Source of the DNA: Candidatus Hermodarchaeota archaeon
Lineage (GTDB): Archaea; Asgardarchaeota; Hermodarchaeia; Hermodarchaeales; Hermodarchaeaceae
Length of the DNA: 64,000 nt
NCBI GenBank assembly: GCA_016839805.1
Contig: JAEOTO010000011.1
Span: forward strand, 1 to 64,000
Direction of reading: 5' to 3'
Shown: positions 1 through 64,000 of the stretch, in pieces
How positions within the stretch are numbered: the stretch's first letter is position 1
How the letters are laid out: each line of letters starts with the position of its first letter
The notes under the pieces: generated by a model
Told to the model about the DNA's origin: nothing
Seen by the model: only the letters and a program-made list of their open reading frames with translations
Database searches by the model: none
Position numbers and translations under genes: made by a program

Positions 1-1579
1 GTACGCTGCTGAGTCCCACGCCGACGTGGTAGCTGTTATTCCACACGACCTCACAGCGCATTGTAACATTAGTTATCAGGTATGTATTGGGTGTGAAAGA
101 TGGAAAGGTCAGTAATCCAGCAACTGGAGTTTGAAACCATTCAGCAAGCGAAGTTCCCATTTCATCATAGGGATTAAACCGCCCTTCTCCATCCGTGTCG
201 GTCGTTACCTGAGCAGTGACATACAGTAAGTCCGTGATATTCACCTCGTCACCGGTCACATCCGTCGCCCCTCGCCAAATAGCAGGGGTTTGTACATAGT
301 TTGAGTCTGTGGAAATAACCCGCCAAAGTGTCCCATTACCTGCACCACCTGGCTCATCAATGAATAACCAACCAGGAGTTGAGCTGCTATCTTGAACTTG
401 ATAATTAATTGCTGGAATGAAAGTCGAACCGTTATACAAAAATTGCACAGTCCAATAGGATGGAAGAGAAAAGTTGAGGATTCGACTATTCGAGTCAGCA
501 CCCACATTAGGAAATGTAACAGAGGCGGTAATATTCCAGTTTGCTAAAGCAAGCTGATAATTTGTGAGAAATGCTGTTGTCCCGATAAAAGTTTGGTTAA
601 AAATCGCAAGATATGTGAAGTTTAAGGTGATAGGCCACGTTGCTGAAATGTCGAAAAATACCGAACTACTTGGCTCCGTGAATGTACTTTCCCACCATCC
701 GGAATTAGTTCCCATGTCATTAACTGATGAACCGTTAATTCTCAAATCAATCTGTTGCGGAGTTGGAAATTGACCGAGAGGTAAAATCGTAATATTCATC
801 ATACAATCATAGCCGGAAGTATGAACTGGTCCAAGCCAAACATAGCCATTATCAGGGGGCGATAACGCATCATCCCTAAAGCCCCAAGCAGCTTGAGCAC
901 TACCCTGGTTTTCCCAGTTGACAAAGAATGTATTGTCATAGGTATTGCTAGTATTCAAAAAAATGGGTGATGAAAAAGTGTGATTAATCCAACTTATCCC
1001 AGCAGAAACAAACTCAACATCTTCTGGGAGTAAATATAATTTCGTCTCGGGTCTTGGTGTTCCTGATGAATCTGTAGCATTGTATATCCAGATACGCGCA
1101 TCCGGTCCTGGACGAACTAAATTTCTATTAATATATGATTGAAGGCTGTGTAAATAGCAGCTATTTGTTAGTTTAAAGCTCATGTAGGGTTCTTGTGAGA
1201 ATGGAGGATATCCCTCAACTGATGTTTGATTTGTTTCAATATCGAGAATAACCGGATATGTTGCCGTGACATCATCTAAACTTACGTTCAGATAGGTTTG
1301 CCAATTACTAGGGTTTTGAATTGTGAAATCGGCAGCGTCGGTTGTTTCAGTTTTTGCGCTAGCCGTTTTATTGTATCGGGCAAATACCTCGGTTGAGTCG
1401 CCTGAACCGGTATATTGGCCGACAGGGTTTCCTCCACCGTAGGGAGGAATGGGTTTGCTATCGTTGGGCATTTTATTGGATAATGCTGCTGTGGGGATTT
1501 GTGAATATGGCAGATTAATTAGAAGAGGAAGGAGTAGGACGACGATGAGGGTCACTCTTCTCCAATGACGTCGTGCCAC
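1..1579 (-). CDS. Large secreted/surface (S-layer-like) glycoprotein, N-terminal part; runs off window edge
   Basis: Not in ORF track. GTG at 1579 behind a GGTGA RBS; translates MARRHWRRVTLIVVLLLPLLINLPYSQIPTAA (signal peptide) and stays open to base 1; Ser/Thr/Asn-rich with many N-x-S/T sequons. Confidence 0.75.
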   Translation of the reverse strand, partial: MARRHWRRVTLIVVLLLPLLINLPYSQIPTAALSNKMPNDSKPIPPYGGGNPVGQYTGSGDSTEVFARYNKTASAKTETTDAADFTIQNPSNWQTYLNVSLDDVTATYPVILDIETNQTSVEGYPPFSQEPYMSFKLTNSCYLHSLQSYINRNLVRPGPDARIWIYNATDSSGTPRPETKLYLLPEDVEFVSAGISWINHTFSSPIFLNTSNTYDNTFFVNWENQGSAQAAWGFRDDALSPPDNGYVWLGPVHTSGYDCMMNITILPLGQFPTPQQIDLRINGSSVNDMGTNSGWWESTFTEPSSSVFFDISATWPITLNFTYLAIFNQTFIGTTAFLTNYQLALANWNITASVTFPNVGADSNSRILNFSLPSYWTVQFLYNGSTFIPAINYQVQDSSSTPGWLFIDEPGGAGNGTLWRVISTDSNYVQTPAIWRGATDVTGDEVNITDLLYVTAQVTTDTDGEGRFNPYDEMGTSLAEWFQTPVAGLLTFPSFTPNTYLITNVTMRCEVVWNNSYHVGVGLSSV

Positions 1580-1785
1580 AGCCAGTTCACCAAGTAGCGT
1601 ATATGATACCCGCTTCTGCAATACGATGAGTGGAGGAGAACTTTTAGTTCTTTCTTTAAGCAAAAGCTTGTCCAAAGGCTCCTGCGATTTTCGCACAGCG
1701 AAAATTGGAATTAAGTCGGGTTATCGGTTGAGTCACAGCTAAATAGGTATGGAAGGGTACAAACGGCAAGCAGAAGGGTTGTGCT

Positions 1786-2127
1786 GTGATTACCTTTGAT
1801 GACTTTAAGAAGTTAGATTTTCGCGTTGCAACGATTGTTGAATCTGAGCCGGTTCCTGGAACGAAGAATTTACTCAAACTCCAAATCGATCTTGGTGAGT
1901 TAGGGAAACGCCAGATTGTAACGGGGCTAGCTCAATATTATTCAGCAGAATCGCTGTTGGGTCGACAACTGGTGGTGTTAGTGAACTTGAAATCTGCGGT
2001 GTTTCGTGGCGAGAAATCTGAAGGTATGTTACTTGCTGCAGAAGTTGGAAAACAAGGGGATCCTGACTATCAAGTAGTATTAGTTATACCAGAACGGGAG
2101 CTACCTCCTGGGACTCCTGTGCACTAG
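1786..2127 (+). CDS. tRNA-binding OB-fold protein (MetRS C-terminal/Trbp111/CsaA family)
   Basis: ITFDDFKKLDFRVATI...LQIDLG...RQIVTGL...NLK...SEGMLLAA motifs. Confidence 0.9.
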   Translation: MITFDDFKKLDFRVATIVESEPVPGTKNLLKLQIDLGELGKRQIVTGLAQYYSAESLLGRQLVVLVNLKSAVFRGEKSEGMLLAAEVGKQGDPDYQVVLVIPERELPPGTPVH

Positions 2128-2159
2128 CTTTTACGCTTAGCCACAATCATTCCATGTGA

Positions 2160-2912
2160 TTAGACGAACATGCCGCCTGCACCGTGATCATTTTCACGTT
2201 CTTGCTGGCGCTCAAGAAGCTGCTTGATTTCTTTTTCTATAATTTCGGCATCGGCCATGAGTTCCCCGGTGCTGATTTCGAGGTCGAAAAGCTTATTGAA
2301 AACTTCAATGGCGACGCTGGCTGCACGTGGATCTGGGCGGCCTCGTTCGGCATAGGGTAGAATGGTAAGTGCTGGAAAGTTCCGAATCTCATAATTAGCA
2401 AGTAGCAGAGCCAATGGACCATAGATTCCTCGTCCTTCTCCTAGGACTGGCAATTCGAATTTTTGAGCGGTTTCACGGTAAGCGACGGTATACGCAGTTC
2501 GATAGCGCTCCTCACCTTCTGCGAATTGTATATCAAGGCCTCCCCAAAGAATTGCTTCTTTGAACTCCTCTTTTACAGACCATTCGGCAATGGCTTCGGT
2601 AAAGGGCGCCCATTCGGCGCGATGTGGTTGAAGTCGTGTAAACAAGAGGATGAAGCGGTTATCATACTCATAGAGCTCAATAGGCATTAGCAGGCGGTCG
2701 CCACCAATGAACACGTGGGGAGGAACAAGTGGACTCATGATACATCCTATAGAGCGGGTATTTTTTTGAGCGACGAGATGACGCAGTACAATGTAACCGG
2801 TTTCACCTAAAGCGCTATGAAACCCAGTAACAAGTACTTTACCTTTCAGCTTTACATCAGGATCTCGTAGAATTATTTGAATTTCATCTGCGTATTCCAT
2901 TGAATTCGCCAT
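2160..2912 (-). CDS. PAC2-family proteasome assembly chaperone
   Basis: VTGFH..GETGYI, GIYGPLALLL, PDPRAA motifs. Confidence 0.85.
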   Translation of the reverse strand: MANSMEYADEIQIILRDPDVKLKGKVLVTGFHSALGETGYIVLRHLVAQKNTRSIGCIMSPLVPPHVFIGGDRLLMPIELYEYDNRFILLFTRLQPHRAEWAPFTEAIAEWSVKEEFKEAILWGGLDIQFAEGEERYRTAYTVAYRETAQKFELPVLGEGRGIYGPLALLLANYEIRNFPALTILPYAERGRPDPRAASVAIEVFNKLFDLEISTGELMADAEIIEKEIKQLLERQQERENDHGAGGMFV

Positions 2913-2959
2913 TCTATCGTATTGGCTGTAGCTGAATGACACTGCGTTTTAAGTATTTT

Positions 2960-4358
2960 GAAGAACTCACCGCCTTTCAATTCTGAGATTTATCGACACC
3001 CCCCCACCAGACGTAAAAAAGACCAACGAAGTCTTAACAAGGGATGCGACCACTAATCCAATACCGGAAAATTCGTATTTCACCTACTCCACAACAAGAA
3101 CATGTCTTATGGGTCCTATCCGAGAAATGTCGCCTTATCTACAACTTTGCCCTAGCTGAGCGACAACAACACTGGAAGGAAAACCATCTAAATCACGAAC
3201 TTTCATCACCTACACAAAGCAACAGAACGATTTACCTGCCATAAAAGCGCGTTTTCCCGATTACACTTGGGTCTATTCTAAAGTTCTACAAATGGTTTTA
3301 CGACGTCTAGATGCTGACTACAAATCTTTCTTTGCTCTTTGGAAAAAGGGTGATCAACGCGCGCGTCCACCCCGATTCAAAGGTAAGCAGCACTTCACCA
3401 CTCTCCACTATAATCAATCAGGCTTCATCATTGACACCAGTAACAAGACGATCAACTTTTCTCACAAACACCCCTCAGGAATAAAACTCCAATTCGAACT
3501 GCCTTGGTTGCCACCAATCACAGGCAGAGTAAAACAAGTGGAAATCTTTCAGGACCGACAATGTCGATGGTTCATAAATCTCATCATTGATGAAAACGCT
3601 CCCGAATATATTGATAACGGTCTATACCAGGCTATTGACTTAGGTGTCTTAAACATAATCACCGGGGTCAATATGCATGGAAAGTTCATCCAGATTCAGA
3701 ATCGTAGACCTGATATCTATTGGCAAAAGAAAATCCAGGAAGTTCAATCTAAACGCGATCATTGCAAGAAATATAGTAAAAAATGGCACAGATATACAGC
3801 CAAATTGCAGAAGATGCAATCTAAACTGACCAATCAGCTCCGTGACTTTCAACACAAAATCGCAAAGTGCGTGGTAGAGAACACCCGCGCTAACACAATT
3901 GCACTCGGTGCCCTAAACATCAAAACTATGGCGCAAAAGAAGAATCCAACTAATAATCCTCAACAAACAAAGACCAAAAAAACCTTGAACCGATCGTTAC
4001 AAAGTACTGGTTTTTTGGGGCGCTTTGCCGATTTCTTAACCTACAAAGCATGCAAAGTAGGGAAAAGAGTTGTAAGAATTGACGAAGCATACACCACCCA
4101 AACTTGTTGTGTTTGTGGCAATGTCCAGCGCCGGAAACTTTCAGAACGTTATGTTATATGCGATTGTGGAAACCCCCTTGACCGCGACCAAAACGCCGCA
4201 GTCAATATCATGGTCCGGTTCCTATCGCAGCAACCCCCTGTGAACGGGGAGCCATTACAAGCCTTCTTGAATGGCTTATATCGACACACAGCCCTGCCCT
4301 ACCTCCCCTGGGTAGTGGACTCGATAAAAACATCTGTAGCAATACGGAGGTAGTTCAC
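2960..4358 (+). mobile_element. IS200/IS605-family tnpB-only element (left end approximate)
   Basis: tnpB without tnpA; right end hairpin TCTGTA-gcaa-TACGGA followed by GGTAGTTCAC (ends 4358), typical of IS605-type right ends. Confidence 0.7.
3044..4353 (+). pseudogene. tnpB: TnpB RNA-guided nuclease, frameshifted near 3185-3195
   Basis: N-terminal HTH ORF (3044-3244) continues in another frame as ...ITYTKQQNDLP...YSKVLQMVLRRLD; RuvC-I AIDLG, Zn finger CCVCG...CDCG, RuvC-III DRDQNAAVNI; RuvC-II position reads GAL. Confidence 0.85.
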
Positions 4359-4502
4359 CGATTCTTCCCTGATAAGAGAAAAATCGCCATCTTTCTACAG
4401 GGTATTCCTTTGCTTCGAAATACATTTATGAGGTTAGGTCCGCAAATCGTGGTTATCAATCCGCTAATGCAGACATGAGTAACGTAGGAGAATCGTGAAA
4501 TT

Positions 4503-5762
4503 TTGACTGAACTCCATTTTCTGGGTGGCTGTAAAACCATCGGTAGTTCTGCATATCTCGTTAAAGAGGATAATACCTCAATCCTGCTGGATTTTGGGGC
4601 TTCCTTTAATGGTCACCCCACCTTTCCCCAAATGAGTAGACCTCCCAATCTCACAGTTGCCCTTAGCCATGCTCATCTCGACCACAGTGGTGGTCTTCCC
4701 CTCTTATTCGCAAGTAGCTCAGCACCGGTCTACATGACTGCCATTACACGTGATTTGATTCGGATTTTGCTTAAAGATATGTTGCGGTTAAGCAACTACT
4801 TCCTTCCCTATGAAAAACTTGAAGTAGATCGCCTATTCCGACGAATCAAAATTGTAGACTACAAAGAGCCAATTGAGGTTGGTCAGGATATCACCATAAC
4901 TCTTCATGATGCAGGACATATTCCTGGTAGCGCAGCAATCCAAGTTCAAACCCCAACGCATGATATTCTCTACACAGGTGATATTAACACAATTGACACT
5001 CAACTCTTGAAAGCTGCCCGGCATCCCACGTCATCGGACACATTAATCATGGAAAGTACCTACGCACTCACAGCGCATAAAAGTCGAAACGAAATCGAAG
5101 AGGAATTTATTGAAACCACTGAAACGATCATCGATAATGATGGAATAGTACTTGTACCAGCTTTTGCTGTCGCACGAGCACAGGAAATTCTTTGTATCCT
5201 TAAACGCTACAAAGTCTCTTATCCTATCTATATGGATGGAATGGCGCGAGAAGCGGCTCGAATCTTTCTCCGTCATCCTAAGTTCTTCCGAAATTACAGA
5301 CTGCTCAAGAGTGCTTTACGGAACACACAGTGGGTACAAAATCGTCGACAACGTGAACGAATCACCAAGAATCCCGGGCTAGTTGTCGCTCCTGCTGGAA
5401 TGTTACGGGGAGGAACAGCAGCCATGTATCTTAGTCAAATCATGCATAATCCCAAAAATGCTGTACTCTTAGTGGGTTATCAAATCCCTGGCACCCCTGG
5501 ACGGGATCTCCTCGAAAACGGCTCATTCGATGATGGAAGTGGACCCAAACGTGTAAAAGCGAAATTCGAACTCTTTGATTTCTCCTCCCATGCTGGGAAA
5601 AACCAGTTACTAGAACTAGGGCGCTCATTTTCGAATGCTACCGAAGTTTTTACCGTACACGGTGAAGCTGAAGCTTGTGAGTCTCTGGCCAAGGACTTGC
5701 ATAAACAGTATAGCATAAATGCCCGTGTTGCTGAGACAGGACAAAGGCTCGAACTATCATAA
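4503..5762 (+). CDS. MBL-fold beta-CASP ribonuclease (aCPSF2-like)
   Basis: SHAHLDH, AGHIPGS, YTGD, MESTY, PAFAVARAQE, FSSHAG, VHGE motifs. Confidence 0.9.
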   Translation: MTELHFLGGCKTIGSSAYLVKEDNTSILLDFGASFNGHPTFPQMSRPPNLTVALSHAHLDHSGGLPLLFASSSAPVYMTAITRDLIRILLKDMLRLSNYFLPYEKLEVDRLFRRIKIVDYKEPIEVGQDITITLHDAGHIPGSAAIQVQTPTHDILYTGDINTIDTQLLKAARHPTSSDTLIMESTYALTAHKSRNEIEEEFIETTETIIDNDGIVLVPAFAVARAQEILCILKRYKVSYPIYMDGMAREAARIFLRHPKFFRNYRLLKSALRNTQWVQNRRQRERITKNPGLVVAPAGMLRGGTAAMYLSQIMHNPKNAVLLVGYQIPGTPGRDLLENGSFDDGSGPKRVKAKFELFDFSSHAGKNQLLELGRSFSNATEVFTVHGEAEACESLAKDLHKQYSINARVAETGQRLELS

Positions 5763-5775
5763 AAATGGTGAAAAA

Positions 5776-6654
5776 ATGATGGCTGATGAATTACCTGTTA
5801 TATCCGGGGCTCGCAGTACCATTATCGCCAATCTCATCACGTCGATGATTGCAGCGGGGCTTTTAGGTATTATCGTTGCTTTGGCTGGTGTTCGATTTTA
5901 CGCTGAACCCATCCCTGAATCAGCTTTTGGTCCTTTAGCTGGGATTGCAAACGCCATCCTTTTTGTCGTGCTCGCAACAGTCGGTGCAACTATGGTAGTG
6001 CTCCTACTGAAATATGGAAAAGAACACATTCTCAAATACATCTTAATAATTGCATTTGGCTTCATCAGTATCGTTATTGTCATTTATTTTGGCTACATGT
6101 TCTTCCTTGTCTTCCAATTTGTCGATCCAATTCTTGCAGCCTTCATCATTATCGCCTTCATTATGACTGCTGGATTGGCATTCGTCATGGTAGATTCTGA
6201 AAATCGGATAAAGAATGGAGGGTTGTTGATATTTGGGGGTGCCGTGGGAGCCTTTTTGGGAGTAGTTCTGCCTGTATGGACGAGTGTGCTACTACTCGTC
6301 GGATTGGCCATTTACGATTATTTCTCAGTGAAAAGAGGTCCAATTCGCAAAATCGTGGAACTCACAGAAGATGATCCTGACAAACTTACAGCCCTCGCTG
6401 TGTCTACCTCTGAATGGGATATTGGCCTCGGAGATGTGGCATTTTATGGAATGATTACCGTTCTCGCCATTGTCAATTACGGCATGCTTACCGCGTTGTT
6501 AGCCGTCATCGGCGTTATCAGCGGATTTTTAATCACCCTAAAAATGCTTGAAAAACGAGGAGTAATGGCTGGGCTTCCCATCCCAATTGGACTGGGACTG
6601 CTAGGATTTGCCATTGGCATACTGGTAACTTTCTTCTTCCCATTTGTGCCCTAA
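5776..6654 (+). CDS. Presenilin-family GxGD intramembrane aspartyl protease
   Basis: About 9 TM helices, catalytic YD (LAIYDYFSV) and GLGD, PAL-like AGLP. Confidence 0.85.
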   Translation: MMADELPVISGARSTIIANLITSMIAAGLLGIIVALAGVRFYAEPIPESAFGPLAGIANAILFVVLATVGATMVVLLLKYGKEHILKYILIIAFGFISIVIVIYFGYMFFLVFQFVDPILAAFIIIAFIMTAGLAFVMVDSENRIKNGGLLIFGGAVGAFLGVVLPVWTSVLLLVGLAIYDYFSVKRGPIRKIVELTEDDPDKLTALAVSTSEWDIGLGDVAFYGMITVLAIVNYGMLTALLAVIGVISGFLITLKMLEKRGVMAGLPIPIGLGLLGFAIGILVTFFFPFVP

Positions 6655-6684
6655 TCATGTCAGACAAAAGAAAGGCTTGATTGC

Positions 6685-6879
6685 TCAAACATCGATAATG
6701 GGAACTTTTATTCCTGCTAAAAGGCGTTCTGCTGTGCCTGGGTCGGTTTTGAATGTGTAGAGGTGACTAGGGGTTCGCAACTTTAATTTGACCAAGTCAC
6801 GAAGTCGTTTCACGCGACATTCACTAGCACGTTCAACAATTTCTAAGAATTCTTCCTCGCTTTGAATTTCTCGTGGCAT
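6685..6879 (-). CDS. rpl38e: Ribosomal protein eL38
   Basis: MPREI...CRVKR...VKLKLRT..HLYT signature. Confidence 0.85.
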   Translation of the reverse strand: MPREIQSEEEFLEIVERASECRVKRLRDLVKLKLRTPSHLYTFKTDPGTAERLLAGIKVPIIDV

Positions 6880-6985
6880 CTTTTTCATCCACCAGGCGAT
6901 TGGCTACGAGGCTAAATTCCGACTTAAAAGCATTGTGATGGTCCGGCAATCTACTGATTCAATTTTCTCTGTTACCTTGAGGGTG

Positions 6986-7093
6986 TGGTGGGCCGGGCGT
7001 GAATTGAACACGCGACCTCCGCCGTTTCCTCGTATCCTACCAATGGGAGCGGGATTCAGTGAGAGCGGCGTCATACCACTAGACTACCGGCCC
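6986..7093 (-). tRNA. tRNA-Val(CAC) with 33-nt intron (7026-7058), apparently at non-canonical position 36/37
   Basis: Mature GGGCCGGTAGTCTAGTGGTATGACGCCGCTCTCAC/ACGGCGGAGGTCGCGTGTTCAATTCACGCCCGGCCCACCA (75 nt, CCA encoded); helix TCTC/GAGG with ACT and AAA bulges. Confidence 0.9.
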
Positions 7094-7107
7094 AACGAGG
7101 TATACGT

Positions 7108-7269
7108 CTACTTCGAGATCTCGCGTCGTTTCGGTCGCAGATTTTTGCGTCGACACCGGCGACACTTCGTAGCCTTAAAGGGGTTTTTTGCTCCACAATC
7201 ACGACAAATAGTAACATAGAGGAGATGACGTAGGGCAATACGACGTTTTTCGGGATCAGCGACAGGCAT
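7108..7269 (-). CDS. rpl40e: Ribosomal protein eL40 (53 aa, missed by ORF track)
   Basis: MPVADPEKRRIALRHLLYVTICRDCGAKNPFKATKCRRCRRKNLRPKRREISK. Confidence 0.92.
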   Translation of the reverse strand: MPVADPEKRRIALRHLLYVTICRDCGAKNPFKATKCRRCRRKNLRPKRREISK

Positions 7270-7327
7270 CGTGTTCACCTAATGCGGGTGCGCTTGCAAT
7301 TGGTGCCTTATTAAAATATCGCGTGAA

Positions 7328-8197
7328 TTAGAGTATCTTTTGTAAGGCTTCATCAACATCAATGGGTCGATCAATGACGGTTGCTCCGGCGTTTCGGAGG
7401 GCTTTGATTTTTCCATCAGCAGTACCTGTTTGTCCACTAACAATTGCCCCTGCATGACCCATCCGTTTGCCTTTAGGTGCAGTACGTCCTGCAATGTATG
7501 CAATTACGGGTTTTGAAATATGCTTCTTGATAAAAGTGGCTGCTGCTTCTTCGGCACTTCCACCAATTTCTCCGATTAATACGGTAGCATCAGTCCCCTC
7601 ATCGGCTTCAAAGAGTTTGAGAGCGTCTACAAAAGACATTCCCACAATGGGATCGCCACCAATTCCGAGGGCCGTAGATTGGCCAAACCCTGCCTCCGTT
7701 AAACTCGCTGCTACCTCATAGGTGAGTGTGCCACTCCGTGAAATGAGTCCCACTCGCCCGGGTTTGAAAACGTGGGCCGGCATGATGCCAAGTTTACATT
7801 GCCCTGGTGTTATAATACCGGGGGTGTTAGGACCAACGATATAGCTGCCTTGGCGGCGAGCAAGCTCAACGAAACGCATCTCGTCATGAACCGGAATATG
7901 CTCTGTGATCAAGCTTACGACCTTAAGCCCAGCATCTAAGGCTTCATAAGTTGCATCTGCCGCAAACCGGGCTGGCACGAATATGATGGAGGCATTAATT
8001 TCTGGAAACTGCTTCTTTGCTTCGACAACACTGTCAAACACAGGAATTCCTTCAACTTCTTGCCCACTCTTCCCTGGCGTGGTACCCGCAAGAATAGCTG
8101 TTCCATAATCTAACATTGCCTTAGTGTGAAAGTGCCCCTCTCGACCGGTTATCCCTTGAACGATTACTTTGGTTGTCTTATCAACTAGAATTGTCAT
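7328..8197 (-). CDS. sucD: Succinyl-CoA synthetase alpha subunit
   Basis: [27 protein letters not shown] phospho-His motif. Confidence 0.95.
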
Positions 8198-8199
8198 TG

Positions 8200-9345
8200 T
8201 TATTCTCTCTTCGTTACTTGTTCGACAACACGTTTCGCAGCAGCATCCATCGAATTGAGGAATGGAATCTTAGCGGCTGCAAGGATTTCTGCCCCTTCTT
8301 TTTCCCGTGTTCCAATCATTCGAATAACGATTGGAACATCTCGGGGCAGAGTTTTTTGAGCATCAATAATACCTCGGGCCATTTCATCGCAACGTGTAAT
8401 ACCACCAAGAATGTTGATGAAAACAGCTTCAACATCAGGGTGGGATAATACAATCTCAAGGGCATTACACATTCGATCCGCCGTTGCCCCGCCACCCACA
8501 TCAAGAAAGTTAGCCGGAGCGCCACCGTAATATTTGACCGCATCCATCGTGGCCATTACTAGACCGGCACCATTACCAATAATCCCAATGTTGCCCTCTA
8601 ATTCCACGTACGTCATTCCAAGTTCGTGCGCTTGTTGTTCAAGTTTGGTTTTTTCTGAAATCCCTGCACCAACACGTTCCAGCAGAGCCTGATGACGAAA
8701 CAGTGAGTTATCATCGACGTTGAGTCGTGCATCAGCTGCAATGAATTTTCCATCAGGGGTGACAATAAGGGGGTTAATCTCGGTGAGTTCTGCGTCATTT
8801 TCAATGAAGACCTGCCAAAGCCGTAACAGAAGTCCTGCCACCTGTAATATTGTCTTACCTTCAAACCCAGCGTTTTTTGCTAGTTGTCGTGCTTCGAAAT
8901 CACGTAAGCCCAAGATTGGATCTATCAAAGCGCGAGCAATTTTCTCTGGATATTTCTCTGCCACCTGTTCAATATCGACCCCACCCATTGCACTACAAAT
9001 TGCTACAGGCTTTCTTTTGCTACGATCGATTGTTATTCCCAGATAGATTTCTTGTTTAATCTCAAGTCGTTGTTCGATGAGTACACGTCGAACCTGATGA
9101 TCATGAATTGTCATCTTTAAAATTTCAGCCGCAGTTTCTCTCGCAGCTTCAGGTGTATCGGCAAATTTGATGCCACCAGCTTTTCCTCGTCCACCCGCAA
9201 GTATCTGGGCTTTAATCACCACGGGACAGGCGAGATCTCCCGTGATTTTTGCTGCCTCTTGTGCAGTGGATGCCAGTCCGGAGGGTGGAAGGGGTAAACC
9301 AACCTTGCGAAATGCCTCTTTTGCTTCGTATTCAAAGAGCCGCAT
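8200..9345 (-). CDS. sucC: Succinyl-CoA synthetase beta subunit
   Basis: [39 protein letters not shown]. Confidence 0.95.
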
Positions 9346-9359
9346 GAAAAGTTCCTCCC

Positions 9360-9848
9360 TTAGATGGCATCAGGGGTCCACGTCGTGAGCACAGTATGTG
9401 TCGAAGTTTCAACGACGCCGTCAATATTAGCCACTTTTGAAAGAAAATCTGCTAACTCGGCTCCGCTGACAGCTACTACCATATCCACTGTTCCGGTGAC
9501 ACGATGAAGTCGCAGCGGGTTAATCTGAGTGATTTGCTCATAGACTTGAACACGTTTCCTTGGTTCAACCTTGAGAAAGATAAGTGCTTCGTCGGTTGAC
9601 TTACCCAGTAAGCGTAAGGAGTCAGGTGATAAATCGATAAAACCACGACCGGTTCGGATAAGTTTGAGTTCGCGCAGTCTTTTCAAATGGTTGCTCAACG
9701 CCTGCCGAGTAATCTTTAATTCTTTAGCCAATTCTTTTTGGGTTCTTTTTACTGTCTGGACAGACATAGGAATGCTAGCATGGTACAGTTTACGCAGAAT
9801 ATCAAGCTGGCGTTCAGTTAATCGTACGGCTCTATCTACGAGTTCCAA
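9360..9848 (-). CDS. Lrp/AsnC-like transcriptional regulator (wHTH + RAM domain) leading the suc operon
   Basis: TQKELAKELKITRQALSNHL HTH; C-terminal RVTGTVD...IDGVVETST. Confidence 0.8.
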   Translation of the reverse strand: MELVDRAVRLTERQLDILRKLYHASIPMSVQTVKRTQKELAKELKITRQALSNHLKRLRELKLIRTGRGFIDLSPDSLRLLGKSTDEALIFLKVEPRKRVQVYEQITQINPLRLHRVTGTVDMVVAVSGAELADFLSKVANIDGVVETSTHTVLTTWTPDAI

Positions 9849-10054
9849 TCTTATCTACACCTGGGGAAATCAACTATCTGTCGAGTAGGAGAATTGCCTT
9901 TTGAGCATTGTTCTTGTGTAAAGTAAATTAGACACCAATGACAAGGTATCCTTAGGGATGTTACATGGGAACGTTTTTTAACTTTCCAGCATAGCCAACC
10001 CGTGAAACCTGAATCATCCCGCTAGTGTAACCGTGAAAAATAGAAGGTTTAATC

Positions 10055-10564
10055 GTGAAATCCCCCCTCTGCTCTATCTGTTTGAAGAATTATCCTCTCA
10101 TTTGTGGTAATTGTCAAGAGAAGATTAGTGAAGGCGAAGTTAGTGAGGTCGATGTAAAGGTCGCTCGCGTATTAGTAAACCTCGAAGACCTCTTCCCTTC
10201 CATCAAAGATGTCACCTTCAAACGAGTCATTGAAACGAATGGATTGATAATCGTGTTAGTTGATAAAGGGGATGTTCGACGAATACTCGGGTCAAGTCGC
10301 CGGATCTTACGGGAATTAGAAAAGGAGCTCAATACAAAGGTTCGAATTGTCGAAGAGAGCAGGAATCCCCAAAATATTCTACGAGATCTTATCCGTCCCG
10401 TTCGAATTCTTGGTGTCAACACCATTTGGTTGCCTGATAATAGTTTCGAAAAAAAGGTTCGAATTAGTGCACGTGAACGTGAGAATATTCCTCTAACGTT
10501 GCAACAGCTAGAAAACGCCATCTATGAATTAACCGGTGAACGGATTCGCATCGCCTTTGATTAG
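10055..10564 (+). CDS. NusA-like KH-domain protein with N-terminal Cys motif
   Basis: PLCSICLK..LICGNC; KVRIVE; PVRILGVNTIWLPD. Confidence 0.7.
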   Translation: MKSPLCSICLKNYPLICGNCQEKISEGEVSEVDVKVARVLVNLEDLFPSIKDVTFKRVIETNGLIIVLVDKGDVRRILGSSRRILRELEKELNTKVRIVEESRNPQNILRDLIRPVRILGVNTIWLPDNSFEKKVRISARERENIPLTLQQLENAIYELTGERIRIAFD

Positions 10565-10579
10565 ATCTAAAAATTAGGG

Positions 10580-11917
10580 TTATAGTTGAGTAGGCAATTC
10601 CGGTTTGATGAATTCTCTCAAAATGACTGAAGCATAGCTTCCTTTGTTTAAATTGAAACTCACCCTAACTGGTGTATCGTCTTCGGCATCGAGTAAATCG
10701 ATGTTGAATTCAGTGGGATTAACAAGTAAAGGACGAAAAGTGCCACGAGAACTTAGAATCGGAAGCTCTCTCAAATGAAATTGGCTGGGCGTGATATCTT
10801 CTTCTTCAAGTAGTGTTAATATGATTTCCCCCATAGGTCCCTGTAATGCGACATTTTCAAAATCAAAACCGATAACAGGAATGACAAGTATTTGTTTCTT
10901 CTTCTGTACAGCCTTTTTGGCTTCGCTGAGGTTTTTTCTAGTGACTGATCGAATCTGATGGATTTCACCTGAAATTGGCATAATGAAATCGCCAATGATA
11001 GGCAATTGTAATGAGATTCCCCGTTTCATGCGTTCACTAATTGTTTTATTAAAAATGAGAGACTGATAGGCATGGACATAAAGCCGGGCAAGGTCCTTTG
11101 GTAACACTCGTAGACTCTCCTTAAACTGCCTGGGGTGTTTGTCCAGATACTGCTGGATAGCCCGTTCGTAAGTACCATACAATTTATTTATTCGTTGAGA
11201 TGGTCCATTTGAAATAACAGGTTCTTCCACCTCAGATGGCTCGAGAATTTCTTCAACGGATATGTTTCCCCCTTCTAGGAGGATACGGATGGCTTTTTCA
11301 AAATTTCCACGAATAATCTGCTTTCCCACCAGATGGGTAGTAGGGCGCATAATCCCAAACCGCTGAGGCCCATAAAAATTTAGAATTCCTCCTGCCTTCT
11401 CGTACTCTTGTCGTATTTTCTCAATCCGATTCTGCACTTCTACCCTTGTAAGTTTCACTTCACGCACTGTTATCGTAAACCGATTGCCCATTAAAGTACC
11501 TGGAGTGATGGGTTTTGGTTTTCGGTGTGGGTGTAGAATTTGGATATTAGGGATATCACGACCGATAAGGTCTTGGGGGCTTCCTTGATAGAAAGAGGCA
11601 CGTTGTGATGTTATAGCGCGTCGGTCCTTAATTCCTGCGTATGAAAAGCGCTTGTAACTAGCACCGATTGCCTTACTGAGACGTCTAATTGCTTGAATTG
11701 AATCAAGATTACGTTTTACGAGGAAAAATTCTGTAAATTTTCCTGGTTGATCTTCGTACACTTGGGAACTGGGTTCCAGGGGGGCAATCGATCCATCTAC
11801 TCCAATTTCTTGAACAATGAAATCCTCTGGTGACTGTTTGAGCCGCCCTCCAATGCCTGGAGAATGCGTGGTAAAGGCATCCATTCCTATAAGAGCATCA
11901 TATTCTTTTGCCCGCAA
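10580..11917 (-). CDS. truD: tRNA pseudouridine(13) synthase
   Basis: PEDFIVQE, YAGIKDRRAITSQ, GNRF, NFYGPQRFG, HAYQS, GSYASVILRE. Confidence 0.95.
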   Translation of the reverse strand: MRAKEYDALIGMDAFTTHSPGIGGRLKQSPEDFIVQEIGVDGSIAPLEPSSQVYEDQPGKFTEFFLVKRNLDSIQAIRRLSKAIGASYKRFSYAGIKDRRAITSQRASFYQGSPQDLIGRDIPNIQILHPHRKPKPITPGTLMGNRFTITVREVKLTRVEVQNRIEKIRQEYEKAGGILNFYGPQRFGIMRPTTHLVGKQIIRGNFEKAIRILLEGGNISVEEILEPSEVEEPVISNGPSQRINKLYGTYERAIQQYLDKHPRQFKESLRVLPKDLARLYVHAYQSLIFNKTISERMKRGISLQLPIIGDFIMPISGEIHQIRSVTRKNLSEAKKAVQKKKQILVIPVIGFDFENVALQGPMGEIILTLLEEEDITPSQFHLRELPILSSRGTFRPLLVNPTEFNIDLLDAEDDTPVRVSFNLNKGSYASVILREFIKPELPTQL

Positions 11918-11934
11918 AGGCCGACCTCCTCGTC

Positions 11935-12333
11935 CTAAAGTAAAGGTAAATCGCCAGTGATTTTATCCACAGTGGAAGTCTGGGCAGGACCAATGCCTAG
12001 AGCTGTGACTGTGCCTGGGGGAAGCTCAGTAAGTCCTCGGTCTCGAATTAAATAAGTGGGCAAACCTGCCCGTTCAGCAGTTTCACGAAGAGTTATCAAC
12101 TCTTCTTCTATTGGAACTTTCACAACAACTTTTTTTTGCCCCTCCCATAGCCATTTTCGCCAGGAGGTTGGAGCATGTTTTCGCGCTTCTTCTGTGGCTG
12201 ACACAGCCGCATGGGCAACCTGTACCGCAATCTTTCCGCGACTCATCTTCAAGTCCATGCGAATTACAATTACCTGTTTATACTCGAACTTAGGAGATTG
12301 AGACTGTTGGTTTTGCAGATTGAATTCCTCCAT
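11935..12333 (-). CDS. pth2: Peptidyl-tRNA hydrolase Pth2
   Basis: KQVIVIR.DLKMSRGKIAVQVAHAA, GQKKVV, DRGLTE, GIGP. Confidence 0.95.
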   Translation of the reverse strand: MEEFNLQNQQSQSPKFEYKQVIVIRMDLKMSRGKIAVQVAHAAVSATEEARKHAPTSWRKWLWEGQKKVVVKVPIEEELITLRETAERAGLPTYLIRDRGLTELPPGTVTALGIGPAQTSTVDKITGDLPLL

Positions 12334-12436
12334 CTCATCGAAACCCACTGTAAAATCCCTTAAGTATTTAGTCATCCCGTTATGGCATAACTGCATTTTC
12401 ATTACCACAAACATAAACCAGGAACCATGAAAGAAT

Positions 12437-13147
12437 ATGTCACAGGAAATCAAGGGAATCTTCTTCGACTTTGGTGGAACACTGTTCGATTTTTATCCGT
12501 CAAATTCGGAAATTTGGGCAAATGTTGCCAAAAGATTAGGAGTTGACATTAAACCTAGTGATCCTCGTATTCAACATGGGATGAGGAAACAGAGCCAGGC
12601 CTTTGAGAAGTTAGGTAAGCCTTGGTCCGAGTTATCTAGCGATGAAATTCATACACTGAATTGCCAGGTCTTGAAAACTTTGGGAATCGAAACTGAAGGT
12701 ACAAAAGAGACAATTGATGCTGAATTTAGCGCAAGAGAGCAGGGTGAATTGTTTACAATTTATCCTGATACGCTAGAAACGTTGCGGAAAATCAAAGAAC
12801 TGGAGATAAAAATTGGCATCGTATCGAATGTTGGTGGAAAATTGGCTCTCTCTCGACGTCCTACATTGGAAGAAAACGGAATTCTACAGTATTTTGATAC
12901 CATTATTCTCTCAGGAGAAGTGGGTGTCTTGAAACCCGAGAAAGAGATCTTCGATATCGCGCTTCGTGAAATAGGAATTAAGGATCCTGCAAAAGTAATG
13001 CATGTAGGCGATAGTCCAATTGAAGATGTGTGGGGTGCTCGGAATGCAAGATTAATTCCTGTTTTCTTCGATCCACTGGAATTGTTTTCTACTGAAAACG
13101 TTATTAAAATCAAAACATTGTCAGATATTCTTCTATATCTGAAATAA
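12437..13147 (+). CDS. HAD-family hydrolase
   Basis: FFDFGGTL, IVSN, KP, HVGDS..ED motifs. Confidence 0.9.
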   Translation: MSQEIKGIFFDFGGTLFDFYPSNSEIWANVAKRLGVDIKPSDPRIQHGMRKQSQAFEKLGKPWSELSSDEIHTLNCQVLKTLGIETEGTKETIDAEFSAREQGELFTIYPDTLETLRKIKELEIKIGIVSNVGGKLALSRRPTLEENGILQYFDTIILSGEVGVLKPEKEIFDIALREIGIKDPAKVMHVGDSPIEDVWGARNARLIPVFFDPLELFSTENVIKIKTLSDILLYLK

Positions 13148-13156
13148 AATGGGCTA

Positions 13157-14377
13157 GTGATGATAGTGGATGCAGATGTTGTCGTCGTTGGTGCAGGACC
13201 CGTTGGTGGTTTAGCAGCACGACAACTCGCTCGGAAAGGTCTATCTGTTCTCCTTTTAGAAGAGCACCCTGAAGTGGGTCACCCCGTTCACTGCGCTGGT
13301 CTAATTGGCATAAAAGGATTGAACGATAATGGGGTCATTCCACAGTCTGATGTCATTCTTCAACGCGTTTGCCGGTCAATCTTTCATGCGCCATCTGGAA
13401 CTCAATTGGTCTTTGAGAAAGGAGAACCTCACGCTTTTGTATTGAATCGAGATCGTTTGGACCAACAAATCGCCAACGAAGCAGAAACAGCTGGTGCCAC
13501 TTTACAGCTAGAAACACGCGTAACAAAATGCAAACGGGACCGAAAGGGAATGCGTGTTTATGTTACTGAACGAGGCACTAAACGCGAGCTTTTCACACAA
13601 TTTGTTGTTAATTCCGAAGGGATTCGTGCAAAATTAGCACACGATCAAGGGCTTCCTCGACCAAAAAGACACTACATGTTACCGGCGTTGCAATATGAGG
13701 TTGGTAATGTGTCATTACCAGGGGACACAGTTCATCTGTTTTTTAACACCCAGCTAGCGAAAGACTTCTTTTCATGGATCATACCGCTTGATAATAATCG
13801 TGCTCGTGTCGGACTAGCAACAGCTCATAAGCAAGCACGAAAGGCATTAGATAACTTCCTCAGGCAGTCTTCTTTGCTCTCAGAAGCAAAAGTTGAGAAA
13901 CGCTTTGGAGGCATAGTGTATACGGGAGGTCCCTCGTCACGAACTGTAAGTAAACGGTTTGTAAATCTCGGAGATGCGGCAGGACAAACCAAGGCTACAA
14001 CTGGGGGAGGAGTTGTGTCAGGAGGTAGTTGTGCAATTTTGGCTGCATCGAGTATTAGTCGCGCCTTAAGGGGTGGTCATTATGATCACAGGGAGTTGGT
14101 TCGATATGAACGATTGTGGAAACGAGGGTGGGGAAGACAACTAAGGTTAATGGCAATCCTTAGGCGGTTTGTTAACACGCTTAACAATCATGAACTGGAT
14201 CAATTATTCATGAATTTACAAACCGGTAAAGCTCGTGAAATTATTGAACGCACAGGCGATATCGATCGCCAAGGTCGCCTTATCACCACAGCTCTTACTT
14301 CTCCCGCTTTGATAAGGAGTGTCTTGAAGCTTTTTGTGAAAAGAATCCGATTCTTCCCCCATCTACTGTGGGGCTGA
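13157..14377 (+). CDS. Geranylgeranyl reductase-family FAD oxidoreductase
   Basis: VVVGAGPVG, HCAG, WIIP, GDAAGQTK.TTGGG. Confidence 0.85.
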   Translation: MMIVDADVVVVGAGPVGGLAARQLARKGLSVLLLEEHPEVGHPVHCAGLIGIKGLNDNGVIPQSDVILQRVCRSIFHAPSGTQLVFEKGEPHAFVLNRDRLDQQIANEAETAGATLQLETRVTKCKRDRKGMRVYVTERGTKRELFTQFVVNSEGIRAKLAHDQGLPRPKRHYMLPALQYEVGNVSLPGDTVHLFFNTQLAKDFFSWIIPLDNNRARVGLATAHKQARKALDNFLRQSSLLSEAKVEKRFGGIVYTGGPSSRTVSKRFVNLGDAAGQTKATTGGGVVSGGSCAILAASSISRALRGGHYDHRELVRYERLWKRGWGRQLRLMAILRRFVNTLNNHELDQLFMNLQTGKAREIIERTGDIDRQGRLITTALTSPALIRSVLKLFVKRIRFFPHLLWG

Positions 14378-14398
14378 AGCATAGGGTGTAAAATAAAA

Positions 14399-14743
14399 CT
14401 AATATTCGCGCCAGGTTTGACTACATTTTACACAGCGATAAAACGTCGTCATTGCTTCATCACCGGAACGTGTTTGCACCTGCCAGTAATAGGCTTCTTT
14501 GTTTCCACATTTAGGGCAGATTTGACGAGCAGTAGGCATGGTTCGTTGCTTAGAAAGCTTCTCGTCAATTACCACAACTTCTTCTTTTTCGGGAACGTGA
14601 GAAATCTTGTCCACTATGCGATAGGTGTTCTTGGAGCCTTTTGGCAGCTTTTTCGTGTAGCCACAATTCTGACAAGCTAGGATTTTTTTGTCTCCATCTT
14701 TTTGAGGGGTTAACATGCTTGAACATTTAGGGCAAAATTCCAT
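14399..14743 (-). CDS. tfs: Transcription factor S (TFS/RpoM)
   Basis: FCPKC...CQNCG; CPKCG...QTRSGDE..T.FY.C..C. Confidence 0.92.
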   Translation of the reverse strand: MEFCPKCSSMLTPQKDGDKKILACQNCGYTKKLPKGSKNTYRIVDKISHVPEKEEVVVIDEKLSKQRTMPTARQICPKCGNKEAYYWQVQTRSGDEAMTTFYRCVKCSQTWREY

Positions 14744-14808
14744 TGAGCAATTCTCCGATATCGAAGGGTTTGAAAGCATACGATGTGACGCATAAGAATG
14801 TATTGGCT

Positions 14809-15276
14809 TTACACGCTGTTACGCTCTTGCTCTTTTTCCCAAATTGAAAGTAAGAATATGGCAAAAGCTTTTGCAATAGTTTCGAGGTGTTCTGCCTTTG
14901 TTTGTTTGGTTCCTGGATCCATTTTCAAGATTTGTTCCTGTAATAAGGTAGCTGCATCAGAAATGGTGAAGAATCCCTGAAGCCAGGCGTATGCAATCAT
15001 GGCTTCAACACAATCTCCTAAACCATGAGCGTCAAGTCGTGAAGGTGCTAAATGCCGTAAATTCGAATACCGTAGTGCGGCTGCAAGAATTTTACCTGAG
15101 ACTTTCTCACCACTAAACTGGTTTAAATGAAGGGAGTAGGCTAGAGAAAAGAGCAAATTGGTCAAGGGATCTCCGAGCTTTGCCAGCTCTTTGTGTCGCA
15201 TTGCAGTTTTAATCGAACGAATTCCTTCCTTATCGAGAAGGGTGTACAATTCCTCGATTTCTGACACGCCGTTCAC
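14809..15276 (-). CDS. Archaeal RNase III-family protein
   Basis: LAKLGD.LTN, GDCVEAMIAYAWL; conserved position between rpoL and tfs. Confidence 0.75.
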   Translation of the reverse strand: MNGVSEIEELYTLLDKEGIRSIKTAMRHKELAKLGDPLTNLLFSLAYSLHLNQFSGEKVSGKILAAALRYSNLRHLAPSRLDAHGLGDCVEAMIAYAWLQGFFTISDAATLLQEQILKMDPGTKQTKAEHLETIAKAFAIFLLSIWEKEQERNSV

Positions 15277-15563
15277 GCGGCTTTAAGCGCTTTTTTAAAT
15301 TCTGTTCTCAGTTCTTCAGTTCTTTCAATTAACTTCTTTGCGGCTTTTTTGAAACTGTTGATAGCTTTTACCTTACCATCGGTTCGGACTATGAATCGAG
15401 CACTCCGAGTTAATGGATGAGGAACGGAGTAGCCCGCGAATGTAAGATGCGCGTCTTCAAAAAGGATTTCACGGAGGGGATTACAAAGAGTGTGTCCTTC
15501 ACCTTCTATTTCTAACTCTAATTCTCGTGATGTGTTTTTGATTATATTGATGTTCATAGTCAT
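15273..15563 (-). CDS. rpoL: RNA polymerase subunit Rpo11 (RpoL)
   Basis: EGEGHTLCNPL, AGYSVPHPL. Confidence 0.92.
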   Translation of the reverse strand: MTMNINIIKNTSRELELEIEGEGHTLCNPLREILFEDAHLTFAGYSVPHPLTRSARFIVRTDGKVKAINSFKKAAKKLIERTEELRTEFKKALKAA

Positions 15564-15643
15564 CGAGTCCAAGCACGTTTTTCCATGGCGCAGGCAGACC
15601 GTACACAACTCCGCTTTTAAAGTGTTGCTTTGACAAAAAAGGG

Positions 15644-15868
15644 TCAAGTAGCTACTGCATGCTTGAAGTTTCGGAAAAGGGTTTGAGCATGATTAGCTGC
15701 TTGTCGAACTTGCTCAGGACCTCCACGAAGAGTAACTGTGATTCCTCGTTGGTCTGCCTTGACATGAAAATCAAGTTTTAGTTTTCGTTTTAATTGGTCA
15801 ATAAAGGTTACTTGATCAGTTGCACCTATTATAGGGAATGTAAGGCTTTTTTTGGTCCAACGAGCCAC
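15644..15868 (-). CDS. Small conserved protein (DUF2067-like)
   Basis: Size, sequence character and location between csl4 and rpoL. Confidence 0.5.
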   Translation of the reverse strand: MARWTKKSLTFPIIGATDQVTFIDQLKRKLKLDFHVKADQRGITVTLRGGPEQVRQAANHAQTLFRNFKHAVAT

Positions 15869-15871
15869 TCT

Positions 15872-16492
15872 TTAGATGCCCTCCTCTATTGGTGGCTCCT
15901 CCTCAACTGGTTCAGCTTTGGACAATTTGCCATAATTCTTCGCAAGTTTTCTTTGTTCATAGTTGCCACATTCAGTGCATTCTAACCGCCTTCCCTGTAA
16001 ATGAAGCGGTTCTCCACAGCGACTGCATGAGGCCTTAATAACGCCGAAACGAGTTCCTACTGTTGAAAGTCGAGCTAATCCATCGGCTTGCTGTTGAACA
16101 CGAGCAATTATTAGATCACCCGGAGCGAAGAGGTCTCGCATTTGTTCTACATACCCACCCGCTGTATTTTTAATGAATAAATAACCGGAAAATGTGACCG
16201 GACAAGGGGTGTCCTCAATTTGAAATATATTCACTATTGCTGACTTTTTCGTCACGTGTTGAATTTCACCCAAAACGACATCATTTCGCTTGGGATATAC
16301 AGGTGTCCGTGTGGTTGCTTCTACACTGATTTTTCGTTCTTTCATGTCAATATGAACAATACCTGTAATGCTCGCATAGATTACGTCATCCTCATCTTGG
16401 AACGTTCCCTCGCCTGGAAGATATTCTTCAATCACGCCTAACCTTTCACCGGGAAGAACTGAGTCTCCTTCTTTAATCCGTTGGGTTGTCAT
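15872..16492 (-). CDS. csl4: Exosome cap subunit Csl4
   Basis: VLPGERLG..EEY.PG.G, S1 domain, CSRCG...CTECG..EQRK. Confidence 0.92.
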   Translation of the reverse strand: MTTQRIKEGDSVLPGERLGVIEEYLPGEGTFQDEDDVIYASITGIVHIDMKERKISVEATTRTPVYPKRNDVVLGEIQHVTKKSAIVNIFQIEDTPCPVTFSGYLFIKNTAGGYVEQMRDLFAPGDLIIARVQQQADGLARLSTVGTRFGVIKASCSRCGEPLHLQGRRLECTECGNYEQRKLAKNYGKLSKAEPVEEEPPIEEGI

Positions 16493-17124
16493 TTAGTTTC
16501 CTCCTGCTTTTCTATCCGATAGAAATCAACCTTAATCTTGTGCCTCTTTTTTTCATGAAAGTGCATGGTGGCAGGAAGCGCCATCATCATCTCCTGGATA
16601 AATGAGATTCGTCCTCCAAACTCGGAGACGTAACGGGCAATGAATTTCCGACCACCTTCAGACGCTTTATGTAGGGAGTACACCACATCTCCTATTTCCA
16701 ATGCTTTTCGGAGAAAGGGTCGATCTGCATGATCTCGTTGCACTCCAAACGGAGCATTCATTAACACAGTATCTACTCGTGCCGTTATTGTCTCAATATC
16801 TTGTGAGACGAACTCAATGCGTTCTCGCACACCAAGTTGAACAGCGTTTTGTTCTGCGACATTTAATACTTTCGAATCAATATCGACACCTACAACGTGT
16901 TCTGCTCCCAGTAGAGCTGCGCCGATTGCTAGACGTCCAGGACCGCAACCCAAATCATAGACCCGACGATTTTCAATATCACCAGCGCTTGCGGCGGAAA
17001 AGAGCATTGTCGCTGCAACTGTGTCTGAAATCTCATATTGTTCTTTACTAGCATTGGGGTCTGGGAAACCCTTTAGTTGGCTGAGTATGATTTCTAATTG
17101 TTTCCGGGGTAGCCGTACAGACAT
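16489..17124 (-). CDS. METTL5-family rRNA adenine methyltransferase
   Basis: EQY, DLGCGPG, NAPFG, YSLHK. Confidence 0.88.
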   Translation of the reverse strand: MSVRLPRKQLEIILSQLKGFPDPNASKEQYEISDTVAATMLFSAASAGDIENRRVYDLGCGPGRLAIGAALLGAEHVVGVDIDSKVLNVAEQNAVQLGVRERIEFVSQDIETITARVDTVLMNAPFGVQRDHADRPFLRKALEIGDVVYSLHKASEGGRKFIARYVSEFGGRISFIQEMMMALPATMHFHEKKRHKIKVDFYRIEKQEETK

Positions 17125-17223
17125 AATCACTGCCTGTCCTCTAGTTTTTTATGAATCCTAGTATTTTTATCTCTTAACTGAGTCTCCACTCTTATTTTAA
17201 GGATGAATGAAGGTATCAAAACG

Positions 17224-18516
17224 ATGTCAAATCCTTATGAAATCAGTGAAATTCGTGCTATGGAAATTTTAGATAGCCGGGGAAATCCTACGGTACAGGC
17301 TGAAGTACTTACAAAGGAAGGCTATGGCAGGGCAATGGTCCCTTCCGGAGTTTCAACGGGACGGTGCGAAGCGGTTGAATTACGCGATGGAGATTCCAAC
17401 CGGTATCATGGAAAGGGTGTAAAAAAGGCGGTAGAAAATATTCTATCGATTTTAGCGCCATCCTTGATTGGGATGGATTCGCGCCAACAGCGAGTCATTG
17501 ATGAAAAATTACGCAAACTTGATGGAACACCCAATAAAGAACGGTTAGGTGCGAATGCCCTTCTAGGAGTATCGCTTGCTGTTGCTAAAGCCGCTTCAGA
17601 TACGGCTATTCAGCATTTATTCGAATATCTTGGCAATCGAGATAAGTACATCTTACCAGTACCAATGATGAATATCATTAATGGTGGGGCGCATGCAGGA
17701 AATCAACTCGCCATTCAAGAATTTCTTATCATGCCCATTGGTTTCAACGGATTCTCAAAAGCCCTGCGGGCAGGCGTTGATGTGTATCAAACTCTTGGTA
17801 AAGTGTTGCTGCAAAAATACGGCATTGTTGGGAAAAACCTAGGTGATGAAGGGGGATTTGCTCCTCCGATGCTTGAAACACGAGAAGCATTAGACGCCAT
17901 CATTGCTGCCATAGAAGAGGAAGGCTACAAACCCGGAAAGGAAATTGGACTTGCTTTGGATGCTGCAGCAAATGAATTTCATTCTAAAGGTAAATACTCC
18001 ATTGATGGTCATGATCTTTCATCGGGGGATCTCCACGAATATTATCAGAAATTATGCACAGAATACCCTCTCATCTCCATTGAAGATCCTTTTGAAGAAA
18101 ACGCGTTTGAAGATTTTGTCGACCTAACACGGGCAATTGGTAAATCAGTACAGATTGTTGGTGATGACATTTTTGTTTCTAATACTGAAAGATTGCAGAA
18201 AGGCATCGACATGGGTGCAGCTAACGCACTTCTATTGAAAGTTAATCAGATTGGAACGCTCACCGAAGCCATTGAGGCTGCCAATCTTGCTGGAGCAAAT
18301 GATTACACCGTGATCGTTAGTCACCGAAGTGGAGAAACGGAAAACACCTTTATTGCTGACTTATCGGTAGCTCTATCGTGTGGTCAGATTAAGACTGGGG
18401 CCCCGGCACGAGGTGAACGAACCGCAAAATACAATCGGCTCATTAAAATCAATAACGATCTGGGGCGAAGAGGGCAATATGCGGGGGCAAAATTCCGGCA
18501 ATATCTGGTTCTTTAA
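17224..18516 (+). CDS. eno: Enolase
   Basis: ILDSRGNPTV, LLKVNQIGT, SHRSGETE, IKTGAPARGER. Confidence 0.97.
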   Translation: MSNPYEISEIRAMEILDSRGNPTVQAEVLTKEGYGRAMVPSGVSTGRCEAVELRDGDSNRYHGKGVKKAVENILSILAPSLIGMDSRQQRVIDEKLRKLDGTPNKERLGANALLGVSLAVAKAASDTAIQHLFEYLGNRDKYILPVPMMNIINGGAHAGNQLAIQEFLIMPIGFNGFSKALRAGVDVYQTLGKVLLQKYGIVGKNLGDEGGFAPPMLETREALDAIIAAIEEEGYKPGKEIGLALDAAANEFHSKGKYSIDGHDLSSGDLHEYYQKLCTEYPLISIEDPFEENAFEDFVDLTRAIGKSVQIVGDDIFVSNTERLQKGIDMGAANALLLKVNQIGTLTEAIEAANLAGANDYTVIVSHRSGETENTFIADLSVALSCGQIKTGAPARGERTAKYNRLIKINNDLGRRGQYAGAKFRQYLVL

Positions 18517-18580
18517 AATATTTAAACTAAAATATGCAAAAAGCCCGCTTTTTTCCTTCGTTAAAAGGTGATTACAGGAG

Positions 18581-19117
18581 TTAGAAGCCAATCTTCTTAC
18601 GCAGTTCATCAGGTGCCTTATCCAGGTGGATTTTACACGGAGTCGGTATCTTCATGGATGCTCGACGAAGTGCACTCTTTGCAGTATCAAGATCTTGGTA
18701 ATTCACTTCTAATGTTAATACTGGTTGACCTGGTCTAACACGAGCTGCCAGAGCGAAGGGCTTGCCAAAGGATCGGCGCATGCCCTCCTGAATACGGTCT
18801 GCACCAGCGAAAGCCATCATCTTCTTTTCACGAAGAATTTGGTGAGGATAGGTTCGAAGCCATAGAAAATAGTTCTCTGGTCCCAGCTCTTTGTTGAGGA
18901 AGCGGTTGGCTGATACCCGCATGGCTTCTAAGGCGCTGTGACGAATCTGTACTGCCTCCTTGGCTAACAGACTCAGTGTTAATTCGAAGTTTCGGTTACG
19001 TCTTTTACCCATTCTCCATAAAACGACCTTGTTGCCTGGTATCCGCTTGATATATTCTTTACGAGTGTAGGGTGGTCGTTTGATTTGTCGATAGCATTTT
19101 CCGGGTCTAGCAGGCAT
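18581..19117 (-). CDS. rpl10e: Ribosomal protein uL16 (L10e)
   Basis: RPGKCYR, ALEAMR, AGADRIQEGMRRSFGKP. Confidence 0.95.
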   Translation of the reverse strand: MPARPGKCYRQIKRPPYTRKEYIKRIPGNKVVLWRMGKRRNRNFELTLSLLAKEAVQIRHSALEAMRVSANRFLNKELGPENYFLWLRTYPHQILREKKMMAFAGADRIQEGMRRSFGKPFALAARVRPGQPVLTLEVNYQDLDTAKSALRRASMKIPTPCKIHLDKAPDELRKKIGF

Positions 19118-19239
19118 TGGTTGTTCGCCTCCCACATAGGGGTAGGAGTAAGTGCAAATCCTGGCGTCTTATTAATCTTACCGATACCTGGGTAGAATTT
19201 CCTCGACTTCAGTCGTTGGAATGAATCGCTACCCGCCTG

Positions 19240-20555
19240 TTGGATGACACCACTTATCTCCACCTCCCCACCGCTTAAATCCCTCAATGACTTGAACCAC
19301 TTTAGTGTCATTTCCCAACTTAAGAGCAGGTGTATGGCTGTGCGACGAACCAACACAGTGGTCTTAGCGCCATCGGCGAAACAACACCAATACCTCCTGC
19401 AACTGGCGGAGAACTGCGCTCGACTGTGGAACGAGCTAAACTATCGGCGCCGCCAAACTTTCTTCAAAGGCAGGATCAACTGGGAGTGGCGCGACCTATA
19501 CGAGACCTACAAACGCACTATGGGGTCAGCGACCGCCCAACAGATTGAACGGAAAAATAGTGAGACCTGGCGGGCTTTCTTTGCCCTACTCCGATTGAAG
19601 CGGAAAAAACAGCTTCCACCCCACATCAATCGCGTTCGCCCACCAGGCTACTGGAAGGATCGACGAAGGAACATGCGGAAGTTGATTATCCTCCTCAGGT
19701 GCGACTCGTATAAGTTTAAAGATCACGTGTTGCGGATGCCGAAGAGATTCAGTATAAAATAGAAAGGCAGGCCTAAATGGAGTATCTGGATAAAACAGGG
19801 TAGGCTCACCATAAAATACGATGCGGTTACCTGCAAGTGGTATGCCCATCAACCTGTGGAGGTGCCTCCTCCTCATCAACCGCTCTCGAATCGGAGAGCC
19901 TATATTGATCTGGGCGTTATTAGCTTGTTGACGATCGCGGTGGATGGTGCACGCCAGACCTTATCCTATAGTGGGCGTCCCGCATTGGCCGACTGGTGGT
20001 ATCTCTCCCACCAGATAGACCGGTTAAAGGCGCTAGCGAAGACCATGAATAACCGGGAATCGACGAGAGGGGTGCGCCGTCTATACAGACAGCGACGACT
20101 TCGGGTCCACCAGTTTGTAAATACTACTGTTCGCAGGGCGATTGAAGCTCTGTGGGTGAGTGGTGTGTCTACGCTGGTTGTGGGAGACCTCACCGGGATT
20201 CTGGCAAATACAAGTTGGGGACGGAAAGCTAATGCAATGACGCATAACTTCTGGGGTCATCGGCATCTCATTCAACGCGTCAAGGAGGTTGGGGAGGAAT
20301 ACGGCATCGCAGTTGAACTGGTGAATGAACGGGGTACATCGAGTACGTGTCCACGGTGTGAAGGAGATCAAATAACTCGTCGAGGTCGTCTGTTCAAATG
20401 CCGTGGCTGTGGGTTAGAGGCGCACCGGGACACTGTGGGAGCTGTAAACATAAGCGTCGTCTTCGGAGGGCGCATTAACGGGGTGGTGGTGCACCCTGTG
20501 GAGGTTTGTATATGACGTCCACGAATCTCCCGATTTTAATCGCGGAGAGTGTCAA
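19240..20555 (+). mobile_element. Second tnpB-only IS200/IS605-family element (left end approximate)
   Basis: Right end GAATCTCCCGATTTTAATCGCGGAGAGTGTCAA (ends 20555); ATGACAC...GTGTCAT inverted repeat upstream of tnpB; higher GC than flanks. Confidence 0.7.
19334..20515 (+). pseudogene. tnpB: TnpB with a single in-frame TAG (19760-19762)
   Basis: The two ORFs share a frame; SIK*KGRPKW is best explained by TGG>TAG; RuvC YIDLG / VVGDL / HRDTVGAVNI and CPRC...CRGC present. Confidence 0.85.
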
Positions 20556-20668
20556 GCGCTAACAGTTCAATTGAACCCATAGATAACCGAAATTATATCT
20601 ACAATAAATAATGAAGAAGACTGCTCCTGCATTTAGACAGAAATGGTTGAATCTGATTTAAGTGAGAA

Positions 20669-20977
20669 TTATCTAGTTTGACCTTTCGTCCGTGACATTT
20701 GAATTCCTATCCATGCAATATTGATGATGGCAAATGCGATGAGCATAGCACCAATATGACTAAGGATTTGAAGGATATTCCACCAAGAAACGAGCCAAAT
20801 CAAAGTACCCAAAAAGAAGGTGAGAATTGCGAGTATAGGAAACACCCGCCAATGTCGCCAATAAAATCTGACTGGAAAAAAGTTGCTGTGTTTCCAGTCC
20901 CAGAGCATGGTCACAAGTGCAGACAAAGGGAGCAGAAAAACAAACCAAATCGGATTGGCAAATAAGGTATACATCAC
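20669..20977 (-). CDS. Small multi-TM membrane protein
   Basis: Three hydrophobic segments. Confidence 0.55.
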   Translation of the reverse strand: MMYTLFANPIWFVFLLPLSALVTMLWDWKHSNFFPVRFYWRHWRVFPILAILTFFLGTLIWLVSWWNILQILSHIGAMLIAFAIINIAWIGIQMSRTKGQTR

Positions 20978-21103
20978 ATTCTTCCCTCTTGAACCTGCAA
21001 TTCTTTGAATTGTATTTAGTGATTATCATTCCTGCTAAATGGGTGAATCTGATTTTTATGCAGAGAATCCATTAGACTTAGTGTAGGTTTAATTTCTGTT
21101 TCC

Positions 21104-22270
21104 CTAGGATGTAAAGATTTGGATGACATCTTGGTCCTCTAAGAGAAAAGTCAATCCCACCTTCTTTCGGATTTGCCCCGTGTGCATCCGATACACAATT
21201 GCATAGCGGAAGTTGGTGAGAAAGTCACTGTGAAGTCGTTTGGCCAAGTCTTCTACGGTTGCTCCCAGTGGTAAAATCAGCGGTTTGTCACCGATTTCAC
21301 CAGAGCTTTTCCGAGTGAAAATCCGAATTACCCCAAGTCCTTCAAAGATCGCCGCTGCAATAATATTAATGCCCCGATTTTTCTCAACTGAAACCGGATA
21401 AATTGGAAATCTCTCTCCGTATTCTTTTTGGAGTGCTTCATAATTGCGTGAGCTCTGAGAAGTATCTCCTTTTGTCGCAATAATAATCGAAGGTGCGTAA
21501 GTAGTTCGGCTATCGAGCACTTCCACAAGGTCTTCTAAAGTAGCTGGGCCACGGAATTGGAGTGAACAATTGTGAATTCGCCTTCGATGAAACAGACGGC
21601 GGATAAGTTCGGGGTCTTCTTGAAAGTTGGTGACACCAATGATGTGGATTCCTCCGCTCCCCGTTTTCGCAAACCGAATAGGTGGAGGGTCTTTGTTTAA
21701 TTTTATACGCGCATCTTCTAGGGTCTTAATCAGAAATTCCATTTGTGGTGTTGGGGGTTTTGAAAGGTCGATAACTAACAAAATGAGATCCGCATTTCGG
21801 ATGCCACCTAGAATCTGGCGACCAATGCTACTATCTAATGCCCCCTCAAATAGCGCTGGCATTTCTATAACCTGAATGTCAGTTCCTCCATATTTGAGAA
21901 CGCCGGGTTCAGGAAGCTGAGTGGTAAACTCATAGTTTCCCACTTTAGCCTTGGCGCCTGTTAAACAGTTTAAAAGTGCACTTTTTCCCGCACTCGTTAC
22001 TCCTACAAGAGTGACCTGACCGGCTCCCTCTTTAGCCAGCGAATAGCTAGGTCCTCCTGTTGCCATTTTACGTCGAGCACGGCGATCTTCCCGATCCTGA
22101 CGGAGAACCGTAAGTCGATGGCGATATTGTGCTACCATCTTTTCTGAGGATTTATGCTTAGGAATAAGGGAAATGAATTTCTCTAATTTTTCGATTCGCT
22201 CATCAAGGGTAGTTGCCTCTTCGTAGGCATGTTTTGCTGCTTGTGCTTCCGCAGTCAAGTTGACAGGCAT
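21104..22270 (-). CDS. DRG/OBG-family GTPase with TGS domain
   Basis: GVTSAGKS, YEFTT, TKGD, C-terminal TGS. Confidence 0.9.
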   Translation of the reverse strand: MPVNLTAEAQAAKHAYEEATTLDERIEKLEKFISLIPKHKSSEKMVAQYRHRLTVLRQDREDRRARRKMATGGPSYSLAKEGAGQVTLVGVTSAGKSALLNCLTGAKAKVGNYEFTTQLPEPGVLKYGGTDIQVIEMPALFEGALDSSIGRQILGGIRNADLILLVIDLSKPPTPQMEFLIKTLEDARIKLNKDPPPIRFAKTGSGGIHIIGVTNFQEDPELIRRLFHRRRIHNCSLQFRGPATLEDLVEVLDSRTTYAPSIIIATKGDTSQSSRNYEALQKEYGERFPIYPVSVEKNRGINIIAAAIFEGLGVIRIFTRKSSGEIGDKPLILPLGATVEDLAKRLHSDFLTNFRYAIVYRMHTGQIRKKVGLTFLLEDQDVIQIFTS

Positions 22271-22305
22271 CAAAACCACCCACTATCATTCAGCTGAGCA
22301 TGATT

Positions 22306-22935
22306 CTAAAGTTTTTTCAATTTCGAAGTGTTAATGGGATTTTGTGCTTCGAATAGAAGTAAACGTTCGAAGAAAAATGCCTTCTCAGCCTTTATCTGGA
22401 CTGTGTGATAACGCTGCTCGAGGTGAGCTCGGGTTTTTTTAGGGTCGGATAGAGTCGACTGAATGAGTAATAATCGACCAGTTGGAAGAAGATACTTTGA
22501 GCACTGAGAAAGAAAATTCTCTGTGACTTCGCGCCCCTCTGTCCCGCCTGACCATGTAGGATCAAAGGCGGGGTCTTTAGTCGTTCCTGGTAGATAGGGT
22601 GGATTAAAAGCGATAAGTGAAAATTGTTCATCCGGTTTAATTGGGTCGAAAAAGCTTCCTTGACGAATTTCTATTTGATTTTGGAGATTGTGAAATGCCA
22701 CATTTGATTTTGCGTTTTGGATTGCTAAGGGAGATTGATCAGTTGCAATTACTTTAGCACCTGTCCTTGCTGCTACGATTGCTACGAGTCCACATCCCGT
22801 TCCCAACTCCAGTACGGTATCATCAGGTGTGGTCTCAAGATTGGCACAGAGCATGAACGTATCCTCTGCGGGTTCATAGACACCATCGTTGACCATAACC
22901 CATATGTCTTCAAAGAAGGCAGCAGCAGGGCTCAT
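22306..22935 (-). CDS. HemK2/PrmC-like protein methyltransferase
   Basis: VYEPAEDT, ELGTGCG, FNPPYLP. Confidence 0.9.
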   Translation of the reverse strand: MSPAAAFFEDIWVMVNDGVYEPAEDTFMLCANLETTPDDTVLELGTGCGLVAIVAARTGAKVIATDQSPLAIQNAKSNVAFHNLQNQIEIRQGSFFDPIKPDEQFSLIAFNPPYLPGTTKDPAFDPTWSGGTEGREVTENFLSQCSKYLLPTGRLLLIQSTLSDPKKTRAHLEQRYHTVQIKAEKAFFFERLLLFEAQNPINTSKLKKL

Positions 22936-23756
22936 TGGTTAATTTCCTCAGAGATGATATTCGCAATTTCAGCTATCTGTTCTGGAGATAATTCTTCAAC
23001 ACGTTGGTCTAACCATGGAATTTTTTCCTGAAATTGCTGGAACTGACGATGGCCAAAAACTGATTTTAAAGGTGTTCGAATTTTTTTCCGTCGCTGATTA
23101 AAAAGTGCCGTTGTTAATTGCGCAAACAGGTTTGTATCCAACACTAAGAAAGGAGGTTTACTCTGTCGATGGATTCGTACTAGGGCAGAATCAACAGCGG
23201 GAGGAGGGTAGAAGGATTCAGGCGCTACATATTCCAATAGGTCAATTTTTGCATGATAGGTGGCCATTACCGTAAGTCGCCCATATTCCTTGGTATTGGG
23301 TTCAGCGGTAAGTCGTTCTGCAAACTCTTTTTGGAGCATTATAACTGCCATGGGAATGTTGGATTTGAAGAATTTGAACAGCACAGGTGAAGAAATATTA
23401 TAGGGGAGGTTAGCTACGAGTTTGTCCGTTTTTGGCCAATCAATTTTAACAGCATCTCCGTGGATTAAGGTAATTCGATTATCAGATCTAAGTTCAGAAG
23501 CTAAGATTTTGTAGAATTCCGAATCCCTTTCGATAGTGTGGACGTGTTGAACCTTGTCAGCCAAAAGTTGTGTTAAAACTCCGTTTCCTGTTCCGATTTC
23601 GAGAATGTTTTCATTACTGGAGAGATTGGTGTATTCGATAATTTGTGTAAGGATTGTTGCATCAATAAGGAAATGCTGTCCTAGCCGCTTAGTCACACGA
23701 ATATTGTGTGTTCTAAGCCATTGTTTGGTCCGGGCAAGCAGGGTTCCCGGTGTCAT
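22932..23756 (-). CDS. rsmA: 16S rRNA dimethyladenosine transferase
   Basis: LGQHFL, EIGTG.G, ANLPYNISSP, QRRK. Confidence 0.95.
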   Translation of the reverse strand: MTPGTLLARTKQWLRTHNIRVTKRLGQHFLIDATILTQIIEYTNLSSNENILEIGTGNGVLTQLLADKVQHVHTIERDSEFYKILASELRSDNRITLIHGDAVKIDWPKTDKLVANLPYNISSPVLFKFFKSNIPMAVIMLQKEFAERLTAEPNTKEYGRLTVMATYHAKIDLLEYVAPESFYPPPAVDSALVRIHRQSKPPFLVLDTNLFAQLTTALFNQRRKKIRTPLKSVFGHRQFQQFQEKIPWLDQRVEELSPEQIAEIANIISEEINQ

Positions 23757-23785
23757 TTCAATCCTCCTCCCAATGGGGGATGCGG

Positions 23786-24385
23786 TTAACTTCGACCTTG
23801 TTCCTTTTCAGTTACCGGTTTGCGTGTAAAGAGGTTGTACTTGTCTTCGCCCCCTAATTCGTTAAGAATCCGTTTCACGATGATTTCTTTAGGAGCACGA
23901 ATAGAGGTTCTTTCGGCAATGTCTTGAAAGCTTGTAAAAGGGGCTTTACGGCGTTCCTCGAGGAGATCCCACATAAGTTTCTTTCCAATTCCTGGGAGTA
24001 ATTCTAAACTATGCATCCGGGTCGTCAAGGGTCGGGCATTATTGAAAAAGTCAACAAAACGCCGTTCGGATCGCTCAACAAGGGTTTCAATGACGAAAGG
24101 TAATTCGCTTCGAGCTGTGGAAGTCAACACATCAAAGGTGATTCGCCGCTTCACGTGGTCGATTTTATCGCGACGGTCACGGCCAATGAAAATAGATTCT
24201 TGCTGTTCGAAACGAGCACCCTTTCGTGGAACCAATTCTAGCAGAGTAAAATAGGTATCTCCAACGGCTTGGACGAGAGGTTCTTTTTTGTAGATTGGTC
24301 GTGTGTCCTCTGGGTACCCACGTGGCAAGTAGTCTAGGACGTATGAATACTCCTCAAACTTTTTCGTGGGCGGACGTTGCGTCAT
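23786..24385 (-). CDS. DUF655 family RNA-binding protein
   Basis: VLDYLP.G, FTLLE, RMHSLELLPGIGKK; conserved rpoF-rsmA context. Confidence 0.88.
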   Translation of the reverse strand: MTQRPPTKKFEEYSYVLDYLPRGYPEDTRPIYKKEPLVQAVGDTYFTLLELVPRKGARFEQQESIFIGRDRRDKIDHVKRRITFDVLTSTARSELPFVIETLVERSERRFVDFFNNARPLTTRMHSLELLPGIGKKLMWDLLEERRKAPFTSFQDIAERTSIRAPKEIIVKRILNELGGEDKYNLFTRKPVTEKEQGRS

Positions 24386-24457
24386 TGTTTAACCTCATTA
24401 AAGTAGCTAACAGAGTGTGCCGCAGGTTTATCTCTTTTCCCGTTACCAGCGTATGGT

Positions 24458-24817
24458 CTATTTATTTTTCTTTGCTTTCGCCTTTGCTCTCGCCTCGTCA
24501 AGAAGGGCTAATATGTCAGAAACTTCATCTGCTGTATAGGTTCGGGGAGCTCTAGCAAGAAAAGCCGCTAGCTCATCATTCGTTGAGGGAACAATATTAA
24601 CAAGTTGGATTGCTAACGGTTCATCCATTTCATATTTCTTGATAAGTTTGGACACTAGAGACTTGGTCGTACGGGCTGGAAGATAGGAAAACTTGATAGT
24701 ATGCTCTAATGTTACTCGTTGAATGTAACTTAGTTCAGCTTTCTTTCCCCGTTTAGTTAGGGTATTCTTTACCTCTGCTAATGTAAGGGGTTTAGACTCA
24801 ATGATTTTCTTTACCAT
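24458..24817 (-). CDS. rpoF: RNA polymerase subunit Rpo4 (RpoF)
   Basis: LTLAEVK..L, LSYIQRVTLEH, AIQLVNIVP; context. Confidence 0.88.
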   Translation of the reverse strand: MVKKIIESKPLTLAEVKNTLTKRGKKAELSYIQRVTLEHTIKFSYLPARTTKSLVSKLIKKYEMDEPLAIQLVNIVPSTNDELAAFLARAPRTYTADEVSDILALLDEARAKAKAKKNK

Positions 24818-24845
24818 AAGAACTCCCTCTAGCTGATTATTAGGG

Positions 24846-25142
24846 TTAACCACCACTTGGTCGAAGATGTTCCGGGCGTATAATTAAAAGTTTAGTTTTT
24901 TTGCCCAATGTAGTTTCGACTTCATATGCTCTGCCACGCCGTCCACGAATAATTCCCACGCGGCCTTGGTAACGTCGGTGGGGTTGACCACCATGGATTG
25001 CTGGATCGATTAGTATATCGACCCTATCGCCTTCCTCATAAGTGTGTAGTAGCTTCCCCAAACTAGGCATGCCACGTTGGCGGATTTTCTTTGTCATCAT
25101 TTTTCGACTACCAACACGGTATCCGTGGGAGCGTTTCACCAT
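24846..25142 (-). CDS. rpl21e: Ribosomal protein eL21
   Basis: SHGYR, GQPHRRYQGRVG, RPEHL. Confidence 0.95.
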   Translation of the reverse strand: MVKRSHGYRVGSRKMMTKKIRQRGMPSLGKLLHTYEEGDRVDILIDPAIHGGQPHRRYQGRVGIIRGRRGRAYEVETTLGKKTKLLIIRPEHLRPSGG

Positions 25143-26491
25143 GGTAGTGTATCCTCCGCGATTTCTACATCAATGACGTCTAACTGCTGACAGACAGCAG
25201 GAGTTCCCAAGAGTTCTGCAAGGCTTGGTTTAGTGCGGCCCTCATCACCCGATATAAATTCTTTGACATATAAACCGCCTTGGCAGCTAATTGTCAACTC
25301 GAAGTTTTGAGCGTTAAGGGGCACAATTCCGATTGTGTGGACGCGTTTTTTGCGTACTCGATCAGCTCGACGGTGAAGGACTCGTTGGGGAGTGCGTTGC
25401 TCTATCATTAGGGGCATCGTTAGGTTCTCAAGGGCTAGCAGTGTCTCCTGGGGGATGGGCGTCTCCACATGGACAATCGCCTTATAAACCTTTTTGGAAG
25501 AAGTGGCGCTTCCTTTCAGTCGTTTGACTACCTCTTTGTTCGCGAACCGGATATTGCCCACAACGATTTTTCCCTTTGTAGATTCGTTAATTTGCATAAT
25601 TAGATCGTCGAGATTCACGGAGCGTATTCGGGGGCGGAGAACTTCGATTACAAAAGGGCGACCATTGCCTAACATTAATGCATCAATGTCCTCGCGTCCT
25701 GCACCATGAAACTTAACGTCACTGCCTTGGGTTAATTCAATGACAGACGGCGCTATGAGTTCTTCTACCGATTCAGGATACATCTTTCCCGTGTCTTTAC
25801 AACGTTGGCATCCTCGCCCACCACATTCTCGACAAGGCCATCGTGTTTGGGGTATTCCGCGAATGAGTTTCTTGTATCGACCATAAATGAAGAGGGAATG
25901 TACATCGAGTTCGACATGAAAATCGGGAATCTGAATTAATGCAACGATATCAGGATTTTCGAAATTAGTTGTAAGTCCTAGATTGGTAGTGACTAGCTTT
26001 CCAATTTCACGGTTTAATTCAGCTTTGATTGGTTCACCTGTGGTAATTTGGAATTCGCTGCGGAGTTGTTCTTCGGCTTCAATGATGGTTGGAGATATTT
26101 TTGTGCCAATTAGAATAGAGTGCGCTTCCCATTGTTCTAGGCTTTTTATCACTGCTCTAGCTGCCTTATGAAAGCGATTCGTTACACCTTGGCATATCTC
26201 ACAGTCTTGGCTATGGGGAGTATCAGTTATACCTTCCTTTTCGAGGAAAGCTCTTGCGGGTTCAAACTGTCCTTTTTCGGCTAAACGACGAATGAGGGTG
26301 GTACCACGCTTGATTTTTTGATGATACACTTCTGTCGCGGTCATTAACAGAAGGGTTTTCAAAGCTACTCCGCGGTCCTTGTTAGTTAGACCATATCCTT
26401 GCATGGCAAATTGTCTACCCAGACACCAATCACAAATGGTATAACGTCGAAGAATTCGCTGCGCGCTAGCATTCATTTTACCTAATGTCAT
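25136..26491 (-). CDS. pus10: tRNA pseudouridine(54/55) synthase Pus10
   Basis: GRY.KL.R.IPQTRW, FHGAGREDID, QRTP.RV.HRR, GGLYVKE. Confidence 0.95.
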   Translation of the reverse strand: MTLGKMNASAQRILRRYTICDWCLGRQFAMQGYGLTNKDRGVALKTLLLMTATEVYHQKIKRGTTLIRRLAEKGQFEPARAFLEKEGITDTPHSQDCEICQGVTNRFHKAARAVIKSLEQWEAHSILIGTKISPTIIEAEEQLRSEFQITTGEPIKAELNREIGKLVTTNLGLTTNFENPDIVALIQIPDFHVELDVHSLFIYGRYKKLIRGIPQTRWPCRECGGRGCQRCKDTGKMYPESVEELIAPSVIELTQGSDVKFHGAGREDIDALMLGNGRPFVIEVLRPRIRSVNLDDLIMQINESTKGKIVVGNIRFANKEVVKRLKGSATSSKKVYKAIVHVETPIPQETLLALENLTMPLMIEQRTPQRVLHRRADRVRKKRVHTIGIVPLNAQNFELTISCQGGLYVKEFISGDEGRTKPSLAELLGTPAVCQQLDVIDVEIAEDTLPW

Positions 26492-26518
26492 TAAGGCAAC
26501 GACGACTTAGCGACTTTT

Positions 26519-27103
26519 TCAGTCTTTCTGCATCACGAAATCTAGGGCATCTAAGGCTTGAACAACCTCAAGGATGGCTAAGTCGCGGTGAATGTTTTCT
26601 CGATAAAACTCAGGCCTATGTTTCAGAAACGCTTCTGTTGACCACTCTGTAAATAGTGGACAATACATTACCATTTGGCTCGATTTAGACAAAGCATCTC
26701 GCCAGGTGGAATTCTTCCCTGGAATCAAGAGAGTGGCGTTATCTGGAACAATCTTAGAGAACAGTTCATGCATTGAACTATTTGAAAGAGTCACACCATG
26801 GGGGACTTTGTTCTTGGGTTCTTGATGTGCTTTCTGAGCCCTCAAAATAATATGCAAAATTGTTCGTTCATCAGTCCCGAGATAACGAATTGTCCTTGGG
26901 TCTAATGTCATTGCTAATGGTCCTAGGAGATCAAAGCTAAGCGTTATACGAACCCAATCTCTGAGTGCATGAGAAACGGTAAATCCAGCTCGGATACAAT
27001 GGGCAATTCTCACATAGGGTTCAGTTACAATACCGATATCAAGTTCAGTCTTAGTTACTTCATGAACTGCTGGGGAATCGAGAAAGACATGCAAATGAGG
27101 CAA
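26519..27103 (-). CDS. TrmY-like SPOUT protein, divergent
   Basis: HCIRAGFTVSHALR and RYLGTDERT match the TrmY N-half; sits between srp54 and pus10. Confidence 0.6.
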   Translation of the reverse strand: MPHLHVFLDSPAVHEVTKTELDIGIVTEPYVRIAHCIRAGFTVSHALRDWVRITLSFDLLGPLAMTLDPRTIRYLGTDERTILHIILRAQKAHQEPKNKVPHGVTLSNSSMHELFSKIVPDNATLLIPGKNSTWRDALSKSSQMVMYCPLFTEWSTEAFLKHRPEFYRENIHRDLAILEVVQALDALDFVMQKD

Positions 27104-28465
27104 CTAGCGCGTTCCTCGTGGTAGTTTTTGATCACCTATCATTCCAGGCATACCTGGGATCTTAAGACCTCCACGACGTTTCCGAATAGTCTTAATGAAC
27201 TTCTTTGATTGCTGGTACTGTTTGAGAAGTTCCTTCACGTCTTTTGGTTGGGTCCCCGATCCTCGTGCAATTCGTTGGGTACGCGAGCTACGAATAAGTT
27301 TAGGATTCTCTAGTTCTTCCTCTGTCATCGATTTCATGATGACCTTCCATTTCTCAAGGTTTTCTGAAGCAACTTCTTTCAATTCATCCGGAACTTTGTA
27401 GCCTAGCCCTAACATACTAAGGATTTTCTGGATAGAACCCACATTACCCATTGCCTCCATTTGCCCCATCATATCCTTTAAGGTAAACTTACCTGAAAGC
27501 AGAGCTTTTGCCAAGTCCTTATCAGGCATCGCTTCCGCATCTTTCACCTTTTGGAGAAGCGATTCAAAATCAGCCATACCTAACAGTTGTCCAACGAACT
27601 TTGTGGGCTGGAATTTTTCAAGATCTTTGGTTTTTTCACCGGTTCCAATATATTTAATCGGCGCTCCGGTAGCCGCAACGGCAGAGAGCGCACCACCACC
27701 GCGTGCTGAACCATCCAACTTCGTTACGATAATAGATCCAATCGGAGTAGCGGCGTTGAAGGCTTCAGCTTGTGTTGATGCTTGCTGACCTAAGGTTCCG
27801 TCAACAACGAGGATGATTTCATCGGGTTTGATGGCTTTAGCAATTTGTTGCATTTCGCGGATGAGACCTTTCTCATCTTTGTGCCGACCTGCAGTATCAA
27901 CCAAAATAACTTCAGTTTTTTGAGACTGGTAATGCTTCACGCCTTTTTTGGCGGCTTTTATCGAATCCTTTTCTTTTGAATCACCGAAACAGGGAATCTC
28001 AGCACGATCAGCGAGTTGTTTAAGCTGGTCATAGGCTCCTGGACGGAAGGTGTCAGCAGCTACAACTCCGATGCTATGTCCCTCTTTTTTTAGCAGCCTG
28101 CCTAGTTTGACAATATTTGTGGTTTTGCCACTTCCCTGAATACCGACGACAAGATAGATGTTAGACTTTCCAGGTGTAAATTTGAGGGGAACGACTTTTT
28201 GTCCCAGGATTGAAGTAAGTTCTTCATATACCACCTTTACAACGTATTCACGCCGTGAAATTCCTGGAGCCACAGCTTCTTTCAGAGATCGTTCTTCGAT
28301 GCGCTTGGTAAGATCCATGACCAAGTGAACGTTGACATCCGCTTGAAGGAGGGCGCGTTGTAAATCCTTCACCAGCTCCTTGACGGCTTTTTCATCTACA
28401 ACAGCTGATCGTAATAACTTCTGAACTGCTTGGTGAAGTGCTGACCCTAATTTTCCGAGGACCAT
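27104..28465 (-). CDS. srp54: Signal recognition particle protein SRP54
   Basis: [28 protein letters not shown] domain. Confidence 0.97.
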
Positions 28466-28526
28466 AGTGATTGCCTACTTCAAACAATTACTGCTCGGAT
28501 AACCCAACACAGCATATTAATTCTTT

Positions 28527-29468
28527 CTAATCGGACTCCAGTTGTTCTAACACTGCTCCAATTAGGAGGGGGAATAGGAGCGTGGCATCCCCTATGACGG
28601 TTTCAAATGATGCAGTAGCTTTGACTTTCCCCCATGAAATTCCTTCTTTAAGTTTGGCTCCACTCAAACTCCCATCTTCTTCTCGAGCCATCGTTATTTG
28701 AATTGCACTATCAAGTCCGCCTCGTAGAATATTTGCACCTAATGTAAAATGTTTAGGGAGACCCCCACCTAATATAATCGCGCCTATCCGCTCAGCCTCA
28801 TAAACACGGTCATAGAGAATTTTCATGTCTTTAAGCCCGTTCAGCTTCAAGGACTGCGTTTGACTAAAAAGCGCAATATGCAAACCCAGCATTGAATCAA
28901 GGATACCTGGGCAAAAAATCGGGACCTTTAGTAAGTGTGCCTGGCGAACAAAGGAATGAACATCTTCAATTTGTGCGCCAATTTGGTTGATAATTTCTGA
29001 GGGAGACAAGCCCTCACTTCGTTGTTGTTCGGGTATTTGGCGGAGAATCGAATGAATCGTATCCTCGAACTTCTCAAATCCTGCCATTTCAACGTATACG
29101 TCACCAGCCCGTCCAAGTTGTTGTTCAGCTAATTCTCGGTCATCTGCTTGAAGAGAGCCCTTAACGTGATGCCCGCCAATAGCTTCAAGCACATCATGTA
29201 CTACATTCGCCCCACTAGTGACAATAACTTGAATGCGCTGTGTCTGAACTAGTTCAGCAATAATCTCGCGTAATCCACCGGGAACCATAGGACCGGCTAA
29301 TGCTAGAAATACAAGATACTCAGGTGATTGGAAGAGGTTCCTTACAATTTCTACAGCACGGGCTAATCGCCCTGCTCCCAGGACTCCTGCTTGTTGATAT
29401 TGTTTAACAAGATCGCCAATAGTCATTCCTTTGGCAATTTTCATGTGCTTAACATATCGACGAGACAT
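28527..29468 (-). CDS. dys: Deoxyhypusine synthase
   Basis: GGGLPKH, DGSLSGA..KEGISWGK, GDAT; adjacent to eIF5A. Confidence 0.92.
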   Translation of the reverse strand: MSRRYVKHMKIAKGMTIGDLVKQYQQAGVLGAGRLARAVEIVRNLFQSPEYLVFLALAGPMVPGGLREIIAELVQTQRIQVIVTSGANVVHDVLEAIGGHHVKGSLQADDRELAEQQLGRAGDVYVEMAGFEKFEDTIHSILRQIPEQQRSEGLSPSEIINQIGAQIEDVHSFVRQAHLLKVPIFCPGILDSMLGLHIALFSQTQSLKLNGLKDMKILYDRVYEAERIGAIILGGGLPKHFTLGANILRGGLDSAIQITMAREEDGSLSGAKLKEGISWGKVKATASFETVIGDATLLFPLLIGAVLEQLESD

Positions 29469-29517
29469 CTTCCTAAAAACCAGATAAGATTATTCTATTA
29501 ATGGAGAGAAGAGGTGG

Positions 29518-29922
29518 CTAGCGCCGACGAATAATTTTCCGTCGACCTAGTACAATCCAATATTCCACCTGGATTCCCTGGTCGATTTTTCCCTCAACCT
29601 CCTCAGAATCCGGCATGGGCATCTCAAAGCTCTCATAACTTTCCATATCCATTAACCCTAAAACCGGAGGTGTGGCATCAGTAATATAATTGACTTGGGC
29701 AACTCGTTTATCAATAACAGGTGAATCGACTTTGAAATCTGAAGGATACACAACACTCCTTTTTGTACCGTCAAAGACGCCTACAGCGACAATTCGAGCC
29801 TTAGCGTGACCGTGTTTGCCTGTTTTGCTCTTTTCAATACTTACAACTTTGCAGGGCTCATCATCGATTACAAGATATCGACCAACCTTCAAGCTACCTG
29901 CTTCAATGACTTTATGCGACAA
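29518..29922 (-). CDS. eif5a: Translation factor aIF5A
   Basis: SKTGKHGHAK hypusine motif. Confidence 0.97.
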   Translation of the reverse strand: MSHKVIEAGSLKVGRYLVIDDEPCKVVSIEKSKTGKHGHAKARIVAVGVFDGTKRSVVYPSDFKVDSPVIDKRVAQVNYITDATPPVLGLMDMESYESFEMPMPDSEEVEGKIDQGIQVEYWIVLGRRKIIRRR

Positions 29923-30030
29923 TGATAGCCACCTTCCTCGATTAAAATAAGGAAGCCACTTAAAGTTTTAGGCTCTCTAGCAAAACTACCAAATAGGAGT
30001 ATACCTTGACGCTATCGGAGGAAAATCAGC

Positions 30031-30849
30031 ATGAAACGTGTAGGTCTTCTTACTCGTCCTGACTTCACTGCAGGTATTGAATACGCAAAACAGATTGTGT
30101 CATATCTTGAGTCTCGAAAAATCAGCGTGCTTCTTCTCCCGCATATTGCAGATGCACTCGACCGTTCTGAATTAGCCTGCACTTCGAAGAAAATGAAAGC
30201 TGATTTTGTTATCACCTTAGGTGGGGATGGAACTACCCTGTATGCCGCACGTCATTTACCACAAGATGTTCCTCTTCTCCCTGTGAACCTCGAATCCTTT
30301 GGGTTTCTCTCCGAATGTGAAATTCATGAGATCAAGGAACTTCTCGATCAAGTCTTTGCTGGGAAGCTTACAATCCAAGACACTCCCCGACTTGCAGTAT
30401 GGTTCAAGAAAAAACGCTTACCCGACGCTGCAAATGAAATCGCACTCTTCCCCGAGGATCCGGGTCGTCCTGTTCCCATTACCGTTAGACTGCATGACAT
30501 TTCTGAATTATCCTTTCGAGCCGACGGCTTCCTTGTTACGACCCCAATGGGGTCCACAGGGCACTCATTCTCTCTTGGTGGACCAATTCTTGATATCCAT
30601 CTCCATGCATTCCTACTCATCGCAGTGGCACCTCTCCGGCAAGGGTTCCACCCCCTTGTCGTTCCAGACGTTAGTACGATTCATATAGAATTGGAAAGAG
30701 AAGCAAATTGTTTCATTGATGGAAATCACATAGTAAAGGTTCCACCCCATAGTCTGATTTTCGTGAAAAAATCGGCGCATTCTCTCCGAATCCTTCGGCG
30801 GCAATCACATTACTACAGGCGGCTCCAAGGTAAACTGCTCCGGTGTTAA
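30031..30849 (+). CDS. nadK: NAD(+) kinase
   Basis: GGDGT, NE, ADG.LVTTP.GST..S.S.GGP. Confidence 0.92.
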   Translation: MKRVGLLTRPDFTAGIEYAKQIVSYLESRKISVLLLPHIADALDRSELACTSKKMKADFVITLGGDGTTLYAARHLPQDVPLLPVNLESFGFLSECEIHEIKELLDQVFAGKLTIQDTPRLAVWFKKKRLPDAANEIALFPEDPGRPVPITVRLHDISELSFRADGFLVTTPMGSTGHSFSLGGPILDIHLHAFLLIAVAPLRQGFHPLVVPDVSTIHIELEREANCFIDGNHIVKVPPHSLIFVKKSAHSLRILRRQSHYYRRLQGKLLRC

Positions 30850-30852
30850 CAA

Positions 30853-31380
30853 ATGACTACTCATAAACCACACATTTTCATCATTGACACTTCGGCTCTT
30901 TTCAATCGGATAAACTACGCAGCTGAAGATATTCGACTCGCAACAACACCCTTACTAGAAAAAGAAATGCATCAAAAAGGTCTGAAAGATACCCTCGAAC
31001 TGCTACTTGCAACAGATAAGCTTCAGATTATCGAACCCACAGCTGCATCACTGGAAAAGATTCACAAAGTGGCAATGCAGTTAGGTGATTTATCCAATCT
31101 CTCTGATCCCGACCAACAACTACTTGCTCTTGCCCTAGACTTGAGTCATCAGGATTTCAATGTTGTCATCATCACAGATGATTACTCAATTCAGAACGTT
31201 GCCCGACGTTTATCAATTAGTTATAAACCAGCTAGTCATCCAGGAATCCGTGAGGTAATCAAATGGGAGACTTATTGCAGTGCCTGTGGACACAAGGCTC
31301 CTAAGCTAGTCCACAAGGAACCCTGTCCAGTTTGTGGCACGCCTATAAAACGACGTGCTGTTCGTAAACAACCAATTTAG
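30853..31380 (+). CDS. nob1: Nob1 PIN endonuclease
   Basis: IDTSA, LS..D, TDDYSIQN, C..CG...CPVCG. Confidence 0.9.
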   Translation: MTTHKPHIFIIDTSALFNRINYAAEDIRLATTPLLEKEMHQKGLKDTLELLLATDKLQIIEPTAASLEKIHKVAMQLGDLSNLSDPDQQLLALALDLSHQDFNVVIITDDYSIQNVARRLSISYKPASHPGIREVIKWETYCSACGHKAPKLVHKEPCPVCGTPIKRRAVRKQPI

Positions 31381-31460
31381 CTCCGATGTGACAGTGAACA
31401 AAATTTAAGAAGCCTGTGCATATCCTTCAAAACCACATTATCCCATTGAAGGCGAATGCC

Positions 31461-31637
31461 ATGAGTGAAACGAAAACATCTTTCTGTTCATGCTGTGGGG
31501 GATTGATTACACCCCGTGAAAATTCAGTTCACTTCACATGCCCCGTTTGTGCCAACTTTACAATTCGTCGTTGTCAGAAGTGTCGGGAATTCGCAAATGC
31601 CTATACATGTCCTGCATGTAATTTCAAGGGACCTTAG
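31461..31637 (+). CDS. Small zinc-finger protein (DUF1610-like)
   Basis: CSCC...F.CPVC...I.RC.KCR....Y.CP.C.F.GP; upstream of EF-1beta. Confidence 0.85.
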   Translation: MSETKTSFCSCCGGLITPRENSVHFTCPVCANFTIRRCQKCREFANAYTCPACNFKGP

Positions 31638-31674
31638 ACATTTTACACAGATTTTGTATATGAGGGATTATTCC

Positions 31675-31941
31675 ATGGGAAAGGTTCTTGCTATTATGAA
31701 AATCATGCCTGAAGATGCAAATGCTCCAATCAGTGAATTACGGAAGAAAATCGACCAAAATCTCCAAGACAAAGTTCACATCGAAGCCTGGGAGGAGGTT
31801 CCCATTTTTGGTCCTTTATATGCCCTTCGCCTACGGGTCATCGTTGCAGATGAAGCCGGAGGAACGGCGGCTGTCGAGGAGATCATTCGAAAAGTTCCTG
31901 GCGTAAGCGAAATTGAAATCGAAGCTGTTAGTTTACTCTAG
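31675..31941 (+). CDS. ef1b: Elongation factor 1-beta
   Basis: MGKVLAIMKIMPE, PIFG..AL, GGT..VEE. Confidence 0.88.
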   Translation: MGKVLAIMKIMPEDANAPISELRKKIDQNLQDKVHIEAWEEVPIFGPLYALRLRVIVADEAGGTAAVEEIIRKVPGVSEIEIEAVSLL

Positions 31942-32024
31942 CTTCTCAATAGTTCCCAATCCCGAATTGAGGCTTCTGACAGTTTTTTATGTCTTTGCTC
32001 CTTTGCATATAGTGGAGAACAACA

Positions 32025-35000
32025 GTGGCAGAAGATCAACCTCCAGAAGGAAAAACCATCACACTTCGTGTCAAGAAAGCCCACGAGCGCGATGCTGGGC
32101 GATTCATCGTTCGCATTGATTCTGCGACAATGGAAAAACTTAGTGTACAAACCGGTGATATTCTCGGAATAAAAGGACGGAAACAAACAGCCGGAATTGT
32201 ATGGCCCGCTTATCCACAGGATGAGGGACAGCGCATTATCCGAATGGACGGTCGAATGCGTCGGAATGCTGGTGTCAGCTTGGAAGAAACCCTTTCTATC
32301 TACCCAGTACAGGAACGACCCGGATTATCAGTTGTACTGGCACCGCTTGAGATGCGATTCCCTGTCAAAGATTTTGACGATTTTGTCAAACAAAAACTCC
32401 TTAATTGTCCCGTAGTCAAAGATGATACTGTACATGTTTCGATTCTGGGACGCCCTGTTCGTTTTATCGTTCGCCGTTCGCGTCCCACAGGTGTCGTTCT
32501 GATTGCGCTTAACACTCAATTATCCATTCTTAGTGAACCTCCCAAGGAACTAGAAATCGGTGTTCCCCATATCACCTATGAAGAAATCGGGGGGCTTAAC
32601 CACGAAATCCAACGAATTCGTGAAATGGTCGAGCTCCCTCTAAAACATCCTGAACTCTTCGCTCGATTAGGAATTACTCCACCTAAAGGGGTCCTCCTCT
32701 TTGGGCCACCAGGGTGTGGTAAAACACTCTTAGCACAAGCCGTAGCGAATGAATCGGAAGCGCACTTTATCTCAATTAATGGTCCTGAAATTATGAGTAA
32801 ATTCTATGGCGAATCCGAGAAACGGTTACGCTCAATTTTTGATGAAGCGGAGAAAAACGCTCCCAGTATCATTTTCATTGATGAACTCGATGCTATCGCG
32901 CCCAAACGCGAAGAAGTCATTGGTGAAGTCGAAAGGCGTGTAGTTGCTCAGCTCTTAGCAGTCATGGACGGCCTCCAAAAACGTGGACAAGTCATTGTGA
33001 TCGGAGCATCGAATCGTCCAAATGCTATCGATCCTGCGCTCAGGCGGCCAGGACGGTTTGATCGTGAAATCGAAATTCGTGTACCCGATAGAGAAGGACG
33101 GTACCAAATTATCAATATTCATTCTCGCGGAATGCCCCTCGAATCCGTGAAACCTGACAGTATCGCTGAAATCACCCATGGATTTGTCGGAGCTGACCTC
33201 GCCGCTCTGTGCCGTGAAGCAGCAATGAATGCTTTACGTCGCTACCTCCCCCGAATAAATCTCGAAGAAGACGAAATCCCACCCGAGGTTCTTGCTGACC
33301 TGCGGGTTACTAATGATGACTTTCTTGAAGCTCTTCGTGAAATCCAACCCACAGCCATGCGTGAGGTCACTATTGAAGTTCCGAATGTACGATGGAATGA
33401 TGTCGGCGGACTTGAAGAAATAAAACATAAATTACAGCAAGCCGTGGCATGGCCCTTACAGGATCCTGAGGCATTTACAAGGTTGGGTGTAGAGCCACCC
33501 CGCGGGGTTCTACTTTACGGACCCCCCGGTTGTGGAAAAACCCTATTAGCACGGGCCGTAGCAACAGAAAGTGAAGCCAACTTCATCAGCATCAAAGGAC
33601 CAGAGGTCCTTTGTATAGCCTCTGATACACCAATCATCAGTAGTCATTGTGGTCTCCGTTCAATTGCGGATTTATATGAGAAGATTAAACTGAATGGTAA
33701 TGTTCACAGAACTAAAAATTACGAGATTGTGACACCTTCAGAAATCATTGAAGTTCCAGCAATGGACGAAGAAGGAAAAATGATTACAACTCGTTTAAAA
33801 AGCGCTCATAAACTCTTTATAGAAGAGGCTTACAAACTTCGATTTTCAAATAACAGTACAATCGAAGTATCAGCTAACCAACCTTTCTATTCTTTTAGAA
33901 AAGAAGGCTTTCAATGGGTCAAAACTCAAGACTTGAAAGAGAATGATTGGGTTGCCATACCCTCTCTTATCCCAACTTTCAATCAAATTCTATCATTACA
34001 GATTCCGCCATATTCTCATCTACGTTTAATTCGCGAGGATGAAGAGGCATGGTACGTTCGAATATTTTCTACTCATTTTGAAACAAGATTGCCCAAGATT
34101 CTGTCAGCTGATCTTGCAGAATTTTTAGGGTGGTTCGTAGCCGAGGGGAATATCTCCAAAGCCACTGTAACTATATCCAATTCTCAGAAATGCAATCGTG
34201 AAAGAATACATAACTTGTTTGAACTTTTTGTATCAACAAAGCGGATTAAGAAAAACAAATACAGTCTTTTCGTATATTCATCACCTCTCGAAAAGTACTT
34301 AGAAACGATTTTTGAAATACCATTAAAAGCAAAATCGTACACGATACGTGTTCCTCCAATACTCTTCAAAGCACAACCTAGGCAAATCTCAGCCTTTCTG
34401 AGAGGTGCATGGAAGGGAGATGGATCTTTTCAGGACACTCGGATCGAATATAGTTCTGCAAGTAAAGAGTTAGCACAGGGTAACATCTATCTGTTATCAC
34501 TTTTGGGAGTGAAAGCGAAATATTGGAAGCGCAGTGATGGAATGCATATGGTGACAATCTCTGGTAAAAAAGAGATGATGAAATTTAGAAATTTGGTCTT
34601 TCATGAAAATCATGATGAGAAAGTTCGAAGGAACTATAATGCACGATATCCTCTTCCCAACGTATCTGAATTACTTAGAGAAACAAAAGAAAAATTGAAA
34701 CTCATTTATGGTAAACAATTACCTGACAAATTGTGTGAGCCAATAATAAGTGGACGGAAACGTTGTGGACTTATCAGACTACAAAGAATTATGAAGTTTA
34801 TTGAGGCTCATTCAACTGCAGAGTTCCGAGATACAAAAACGTATAAGACTCTCAAAAAACTCTCATCAGGGGAATTAGATTGGATTAAAATCAAATCTAA
34901 GATGCGTTCTACACCACAATGGATGTATGATATTGAAACAGAACATTCATCCTTCATTGGAGGTGACTTGCCCCTCTTACTTCATAATTCAAAATGGGTA

Positions 35001-35594
35001 GGTGAGTCAGAGAAGGCTATTCGTGAGACCTTCCGTCGTGCTCGCCATGCTGCACCTTCTATTATCTTCTTTGATGAAATTGATGCGATAGCCCCAGCCC
35101 GTGGGACCGGTGCTGGTGATTCCCACGTCACCGAGCGCGTGATAAGCCAATTTCTCACCGAAATTGACGGCATTCAATCTCTCAAGGATGTCGTTGTCTT
35201 AGCGGCTTCTAACCGACCGGATCTTCTTGATCCCGCCATGTTGCGTCCAGGACGTTTTGACCGGCATATTCTTGTCCCTGCCCCGGATGAAAAGGCGCGA
35301 AAACAAATCTTCGAAATATACACAAGAAGTATGCCGATAGCCAAGGATGTGGAGATCAGCGAATTAGTTCAGTTGTCAGAAAACTTTGCGGGAAGCGATA
35401 TTCAGGCTTGTTGCCGAGAAGCAGCATTAGCGGCCCTAGATGAAAATATGAAATCAACAAAGGTTAGCCGAAAGCACTTTCTTACTGCAATTGACGAAAT
35501 TAATCCCACAGTTACTCCTGACATGGAGAAGGCTTATCGGTCTTGGGGTAAAAAGGCTCGTCAAACACGACCTAGCACGACACCCTTTGCCTAA
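32025..35594 (+). CDS. cdc48: CDC48/VCP AAA+ ATPase with intein (730-aa extein)
   Basis: N domain plus two AAA modules (GPPGCGKT twice, IDELD/FDEID, RPGRFDR twice). Confidence 0.95.
33612..34988 (+). mobile_element. 459-aa intein with LAGLIDADG endonuclease in CDC48 D2
   Basis: [11 protein letters not shown]...[13 protein letters not shown]; LGWFVAEG and LRGAWKGDG motifs. Confidence 0.93.
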
Positions 35595-35628
35595 GATATT
35601 CACTCACATTCTTTCGTAGAACTTGAAG

Positions 35629-35889
35629 TTAGTCTTCGGCGATGGCTAGATAACGTCGTTCACCAAGGAGCTCAATTTTACGTTTAGTCTTAGTAATTTG
35701 TTGAACATGAATTTGTCCTCCAATTTCAAGCTCTAATAGGGCTTGATTTAATTCTGAAGCTGTCACGGTGACGCGATTCGCTTTTAGCAGTCGGATAAGC
35801 TCCTTATCAAGGACAACGCCCTGACGCTTATCAAGAATGGCTAGAATAGTATTTCGGAGGGGAATTGTTCTCCAACTCAAAATGTTCAA
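35629..35889 (-). CDS. Small winged-helix protein
   Basis: ELNQALLELEIGGQIHV wHTH-like pattern. Confidence 0.6.
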   Translation of the reverse strand: MNILSWRTIPLRNTILAILDKRQGVVLDKELIRLLKANRVTVTASELNQALLELEIGGQIHVQQITKTKRKIELLGERRYLAIAED

Positions 35890-36073
35890 CCTCGTTTCAA
35901 TAACTGAAAACAGTCATTTATAGGATAAAGATTAACAATACTGAAAGGATGTCAGGTGAAAACAGGTTTGATGGTTCTTTAAAGTTTCTCCTTCGATGGA
36001 AACCACGAGAAGAGATATAACTTTAAGGATAATAATGTGAAACTCTAACCAAGAGCAAGTGGCGGATGTTACA

Positions 36074-36418
36074 ATGTCTGCAGATACCTTTGTCAGAACT
36101 CCAGCAATCTTCACTGACATCGGTACAATTACCTCAGAATACGCAGGTCGACGCTTTCGAATAATGGGCTTCGTGGTGGACCGTCGGGAACAATCGGAGT
36201 TCACAATCAGTGATGATACTGGTCGAATTACAGTTATTACTGAACAACCCCCTCCGCTCCAATCCTTCGTAAGGGTTTTTGGGTCCATTGCAGTGTCTGA
36301 AGAAGGTCAACCGCTCTTTCGAGCTGAAATCATCCAGGACATGACTGCTCTTGATAAACAGCTTTATATCAAAGCAAAGAAAATATTTGACGCCCCACTC
36401 AGCGGGAGGAGTTCCTAG
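36074..36418 (+). CDS. Single OB-fold protein, RPA14/RPA3-like
   Basis: RIMGFVV, ISDDTGRI, VRVFG, AEIIQD..ALD..LY; leads the PCNA-primase-GINS operon. Confidence 0.65.
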   Translation: MSADTFVRTPAIFTDIGTITSEYAGRRFRIMGFVVDRREQSEFTISDDTGRITVITEQPPPLQSFVRVFGSIAVSEEGQPLFRAEIIQDMTALDKQLYIKAKKIFDAPLSGRSS

Positions 36419-37174
36419 TTGTTTGTTGCTAAATTCGATGATGCAAAAACCTGGCAGGCACTTATTGGCGCAATCTCAGCCCTTGTGGATGAAGCAAACT
36501 TTGAAGTCTCACCTCAAGGGATGACGCTTCGCGCCATGGATCCCTCACGAATTGCTATGGTCGATTTTGAGCTTCCCAAAAGCGCCTTTAGTAACTTCGA
36601 ATGCGATGAAGAAGCTCGCATTGGTGTTAATATGGACGAAATGGAAAAAATCGTTAAACGTGCGGGATCCGGTAATAGTCTAGCCCTCGGGCTTAATCGC
36701 GAGAAAAATCAATTAGCGATTACCCTCGAAGGACGGACTCGCCGAAGCTTCAACATTTCCCTAATCGACTTAGGGGCTGATCGTCCCCCCTCATTGAATG
36801 TTGACTTTGACGTGAATATCAAAATCACAGCTGATACACTCAAAGAAATAATTCAAGATGCTGATATCATTAGTGATTTCATCACTATAGATGCAGCCCC
36901 TGAAACGCTGACCATTTCTGCTCGAGGCGATACAGGGAATTTGAAGGTTGCCATTGGAAAAGATGAAGAAGCGCTCCTAGAATACACGGTGAAACAACCG
37001 GCCAAATCGCTTTACGCATTAGAGTACTTGAACGATATGATGAAAGCTGTTGCTGCATCCGATACTGTTCAAATGGAGTTCGGAAAGGGTACTCCAATCA
37101 AATTATTCTTTGCTGTCAGCAGTGGAGGTCATATCACATACTTCCTTGCACCCCGCGTTGAGGATGATTTCTAG
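36419..37174 (+). CDS. pcn: PCNA sliding clamp
   Basis: LRAMDPSRIAMV, Y.LEYL, YFLAPR. Confidence 0.96.
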   Translation: MFVAKFDDAKTWQALIGAISALVDEANFEVSPQGMTLRAMDPSRIAMVDFELPKSAFSNFECDEEARIGVNMDEMEKIVKRAGSGNSLALGLNREKNQLAITLEGRTRRSFNISLIDLGADRPPSLNVDFDVNIKITADTLKEIIQDADIISDFITIDAAPETLTISARGDTGNLKVAIGKDEEALLEYTVKQPAKSLYALEYLNDMMKAVAASDTVQMEFGKGTPIKLFFAVSSGGHITYFLAPRVEDDF

Positions 37175-37210
37175 CAAGATTGCTCTGATCCCCATCTTTA
37201 GGAATAAAAA

Positions 37211-38245
37211 ATGCAAGAGGATATCTCGATATACGAAGCTGCCAAATATCCTTGGTCAGTAATGGCTCGGTCTTTGCTCAAAGACTTGGATGTTACGCTT
37301 AGCGAAGCAGATAAGAATCCAAAAATTCTTCAGCGCACGTCTCAACGGTTATTAGGTGCATTAGATTCAAAATCCTTGGTTGAGCTAGAGATTTTAGATA
37401 GTAATCCATATGTTGAACTAACTAGTTTTTTTGTAGCAAAAGCACTGGTTGACGGAATTGGAAGTATGTTTCTGCGGCGACGCTGGGCAACAGCTGAAGC
37501 CAAACGCGCAGAATACAATCTCATCAAAGAAACCGAAGCTAAACTTGCTCACATTGGACAGGTAGAGTTCAAATGGCAAGTTGAGAACCTAACATCACGA
37601 TTCGCGGGGCGAACCTTTACACATCGGCTATATTTTGCCAATTATCTTGCGGCTTCAGCTGGCTTTCACGAACGTGAATGGAAACTAGTTAACAAACGCT
37701 TAAGTGATGGGTACGTTTTGCTTAGAAAAAGTGAAACTGCTCGCGTGATACGAGCTGCAGTAGAAAAAATGCTGGTCCGTGATATCAAAAAAATAACTAC
37801 TGATTTTCCATCCAATATCAAAGAAGTTTACAATACAGTTGATGAGGTTGTTCGTAAACGGACGGATCGGATACGCCAGGAAATCCAAGGTGAAATTGTA
37901 CCGGAAGCTTTTCCTCCCTGCATGCAAGCTCTCCTTGCTGATATGAGGGAGGGTAAACCTCTCTCCCATATTGCACGCTTTGCTATTACGGCTTTCCTCC
38001 TTAACGTTGGTATGGACGTTGATGCAATCCTTGAGCTTTTTATGAAAACCCCTGACTTTCGTGATGATCTTGCACGCTATCAGATAGAGCATATCGCAGG
38101 TAAAAGAGGTAGTACTGCATATACCCCGCCAAGTTGTGCTTACATGGTATCAGTACGGCTTTGTGTAGACCCCGAAAAAGTCAATATCCGCCGTCACCCC
38201 CTCGCCTACTATCGTCAAAGGAGGAAATGGCAATCAAAACCTTAG
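37211..38245 (+). CDS. priL: DNA primase large subunit
   Basis: FPPCM, H.ARF....FL, YQIEHIAG, YTPPSC. Confidence 0.92.
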   Translation: MQEDISIYEAAKYPWSVMARSLLKDLDVTLSEADKNPKILQRTSQRLLGALDSKSLVELEILDSNPYVELTSFFVAKALVDGIGSMFLRRRWATAEAKRAEYNLIKETEAKLAHIGQVEFKWQVENLTSRFAGRTFTHRLYFANYLAASAGFHEREWKLVNKRLSDGYVLLRKSETARVIRAAVEKMLVRDIKKITTDFPSNIKEVYNTVDEVVRKRTDRIRQEIQGEIVPEAFPPCMQALLADMREGKPLSHIARFAITAFLLNVGMDVDAILELFMKTPDFRDDLARYQIEHIAGKRGSTAYTPPSCAYMVSVRLCVDPEKVNIRRHPLAYYRQRRKWQSKP

Positions 38246-39462
38246 AGTTTCTCATTAAACAATTTTCGAACTATTATCGTAATAATGGGAATGCCATAAC
38301 TCTGCCTCCACAATTTGAACAACGTGAATTTGCCTTCTTTTGGTTTTCCAGGGAGGGTGCACTACGTCATACCAGCTTTGCAAGCACCGAGGAACTAATT
38401 CATTTTCTTAGCCAAGAAGGTCCTGCTCATACTTTTTATTCTGCAGCATATTACAAGACTCCTGATGCCCCCCAAATGCCTCTGAAGGGCTGGCAGGGTG
38501 CTGATTTAATATTTGATATAGATGCAGACCATTTTGATCTACCATGTCAAAGGCGACATGATGTCTGGTGGTGTCTTGATTGTGGTCACCGCGAGCATGG
38601 GCATCGACCTGATCAATGTACAGAATGTAATGGTAATCAATTACGAGAGCTCAAGTGGATGTGCGAAGAGTGTCTTGGAAAAGCCAAAGAAGAATCCATT
38701 AAGATAATTCAAAACTTCCTTCTGCCCGATTTTGGCATTTCTCAATCTGATATCATGATTGTGTTTTCAGGACATCGTGGCTATCATATTCATTGCTTTA
38801 CACCTCAGCTCCATGGTCTTGGCTCTCACGAAAGACGAGAAATTGTTGATTACATTTCAGGTACTGGAATTGATTTTCGCCATCAGGGATTTGGTGATAC
38901 TGCATATGGCGTTCCCAAAGGACCAGATATGCGCACTCCAGGGTGGGAACGGAAAATCGCCCTTGGCATTCGTACCCTTTTTAAAAATCCACAGGAGCTA
39001 AACCAAATTCCTGGTCTCCGAGTTAATCAAAGCCGAATCCTGCAAAGGGAAGCCGAGTCTATTCACCAATCTCTGTCTGAACAACCTGCCCGTTATATGA
39101 CGCCAAAAGGCGTTGGACGCAAGGCCTGGTATACCATTACCCAATATGTCATCGAATCTATTGGTGCACTAGTGGATGAGCCAGTTACTACGGATATTCA
39201 TCGATTAATTCGTCTTCCCGGGTCCCTGAATGGAAAAACTGGATTTCTCGTAAAACGACTAGATCCTACGTCTTTAGAGGAGTTTGATCCCTTCCAATAT
39301 ACCCAAGTTTTTACTGGAAAGGTTACTGTAGAAATTAAGGACGCGCCTGCTTTTACACTGAGTGGCGTTCATTATCCTCCAATGCGCGAGATTAAAAAGG
39401 AGCTTCCACTCTCCGCAGCAATGCTCCTAATGTGTAAGGGAGTCGCGGAACTCGTGAAATAA
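38227..39462 (+). CDS. priS: DNA primase small subunit with zinc-ribbon insertion
   Basis: REFAF, DLIFDIDAD, FSGHRGYH, D..VT.D..RLIRLPGSL. Confidence 0.93.
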   Translation: MAIKTLEFLIKQFSNYYRNNGNAITLPPQFEQREFAFFWFSREGALRHTSFASTEELIHFLSQEGPAHTFYSAAYYKTPDAPQMPLKGWQGADLIFDIDADHFDLPCQRRHDVWWCLDCGHREHGHRPDQCTECNGNQLRELKWMCEECLGKAKEESIKIIQNFLLPDFGISQSDIMIVFSGHRGYHIHCFTPQLHGLGSHERREIVDYISGTGIDFRHQGFGDTAYGVPKGPDMRTPGWERKIALGIRTLFKNPQELNQIPGLRVNQSRILQREAESIHQSLSEQPARYMTPKGVGRKAWYTITQYVIESIGALVDEPVTTDIHRLIRLPGSLNGKTGFLVKRLDPTSLEEFDPFQYTQVFTGKVTVEIKDAPAFTLSGVHYPPMREIKKELPLSAAMLLMCKGVAELVK

Positions 39463-39477
39463 TGGAGGACCCGAATT

Positions 39478-40035
39478 ATGTATACTGCCCTCCTTGAACG
39501 ATGGCAAGCTGAACGAGATGCACTTGACCTGCTCCCATTACGTGATTCCTTCCTCCAAAATTTACGCGAATACATAGAACAGGTTCTCGAACGAACACAA
39601 TCCGAGGAGCTCACTGCCCTACAACGTCAGTTGTTAGAAACAGAGTTAACCAACCTTCAGTTTATGATGAAAAGTCTACTTCAGATGCGAGTGAAAAAAA
39701 TTCTGACACACCTTTTTGACCAAGAAATCGATTATGACCTTCTAACCCGTACTGAACGACGATTTGCAGATCAAATCTCGCGAAACCTCCGGTCTGTGCT
39801 TCTCCCCGTAAATGATTTATTCACACCCTTAGAAGAAGAAGGAGGCTCCTCACGATTATTACTCGTACGGTTTCTTGAAGACCACCCTCAGTTAATTGGA
39901 GTAGATTTAAAAACCTATGGACCATTCAGAGCGGATGACCTAGCGACGCTTCCCGCTGAAAACGCTCGGCTCATTATCCGGAAAAATCAAGCAGAACCGG
40001 TCTCAATAGGTGAGATTCATCGTGAAAGCCCCTAA
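39478..40035 (+). CDS. GINS subunit (Gins51-type)
   Basis: Helical A domain (RVKKI) plus B domain VRFL...GVDLKTYGPF..DD...LP..NA. Confidence 0.85.
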   Translation: MYTALLERWQAERDALDLLPLRDSFLQNLREYIEQVLERTQSEELTALQRQLLETELTNLQFMMKSLLQMRVKKILTHLFDQEIDYDLLTRTERRFADQISRNLRSVLLPVNDLFTPLEEEGGSSRLLLVRFLEDHPQLIGVDLKTYGPFRADDLATLPAENARLIIRKNQAEPVSIGEIHRESP

Positions 40036-40297
40036 AATCATGAAAACATACTGTGCACGGTGCAAAATGCACAAAGAACACGCCGTGAGTTTATACAAGA
40101 AAGGTCGTGAACGTGCACTATCAGCCGGACGGCGTCGATATACCCGAAAAGAATCTGGTTATGGCTCACAACCCAAACCCATCCAAAAACGATTCGCAAA
40201 AGTCACAAAGAAACAATCGTTGCGCTTAAAGTGCAACGAATGCGGGCACGTCACCGTAAGAGAAGGTATACGACTAAAAAAGATCGAAGTTGTCTAG
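40022..40297 (+). CDS. rpl44e: Ribosomal protein eL42 (L44e)
   Basis: TYC..C..H, GYGSQPKP, KVTKK..L.L.C..CG. Confidence 0.95.
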   Translation: MKAPKIMKTYCARCKMHKEHAVSLYKKGRERALSAGRRRYTRKESGYGSQPKPIQKRFAKVTKKQSLRLKCNECGHVTVREGIRLKKIEVV

Positions 40298-40315
40298 TTC
40301 TGGAGTGAAGATAGA

Positions 40316-40513
40316 TTGCCTAAGCAAAAGAAATCCATTTCTGAGCCACGGTCTCGTTTTCTTCTCGTCAAATGCAAGGAATGTGAGCACGAACAGGTAG
40401 TCTTTGGCTCAGCAACACAAAAAGTGGCCTGTGAGGTGTGTGGTAAGCCACTCACTGAGCCCACAGGTGGAAAAGCGAAAATTCTTGGAGAGGTCCTCCA
40501 AGAACTAAGCTAG
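40316..40513 (+). CDS. rps27e: Ribosomal protein eS27
   Basis: PRSRFL.VKC.EC..EQ.VF...C..CG..L..PTGGKA. Confidence 0.95.
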   Translation: MPKQKKSISEPRSRFLLVKCKECEHEQVVFGSATQKVACEVCGKPLTEPTGGKAKILGEVLQELS

Positions 40514-40555
40514 CTTCCCAAAACCTTCCCATTATCCAACTAAAAGGTGATTTCG

Positions 40556-41365
40556 ATGGCAAGAAAAGAAAAGACCTCCTTAACCTCTGAAGTGAAACTT
40601 CCCGAAGTCGGAGAACTAGTTATCGGAACAGTCCAACGGATAACCTCACACGGTGCTTATGCTACTATGGACGAATACGCTAATCAGGAATGCTTCATTC
40701 ACATATCTGAAATTGCCTCAACATGGGTTCGAAATATACGAAATTTCGTACGCGAAAATCAAAAGATAGTAGTGAAAGTGCTTCGAGTCGACGCACAGCG
40801 CCATCAAGTTGACACCTCCAAACGACGGGTAACGAAAGAACAGGGACGCATGAAAATTCAAGAGTGGAAACGTGCACAACGAGGCAGTAAATTACTAGCA
40901 TTTGCTGCCGAACGAATGAAAAAGACTCCTGAGGACGCCTATACAATTGTTGGAAAACCCATGGAAGAAAACTTCTCTGATATTCTCGAAGGGCTAGAAG
41001 AAACAAAGGAGAAGGGACCCAAGGTCCTTACCGATATTGGGATACCCAAAAAATGGGCGGAACTATTACATGAGCTAGCACAAGCCCACGTTATTGTTCG
41101 AGAAGTCAACGTCGAAACCACCCTTGAACTCACTTGTCGTGGACCCGAAGGTGTGGAAGGGATTCGCAAAGCTCTTCTGGCTGCTCAAGAAATTGTTTCA
41201 GCATCTGGGGGGGAAGTGTTCCTTGAGGGTGCTCCACGGTATCGTATTCGGGTTAGCGGAAAAGACTACAAAGAAGCCGAACAGCTCCTGGATACTGCTG
41301 TGAGTTCGAGTTTGAAGGTCATCGAAGCCTGTGGTGGAGAAGGAAAAATAACCGAACGTTCATGA
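40556..41365 (+). CDS. eif2a: Translation initiation factor 2 alpha
   Basis: LPEVGELV, IHISEIA..WVRNIR, GAPRYR. Confidence 0.95.
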   Translation: MARKEKTSLTSEVKLPEVGELVIGTVQRITSHGAYATMDEYANQECFIHISEIASTWVRNIRNFVRENQKIVVKVLRVDAQRHQVDTSKRRVTKEQGRMKIQEWKRAQRGSKLLAFAAERMKKTPEDAYTIVGKPMEENFSDILEGLEETKEKGPKVLTDIGIPKKWAELLHELAQAHVIVREVNVETTLELTCRGPEGVEGIRKALLAAQEIVSASGGEVFLEGAPRYRIRVSGKDYKEAEQLLDTAVSSSLKVIEACGGEGKITERS

Positions 41366-41388
41366 TGTTCTGAATAAAACTGGGCAGG

Positions 41389-41598
41389 GTGCAGATACTG
41401 ACTAAACTCCTGAAAAAGTGCCGTCAGTGCAATACTTACACAATGAATACCCAGCAATGCCCAGATTGCCATGGGGGCGTTAAAAATGCGCACCCAGCAC
41501 GTTTTTCAATTGAAGACCGTTATGGCTCGTACCGTCGTGCGATGAAGAAAGAACTACTCTCAAAAAAGACTACAAGAAAGAGTAAAGGTGGACCATAA
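41389..41598 (+). CDS. nop10: H/ACA RNP protein Nop10
   Basis: KC..C.TYT...CP.C.G....AHP.RFS.ED.YG.YR. Confidence 0.92.
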   Translation: MQILTKLLKKCRQCNTYTMNTQQCPDCHGGVKNAHPARFSIEDRYGSYRRAMKKELLSKKTTRKSKGGP

Positions 41599-44588
41599 TC
41601 GAGTGGGCGTCTAGTAGACGTAGTAATTAATGTTGCGTCCTCGGTAATTTGATCCTGAAGTGAAATGTCACTAGGGGTCGGTGGTGACGGAGCTACCTGG
41701 ATGGGGAGCGTAATGGATACGTTCAAGCCATCGTAAGTAGGCATCAAACTCATATAATGAAATAGAACCATTATATCATCCCCTGCCACAAGATCGAGGT
41801 CCAAAGCCGTCGCATTAATCGTAACACCTAACGTTTCACCAGCAAAGAGAACTCTTCCACCCGTCAAAATTGCATCACTAAGGAAGAAAGTTTTGTCATC
41901 AACCAGACCTTGTTTGTCAACAATAAGATACCCTGCACCCATATTTTCTAGTTCGACATAGATCGTCCCATTGTCGTACGCATAAGACTTCGTTGCAAGT
42001 GCCGTTAAGTTATAAGCAGGAGGATTACGGACTGGAACCGTTACAGATGCTTTGAGATCAGGGGTATATCCGACCAAATTCACGGTGACGTTGATATCAG
42101 TATCCACGGTGAAATAATAATTGGCTCCTGCACTGAGGATGATGTTTTCACCAGGTTCGATACGCAGTGATCCGGTGTTCGTGGATAAGAAGAGCGAAGG
42201 AATGGCACCACTGCGATATTCACCGATACTCCAATCCCAATAATCAATACCTACTGAATCCACTTCAACCGTATAACTTCCTGTATTTCGAACCTCAAGG
42301 GTAATTGATGAAAAATGTTCGATAAGGTTGGTGTCATTGTAATGAGGATAGACGCTTGCTCCACCAATTTCGATGCCGCTGTCTAGCCAGGTGTAATTAC
42401 ATTTGTAGATCTTCATCATCTGAATCTGACTGAAATAGACAGGCTCAAAAATACTAAAGATCGTGATTCCTGGATCGGTTGCCTGACTGGGGAGGGGACC
42501 GGGCTGACCGGTTGCTTCATCGACTGGACGGCTTTCCGCGACACCCTGAATTTCGGAGGAGTTTAGCCACAGCATGTTATAGATCATCGATCGGAAATAT
42601 GGAGCCTTATACTGTCCTGTGGTATCATTCCAGAAGTAATCTTCGCTGGGAACTTGATCACCGAACACCTCGCCAGCAATTCGGATCATCCACTGCCATT
42701 TGCCTTCGTCCCCGCTAAGACCTGGCTGCCCTAATCCGAAATGGACAAAGACATAATCTACGTTCCATCGTCGACAGATGCGAAGTGCTTCCACTGGGTC
42801 TGTTTCCATGAACATGCGACCGACCCAGGCTATTTGCGTTTTATTTATCGTCGCATTATCCACCACGGTATGTCTGTCTCCGACTTGTCTAGTCCAATAA
42901 CCATAGTCCCACCACGAGACCATCGTCGAGCCAGGCGGAGTGTGATGTCGCATCCAAGAGAAGGCTTCAAGATAATCCTGAGCTGGACCCCACTGAATAT
43001 CACCGGTTCGAGCATCACGAGCGGCTGGTATTAATTCGGGACTTCCCATTTGGTTGGTCATGTCAATAGAGGTGATAGTGGCCGATAATAGAAGAATAAT
43101 TACAAAAAGATAGGCAACCGTGGCAAAGCTTCGAGACGTGGGCGGGGTGATACGACGCCGCCGCCTAGTCATAATGGGACGTTGCCAGAAAATAGGACGG
43201 AAGGGACGGATTGCCATTAATAAACCATAGGCACCTAAAATGGCGGCTGCAGGTGCTAATATTAGGGCTAGTCGGATCATGGATCCACTGAAGTAGAGTG
43301 CTGTGAGGGCAAAGATGATTAACAGTATATCTACTTCTCGTTCTCGGCGGAAGGCAATATAGAACCCAAAGGGCAGGAGAAGAACCAAGATACTCAGATT
43401 AAACCAAAACGTAGCCCAGGGGGCTGGTAGGTGTTCACCAACCGACGCAAGCAGAAATGCGTTCTGACGAATTAGCGGGTCGATGACAGTATAAAATTTT
43501 CCTGCAATATCCCCAAGGAAACCTGTTCCCTGTTGTGCTGTTGCCACAGAGAGAAATAATCCAGACTGGAATAAGTAACCAAGACCTACTACAATAAATG
43601 CACACATCGCTCCGAAAATATAGGTAAAATAGGGTTGTAGACGAGTTGAGAGAGTTCCAAAACTACTGGGAAAGCGTAAATCAGTGAGCCGATAAGATCG
43701 GCTTAATTCTACTAATAATAGGATGCCAAATACTCCGAGTGGGATTAATCCTGTCGTAGCTGTTGGCCAATCAGGTCCAATTCGTGGCACGCAGACTGCA
43801 ATTGCCATACCAGTGATAACAACGCCCGAATACGTAATCAGTAATCGGCGCGAATAGCGTCTGATTAGGACCATTACCAGCCCGAAGATGGCAAGAATTT
43901 GAAACATATACAGGTAAACACTCCAACTCGCTGAAAGATAGCCGAGTGAGAGTCCACCGAGGATTGCTGAGGCAATCGATCCTTTCCGTAAAGCCCTAGC
44001 GAAGAAGAATAAGACGAGAAGAATGGCGACAATGCCTATTGCTTCATTATCAAAAAAGCCAGCGATTGTGCGTTGGGTATATGCGGGGATAATTGCCATA
44101 AAGAAGGCTGCTAAAAGTCCCACCTCTTTCGAGCTTACCTCTACACCTAAGGCATAAATTGCTAGAACGCCCATGACTCCCATAAATGCGGGGAAGAGCA
44201 CTGCAACAGTCATTAAATCTACAGGAACACCTACTGCTTGAAACGCCAGGAAAATCAAGGCTGTGGTAAAGGGAATGCCCGGATAAGCTGATTGTGGGAT
44301 ATTGCGTCCGAAGGGTACCCAGGTGGTTGTGTCATACCAACCAAACCAGGCTGCGAATCCATTTTCTATAATGTATTGGGTTTCGCGAAGATTGAACCAG
44401 GGATCGAAGGCTCGGACAAGGAGTTGAAAACCAATTGTAGGTAAAAGACGAATCATCAAGGCAATAATGCAGATAACGAGGAGACCGACCACCCCTAATA
44501 CGTTGGCCCTTGAGATTTCCATGCGTGGACTATGTATGTATCTTCGAAGGAAGGAATAGAAAGACCGCAGGGAATCTCGGATTGTCAT
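41520..44588 (-). CDS. aglB: Oligosaccharyltransferase AglB/STT3 with long C-terminal extension
   Basis: FDPWF, FDNE, SVGEH, WWDYG, DNAT, DEGKWQWM; many TMs. Confidence 0.93.
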   Translation of the reverse strand: MTIRDSLRSFYSFLRRYIHSPRMEISRANVLGVVGLLVICIIALMIRLLPTIGFQLLVRAFDPWFNLRETQYIIENGFAAWFGWYDTTTWVPFGRNIPQSAYPGIPFTTALIFLAFQAVGVPVDLMTVAVLFPAFMGVMGVLAIYALGVEVSSKEVGLLAAFFMAIIPAYTQRTIAGFFDNEAIGIVAILLVLFFFARALRKGSIASAILGGLSLGYLSASWSVYLYMFQILAIFGLVMVLIRRYSRRLLITYSGVVITGMAIAVCVPRIGPDWPTATTGLIPLGVFGILLLVELSRSYRLTDLRFPSSFGTLSTRLQPYFTYIFGAMCAFIVVGLGYLFQSGLFLSVATAQQGTGFLGDIAGKFYTVIDPLIRQNAFLLASVGEHLPAPWATFWFNLSILVLLLPFGFYIAFRREREVDILLIIFALTALYFSGSMIRLALILAPAAAILGAYGLLMAIRPFRPIFWQRPIMTRRRRRITPPTSRSFATVAYLFVIILLLSATITSIDMTNQMGSPELIPAARDARTGDIQWGPAQDYLEAFSWMRHHTPPGSTMVSWWDYGYWTRQVGDRHTVVDNATINKTQIAWVGRMFMETDPVEALRICRRWNVDYVFVHFGLGQPGLSGDEGKWQWMIRIAGEVFGDQVPSEDYFWNDTTGQYKAPYFRSMIYNMLWLNSSEIQGVAESRPVDEATGQPGPLPSQATDPGITIFSIFEPVYFSQIQMMKIYKCNYTWLDSGIEIGGASVYPHYNDTNLIEHFSSITLEVRNTGSYTVEVDSVGIDYWDWSIGEYRSGAIPSLFLSTNTGSLRIEPGENIILSAGANYYFTVDTDINVTVNLVGYTPDLKASVTVPVRNPPAYNLTALATKSYAYDNGTIYVELENMGAGYLIVDKQGLVDDKTFFLSDAILTGGRVLFAGETLGVTINATALDLDLVAGDDIMVLFHYMSLMPTYDGLNVSITLPIQVAPSPPTPSDISLQDQITEDATLITTSTRRPLDYGPPLLFLVVFFESSSFFIARRYEP

Positions 44589-44675
44589 TCGGTCACCTGG
44601 AAGCAGATAAGGTGGTGCCTTGATAACTGCGTGTGCTTAAAAAATTTCTCGTACCAACCACATCAGGGATTGTAC

Positions 44676-45068
44676 CTATTTTTCCAATCCTTCAATGAAT
44701 TTCTCGTAGTCCGCAGCACTCAAAAGACCTTTCAGCTCATCTGGAGCAGAAGATTTGATAGCGACCATCCACCCTTCGCCGTAGGGGTCGTTATTTACAA
44801 GCTCAGGTGCTTCTTCAAGCTTCTCGTTCGCTTCGACTACCTCGCCTGAAATCGGCGAAAAGAGTTCAGAGGTGGCTTTAACGGAGTCAACCGTTCCAAA
44901 GACATCACCAACTTTGACTCTAGTACCTACAGAGGGAAGTTCAACCATCACGATTTCATGTAATTCTTCCTGGGCGTAATCAGTGATACCCACCCGAACT
45001 AGCCCGTCTTCTTGACGAACCCATTCGTGTTCCTTTGTGTAAAGCAATTCAGAGGGGACCTTTGTCAT
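44676..45068 (-). CDS. gcvH: Glycine cleavage system H protein
   Basis: YTKEHEW, GITDYAQ, DSVKA lipoyl-Lys, NNDPYGEGW. Confidence 0.95.
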   Translation of the reverse strand: MTKVPSELLYTKEHEWVRQEDGLVRVGITDYAQEELHEIVMVELPSVGTRVKVGDVFGTVDSVKATSELFSPISGEVVEANEKLEEAPELVNNDPYGEGWMVAIKSSAPDELKGLLSAADYEKFIEGLEK

Positions 45069-45177
45069 TTTGCTGAAACCTCAAATAATTGGTTGATTCC
45101 GTGATTCACCTCTCCCGATATATAGCTCTTTAGTTGTCACCCTCTGAATGCTTGGAGGCAGGGACACCCCGAAGCAG

Positions 45178-45193
45178 TTTTAAACCTTTAATT
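45178..45193 (+). promoter_or_regulatory. Candidate TATA box for the tRNA-Leu precursor
   Basis: TTTTAAACCTTTAATT about 25-35 nt upstream of a hairpin leader starting near 45215. Confidence 0.45.
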
Positions 45194-45257
45194 GCCCTAC
45201 CAATTTACACCTTTGCGGGGGACCCTTCCGAAGGGGTCTTTGCCGCCTAAATAGGTG

Positions 45258-45445
45258 GCGGGGGTTTCTACCCTGTGTAGACCCTACAGCCAAGCCTGGT
45301 TAACGGCGCAGGAGTCACCGGCAATGGCCTGGTGACGGCGTTACTCAAGATCTAACCAGGTAAAGGAGACATCCTGTCCGGCAGCGGTTCGAGGGTTCGA
45401 AGGAGTCCCGTTCTGCGAGCTCCGAAATTCCCTCCCCCCGCACCA
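45258..45445 (+). tRNA. tRNA-Leu(CAA) with four introns (45266-45287, 45313-45342, 45350-45370, 45402-45428)
   Basis: Removing the four segments gives an 88-nt canonical type II tRNA GCGGGGGTAGCCAAGCCTGGTTAACGGCGCAGGACTCAAGATCCTGTCCGGCAGCGGTTCGAGGGTTCGAATCCCTCCCCCCGCACCA; each junction forms a strict or relaxed BHB. Confidence 0.88.
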
Positions 45446-45520
45446 CTTTCCATCGTTACCTTTTTGACTGAGCTTTCACTAGCTTGTATAACGGATTTCC
45501 ATCTCCACGGGGCGTTAATC

Positions 45521-46114
45521 GTGCTACACGTGGTCTATCTTATGCATCCAAGTGGGGTCTGTCTCCTCGACCAAAAATTCGGAGAACTAGAACTTGACTC
45601 CACGTTAGTTGCCGGCTTCTTTTCTGCCATCCGGGAATTCGCGCGAATGATTTCAAAGGGTAAAGGAGAGGCTCGAATTGTGGAGATGGGTGAGTTTTAC
45701 ATCACCTACGCTTCCGGGGATTTCATTGTCGTTGCGGCTGTAGTAGACAAAGAAGACAATCGATTACAAGTTCTCCAAGCACTTGACAAGGTCATTACCC
45801 GGTTTTCAGATCTTTACCAGGAGACGCTCAAAGAATGGGATGGAAAACTAGTTTTCTTTTCATTCACACCAGAACTAAATCAACTGTTAAACAATGGCTT
45901 CGTTGGTGAAGCTGACGAACCTTCACCAAAACTTAAACGCGGTCTTCCTCGCTTGATGGTGAAATTAGGGCAAATAAACCAATTCGAGTACAATGTTGCG
46001 AAACAATGTGACGGAAAACGAACGCCAAAAGAAATCGCTGAGAATGTCGGGCTTCCCTTAGATGATGTAGAAGTACTCTTGTATAAACTGAATAAACTCG
46101 ATCTAATCGAGTAG
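45521..46114 (+). CDS. Longin-like domain protein with C-terminal wHTH
   Basis: YLMHPSGVCLL...DSTLVAGFFSAIREF longin-like pattern; CDGKRTPKEIA...L.KL wHTH. Confidence 0.7.
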   Translation: MLHVVYLMHPSGVCLLDQKFGELELDSTLVAGFFSAIREFARMISKGKGEARIVEMGEFYITYASGDFIVVAAVVDKEDNRLQVLQALDKVITRFSDLYQETLKEWDGKLVFFSFTPELNQLLNNGFVGEADEPSPKLKRGLPRLMVKLGQINQFEYNVAKQCDGKRTPKEIAENVGLPLDDVEVLLYKLNKLDLIE

Positions 46115-46140
46115 GTCCTGTAGTTTCCCGCTAGATACCG

Positions 46141-46830
46141 TTATTCGTGTTCCTCAAGTAAAACGCCAATTGCGATGAGAACCATTGCAAAAAGCACTAG
46201 AGCAGGAGCCAAGATGTCACCGAGATACAAGATAATAGTGTTCAGGTATGCTGCAAGACTCGATTGAATCACACGTCCACCATAGTAGATGAGGAAACCA
46301 GTGCCGAGGAGAAAATTGCTTGTTCGAAGCTGGCCCCTTAATTGTAAGCCGATGTAGAAGAAAATACTGGGAAGAACGATTACATAGAGTGGAAGAATGG
46401 CTAAATTCGAAATGATGTATCCAACAGTCAAATAGCCGGCAACGGATGGCGGCCAGAAGAAAGAAGGCAGGATTCCGATAAAGATGGCAATGATTAGTGG
46501 TGGCGAGGAAATGAGCATTACCTGCCAAAACTGCCTTTCGAGAATCTGGTAGGTCAACGCGAGAAAGAGCGTGAAAATTCCCAACCAGGAAACCACGGTG
46601 GCAAGCTGCCACCAAATCGGCAGAAGTTGGTAATAATCCCATATCAGGAAGAATCCTCGTGCGACACCAAGAAGGAGGAAAAACAGGCCAAATCCTAGGT
46701 GAAATGGATTCTTCGAATCACGATAACGAAATGCCAGGAAGTAAATAAACAGTAACAAGAAATAACCGATAATGAGGAACCAAATTCCAATTATCACGGT
46801 TTCAACTGCATCAAAAGTTCCATAAGCCAT
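46141..46830 (-). CDS. Polytopic (about 7 TM) membrane protein
   Basis: About seven hydrophobic helices; no recognisable catalytic motif. Confidence 0.7.
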   Translation of the reverse strand: MAYGTFDAVETVIIGIWFLIIGYFLLLFIYFLAFRYRDSKNPFHLGFGLFFLLLGVARGFFLIWDYYQLLPIWWQLATVVSWLGIFTLFLALTYQILERQFWQVMLISSPPLIIAIFIGILPSFFWPPSVAGYLTVGYIISNLAILPLYVIVLPSIFFYIGLQLRGQLRTSNFLLGTGFLIYYGGRVIQSSLAAYLNTIILYLGDILAPALVLFAMVLIAIGVLLEEHE

Positions 46831-46937
46831 ACAATGTCCCCGCAAAAATTTACCATATCACAGTCTCTTTGTCTTGGAATATAAGCCTGCTGTTCAAAAG
46901 TAGGGTTTTGAGAACTCGGTAAGAGGAAAATGTTTTT

Positions 46938-46957
46938 ACCTTTACAAATGTAAAGGT
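46938..46957. promoter_or_regulatory. Perfect inverted repeat, candidate operator of the hdr-kor-mvh operon
   Basis: ACCTTTACA-AA-TGTAAAGGT, 20 nt upstream of the hdrC start. Confidence 0.55.
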
Positions 46958-46977
46958 CACTGCCACACATCCTTGAG

Positions 46978-47538
46978 GTGACTTGCGTGATCGATCGCCG
47001 AATAATTAATGGGTCAAAAATCGATAGTGAGCTTGCCGATGACATGACCAAAGCTGGTATTGATCGTATTCGTTCTTGTATTCAATGTGGAACCTGTACG
47101 GGAGCGTGTCCCTCCGGTCGCCGTACTGCCATGAGAACACGACAACTGATTCGGAAAGCTCTCCTAGGTTTTCGTGAAGAAGTTCTTTCAGATCCTGATT
47201 TGTGGGTATGCACAACGTGTGGCACATGTACCGAACGCTGCCCTCGTAAAATTGATGTTACTGAAGCAATCCTGTATCTACGCAATCTTGCCTGTCAAGA
47301 GGGCTACATGCGTCCTGAGCACAGGGCAGTCTCCGTTAAATTAATCGAAACGGGTCACGCTGTTCCCATTGATGATGAAAAATGGAGTAAAATGCGTGAA
47401 GATCTCGGATTATCACCCCTTCCTCCAACTGTTCACTCCTATCCCAAAGCCGTAAAGGAGATACAGCACATCATCAAGAAAACGGGTTTTGACAAACTCA
47501 TCAATTACAAGGAGGGCAAAGAAGATGACAAAACATAG
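46978..47538 (+). CDS. hdrC: Heterodisulfide reductase subunit C
   Basis: CIQCGTCTGACPSG, WVCTTCGTCTERCPR, TGHAVP. Confidence 0.92.
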   Translation: MTCVIDRRIINGSKIDSELADDMTKAGIDRIRSCIQCGTCTGACPSGRRTAMRTRQLIRKALLGFREEVLSDPDLWVCTTCGTCTERCPRKIDVTEAILYLRNLACQEGYMRPEHRAVSVKLIETGHAVPIDDEKWSKMREDLGLSPLPPTVHSYPKAVKEIQHIIKKTGFDKLINYKEGKEDDKT

Positions 47539-48418
47539 ATACAGCTTCTTTCTTGGTTGTGTTATCCCTAATCGTCTACCACAAATTGAAGCGGCAACTC
47601 GACTAGTCGCCCCCAAATTGGACATTGAGCTTGTAGAGATGAAGGGGGCATCGTGCTGTCCTGCACCGGGAGTAATTAAATCCTTTGACAAGGACACTTG
47701 GCTAGCAATAGTGGCCCGAAATATCGCCCTTGCTGAGGAGAACGGCTTAGATATTCTAGTACTCTGTAATGGGTGCTATGGCACACTCATAGCCGGTGTA
47801 CACGATCTCAAAGATCCTGAAACTCGAGCACGTGTGAACAAAATCTTGAAGGGAACTGGTCATCAGATTAAGGGAACTGTTACAACGAAGCATCTTGCAG
47901 AAGTTCTCTATATGGATATTGGCATGGAAGCCATAGAAGAAACAATCATTCGGCCAATTGAGGCCCGCTGTGCCATTCATGTTGGCTGTCATCTTCTCAA
48001 ACCAAGTGATATCCGTCCCTGGGGCGTTGTAGAAGACTTCACAGTTGTTGATGAACTCGTTGAGTTATTAGGGGCGACGAGTGTCGATTACAAGCTTAAG
48101 GATATGTGTTGTGGTGCAGGGGGTGGGTTACGCTCAGCCGTTCTCGATGTTTCCTTAGACATGGCCCGCGAGAAATTCGAAGCAATGACCCAAGCAAAAG
48201 TCGATTGCTTGGTGAATGTCTGCAACTTCTGTCATCTACAATTTGATGTTGGGCAAGTACAGGTTAACAAAGAATTTGGTACCGATTATCAAATCCCAGT
48301 TCTCTACTATACTCAACTATTAGGTCTCGCACAAGGGTTCACTCCAAAGGAGATGGGGCTTGACAGGCACTACATTTCAGTTGAGCCTTTCTTGGAAAAA
48401 ATTGGGATGAGCGTGTGA
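47525..48418 (+). CDS. hdrB: Heterodisulfide reductase subunit B
   Basis: FLGC, SCCPAPG, CNGC, H.GCH, CCGAGGG, C.FCHLQFD. Confidence 0.93.
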   Translation: MTKHRYSFFLGCVIPNRLPQIEAATRLVAPKLDIELVEMKGASCCPAPGVIKSFDKDTWLAIVARNIALAEENGLDILVLCNGCYGTLIAGVHDLKDPETRARVNKILKGTGHQIKGTVTTKHLAEVLYMDIGMEAIEETIIRPIEARCAIHVGCHLLKPSDIRPWGVVEDFTVVDELVELLGATSVDYKLKDMCCGAGGGLRSAVLDVSLDMAREKFEAMTQAKVDCLVNVCNFCHLQFDVGQVQVNKEFGTDYQIPVLYYTQLLGLAQGFTPKEMGLDRHYISVEPFLEKIGMSV

Positions 48419-48705
48419 TGTTGACAAGGCAAGAACGTGCACCAATCGTACCAGAGGAGGAATCCAATACCAAGTGGCGAATAGTGGTTAATGAGGATTG
48501 GTGCAAAGGCTGTGGATTCTGTTACACATTCTGCCCTCGAGAGGTCTTAGAAAAATCTGATAAATTCAACACTAAAGGTTACTATCCTCCTGTTGCAACT
48601 AATATTGATCGATGTGTAGGCTGCGGCCTCTGTGAAGCATTATGTCCCGATTTTGCTATCCATGTTGAAGAGAATGAAGAGCATTCAAAAAGAGGTGGGA
48701 AATGA
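48418..48705 (+). CDS. korD: 2[4Fe-4S] ferredoxin, 2-oxoacid oxidoreductase delta subunit
   Basis: CKGCGFC...CP; CVGCGLCEALCPDFAI. Confidence 0.85.
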   Translation: MLTRQERAPIVPEEESNTKWRIVVNEDWCKGCGFCYTFCPREVLEKSDKFNTKGYYPPVATNIDRCVGCGLCEALCPDFAIHVEENEEHSKRGGK

Positions 48706-49853
48706 TGCAGAAAGCAGTTCTAACAGGGGAAATGTTCACTCAAGGTGACATTGCTGCAGCTGAAGGTGCTTTGGCTGCTGGTTGTCGATTCTTTGCAGGT
48801 TATCCCATCACACCCGCCACCGAGATTGCAGAACGCATGGCTTATCGCCTGCCCCGAATCGGTGGGCGTTACATCCAAATGGAGGATGAAATCGCTTCCT
48901 GCACCGCTGTACTGGGCGCTTCATACTCTGGTGTAAAAGCAATGACTGCTACCTCGGGACCCGGTGTCAGTTTGATGAATGAAACCATCGGGCTTGCTGC
49001 TATGACAGAAACTCCTATGGTACTTGTAAACGTCATGCGTGGAGGTCCCTCCACCGGACAACCCACTGAAGCCAGTCAAAGCGATATAATGCAGGCTAAA
49101 TGGGGAAGCCACGGAGATTACGAAATCATCGCCTTAATTCCCTCTTCAGTCCAGGAAATGTTTGATCTCACCATTAAAGCTTTCAACTTATCAGAACAGT
49201 TCCGGGTTCCTGCCTTCGTCCTAGCAGATGAAATCATTGGACACATGCGCGAAAGGCTAGTAATCCCACATGAAGACGAAATAGAAATCGTAAATCGTAA
49301 GAAACCAACTGTTCCTCCAGAAGAATATCTCCCTTTCAAAGCAGAGGAGGATCTCGTTCCACCCATGGCAACCTTCGGCGACGGTTACCACTTCTATGCC
49401 ACAGGACTAACACACGACGAACGCGGGTATCCCGTGATGGACGATGAAACCCAACTAGCTCTCATTCCACGCCTGTGTGATAAAATCCGAAAAAATTCTG
49501 CTAAAATCACTGAAGCCAAAACCCTCGAAACTGAGGATGCAGAAATCTTACTCGTCGCTTATGGTGGTGAATCTCGAACAGCGATGCGAGCAGTGAAAGA
49601 TGCCCGCAACAAGGGGATGAAAATCGGGTTATTCCGTCCCGTAAGTGTTTGGCCATTCCCTAAGGAGCAACTGAAAGAAGCCGCGGCAAACGCTCAACAT
49701 GTTATTGTGGCGGAACTGAATTATGGACAATTAGTTGGCGAAGTGGAACGTGTCATTCGAAACGAGGTACCTGTGCACCTTATTCCGCGGGTTTGTGGTA
49801 GTCCCCACACCCCCGATGACCTTATGAAAGAAATCAGGAGGCGAATTAAATGA
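48705..49853 (+). CDS. korA: 2-oxoacid:ferredoxin oxidoreductase alpha subunit
   Basis: AGYPITPATE, QMEDEIA, ATSGPG, RGGPSTG. Confidence 0.9.
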   Translation: MQKAVLTGEMFTQGDIAAAEGALAAGCRFFAGYPITPATEIAERMAYRLPRIGGRYIQMEDEIASCTAVLGASYSGVKAMTATSGPGVSLMNETIGLAAMTETPMVLVNVMRGGPSTGQPTEASQSDIMQAKWGSHGDYEIIALIPSSVQEMFDLTIKAFNLSEQFRVPAFVLADEIIGHMRERLVIPHEDEIEIVNRKKPTVPPEEYLPFKAEEDLVPPMATFGDGYHFYATGLTHDERGYPVMDDETQLALIPRLCDKIRKNSAKITEAKTLETEDAEILLVAYGGESRTAMRAVKDARNKGMKIGLFRPVSVWPFPKEQLKEAAANAQHVIVAELNYGQLVGEVERVIRNEVPVHLIPRVCGSPHTPDDLMKEIRRRIK

Positions 49854-50698
49854 CTGTAACAACGCGCTCTTCATCCGATTATAGGCATCCTATCCTCGAA
49901 TATATTCGTCAGGATCGTCTACCCCATATCTTCTGCAGTGCTTGTGGCATCGGTACAGTTCTCCAAGCCTTTGCCAATGCCCTTCGCAGCCTTAACTTTG
50001 ACATGGATCGTTTAGTTGTCATTAGTGGAATTGGATGCACTGGACGAGCCAGCGGATATTTCGAATCCGATAGCTACCATACCACGCATGGACGGGCTAT
50101 AGCCTTCGCAACAGGGGTCAAAGTCGCCAATCCAAACTTGAAACCCGTTGTCATAAGCGGCGATGGAGACCTGTTTGCCATTGGTGGAAACCACTTCATC
50201 CATGCAGCCCGGCGAAACGTCGACATGCTTGTCCTTTGTGTTAATAACTTCAATTACGGGATGACGGGCGGTCAAATGGGTCCAACAACACCAGACAGTG
50301 CCATCACAGTTACCTCTCCTGATGGCAACATTGAACATCCCTTCAACCTAGTCAGTGTAGCCGCAGCTTCGGGCGCCGTATTTGTTGCCCGATGGACCGC
50401 ACTTCATGCTCGCCGCCTCACAAAATCCCTTGAAAAAGCCCTCCAAAAGAAGGGCTTTAAATTCATCGAAGTCGTTTCCCCCTGCCCCACACTTTATGAT
50501 CGCTATAACCGACACGGATCTGGGCTTGATGTCATGAAACGATATCGAGAAATCTCCGTTATCCGCAACTTCACGGATCCAATGAAAGCGGAAATCGACT
50601 ATCGAACACGTATCGTCTGTGGTGAATTTGTCGATACAGAAAAACCCGAATTCACCGACTTACTCGCCTCACAGGCAGCAGAGCTCCAGAAAAGGTGA
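49850..50698 (+). CDS. korB: 2-oxoacid:ferredoxin oxidoreductase beta subunit
   Basis: FC.ACG, SGIGC, HGRA, GDGD..AIGGNH, YGMTGGQ. Confidence 0.9.
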   Translation: MTVTTRSSSDYRHPILEYIRQDRLPHIFCSACGIGTVLQAFANALRSLNFDMDRLVVISGIGCTGRASGYFESDSYHTTHGRAIAFATGVKVANPNLKPVVISGDGDLFAIGGNHFIHAARRNVDMLVLCVNNFNYGMTGGQMGPTTPDSAITVTSPDGNIEHPFNLVSVAAASGAVFVARWTALHARRLTKSLEKALQKKGFKFIEVVSPCPTLYDRYNRHGSGLDVMKRYREISVIRNFTDPMKAEIDYRTRIVCGEFVDTEKPEFTDLLASQAAELQKR

Positions 50699-50708
50699 TT
50701 TCAAGAAA

Positions 50709-51272
50709 ATGGAACGAACCGAAATTCGTCTAGGTGGTTTGGGCGGACAAGGCGTCATTAAATCCGCCGTCATCATAGGTGAAGCAGCATCGATTTACGA
50801 CGGAAAAGAAGCCGTACAAACCGCCTCCTATGGTCCCGAATCTCGGGGAAGCGCTTGTAAAGCCGAGGTTATTATCTCAAATACCCCCGTTGATTATCCT
50901 CTCGTTTTAGCACCACATGTACTAGTAGCTCTCTCCAACGATGCATACCAAAAATACAAAAGCGATCTCAGGAAGGGTGCCATCGCGATTATTGATTCAG
51001 ACTTAGTAAAAGCGGGAAAAATTAAGGCAGGTATACAAGTGTATCAGGTGCCTGCTGCTGCTACAGCTCACCAGGTCTTAGAAAATCCCCTAGTAACTAA
51101 TGTCGTGATGTTGGGTGCCTTCACCGCTATCACGAAAACCGTCACCCCTGATGCAATGCGCAAAGCCATTGCGAATGCATTTCCCAAATATCAGGAACTC
51201 AACCTCCGTGCTTTCGACGAAGGCATGAAACTCGGACAGGAAGCAATGGAGCAATCATCAAAAACGGAGTGA
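50709..51272 (+). CDS. korC: 2-oxoacid:ferredoxin oxidoreductase gamma subunit
   Basis: GLGGQGVI, SYGPESRG, NVVMLGA. Confidence 0.88.
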   Translation: MERTEIRLGGLGGQGVIKSAVIIGEAASIYDGKEAVQTASYGPESRGSACKAEVIISNTPVDYPLVLAPHVLVALSNDAYQKYKSDLRKGAIAIIDSDLVKAGKIKAGIQVYQVPAAATAHQVLENPLVTNVVMLGAFTAITKTVTPDAMRKAIANAFPKYQELNLRAFDEGMKLGQEAMEQSSKTE

Positions 51273-51280
51273 AAAATCTG

Positions 51281-53251
51281 ATGTCGACTGAAGAACCTAA
51301 AATTGGCGTCTTCATCTGCCACTGTGGCTCAAATATTGCTGGGGTTATCGATATACCTCAACTAGTTGAATACACAGCAACACTGCCCAATGTCGTTGTG
51401 GCCGAAGATTATCGCTATATGTGCTCCGACCCCGGACAGGACCTCATCCGAGAACGTGCCCGGGAAAAGGGGTTAAACCGTGTCGTCGTTGCGGCATGCA
51501 GCCCTACTCTCCACGAACCCACCTTTCGACGTGTCCTCGAAAGCATGGGGTTAAATCCTTTCTTCTTTGATATGTCCAATATTCGTGAACACTGCTCATG
51601 GGTTCACACCCACGAAGAAGAAGCTGCCCTCGAAAAGGCAAAAGATCTTGTTAGAATGGCTGTAGCCCGAGCGGCTGAACTTGAACCCCTCGTACAAAAG
51701 GAAGTTGATGTCAAAGCTAGTGTTCTCGTCGTGGGTGCTGGTATCGCTGGCATTCAAGCTGCCCTCGACATTGCTGATGCCGGTTACAAGGTCTACCTGG
51801 TCGAAAAAGAACCCAGCATCGGGGGGCACATGGCCCAACTCGATAAGACCTTTCCCACGCTTGACTGTTCCAGTTGTATCCTCACACCCAAAATGAGCCT
51901 AATCGGTCAACATCCCAACATCGAATTACTCACCTACAGTGAAGTCCGTGAAGTTGACGGTTTTGTTGGTAACTTCAAAGTAAAAGTCGAACGAAAACCC
52001 CGCTTCGTTATTGAAGATAAGTGCACTGCCTGTGCCGATTGTCTCGAAGTCTGTCCCGTAAACGTCCCGGATGAGTTCAATACGGGTCTTGGATGGAGAA
52101 AAGCCATTTACATCCCCTTCGCTCAAGCCGTTCCTAACGCATACATCATCGACACGGAACACTGTCTGGGCATGACTCCCATTGCCTGTGGAAAGTGCAA
52201 AGACTCCTGTGAAGCTGAAGCCATTGACTATGAAATGAAGCCTGAAATTCTAGAACTCGATATCGGTGCTATCATTGTCACCACCGGATTCAAACTCTTC
52301 AATGCCATGGAACAACTCGAATACGGCTATGGCAAATACCCTGATGTAATGACTAATCTCGAAATGGAACGAATGCTAAGTGCCGCAGGACCCACCGACG
52401 GTAAAATCATACGTCCCTCAAGCATGAAAAAGCCTAAAGACATCGCCTACATCCAATGTGTCGGCTCACGCAACGAACGCTACAACAATTACTGTTCCCG
52501 CGTCTGTTGTATGGCCGCTCTAAAACAAGCCCGACAAATCCGAGAAAAATACCCCGACATTAACGTCACCATCTTCTACATCGATATGCGAGCCTTCGGC
52601 AAGGGATATGAAGAATTCTATGAAAGCACCTCACGCGAATATGGCGTCACCTTCGTCCGAGGTCGAGTTGCAGAAGTTCGAGGATCCTTCGATTCCGACC
52701 GCATTGTTATCCGAGCAGAAGATACCCTCCTAGGACAGCCCGTAGAAGCCGAAGCCGATATCGTCGTTCTCTCATGTGGCATTCAAGCAGCCGAGAATCA
52801 AGGAGACCTCGCCCGGGTCCTCGGTATCCAACTCAGCGCCGATGGCTTCTTCCTCGAAGCCCACCCAAAACTACGCCCTGTTGAAACCAATACTGACGGT
52901 ATCTTCATTGCAGGAGCTGCCCAAGGACCGAAAGACATCCCCGACTCAGTAGCCCAAGCCAAAGGCGCCGCCGCAAGCGCTTTAACCATGGTGACCGCAG
53001 GTCGAGTCAAAGTTCAACCCTACGCTGCTGTCGTCAATGAAGAACTCTGCGCTGGATGCGGTATCTGTGAAGCTTCCTGCCCTTATGGCGCAGTCAAAGT
53101 AGTTGATAATGTCGCACAAGTAACTGAAGCCCAATGCAAGGGCTGCGGAACCTGCGCTGCCGCCTGTCCCAACGAGGCTATTGCACCCCAACACTTTACC
53201 ATGGATCAAATCATTGCCCAACTTGACGCGCTCTTTCAGGAGGCACGCTAA
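51281..53251 (+). CDS. hdrA: Heterodisulfide reductase subunit A (Cys form)
   Basis: [51 protein letters not shown]. Confidence 0.95.
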
Positions 53252-53253
53252 AG

Positions 53254-53682
53254 TTGACCAAGAAGAACTGGGAACCTAAAATCGTCTGTTTCGCCTGCCG
53301 TTGGTGTAGCTACGCAGGAGCTGACATGGCGGGGACCTCTCGTATCCAATATCCTCCCAATGCGCGTGTCATCCGAGTCAACTGTAGTGGTCGCGTTGAT
53401 CCGCAGTTTATTTTACGCGCGCTCAAACTCAAAGCCGATGGCGTGCTCATTGCTGGCTGCCATTTCGGTGATTGCCACTATGTCTCCGGGAACTACCAAA
53501 CCTCACGCCGCGTTGAACTTCTCAAAGAATACCTCAAAGAAATTGGCTTAGAGCCTGAACGATTACGCCTCGAATGGATTTCTGCGGCTGAAGGCACTAA
53601 ATTCGCCGAGACCATGAAGTCATTCGTAAATGAGATTAAGCTTTTAGGACCCAATCCGCTGGCTGACGGAGGACCCGAATAA
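53254..53682 (+). CDS. mvhD: MvhD [2Fe-2S] subunit
   Basis: [24 protein letters not shown]. Confidence 0.95.
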
Positions 53683-53683
53683 G

Positions 53684-54622
53684 ATGACAAAACCATCCCT
53701 CGCCGTCGAAACACTCAGCATCTGCTCTGGCTGTGAAATCGCCATCCTGGATCTACACCAGGCCCTCCCAGGGGTGCTGGATGCCATCGACCTCAAATAC
53801 ATCCAAGTCCTCATGGACTTCCGTGAACCCCCCAAAGAAGGCGTCACCGTCGGTTTTGTCTCCGGTGGAGTCCGCAACGAAGAACAAGTCGAACTCCTCC
53901 ACAAAATACGCGAACGCTCACAAATCCTTGTCGCCTTCGGAGCCTGCTCAGCCTTTGGTGGTATACCCGGGCTCGCCAACCTCCACACTAAGGACGAACT
54001 TCTGCAAGAAGTCTACATCGACACTGTAAGCACCGTCAACCCCAAAGGTGTAATTCCCCACAAAGTCGTTCCCCCCCTCCTTGAAGAAGTTCACCCCATC
54101 AGCGACTTTGTCAAAGTCGACTACGTTCTCCCGGGCTGCCCGCCGCCACCCAAACTCATCGCTGAACTCGTCACCTGCCTCCTCGAAGGCAAAGAATTCC
54201 GACTCGAGCCTAAAACCGTCTGCGACCAATGCCCCCTCACCAAGGACGAAAAAAGCGTCACCAACTTCATCCGCTGGGGCACCAAAAAAATCGACCCCGA
54301 ACGCTGCCTCCTCGAACAAGGCTTCCAATGCCTGGGTCCTGTCACTCAAGGTGGCTGCGAAGCCCGTTGCCCCACCGCCCTCGCGCCCTGCCGAGGCTGC
54401 TTCGGACCCACCGAAAGTGTCCACGACCAAGCCGCCAAAATGATAGGCGCCATCGGCTCCGTTGTCATCCAAGATCCCACCAAAGCCCCTGCCCCTGAAC
54501 AAATCGTGAAGGAAATCCCCGACCTTGTGGGTACCTACCTCCGCTTCAGTTTAGCGGCATCCACCTTCAAAAAAGCGCTTCACACAAACGTTGTCAAAAT
54601 GAAAAAGGGTGTAAAAGCATGA
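53684..54622 (+). CDS. mvhG: Group 3c [NiFe]-hydrogenase small subunit
   Basis: CSGCE, GAC..GG.PG, PGCPP, C.GP.T.GGC.A.CP....CRGCFG. Confidence 0.92.
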   Translation: MTKPSLAVETLSICSGCEIAILDLHQALPGVLDAIDLKYIQVLMDFREPPKEGVTVGFVSGGVRNEEQVELLHKIRERSQILVAFGACSAFGGIPGLANLHTKDELLQEVYIDTVSTVNPKGVIPHKVVPPLLEEVHPISDFVKVDYVLPGCPPPPKLIAELVTCLLEGKEFRLEPKTVCDQCPLTKDEKSVTNFIRWGTKKIDPERCLLEQGFQCLGPVTQGGCEARCPTALAPCRGCFGPTESVHDQAAKMIGAIGSVVIQDPTKAPAPEQIVKEIPDLVGTYLRFSLAASTFKKALHTNVVKMKKGVKA

Positions 54623-56040
54623 GTCAAAAAGGAAAAACCATCAAAATCGCTCCCGTCTCCCGCGTCGAAGGACACGGCGCCATCACCATTCAACTCGACC
54701 AACAAGGCAACGTCGCCGACGCCCACTTCCACGTCATGGACGTACGCGGCTTTGAAATGTTTATGCAAAACCGTCCCGTCGAAGAAGCCCAACGCATCGC
54801 CACTCGCATGTGTGGCATCTGCCCCGTCAGCCATCATCTTGCCTCTGCCCACGCAGCTGATGCACTTTACAGAGTAGATCCCCCACGAACCGCCAAAATG
54901 CTCCGCGAACTCATGCATATGGGGCAATTACTGCATTCACATGTTTTGCATTTTTGGTATTTAGCTGCACCAGATCTATTACTACCAGATACGGGGCCTG
55001 AGACACGGCATGTTGTGACATTATTGCAGAAACATCCCGATGTGGTCAAGAAGGTTATTCGTGCCCGTCAGGTCGGACAGAACATCATCGAAGCCACGGG
55101 AGGTCGTGCAATCCACCCAGTTACAGCTCAACCTGGTGGGATATCTAAGCCTCTCTCAGAAGAGGTACGGGACGACCTAATAGCACAAGTCGATGAAGCA
55201 CTTGCGATTACCCATGAATTGTTCCCCGTTGTGCGTCCAGTACTGGATAAGGTTGAATTATTAGATGAATTGAAGACGGGCTACCTTGGATTGGTCAACA
55301 AGGATGGCAATCTTGATCCATACCAAGGTCTTCTTCGCCTTGTTGACCATGATGACAAACGCCTGGAAGAATTTCCTGTCAAAGATTACCTCAAATATAT
55401 TGGAGAGCACGTCACCGATTATTCCTACCTGAAGTTCCCATTCTACTTACCACGGGGTTGGCCTAAAGGGATGTACCGGGTAGGTCCACTCGCTCGGATA
55501 AATGTGGCTGATTCTATTCATACTCCTGATGCACGGGAAGAATTTGAAAAACTACATGACCAATTCGGACGAACTACAAACCATACACATCTCTACCACT
55601 GGTCTCGGCTGATTGAGATTTTATATGCAATCGAACGTGCAAAGGAACTCCTTACCGACTCTGAAATCACCAGCGATAATGTCATGAAGGAAGTGGAAAT
55701 TCGAGGTGGAGTTGGTATTGGGGTCATTGAAGCTCCTCGTGGAACCCTTATCCACCATTACACAGCCAACTCCGATGGCATCCTGACTAAAGTCAACCTC
55801 ATCGTTTCAACAGTAGGAAATAATGGTGGTATGGATCGTGGAGTCAAAACTCTTGCTCAACGTTATATCAAAAAAGGAGTTATTAATCCAATTATTTTAT
55901 CAAACATTGAAACAGTTGTTAGAGCTTATGATCCGTGCTTATCATGTGCTGTTCATTCAATAAATGGTCAAATGGCAATGCAAATTGATGTGAAAAACCA
56001 TCTTGGCGAACGAGTTCAAGTGCTCCGAAATTTTGAGTGA
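54619..56040 (+). CDS. mvhA: Group 3c [NiFe]-hydrogenase large subunit with cleavable C-terminal extension
   Basis: RVEGH, RMCGIC...H (L1), EAPRG, RAYDPCLSCAVH (L2) plus 27-aa tail. Confidence 0.93.
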   Translation: MSQKGKTIKIAPVSRVEGHGAITIQLDQQGNVADAHFHVMDVRGFEMFMQNRPVEEAQRIATRMCGICPVSHHLASAHAADALYRVDPPRTAKMLRELMHMGQLLHSHVLHFWYLAAPDLLLPDTGPETRHVVTLLQKHPDVVKKVIRARQVGQNIIEATGGRAIHPVTAQPGGISKPLSEEVRDDLIAQVDEALAITHELFPVVRPVLDKVELLDELKTGYLGLVNKDGNLDPYQGLLRLVDHDDKRLEEFPVKDYLKYIGEHVTDYSYLKFPFYLPRGWPKGMYRVGPLARINVADSIHTPDAREEFEKLHDQFGRTTNHTHLYHWSRLIEILYAIERAKELLTDSEITSDNVMKEVEIRGGVGIGVIEAPRGTLIHHYTANSDGILTKVNLIVSTVGNNGGMDRGVKTLAQRYIKKGVINPIILSNIETVVRAYDPCLSCAVHSINGQMAMQIDVKNHLGERVQVLRNFE

Positions 56041-56100
56041 ATGGGAATTTAACTAAATTCACCAGCTATTCGTTGTAAGCTAATGATCTTCTTTCTCTTT

Positions 56101-57219
56101 TCACCTATTTTCATTTGACTTCCACCATTTTCTCTCGGATTCCTCTATGAATCCTTCTCGCTTAAGTCTTTCAAACATAGAATCGGCTTTTTCTTCTTGA
56201 GTATTAAGCCAGTTTCTAACTGCAACACGCTTGCGTCCAGAGGACGGTGGAGCTAGGATAGACCAGCGTAGAATATCATCTTGACCATTGACAACAGTCA
56301 CCCATGATGTAGAAACTCGACCATTTTTGAAGACACGAATCAGTTCAGAATAACAGGACCGATTGATTCCTAAACTTTCTAGCAGACTTCCTTCATCATC
56401 TATAAGCTTACATCGGTTACCTTCAATTAATTCAACTAATTGAGCTGCGATTATTCTGTCATGGATATTGGCAGCTTTATTTACCAATTCTTGAAGCTCT
56501 CTCATCCGTAATCTGGTTCTCTCAATTTCCTCAGAGTTGATTTTCTGTGAGGTTTCTTCGCCATACCTCAAAATGAAGTCTTTCTGTTGCTGCGAAATCT
56601 TTGGTTCAAAATTATATTCTTTGTTTTTTGAACCGGCATCAAGGACCACTATTCTCCGCCAAGCAAAGGAAAGTGTTTTCTCGGTATGAATAAACGATCC
56701 CTCTTCAGGAATCAATTCTTCAATATAGGCCCTTTTTACCCGTATTGACCCATTCCAAATGCTTGAAGGAAGCTCAAAGGATTGTAGGTGTTTTGCTCCT
56801 TTCCTCACTCCCCAATTCTCTAGTTGTCGACCGAGTACTGTCGTTGAATTTAGTTTGTAAACATTTCCTCGAGATTTAAGGTTCACATGTGCATCACCAA
56901 ATGTTTCTTTCAAGAGGTTCACAACATATTCTACTCGATCTTTTTCTTTCTCAGCGTACTCTGGTGTTGCTGATTTTCGATTCACATGTCCATCACTGAG
57001 GTAGATGGCGAGGAGGCGTGCTCGGAGTTCGTCTCGTTTTTCTCCCTCGGGGAATTGGGGGTTGTGGATTCCGTATCGTGGGTTTCTGCCGATGTGTTGG
57101 ATTTGTGGTTGTATGTCAGTGAATGTGGTGTTTGTTGCGTCGAGGAGGAAGTGTAGGCTTTCGCCGAGGATGTAGTGTCGGTGGGTTCCGTGGCTTATAC
57201 TGTGTTTGCACAAAGCCAC
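56101..57219 (-). CDS. Free-standing LAGLIDADG-like protein, probably 5'-truncated
   Basis: LLAIYLSDGHV and AYIEELIPEEGSF about 95 aa apart; no intein motifs; no convincing start. Confidence 0.5.
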   Translation of the reverse strand: MALCKHSISHGTHRHYILGESLHFLLDATNTTFTDIQPQIQHIGRNPRYGIHNPQFPEGEKRDELRARLLAIYLSDGHVNRKSATPEYAEKEKDRVEYVVNLLKETFGDAHVNLKSRGNVYKLNSTTVLGRQLENWGVRKGAKHLQSFELPSSIWNGSIRVKRAYIEELIPEEGSFIHTEKTLSFAWRRIVVLDAGSKNKEYNFEPKISQQQKDFILRYGEETSQKINSEEIERTRLRMRELQELVNKAANIHDRIIAAQLVELIEGNRCKLIDDEGSLLESLGINRSCYSELIRVFKNGRVSTSWVTVVNGQDDILRWSILAPPSSGRKRVAVRNWLNTQEEKADSMFERLKREGFIEESERKWWKSNENR

Positions 57220-57534
57220 GGATTTACTAGTGCCAAAATCGTAGAAGGTGTTCTAAATCCAACCATTTTAAATGATACTGGTAACCTTTTCTTTATCTAC
57301 TCGATTTTAACCTTTATTGGTGAAAATGGTACCCAAGTTATTGAATGGAAGATTGAAATCCCCATCAATGTTGGACAAAGCGACATCGATGTAATATCAA
57401 CAAGAAATGTCACTGTAAGTGTAGTTCATCTTAATGGTGGATATCTCTATGTTGTTACAATTTATGTCTCAATAATCCTGGTTTTTTTCATTCTTTGTGT
57501 TACATGTGTACTAAAACGCAGACAAAGAGTCTAA
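57212..57534 (+). pseudogene. 3' fragment of a membrane-anchored surface protein
   Basis: N-x-T sequons, C-terminal TM helix and KRRQR tail; no start or signal peptide. Confidence 0.5.
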
Positions 57535-57548
57535 TGAATTGATGTAAG

Positions 57549-57611
57549 GCGATATTGGTTGCGGTGTTAAATTATTTGGGTCGGACAAAACAGGTGATTC
57601 AGCACTTTGAT
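57549..57611 (+). repeat. mvhA 3'-end copy 1 (degenerate, partial)
   Basis: Translates AILVAVLNYLGRTKQVIQHFD, versus AMRIEVLNHLGETTQVLQNFE in copy 3. Confidence 0.65.
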
Positions 57612-57637
57612 GCCTGGCTGTATTCGGTCTGATTGTT

Positions 57638-58276
57638 TTAGCCAATTAGTTCCTTTACTTTCTTGAAGATATCCTGAGCTAATATTGCTTTGCCACAATG
57701 GGCGCAGTAAATTTGGTTTCCTGTTTCGGGAAGTTCGACATTGGCACCGCATTCTGGGCATTTGACTACCTGTAGCATCAAGCCTCCTTCTTTCATGTAA
57801 TTTTTTAGAAAGGAGAAGTCAAGATGAACGTGGACGCGTTCTTTTTGGCGTTCGGCTTGAAGGGCTTGTTTTCTAGCGTCTGCCCATTCGAAGATGTGTC
57901 GCCGAAATTTATCGAAATAAGTGCCACTGACTCCACTTAAGTGGAATACTTTCTCACCGGTTGGGTCACCGATTGATACGTATTTTCTTACCATACCACC
58001 CATGGAGATTCCGGTAATTTCCTCTAAGGGTGTTTCAAAAATCGTATGGTAAGACTTGCTAAGTCTTCCTCTGCTTTCTAACCAGATTAATCGTTGAGAG
58101 GTAAGGACTAAGGCACCTTTCTTTTTTTCCTTTACATCTTTCGGTACATCTTTTTTGAAAATCCTGCCTTTCTTTTCAAAGATCGTATGGGTCGCTTCAC
58201 AATTTCCTTTCCAATGGTGTATTATTTTCTCTCCTTCTCGAAGAAATATGGTATCTTCCTATGGCAAAACCACCAT
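57638..58276 (-). pseudogene. PH/GRAM-like domain plus zinc-ribbon protein, disrupted
   Basis: Frame extends upstream of the listed ORF (KGALVLTSQRLIW...PLEEI); early TAG and frameshift near 58220-58260; CPECG...CAHCG. Confidence 0.6.
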
Positions 58277-58464
58277 CTCCGACAGTAATTGCAAAACGCA
58301 ATTAGCGTATTTAATATTGTTCCAACAGTACTGAAGCAGAAATTAGTTTTTGGGTTTTTCCTTTACTCTTCATAGCAATGAGAATATTGCAAAAACTACA
58401 ATTAGTAATTAGGAAGGGGTGTTATTCAGTTAAGGTCTAAATCTCAATTATGTTATTACACAGT

Positions 58465-58503
58465 CTCTCTTGTGCGGTGCATGCGGTGAATGGGCAGATG
58501 GCG
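58465..58503 (+). repeat. mvhA 3'-end copy 2 (truncated)
   Basis: LSCAVHAVNGQMA; 39 nt identical to 61154-61192. Confidence 0.88.
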
Positions 58504-58522
58504 TTAAAAGGTCAGACCAGGA

Positions 58523-58708
58523 TTATTCTTCGTGTTTTGGTTTTTTAGAAGTGTTTTCGGTGTGAGGTGGCTCATCATCAGGTGGAATTAAGCCTAATCG
58601 TTTTTTCCGCTCTTCTGGACTGAGCTTTGAAATACTTGTTTCACCAGGTTTCCATTTCCCTTTTTTTCTTTTTACTTCAGCTTTTATATTCTCTAACTCT
58701 TCATTCAT
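58523..58708 (-). CDS. Stand-alone C1A propeptide-like protein (candidate protease inhibitor)
   Basis: WKPGETSISKLSPEERKKRLGLIP aligns ungapped with WRPGSTQIARKPLAVRKRMLGLKP of the neighbouring protease. Confidence 0.65.
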   Translation of the reverse strand: MNEELENIKAEVKRKKGKWKPGETSISKLSPEERKKRLGLIPPDDEPPHTENTSKKPKHEE

Positions 58709-58842
58709 TATTAATAACCATCGGGCTGATGGTCATGTTGAATAGTTGATGCCCTTTAAACTTATCTTTCCTTTTTTTTGGTTAAAGATTTATATATTGT
58801 ATAGACTATAATTACATCATAGCACCAATTGGAGGGAATTGA

Positions 58843-60198
58843 ATGGTTGAAAGTACTGAATTTAAGAAACTCATAACTGAATATCGAAAAAGGCCTGCTA
58901 GATGGAGGCCAGGATCAACACAAATCGCAAGAAAGCCTCTCGCTGTTCGAAAAAGAATGCTTGGTTTGAAACCAACTCGAAGCTTATTAAGACGGATAAA
59001 GGCGGCAAAACTAGACCAACCTGTCCGGCGAGTGAGAAGACTCGGGACGGGACTTGCTGTTTCTACAAGTTACCCAAATGCATGGGATTGGCGAAATGTT
59101 GATGGGAAAGATTGGACTACCCCAATACGAAACCAGGGAGGATGCGGCTCATGTGTAGCCTTTGGAACGCTCGCAGCTTTCGAGGCTCGACAGAAAATTC
59201 AAGTGTTCCGATACCCCACCGCCTCTCCAAACCTCTCTGAAGCTCATCTATTTTTCTGCGGGTGTGGAAACTGCTGTGGTACAGGTTGGTTCTTCACTGA
59301 TGCCCTAGAGTATCTGAAAAAGTATGGAGTTCCACCCGAAGACTGCTTCCCATATGTGGACTCAGATACGCCATGTTCCGATACTTGTGATGATTGGGAG
59401 GATCGAGTCGGATATAACAAAATCAAAAGTTGGGACCATACCATGGACACAGATGAGATGAAAGAATGGATAGCAAGTGATGGGCCACTTGTGGGAGGAA
59501 TGGCAGTATACACCGATTTCTTCTACTACACTGGTGGTATTTACGAATACGTATCGGGGTCTCTTGAAGGATATCATGCCATCGCAGTTGTCGGCTATGA
59601 CGATGATCAAGAATGCTGGATTTGCAAAAATAGTTGGGGCACCGGATGGGGTGAAAATGGCTGGTTCCGAATCGGTTACGGGGAATCAGGAATTGATTCC
59701 GTCTATGGAATGTACAGTATGGATCCTATGGATCCATGTGAAGGTGAAGAATCTCTTAAACTGCTTGGATATCAAGAGGTGTTCTCTACCTTACGGGAAT
59801 TCCGTGGAAGATACTTATTACGAACGGAGTCTGGCAGAGAATACATAAATGCAGTTCGAAGAAATCCAGGACCATTATGGAGAGTTTATTCTTTACTCGC
59901 TTTTGATAAAGATCTACGCAAAAAAACAATGACTGCTTTAGCACCGTTTATTCAAAGCGTTCAGACTATGCATGATCCAAAACCCAAAGTACTAAGCAAA
60001 GCGGATTTCAGTAGAGCAGAAAAAGTGATTGATGCAATAATTAATCGAGAACCCCGAATTCGCAAAGAATTAACACAAGTGAAACAAGAAATGCGTAAAT
60101 ATCAGGGTAAAGATGCTAAACAAATCGTTAGAATGCTTAGACGGGAATCATTTCGTCCGCCACCTCGACCTGTTCCACGTCGATTGGATGATGAATAG
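58843..60198 (+). CDS. Papain-family (C1A) cysteine peptidase with CFI-box-CTERM-like C-terminus
   Basis: WDWRN, NQGGCGSCVAF, GYHAIAVVGY, KNSWG; LREFR...L..ESGREY. Confidence 0.9.
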   Translation: MVESTEFKKLITEYRKRPARWRPGSTQIARKPLAVRKRMLGLKPTRSLLRRIKAAKLDQPVRRVRRLGTGLAVSTSYPNAWDWRNVDGKDWTTPIRNQGGCGSCVAFGTLAAFEARQKIQVFRYPTASPNLSEAHLFFCGCGNCCGTGWFFTDALEYLKKYGVPPEDCFPYVDSDTPCSDTCDDWEDRVGYNKIKSWDHTMDTDEMKEWIASDGPLVGGMAVYTDFFYYTGGIYEYVSGSLEGYHAIAVVGYDDDQECWICKNSWGTGWGENGWFRIGYGESGIDSVYGMYSMDPMDPCEGEESLKLLGYQEVFSTLREFRGRYLLRTESGREYINAVRRNPGPLWRVYSLLAFDKDLRKKTMTALAPFIQSVQTMHDPKPKVLSKADFSRAEKVIDAIINREPRIRKELTQVKQEMRKYQGKDAKQIVRMLRRESFRPPPRPVPRRLDDE

Positions 60199-60479
60199 GT
60201 TTAGACGTATTATGTAGTAGTTTCCATTGACATTGTACAAGTATCCACTATGGTCAGCTCCTGACATGAGGTCAAACAAAACGCAAAAAGCGCATAGTGG
60301 AGGTCTTCAACCTCCTCTTTAGATGATATGCTATTCTTCGATGATTTAACCCAATTGCTCACATCTTTGCAATCCCTTGGTTCATCAGCTAATATTCTCT
60401 ATAGCACCAATCATAGTCACAGTATTCATTAAGTAGTACGCTTACAGTTGGAGATAACAGCATATCGCTTTCTTGGGTT

Positions 60480-60851
60480 TCATGATTTTAGATCACGAAA
60501 CATTTTGAAGGGATTAAACCCGATTTCAGCCATGACTGCAGATTTGGAATCCTTATCTAGCCACTTGAGAAGAGTTTCAAAGGCGGTGTTTTCCTCTTTC
60601 GCTGCATCATTCCGTTGGCCAATGATAAATGCAAGGACTGCTCCACTGGCGACTCCAGCAATTAAGTTCAAGATTGCTGTGGCTAAATCAAGTGCAGAAA
60701 ATGCAAGTACTAATGCAGCGGTAATAAAAACCGTCATGATGATTGCTATGATGAATATTAACGCCGTCCATAGATACTTCCAGAGAAAAGCGGTGTGATA
60801 TCTTTTTGCTATAACTTCAAAGATTTGCGATGGTGGTATGTCTTGACTCAT
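60480..60851 (-). CDS. Small 2-TM membrane protein
   Basis: Two hydrophobic helices. Confidence 0.6.
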   Translation of the reverse strand: MSQDIPPSQIFEVIAKRYHTAFLWKYLWTALIFIIAIIMTVFITAALVLAFSALDLATAILNLIAGVASGAVLAFIIGQRNDAAKEENTAFETLLKWLDKDSKSAVMAEIGFNPFKMFRDLKS

Positions 60852-61150
60852 TTTCCTTTCACCATTATTTTGGAGCCTATGACTCAAACCCTCACTCAAT
60901 CCATCTGTGATTATCATATTTATAATACGCCCCTTAGCAGATTTCAGCTACTAGAGTATTGTGTGGTAGTAGGATTTCCTAGTTCATTGGGCTGGGTCTT
61001 AGTGTTAGGGGACGTTGAGTGCGAGTTTAGCAAAAAAGAACAAGTTGAGAATGGGTCCAATGGTTATGACTAGAACCAGGAACACCTTTTTTGGTGTTGT
61101 CAGGTTCTCGAGTGGCATCGTGTCAACTAGCGAATTAATAACTAAAAACT

Positions 61151-61258
61151 TGCCTCTCTTGTGCGGTGCATGCGGTGAATGGGCAGATGGCGATGCGGAT
61201 TGAGGTTCTGAATCATTTGGGTGAGACGACGCAGGTGCTTCAGAATTTCGAAGATTAA
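61151..61258 (+). repeat. mvhA 3'-end copy 3 (intact frame to stop)
   Basis: CLSCAVHAVNGQMAMRIEVLNHLGETTQVLQNFED* versus native CLSCAVHSINGQMAMQIDVKNHLGERVQVLRNFE* (55936-56040). Confidence 0.93.
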
Positions 61259-61427
61259 GTGGTTCTTCTAGTTAAAATTAATCTGGTCCATTCATATCGT
61301 TGTAGTTTTGAATTCAGTTTTTGTATTTTTTGTGTAGGACGGTATCCATGAATATTTATGCGTGACCCTCCTGTGTTTTTTTGACATCACGGTGATTGTG
61401 GTGATCATATTATTTGGGTAAAGAAAA

Positions 61428-61769
61428 ATGTCGAATGAAACTGCCAGAACATTAGCACTGGCTGGAGGCATATTGAATTTGATTGGTGGGCTCGTCATTA
61501 CGAGCATCACCTCCTTGTTATACTTCTTCCTTCTCTGGACGGGGCTTGAACCCTCTAGTTTGAACCACACCCTGTTCTTATTCTTCCTTATGATTGGGAT
61601 ATTTGCGACGCTTCTCGGGATTTTACCAATTATATGGCGCAATGATCCCGAGAATCACCAAACGGGCTTAGTCATCATCGGTGCCATTACCATCCTCTCA
61701 ATTGGCGGTATACTCAATCTCGCAGCTGGTATTATCGCAACAAACGAAGAAGCGGTCAAAACCTCATAG
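61428..61769 (+). CDS. Small 3-TM membrane protein
   Basis: Hydrophobic helices with repeated GGILNL motif. Confidence 0.65.
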   Translation: MSNETARTLALAGGILNLIGGLVITSITSLLYFFLLWTGLEPSSLNHTLFLFFLMIGIFATLLGILPIIWRNDPENHQTGLVIIGAITILSIGGILNLAAGIIATNEEAVKTS

Positions 61770-61850
61770 ATAGTTCGAGTAAAAGCGTTTTTCCGTTTCT
61801 TTCTTCCCTCTTTTTTTTACTCACAGTTTTTTCATATGCTCCCAGATAAG

Positions 61851-61954
61851 CTTCTTACGCGGTGCATCCCGTTAATGACAAATGGCGATGCGGGTTGAGT
61901 TGTTGAATCATCTGGGGGGAAACAACCTAAATCATTCAGAACTTTCAGGATTAA
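61851..61954 (+). repeat. mvhA 3'-end copy 4 (indels and internal stop)
   Basis: SYAVHPVN.QMAMRVELLNHLG.ETT*IIQNFQD*. Confidence 0.85.
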
Positions 61955-62178
61955 CTTCTTACGTACTGGCTTGTGTTGAGAGCCAGTCTTCTACCTTCTT
62001 TCGTTTGGGGTTAGATGATGGCATTGTACCTCTTACTCTTTTTGAGAGAGGTTTTTTCATATTGCTGAAACTCGTCCTGATCGGTTTCTTCTTTCCTTCG
62101 GGCGTCGACGCTAAGGATATCCTTCTTTGTTGCGGCTCGAATGACTTTTTTTGTTTCTCACTGAATATACCCACCATA

Positions 62179-63459
62179 CTACAAGTGGTTATTTTCCATC
62201 ATTATGGACTCGATGGACTGGGTGTTTTTTTTGTGTTGGGATTGGGGGATTGAAAACCGAAGCGTCCGTTGTTGATTAAGCTCGTTAACAAAAACCTCAG
62301 AGGCTCTACCAACAAATTCGAGGGACTGAGGGGCGATGTTATCAATTCGATCATGTGGTGTGTGATTGAGGAGGAAATTCACTCCTCCACCAAACCACCA
62401 GTGCACTGCTGGAATACCATAATACGCAAAGATGCGGTTATCTCCTCCGGTAGGCGCTAGTCGCATTTCTGGGTTCCATTGATGAATCGCTTGATTGACT
62501 CGGGTGAGCAGCCGTTTTTCTCCAATTACACCTAGGGCTAAATTACCAATTCGGGCCCCTTGTACGTCAAAATTCAGATTCAGTTTAATCTCATCTAATG
62601 AAGTTGAATGCGTTTGGCAATAATGCCGCGCTCCTTGTAAGGCGCACTCCTCGCTTCCACAAGCCACGAAGCGTAAGGTCCATCGAGGGGTCGAAGCCGC
62701 GAAGACTCTCGCTAGTTCCAGTAAAATCGCGGTGCCAGCAGCATTATCCGCGGCTCCAGGGGAGTACGGAGCAGAATCATAGTGGGCGGAAAAAAGGATG
62801 ACATCTGGTTCTAGTCCTGGAATTTCACCAATCACATTGAAACTTTCTGACTGGAGAATTGTTACATCCGCTAGGATAGTTAGTTCTCTCGCATTGGCTA
62901 ACAACTTCGCTCCATCTTGATAACTAACAGAGATTATCGGTGGTAAAAGGTCGAAATCGCCCGTGTTTAATGCACTATAGATAAAACCCATAGGAAGTTT
63001 GGGTGGAATCCCTGGATGATATGTGACATAGATAATTCCTTGAACACCTGCTTGGATGAGATCCTGCACGACTTGTTGCGAGAAATCCCGAGTATATAAT
63101 ATAACGATTTTGTCAGAAAAACGGCTTAGATTATCGGGAGTGGGATTCCAACTCCATGAAGTGTACTTCACAACTGGACCTGATACGCCCTCACTCTCAG
63201 TGGAACCAGATAGTCCAAAGCTTAACCCCTCAAATGTACGAGTTCCGGCGATAATTTGGGCCTTTTTTTGACGACTTGTAAGGACAGGAAACGCTTCGGC
63301 ATGAACGTTTTCAAGACCATATTGCGATAACTGGGTACAGAGATAGTCCTTCGTGGTTACCGTACTCTCCAGTCCCTGCACCCGTACACCAATAGATTGC
63401 GCTAAATGACGACAAACCTCAAATGCAGTGTCACCTGAAAACTTCTGCGTCTCTTTCAT
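62179..63459 (-). CDS. M28 metallopeptidase with PA domain
   Basis: SAHYDS, GAADNAAG, GSEE, NFD, HT..D. Confidence 0.88.
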   Translation of the reverse strand: MKETQKFSGDTAFEVCRHLAQSIGVRVQGLESTVTTKDYLCTQLSQYGLENVHAEAFPVLTSRQKKAQIIAGTRTFEGLSFGLSGSTESEGVSGPVVKYTSWSWNPTPDNLSRFSDKIVILYTRDFSQQVVQDLIQAGVQGIIYVTYHPGIPPKLPMGFIYSALNTGDFDLLPPIISVSYQDGAKLLANARELTILADVTILQSESFNVIGEIPGLEPDVILFSAHYDSAPYSPGAADNAAGTAILLELARVFAASTPRWTLRFVACGSEECALQGARHYCQTHSTSLDEIKLNLNFDVQGARIGNLALGVIGEKRLLTRVNQAIHQWNPEMRLAPTGGDNRIFAYYGIPAVHWWFGGGVNFLLNHTPHDRIDNIAPQSLEFVGRASEVFVNELNQQRTLRFSIPQSQHKKNTQSIESIMMENNHL

Positions 63460-63621
63460 GTCAAAAGAATAGGTCAACCCATTAAAAAAAGAGCTCACGA
63501 GAATGGTAACTTACCACGCAACGAAAACAGCTTTTAATGTCCAAGAAGCTAGTATAAATGGGGATCTGTTTTCTCAATAAGAAGTTGTTAATTATTTAAT
63601 GAAATTTCGTTGAATTTTAAG

Positions 63622-63726
63622 CTTTCTTGTGTGGTGCATGCGGTGAATGGGCATATGGCGTTGTGTGTTGAAGTTCAGAATCATCTTGGTGAGACGACGC
63701 AGGTTATCCAGAACTTCGAAGATTAA
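63622..63726 (+). repeat. mvhA 3'-end copy 5 (open to stop)
   Basis: LSCVVHAVNGHMALCVEVQNHLGETTQVIQNFED*. Confidence 0.92.
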
Positions 63727-63735
63727 TAGATTCGG

Positions 63736-63975
63736 TTACGTGGGTTTGCTTGCTATCACGCGCCAATTGACAAAGTTGTCGATAATGCGCCAAACACCGT
63801 GCACTACAATGAAAGTGAGTAATCCGAGTAATGGATAAACGATGTTTGTTCCCCATATGTCTATTTCGTTATTTACGAAATATTGGAGAATGCCAATCGC
63901 TACAAGGAATTGGCTGATGGCAATGATGATTTGAAAGATAAACCTGATGCTTGATCCAGTCCTTTCTCGCATCAT
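63736..63975 (-). CDS. Small 2-TM membrane protein
   Basis: Two hydrophobic helices; GGGAGGTGA RBS upstream. Confidence 0.6.
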   Translation of the reverse strand: MMRERTGSSIRFIFQIIIAISQFLVAIGILQYFVNNEIDIWGTNIVYPLLGLLTFIVVHGVWRIIDNFVNWRVIASKPT

Positions 63976-64000
63976 AACTCACCTCCCTTCAAGCTCTATA

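Follow-up and report, generated by a model that had tools for sequence, protein, structure and literature searches.

Structure of the tRNA-Leu(CAA) locus

The window analysed here, a 64,000-nt stretch of contig JAEOTO010000011.1, carries on its forward strand a tRNA-Leu(CAA) gene laid out in five exons. A preliminary description of this DNA had proposed a 188-nt gene at 45258-45445 with exons of 8, 25, 7, 31 and 17 nt that join into an 88-nt tRNA-Leu(CAA), and both the coordinates and the lengths hold. When 45258-65, 45288-312, 45343-49, 45371-401 and 45429-45 are joined across introns of 22, 30, 21 and 27 nt, ARAGORN calls the product as a class II tRNA-Leu(CAA) with a full cloverleaf, a long variable arm of 14 nt, A73, the anticodon CAA and an encoded CCA. 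A long variable arm, the A73 discriminator and a leucine anticodon are identity elements for archaeal LeuRS, and the spliced 88-mer has all three. The proposed span is correct for the gene itself but starts 43 nt too late for the whole element, leaving out an exact upstream copy of the acceptor 5' strand (GCGGGGG) and the spacer of two hairpins that follows it. The features of the locus are listed below.

45169..45184, + strand: promoter-like block CGAAGCAGTTTTAA (BRE/TATA-like), ~30 nt before the first GCGGGGG
45215..45221, + strand: upstream (U) copy of the acceptor 5' strand, GCGGGGG, 43 nt upstream of the gene
45222..45257, + strand: structured spacer with two hairpins, both kept with base changes across both genera
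45222-27 with 45232-37, + strand: spacer hairpin 1
45242-47 with 45254-59, + strand: spacer hairpin 2, which includes G1 and C2 of the tRNA
45258..45265, + strand: exon 1, tRNA positions 1-8, the downstream (D) copy GCGGGGG plus U8; invariant in 25 genes
45266..45287, + strand: intron 1 at 8/9, 22 nt, strict hBHBh'
45288..45312, + strand: exon 2, positions 9-30
45313..45342, + strand: intron 2 at 30/31, 30 nt, relaxed BHB (H 3/4, h 2, long h')
45343..45349, + strand: exon 3, positions 31-37, a 7-nt micro-exon with the anticodon CAA; invariant
45350..45370, + strand: intron 3 at the canonical 37/38 site, 21 nt, relaxed here (H 3/4)
45371..45401, + strand: exon 4, positions 38-59 with the long variable arm; invariant
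45402..45428, + strand: intron 4 at 59/60, 27 nt, strict hBHBh' (H 4/4, h 5, h' 4)
45429..45445, + strand: exon 5, positions 60-76, with A73 and the encoded CCA at 45443-45; invariant
45461..45465, + strand: T5 run in the conserved trailer, a putative transcription stop; the GTTACCTTTTTGAC block is kept in both genera

The block CGAAGCAGTTTTAA, which we call promoter-like from its sequence, recurs upstream of some CAA orthologs, in the second genus and upstream of Leu(UAA) paralogs, and other CAA orthologs have AAACGTTTAAAACA in its place. Downstream of the CCA, a trailer block ATCGTTACCTTTTTGAC (45450-45470) is conserved across both genera and could either act as a terminator or belong to the beginning of the next ORF (45464-46114), for which a Pfam search gave no match. 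The T5 run at 45461-45465 is a possible transcription stop.

The preliminary description expected that standard tRNA finders would probably miss or mislabel this gene, and the two applied here missed it. ARAGORN called nothing in the whole window when given the unspliced sequence, and Rfam gave no match to this gene at the gathering score, or at E<=10 either on the locus alone or in a whole-genome scan. The host genome is a Hermodarchaeota-like Asgard MAG of 2.31 Mb in 50 contigs, estimated to be 87% complete. Its assignment agrees with the neighbouring STT3/AglB gene (41520-44588, minus strand), which is 92% identical to a sequence from a MAG labelled 'Hermod', and all close STT3 matches come from Asgard MAGs.

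Splicing motifs of the four introns

Introns were evaluated with the bulge-helix-bulge (BHB) definition in the methods of bioRxiv 10.64898/2026.10.13.758758, which requires the four exon bases that precede the 5' bulge to pair with the four intron bases that precede the 3' bulge. The helices claimed earlier for introns 1, 2 and 4 are all found in the sequence, including the strict BHB of intron 4. Intron 1 combines the H helix GGGG/CCCT, complete at 4/4 here and in 25/25 genes, with bulges GTT and ACA, an inner stem TCTAC/GTAGA, an h of 4 that uses leader bases -2 and -1, and an h' of 5. Intron 4 has H TTCG/CGAA, h GAGGG/CCCTC and an h' of 4 bp, so that introns 1 and 4 are strict hBHBh' motifs. 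Introns 2 and 3 have 3/4 H pairs in the host gene; intron 2 contains the inner stem GTCACC/GGTGAC, and the CTCA/GGAG helix of intron 3 is a full CTCA/TGAG (4/4) in 10/13 alignment sequences. The outer helix of intron 3, which is the anticodon stem, becomes contiguous only once intron 2 is removed.

The last two bases of each of the four introns differ between species, as expected of bulge bases. A further 9-bp helix joins the D-loop (45294-302) to bases in the middle of intron 3 (45353-61); it shows two both-sided changes within the genus and is absent from the second genus.

Motif geometry is weak evidence by itself, since a shuffled 350-nt region contains ~10 strict BHB motifs by chance, and the relaxed class also arises often by chance (see also bioRxiv 10.64898/2026.10.13.758758). 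Alternative boundaries at 9/10, 31/32 and 38/39, checked by hand, still yield an identical or otherwise valid mature sequence, at the expense of the central helix. A pruned automatic solver that coupled BHB detection to ARAGORN missed the true intron 3 and offered false alternatives, indicating that exon structure is not fixed by BHB geometry alone. The decisive support for four introns comes from comparative data.

Conservation of the gene across the class

The class examined comprises a single family with two genera and 19 species genomes. All 18 other genomes contain the Leu(CAA) gene, which adjoins STT3 at the same place in 13 other species. In-silico splicing at 8/9, 30/31, 37/38 and 59/60 produced an 88-nt Leu(CAA) from each of 18 distinct genes (the host's own included), bearing out the four BHB-type introns proposed at these sites, and ARAGORN found an intact cloverleaf in the host gene and in all 17 others. 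Exon lengths are constant across the 18 genes, while the introns differ in length (intron 1, 0, 21-24 or 34 nt; intron 2, 29-30 nt; intron 3, 19-23 nt; intron 4, 26-27 nt). In an alignment of 13 species of the genus, 3/88 exon columns are variable compared to 55/100 intron columns. The proposed structure is 96% paired on this alignment, as against 34-52% when the partners are slid, and the inner helices of introns 1, 2 and 4 show both-sided changes.

Two natural comparisons define the boundaries further. A sister species (G005) has no intron 1 and reads through an uninterrupted GCGGGGGTAGCC while keeping introns 2-4, and this precise absence fixes the 8/9 boundary as that of a discrete insert. 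In the Leu(UAA) paralogue, which aligns collinearly with the spliced CAA sequence, none of the sites 30/31, 37/38 and 59/60 is interrupted. When genomes were searched with a Leu-specific 8/9 pattern, it occurred in 18/18 genomes of the family and in 0/112 other Asgard genomes sampled, a zero that does not show absence elsewhere because the pattern is sequence-specific. Taken together, these data make it very probable that the locus is a real, conserved four-intron tRNA-Leu(CAA) gene.

The preliminary description had also called for a check that there is no other Leu(CAA) gene, and none was found in the 87%-complete genome by BLAST with the mature sequence, ARAGORN or Rfam. The locus appears to be the functional, and probably the sole, tRNA-Leu(CAA) gene of the host. 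ARAGORN with its intron option did label 6986-7093 (minus strand) as 'Leu(caa)', a mislabel that arises because the intron is misplaced. The sequence is a tRNA-Val(CAC) with a 33-nt intron beside the anticodon, and its body, a 75-nt class I tRNA, aligns best to the host tRNA-Val(GAC) (score 57, next best 28.5). BLAST with the mature sequence otherwise matched Leu(UAA), Leu(GAG) and Leu(CAG) genes, or gave chance hits.

A leader copy of the acceptor strand accompanies 8/9 introns

Without exception, the CAA and UAA genes of both genera that have an 8/9 intron also have the upstream GCGGGGG, which is one G shorter in one UAA gene. Its surroundings are far more variable: the 9 nt before the copy share merely 40% identity between species, and the spacer varies in 26/36 columns. 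A or C follows the upstream copy, and the downstream copy is always followed by T8. In the Leu(UAA) genes of the second genus (L125-L128) the 8/9 intron is 14-16 nt long with almost no inner helix, and copy and spacer are kept. In the G005 CAA gene (L079 = L007), copy, spacer and intron 1 are all missing, amounting to 65 nt precisely absent, and the mature 5' end sits at the distance from the promoter block that the copy occupies in other genomes. A spliced copy may have caused this joint loss through a short gene conversion, or two deletions may have occurred in succession. The UAA gene of G005 itself retains both the 8/9 intron and the copy.

All three gene families with an 8/9 intron that were found in the host genome carry a copy of their own acceptor strand. 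As a control, a copy with <=1 mismatch was sought upstream of other tRNA genes and occurred at 1/25 of these and at 0/2 other Leu genes, the single positive being a chance overlap with a neighbouring Leu gene. Since Leu(CAA) and Leu(UAA) are paralogous, the association of copy and 8/9 intron rests on two independent origins in the lineage and not three. We think it likely that the leader copy is functionally tied to the 8/9 intron. The new element at this locus is the leader copy of the acceptor 5' strand, together with its structured spacer, beside introns at 8/9, an unusual position.

The third family is represented by a gene on host contig C26 (~13050-13260, minus strand; orthologues L096-L108), which is unrelated to the Leu genes and has the acceptor stem GCCGGGA/TCCCGGC. 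The anticodon loop CTGTGGA makes it a candidate tRNA-His. It has an 8/9 intron with H CGGG/CCCG, a 37/38 intron and at least one further insert before the D-arm, and a near-copy of its acceptor strand, GCCGGGG, lies 13 nt upstream. Across 12 orthologues this upstream copy varies (GCCGGGA, GCTGGGA, GCCGGGT and one deletion) and most of the variants, GCTGGGA and GCCGGGA among them, still pair with the 3' strand. The real acceptor 5' strand shows no variation in the same 12 orthologues.

Folding models of the precursor

RNAfold paired the leader copy with the 3' acceptor strand (45435-41) at p ~0.99, and when the leader was removed the real 5' strand took the 3' acceptor strand instead. RNAalifold reached the same copy/3' strand pairing unprompted in all three gene sets (CAA, UAA and C26), and in the UAA genes it also paired the spacer with the D-loop, D-stem and anticodon stem. 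The acceptor stem is invariant within each gene family, so this pairing comes without compensatory support inside a family.

Averaged over 25 genes, inclusion of the leader lowers the modelled energy cost of the intron 1 helix from 5.0 to 2.4 kcal/mol. Scrambling the copy alone in silico gave a cost of 2.7 instead of 2.4 kcal/mol, and the modelled effect of the copy itself, ~-13.6 kcal/mol, operates through pairing with the 3' strand. The modelled release of the real 5' strand comes from the spacer, not from the copy. Even with the leader, the strict intron 1 helix has a modelled probability of ~0.01. Because the copy alone barely shifts the helix cost, it may chiefly occupy, protect or tether the 3' strand; on these models the copy may serve to occupy or tether that strand and keep the 5' piece attached after cleavage more than to free the real strand. 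The odds that a decoy or tether is the actual mechanism of the leader copy are, in our estimate, about even.

A proposed processing pathway and its alternatives

Our overall explanation, to which we assign a probability of roughly 0.7, is that the locus is a four-intron gene with a leader copy that acts in precursor folding and is removed by RNase P. The exon/intron boundaries, their conservation, the link between copy and 8/9 intron and the enzyme genes of the host are observed, and from these we infer the following RNA-level steps, including the role of the copy and the order of splicing. The precursor would start a few bases before 45215. At the 8/9 motif, tRNA positions 3-6 would pair with the intron and positions 1-2 with positions 10-11, pairings that exclude the acceptor and D stems for as long as the motif exists. 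The leader copy would occupy the 3' acceptor strand by pairing during the time that the real 5' strand takes part in the splicing motif, and the spacer, aided in the host gene by the intron 3/D-loop pairing, would hold the precursor in an open, non-cloverleaf fold. This open fold would let the motifs of introns 1 and 2 form and keep the 5' piece tethered. Splicing is probably ordered, with intron 2 leaving before intron 3, given that the outer helix of intron 3 forms only after intron 2 is removed.

An endonuclease of the (alpha-beta)2 type would cut the four BHB introns, RtcB would join the exons, and as the last step RNase P would cleave before 45258 and the leader would be discarded. The host genome encodes the relevant machinery: RtcB (571 bits), an RNase P RNA (173 bits) and two EndA paralogues. 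EndA 1 (186 aa) is catalytic and closest to 3p1z_B, the Aeropyrum pernix alpha subunit. EndA 2 (198 aa) has its catalytic His replaced by Thr and also matches structural beta subunits. The pair fits the broad-specificity (alpha-beta)2 type. We consider it most likely that the copy belongs to a leader that is cut off by RNase P.

The upstream copy could instead be part of the mature tRNA. On this account the 43-nt stretch from copy to copy would be spliced out as a further intervening sequence, and the gene would have five introns, with its mature 5' strand taken from 45215-21. The mature 5' end of G005 lies where other genomes have the upstream copy, precursor folding puts the upstream and not the downstream copy into the acceptor stem, and up to five intervening sequences are reported from other Asgard lineages (bioRxiv 10.64898/2026.10.13.758758), all of which would suit a fifth intron. 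However, none of 8 equivalent cut registers gives a canonical BHB across the 25 genes; the sole recurrent one (register 5) has 3/4 pairs, which come from a self-complementary GC. The A or C after the upstream copy also departs from the near-universal U8, which the T after every downstream copy supplies. In the C26 family it is the upstream copy that varies (G/A/T at position 7, T at position 3, a deletion) and never the downstream one, a drift unlike that of a mature tRNA strand. A five-intron gene is therefore very unlikely.

Two further accounts would deny a function to the copy or to the gene. Direct 7-nt repeats around a short structured insert resemble an insertion scar, and the copy alone leaves the modelled cost of the intron 1 helix unchanged, so the copy might be a relic without function, such as a 7-bp target-site duplication created when the spacer inserted. 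A relic would not be expected to persist in both genera and both paralogues next to such a divergent flank and spacer, to disappear jointly with intron 1 in G005, or to recur as a different acceptor sequence beside the independent 8/9 intron of the C26 gene, and we consider this origin unlikely, though less so than the fifth intron. A decayed pseudogene that is never spliced, with UUG codons read by tRNA-Leu(UAA), would accommodate the relaxed motifs of introns 2 and 3, and in an 87%-complete genome another gene copy could be unassembled. It is hard to reconcile with the low exon variability relative to introns in 13 species, with intron helices maintained by compensatory changes, with intact cloverleafs from 18/18 distinct genes and with the failure to find any other Leu(CAA) gene; we give it hardly any weight.

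Relation to known interrupted tRNA genes

The preliminary description had given three introns as the most reported for an archaeal tRNA, and up to three per tRNA is what PMC8450103 (tRNAscan-SE 2.0) and PMC4033280 state. This maximum has been overtaken, as a column for a fourth intron in Asgard tRNAs appears in Supplementary Data 4 of PMC11291895 (2024), and bioRxiv 10.64898/2026.10.13.758758 (2026) describes Asgard genes with up to five intervening sequences. A four-intron layout is thus already known in Asgard archaea and is no longer remarkable as such. The gene resembles the multi-intron tRNAs of those two studies in its Asgard host with two EndA genes, in escaping standard finders, and in having several introns of ~20-30 nt at non-canonical sites, including the D-arm and T-arm, with up to four or five per gene. 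It differs from the lineages of the 2026 preprint in its host class, which is of Hermodarchaeota type and is unnamed in the text of the preprint that was searched. The searched text of PMC11291895 and of the preprint likewise makes no mention of an upstream acceptor copy or of the 8/9 site as such, and the preprint lumps its few acceptor-stem and junction cases as 'other'. A full-text literature search, judged by title and abstract, returned nothing on a leader copy of the acceptor strand.

Thermoproteales (Pyrobaculum, Thermofilum and Caldivirga; PMC4090602, PMC4033280, PMC8450103) also have BHB introns at canonical and non-canonical sites, with 30/31 and 59/60 among those listed, a heterotetrameric broad-specificity endonuclease and neighbouring introns removed in order. 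In contrast to the gene described here, their stated maximum is three introns and no leader element is described; the 8/9 site is absent from the positions listed in PMC4090602, a list that ends in 'etc.'. Split and permuted archaeal tRNA genes (PMC3218864, PMC3978253) share the principle that base-pairing between leader or trailer sequences, which lie outside the mature tRNA, and other precursor regions helps to build the processed structure. Unlike those genes, the exons here are collinear on one transcript with no BHB at the termini, and the extra element is a duplicate of the 5' strand, not a leader of complementary sequence that itself forms the BHB.

For annotation, these results mean that a tRNA which seems to be missing exists in hidden form in each of the 19 genomes of the class, and hence that inferences about Asgard MAG completeness and codon reading need intron-aware searches. 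For mechanism, the link between copy and 8/9 intron provides a concrete hypothesis of how a splicing motif can form in competition with the most stable helix of the tRNA. We tentatively extend this idea, at slightly less than even odds, to a general cis device: with a leader copy plus a spacer that is antisense or structured, archaeal tRNA genes could accommodate introns at 8/9 and similar sites, at which the splicing motif has to compete with the acceptor and D stems. The copy would keep the 3' strand held or tethered through splicing, up to its own removal by RNase P. If true, tRNA intron positions would be limited by help from outside the mature tRNA as well as by local exon sequence, which bears on the limits to sites of tRNA intron persistence, a question that bioRxiv 10.64898/2026.10.13.758758 leaves open.

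Other interrupted tRNA genes of the host

Many further tRNA genes of the host genome have one or more introns, and its tRNA set is heavily interrupted overall. Rfam detected only in part the genes at C22:30060-30250 (+), C13:18757-18894 (-) and C22:41700-41813 (+), each of which has several inserts in the D-arm and anticodon-arm. Two more genes, at C22:134171-134256 (-) and C22:223738-223807 (-), have 59/60 introns with the same TTCGAA...CGAAAA frame as intron 4 of the Leu(CAA) gene, and this shared frame hints at related or transposed introns.

Follow-up and report, generated by a model that had tools for sequence, protein, structure and literature searches.

A tandem array of displaced mvhA 3' ends in an Asgard archaeon, the probable footprint of a 3'-end-replacing LAGLIDADG element

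Behind the hydrogenase gene mvhA of a Hermodarchaeota genome lie a putative LAGLIDADG homing endonuclease gene and a series of displaced copies of the 3' end of mvhA itself, separated by unrelated genes. We consider it likely that this array is the footprint of an endonuclease element that homed repeatedly and replaced the 3' end of its host gene, with later decay of the endonuclease and gain of cargo. By analogy, it would most likely be an archaeal counterpart of the WHO elements of yeasts and not an integron.

Sequences and analysis

The window analysed comprises 64,000 nt of Candidatus Hermodarchaeota archaeon (Asgard; GCA_016839805.1 JAEOTO010000011.1:1-64000). Tail copies were located by nhmmer using a 121-nt profile, and 66 array ORFs were scanned against Pfam, the best 25 of 56 matched families being considered. 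All genomes compared are fragmented MAGs. The operon upstream of mvhA, delineated by ORFs and their overlaps, comprises candidate hdrA (51269-53251, +), mvhD (53254-53682, +) and mvhG (53684-54622, +) genes, named from translated sequence and gene order, the Pfam scan covering mvhA only of the mvh operon.

Host gene and displaced tails

The product of mvhA matches the Pfam family NiFeSe_Hases (E 1.7e-36), and orthologues in relatives are 69-79% identical. The body of the gene (54619-55938, +) ends with the Cys codon of DPC in the motif DPC/LSC, where the slash marks the junction after codon 440. The in-gene tail that follows (55939-56040, +; nhmmer span 55931-56049), which reads LSCAVHSINGQMAMQIDVKNHLGERVQVLRNFE up to the stop, is the current gene end, recoded and probably carried in by an element. 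Of nine in-gene tails it is the least similar to the displaced-tail consensus (62% nucleotide identity); it has a GC3 of 0.235 and is recoded at the Leu, Ser, Ala and Val codons following the junction. Two other in-gene tails linked to endonuclease genes are 78-79% identical to that consensus and are no outliers. The codon usage of mvhA changes at approximately codon 395, 45 codons before the junction (GC3 change-point 0.41 to 0.18, equalled in 8 of 2000 shuffles). Relationships between species are discordant between body and tail in both directions (0.85/0.68 and 0.59/0.82), discordant pairs deviating by ~3-4 standard errors in a rough calculation; as both segments are short, this is moderate evidence, which suggests separate evolutionary histories for the 5' and 3' parts of mvhA.

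The last ~35 codons of mvhA are repeated six times downstream on the same contig, five times inside the window. All five copies claimed in an earlier note on this DNA were recovered by nhmmer essentially where it had placed them and far above chance (E 4e-5 to 4e-33), the full extent being larger than claimed. Copy c1 (57535-57614, +; AILVAVLNYLGRTKQVIQHFD) is 5'-truncated and decayed (E 3.7e-5, model positions 32-111) and was also found by tblastn, and c2 (58463-58505, +; E 1e-8) consists of the 5' 43 nt of the tail alone, with a recombination breakpoint within the tail. An intact frame and stop are retained in c3 (61146-61265, +; E 3.9e-33), which reads CLSCAVHAVNGQMAMRIEVLNHLGETTQVLQNFED up to the stop, and in c5 (63615-63733, +; E 3.5e-31); c4 (61848-61960, +; E 2.7e-27) is frameshifted, and c6 (contig positions 64038-64133; E 1e-17) lies just past the window end. 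Two more tails occur on the minus strand of contig C33 of the same genome (18304-18215 and 17275-17188; E ~1e-8), together with a possible third copy, a relic of 25 nt that supplies the terminal 8 codons of a gene for an MFS transporter, and no mvhA lies alongside this second array.

The 5' limit of the displaced tails is sharp, as approximately 25 well-preserved copies from more than 10 genomes begin at or just after the TGY Cys codon of DPC/LSC, the sequence upstream of these limits being unrelated; the 3' limits fall at most ~10 nt past the stop codon. A fixed insertion point in the DPCLSC codons, as the earlier note had proposed, is borne out by copies that start within one codon of DPC/LSC and end at the stop. 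The displaced tails also retain a relaxed coding signature (entropy by codon position 0.77/0.48/1.08), which is the expectation for once-functional gene ends. The copies are supported as former ends of mvhA, displaced by successive insertions at a single fixed site within the DPC/LSC codons. Their decay does not match distance from mvhA, the nearest copy, c1, being the most decayed and the distal c3 and c5 still having open frames, and a stretch of 39 nt is the same in c2 as in c3, indicating that the stack has been reshuffled or homogenised and is not simply ordered by age.

The endonuclease gene and its relics

A free-standing gene for a protein of 372 aa (56101-57219, -) lies 60 nt past the mvhA stop, convergent with mvhA. 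It had been overlooked in the earlier note, which recorded no integrase or transposase. Its product is a putative LAGLIDADG homing endonuclease, an assignment based on profile and fold comparison: it scores 26 bits with Pfam PF14528 LAGLIDADG_3, above the curated cut-off of 22.5 (E 1.2e-5), and is of the double-motif, single-chain type (LSD76G and IPEE172G), with the catalytic acids D76 and E172 as well as G174 invariant in 17 paralogues or relatives. The AF2 model (pLDDT 89.6, pTM 0.86) displays the pseudo-dimeric alpha-beta-beta-alpha-beta-beta-alpha fold, and its 50 best Foldseek matches are dominated by I-Tsp061I, PI-SceI, the TliVMA intein endonuclease, I-DmoI and I-SceI (prob 0.99-1.0; 1.0 for the best matches I-Tsp061I, PI-SceI and I-DmoI); the top matches in the PDB are LAGLIDADG homing endonucleases throughout, and WhiA is also among the fold matches. 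LAGLIDADG homing endonucleases cleave double strands site-specifically, leaving 4-nt 3' overhangs. In two other genomes, G008 and, from the sister genus, G016, a homologue occupies the corresponding position behind the in-gene mvhA tail and has the same orientation. However, these mvhA-associated relatives are only ~40% identical to the predicted endonuclease of the window and sit on long branches in the tree, and the ~300-aa N-terminal extension of most paralogues is absent from it, so its present activity is uncertain.

Endonuclease genes or their C-terminal relics (E<0.05) were identified on the convergent strand in 7 of 61 regions just past tails and in 0 of 183 control regions, where the best E across three control sets was 0.82. 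These traces are enriched behind in-gene tails (4/9 vs 3/52, Fisher p 0.007): of the nine in-gene tails, three are followed by an intact gene, one by a relic and five by no trace. Three further tails also have a relic behind them, namely c4, a tail of G012, and tail L032 of G003, which may be in-gene or displaced, as its contig begins inside it. The relic behind c4 (61962-62198, -; translation including MPSSNPKRKKVEDWLSTQ; C-terminal sub-profile E 1.3e-3 among tail-downstream regions) abuts that tail convergently and is overlapped by the 3' end of an M28 peptidase gene. About 50 of the 61 intervals hold no endonuclease trace and are instead occupied by intact, conserved, unrelated genes.

Cargo between the tails

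The intervals between tails are uniformly short (0.3-2.6 kb). A 119-aa ORF matching no Pfam family (57175-57534, +) lies between the endonuclease gene and c1, and a 121-aa zinc-ribbon protein, with zinc-ribbon Pfam matches below threshold, is encoded at 57638-58003 (-). The block between c2 and c3 (58523-60917) holds orf61 (58523-58708, -), a C1 papain-family peptidase gene (58843-60198, +; Peptidase_C1, E 1.7e-42) and a gene for a SLATT-like 2TM protein with a weak SLATT_fungal match (60480-60917, -). Further along are genes for a 113-aa membrane protein, paralogues of which are encoded at other places in the genome (61428-61769, +), and for the M28 peptidase (62179-63498, -; Peptidase_M28, E 1.4e-33); both peptidases had been correctly named as cargo beforehand. 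A gene for a 79-aa membrane protein (63736-63975, -) follows c5, and past the window c6 is followed by two membrane-protein genes up to the contig end at 64983. Cargo orientation is mixed, with 53 ORFs convergent with the tails and 24 co-oriented.

Relatives and other host genes

Similar arrays with different cargo are present in 13 of 14 sister species, all independently assembled congeners. The earlier note had named as grounds for abandoning its reading a repeat-free gene order shared by relatives downstream of mvhA, or further copies with randomly scattered 5' boundaries; what was found instead were the same arrays with other cargo, and sharp limits. The segment 58252-58503 is 94% identical to L015:1-252 of another genome, G013, where the tail runs on and is followed by an M28 gene. 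In c5, homology with G013 breaks inside the tail at ~63644, so that breakpoints between species fall at differing places within tails (model positions ~50 in c2 and ~32 in c5), and adjacent blocks differ in identity to G013 (94% against 71%). Recombination mediated by the tails therefore does occur. The M28 gene is also found in the arrays of G013 and G004, at only 71-72% identity.

The unit of gene, in-gene tail, convergent LAGLIDADG gene and displaced tail recurs at two unrelated host genes. At the gene for a group-4 [NiFe] hydrogenase large subunit (hyd4) it is present in four genomes (G000, G003, G012 and G014), where the 1-4 displaced tails again begin around DPC/FSC; a LAGLIDADG paralogue lies stop-to-stop with hyd4, in synteny, in 5 genomes, and the endonucleases found with hyd4 group in one clade specific to this host gene (support 100/99). 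In G016, a FAD-linked oxidase gene is accompanied by a LAGLIDADG paralogue and by a displaced tail of its own (E 4e-15). The minimal units seen consist of exactly a tail and a LAGLIDADG gene.

Proposed mechanism

The mobile unit is proposed to be a substitute mvhA tail that runs from the Leu codon in DPC/LSC to the stop, plus the convergent, free-standing LAGLIDADG gene. The endonuclease would cut element-free mvhA alleles in the codons specifying the C-terminal nickel-binding motif, and the break would be repaired off an element-bearing copy, with the mvhA body as left homology arm and, as right arm, an old tail lying beyond the endonuclease gene. The recipient would thereby acquire a new, presumably cut-resistant tail and the endonuclease gene, its own former tail moving downstream. 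Repeated rounds would pile up old tails, the newest closest to mvhA; endonuclease genes would afterwards decay, intervals would come to be occupied by other genes, and recombination between tails would shuffle intervals among strains. The homing-element model alone gives no account of how the cargo arrived. What the sequences show is the anatomy, the enzyme family, its recurrence at three host genes, the relics and the discordant histories; cleavage at this site, its allele specificity, the repair route and any way in for cargo are inferred.

Several traits of a 3'-end-replacing element were observed, namely an endonuclease gene directly behind a full-length host gene, co-oriented displaced 3' ends that share their 5' limit, relatives both with and without the endonuclease gene, endonuclease pseudogenes in the cluster and, on moderate evidence, discordance between the 5' and 3' parts of the host gene. 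A reading of the WHO type is favoured because this anatomy agrees at every point with the published WHO model (PMC7282813) and also matches the gene hybrids formed by fungal mORFs (PMC3630166).

Alternative explanations

The LAGLIDADG gene may be a domesticated or dead neighbour, the arrays having arisen by ordinary recombination (unequal crossing-over, gene conversion and DNA exchange between strains) with the tails as portable homology and the first duplication otherwise caused. Consistent with this are the breakpoints and unequal blocks relative to G013 and the 39 nt shared by c2 and c3; LAGLIDADG folds can become domesticated, WhiA is one of the fold matches, and the synteny of the hyd4-linked paralogue could be plain inheritance. 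However, neither catalytic acid varies among the 17 paralogues, and recombination alone accounts neither for a sharp 5' limit at a conserved motif in two hydrogenase genes, nor for the order of tail, convergent LAGLIDADG gene and old tail at three hosts, nor for relics exactly behind tails. We regard this explanation as unlikely.

An integron-like system, in which a site-specific recombinase encoded in trans moves circular cassettes of tail plus cargo at an mvhA crossover and the tail serves as an attC-like site, is judged decidedly improbable. It would fit the common sharp 5' boundary, the predominance of gene-sized cargo intervals lacking mobility genes, the occurrence of the same cassettes in differing array contexts between species, and the two tyrosine recombinases encoded in the genome. 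However, PF00589 was found only on contigs C28 and C24 and on none of the three array contigs (C46, C33 and C3), and no integrase is among the best 25 of 56 families matched by the 66 array ORFs. Ten tail folds, on both strands, were no better than shuffles (z -1.55 to +2.12), giving no attC-like single-strand structure; tail breakpoints at varied positions resemble homologous recombination and not a single crossover point, and cargo orientation is mixed. Moreover, each of three unrelated host genes is followed by an array of its own tail, in every case together with a LAGLIDADG paralogue, a pattern that one att-specific recombinase would leave unexplained. The earlier note, which had suggested a recombinase or nuclease acting in trans on non-autonomous cassettes, was thus right about tails displaced by repeated insertion and, in spirit, about a nuclease, although the LAGLIDADG gene lies in cis; the integron-like recombinase found no support, and the search beyond the window, which the note had recommended, gave PF00589 matches on C28 and C24 only.

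Larger islands carrying an integrase may instead have accreted in tandem at the 3' end of mvhA and later shrunk by deletion. This has a precedent, since islands that enter gene 3' ends, restore the gene and form tandem arrays are established at tRNA and some protein genes. It is nevertheless very improbable here, as no integrase or remnant was found in ~60 intervals of more than 13 genomes among the best 25 of 56 families, all intervals are short and the smallest units are exactly a tail and a LAGLIDADG gene. An assembly artefact, with strain variants downstream of mvhA chained via the shared tail, is hardly credible: every genome is a MAG and contig ends cut mvhA orthologues near the 3' end in at least 8 relatives, so the region does trouble assemblers, but copies on the same contig are 8-40% divergent, each with flanks of its own, and so are not collapsed or chained identical repeats, and arrays recur in the 13 congeners and at two other host genes.

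Comparison with known systems

Integrons combine IntI, attI and attC, with cassettes co-oriented behind a common promoter. The mvhA array resembles them in its gene-sized units, each with a co-oriented repeat of ~100 nt, beside a fixed site, and in cargo genes that are mostly small, promoterless-looking and of unrelated functions. It differs in that the repeat is a coding gene end without a hairpin, a nuclease takes the place of an IntI-type recombinase and cargo orientation is mixed.

The homing-element reading finds closer parallels in fungi. In fungal mitochondria, mORFs are LAGLIDADG or GIY-YIG ORFs, inserted close to where a conserved gene ends, that bring a foreign C-terminus and shift the native one downstream, the two ends differing mainly at the DNA level; the resulting gene hybrids include Allomyces macrogynus atp6 and Glomus atp6, atp9, cox2 and nad3 (Beaudet et al., 2013, PMC3630166). 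Shared with mvhA are the replacement C-terminus, the displaced native end and several host genes hit within one genome. However, an mORF usually points the same way as its host gene and is often in frame with it, whereas the mvhA endonuclease gene is convergent; single duplications are described for them, in contrast to arrays, and they carry no cargo and reside in an organelle genome.

In yeasts of the genera Torulaspora and Lachancea, WHO elements are found at FBA1, which encodes aldolase (Coughlan et al., 2020, eLife 9:e55336, PMC7282813). Their endonuclease, of LAGLIDADG type with a PI-SceI-like fold, is encoded just behind the conserved host gene; homing swaps the host 3' end from the cut site on, the fragment behind the endonuclease gene serving as homology arm; old 3' ends are pushed downstream in tandem, the newest closest to the gene, with endonuclease relics in the clusters; and the host gene evolves as a chimera whose 5' and 3' parts differ in history (PMC7282813). 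The mvhA array differs in lying on an archaeal chromosome, without meiosis, in its convergent endonuclease gene, in a replaced piece of just ~34 codons and in proteins without a detectable intein-like Hint domain or zinc finger. The archaeal family often has a ~300-aa low-complexity N-terminal extension and serves several host genes per genome, and most mvhA intervals hold intact, unrelated genes in place of endonuclease genes or pseudogenes, a feature of neither WHO elements nor mORFs. The WHO anatomy, relics and discordant histories set out above are nonetheless paralleled at mvhA, where cleavage, replacement of the gene end and its repair arms are predictions.

Displaced copies of the mvhA 3' end

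The hdrA-mvhD-mvhG-mvhA cluster is closed by mvhA (54619-56040, + strand), whose final ~35 codons (the tail, …DPC|LSCAVHSINGQMAMQIDVKNHLGERVQVLRNFE*) are found again downstream in unchanged orientation. Repeat searches, translated frames and alignments recovered all five copies claimed in the earlier note. From four copies a 121-nt profile was made; run over the full 2.31-Mb assembly, it matched the in-gene tail, i.e. the current gene end (55931-56049, +), and the displaced copies c1 (57535-57614, +, E 4e-5), which is without the 5' third, c2 (58463-58505, +, E 1e-8), which retains the first 43 nt only, c3 (61146-61265, +, E 4e-33) and c5 (63615-63733, +, E 4e-31), both with open frame and stop codon kept, and the frameshifted c4 (61848-61960, +, E 3e-27). 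A sixth displaced tail was matched just beyond the window, at contig positions 64038-64133. How far a tail has decayed shows no ordering with its distance from mvhA. Positions 58465-58503 of c2 and 61154-61192 of c3 share 39 identical nucleotides, the other copies differing by 8-30%, which points to a recent event of gene conversion or duplication involving these two tails. An assembly artefact was ruled out as the origin of the array because the copies are mutually different and their flanks are unique.

Boundaries were analysed for 61 copies from 25 loci, aligned in profile register. In ~25 well-preserved displaced copies similarity starts at or directly after the TGY Cys codon of DPC|LSC (the junction), with unrelated sequence upstream, and it extends no more than ~10 nt past the stop codon. 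The replaced piece comprises the final Cys of the nickel-binding DPCxxC motif, the following His and the C-terminal extension, which in [NiFe] hydrogenases is cleaved off by a maturation protease. A tail-peptide profile found one to eight copies in 13 of the 14 congeners and in one sister-genus member; beyond those genomes, it matched only the in-gene tail of one distant mvhA. The array lies directly behind the in-gene tail in several relatives (G012:C52, G006:C25, G005:C367, G001:C8 and G008:C37), and the boundaries shared by copies across relatives support the repeated site-specific insertion in mvhA that had been proposed. In at least eight relatives (G001, G004, G005, G008, G010, G011, G012 and G015) a contig end interrupts the mvhA orthologue within residues ~270-436 and separate contigs begin within the 3' end of the gene, indicating that short-read assemblies systematically fail at the array or junction region.

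Entropy by codon position was 0.77/0.48/1.08 for displaced tails, peaking at third positions, and 0.49/0.28/1.20 for in-gene tails; the former pattern reads as a relaxed version of the latter, as expected of former functional ends. The idea that displaced tails are more conserved than in-gene tails was rejected, mean pairwise identity being 0.69 in both classes. Of nine in-gene tails, the window's is the least like the displaced-tail consensus, with 62% identity. The 135 nt before and the 96 nt after the junction give contradictory interspecies relationships (G006-G001, 0.85 versus 0.68; G012-G008, 0.59 versus 0.82). Within mvhA a GC3 change-point (0.41 to 0.18; 8/2000 shuffles) was located at ~codon 395 and precedes the junction by 45 codons; a donor tract extending slightly upstream of the proposed cut would fit this position.

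A LAGLIDADG endonuclease gene behind the in-gene tail

The first array interval contains a 372-aa ORF (56101-57219, -) whose end lies 60 nt past the mvhA stop and which matches Pfam LAGLIDADG_3 with a score over the curated cut-off. Alignment of 17 paralogues identified two LAGLIDADG-type helices with the invariant terminal residues D76 (…LSDG…) and E172 (…IPEEG…). The AlphaFold model of the protein is confident (pLDDT 89.6, pTM 0.86), and the PDB structures that match it best are homing endonucleases of the LAGLIDADG family, namely I-Tsp061I, PI-SceI/VDE, the TliVMA intein endonuclease, I-DmoI and I-SceI. Taken together, profile match, catalytic acids and fold place a predicted nuclease gene of mobility type within the window, in cis, so that the view that no mobility gene is present there had to be abandoned. 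Most members of the family (loci L033-L050) are 650-850 aa long and carry a ~300-aa Pro/Thr-rich N-terminal extension, in which a Pfam scan found no family; the copy in the window is without this extension.

Directly after the in-gene mvhA tail, in the orientation seen here, G008 and the sister-genus genome G016 each carry a homologue (~40% identity). The family is multi-copy in these genomes (9/14 and 4/4 genomes of the two genera, up to 8 copies each), and remoter members (29-37%) are carried by Thorarchaeota, where screening with a simple neighbour-and-tail pipeline gave no displaced tails; the layout there may be different. The genome of the window (G000) holds another array (contig C3:1-6676, L050), headed by hyd4, a group-4-type [NiFe] hydrogenase large-subunit gene (C3:5471-6676, -; Complex1_49kDa and NiFeSe_Hases), which meets a 692-aa LAGLIDADG paralogue (C3:3392-5470, +) stop to stop at its 3' end. 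Four displaced hyd4 tails follow (C3:3327-3256, 2637-2551, 1131-1048 and 613-491), starting around DPC|FSC, with msrB (C3:2729-3154) and other small genes between the copies. The pairing of hyd4 and LAGLIDADG genes with displaced tails recurs in G003, G012 and G014, and the hyd4-linked endonucleases form one clade (support 100/99). In G016 a gene for an FAD-linked oxidase is followed by a convergent LAGLIDADG paralogue and then by a displaced oxidase tail (E 4e-15). The same unit, in which a host gene with its in-gene tail is followed by a LAGLIDADG gene in convergent orientation and by an old tail, is thus present at three unrelated host genes. For the MTHFR, DUF4268, DUF6602 and ferredoxin-EtfA-like host genes, no displaced tails were found within the sequence available. 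The stop of the ferredoxin-EtfA-like gene (G000 C10:2551-3741, -) is directly adjoined by a 135-aa C-terminal fragment of a LAGLIDADG paralogue (C10:2143-2550, +).

Relics were sought on the convergent strand in the 450 nt 3' of every tail with a profile of the endonuclease C-terminus, which identified three intact genes and four relics: in G003 (E 2e-8), in G001 following the in-gene tail (E 7e-7), in the window behind c4 (61962-62198, -, …MPSSNPKRKKVEDWLSTQ…, E 1.3e-3) and in G012 (E 0.03). In 183 control regions (same-strand downstream and both strands upstream of tails) no match was better than E 0.8. A gene or relic lies behind 4/9 in-gene tails versus 3/52 other tails (Fisher p 0.007), which fits an order with the newest nearest the gene. 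The mvhA alleles of G006 and G005 have no endonuclease gene, and in relatives such as G012 a c3-type tail naturally completes the mvhA body. A full-length profile run against six-frame translations of the cargo intervals found no large LAGLIDADG pseudogenes besides the intact genes; relics there are short C-terminal pieces only, detected with the sub-profile.

Cargo and reshuffling of the intervals

In most intervals the genes are intact and unrelated, with no trace of an endonuclease. Cargo in the window comprises C1 and M28 peptidases and small membrane proteins; that of relatives includes radical-SAM enzymes, small GTPases, epimerases and methyltransferases. The 3' end of the M28 gene overlaps the endonuclease relic in the c4 interval, showing one route by which a decaying endonuclease gene can be replaced by cargo. 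Among cargo ORFs of at least 100 aa in 21 loci, 53 are convergent with the tails versus 24 co-oriented (binomial p 0.001), a bias that may have arisen because read-through out of the hydrogenase operon is avoided, or from the manner in which genes replace the convergent endonuclease gene. Compared with G013, blocks 58252-58503 and 63644-64983 are ~94% identical and the intervening M28 gene only 71%; the homology breakpoints fall within c2 and c5, so tails also act as recombination sites at which intervals are shuffled. A 61-aa ORF after c2 (58523-58708, -) resembles the N-terminal region of the C1 peptidase (58858-58974, +; 33% over 39 aa, E 3e-5), apparently as a small, inverted duplication of part of that gene at the cargo-block margin.

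Two mvhA-type tails with no mvhA nearby were found elsewhere in this genome (C33:18304-18215 and 17275-17188, -, E ~1e-8). The intervals there (epimerase, 248-aa membrane protein) also occur in G005 and G001, as parts of the mvhA arrays there, and this array is probably a translocated or fused piece moved by rearrangement. The array region spans C33:17188-20613 (L051:7188-10613); upstream of its tails, a 427-aa MFS transporter gene (C33:19330-20613, -) ends in QQIQNFED*, resembling the final eight tail codons.

Proposed origin and significance

On the strength of these sequence comparisons, the cargo-bearing tail arrays were probably built by a LAGLIDADG homing element that replaces the 3' end of its host gene, of the type of the yeast WHO elements and the fungal mitochondrial endonuclease ORFs (mORFs). 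Rather unlikely, in our estimation, is the further proposal that the Hermodarchaeota arrays serve as an integron-like platform for gene capture and exchange, run by homing and homologous recombination and holding a library of spare gene ends. On such a platform, each homing event would copy along any gene that had landed in the stretch separating the in-gene tail from an old one, and old tails would provide portable homology arms for shuffling; the well-kept frames of c3 and c5 could be such spare ends, used in repairing a cut mvhA to a resistant allele, on the model of silent mating-type cassettes.

If the homing origin is right, homing in which a gene end is replaced, as opposed to hiding in an intron or intein, extends beyond yeasts and fungal mitochondria to Asgard archaeal chromosomes, where it would be active at core energy-metabolism genes and cut at the codons that specify the nickel-binding and maturation site in [NiFe] hydrogenases. 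Such homing would explain why contigs in these MAGs so often stop at hydrogenase genes, and account for the chimeric evolution of hydrogenase C-terminal extensions and for the strain-variable small genes that gather behind hydrogenase genes. It would also provide a recombinase-free path to integron-like cassette arrays, and a meganuclease family of probably programmable specificity whose natural targets could be read from the genome.

Comparison with known systems

The integron-like recombinase system put forward in the earlier note is not borne out, since the tails form no hairpin, no integrase was seen among the best 25 of 56 Pfam families matched by 66 array ORFs or on the array contigs of this genome (C3, C33 and C46, the last holding the window), and cargo orientation is mixed; every integron feature tested fails for the tail arrays. 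An attC-like hairpin was considered for the TGAATCA … TGATTCA inverted repeat in the tails and discarded because common LNH and VIQ codons can generate the repeat and folding gave no excess stability. No archaeal counterpart of 3'-end-replacing elements was found in the literature searched, the coverage of which is incomplete. The yeast WHO elements (PMC7282813) have an architecture equal to that of the mvhA array unit, in which cleavage is predicted, and the gene hybrids of fungal mitochondrial mORFs (PMC3630166) likewise match the architecture of the mvhA array.
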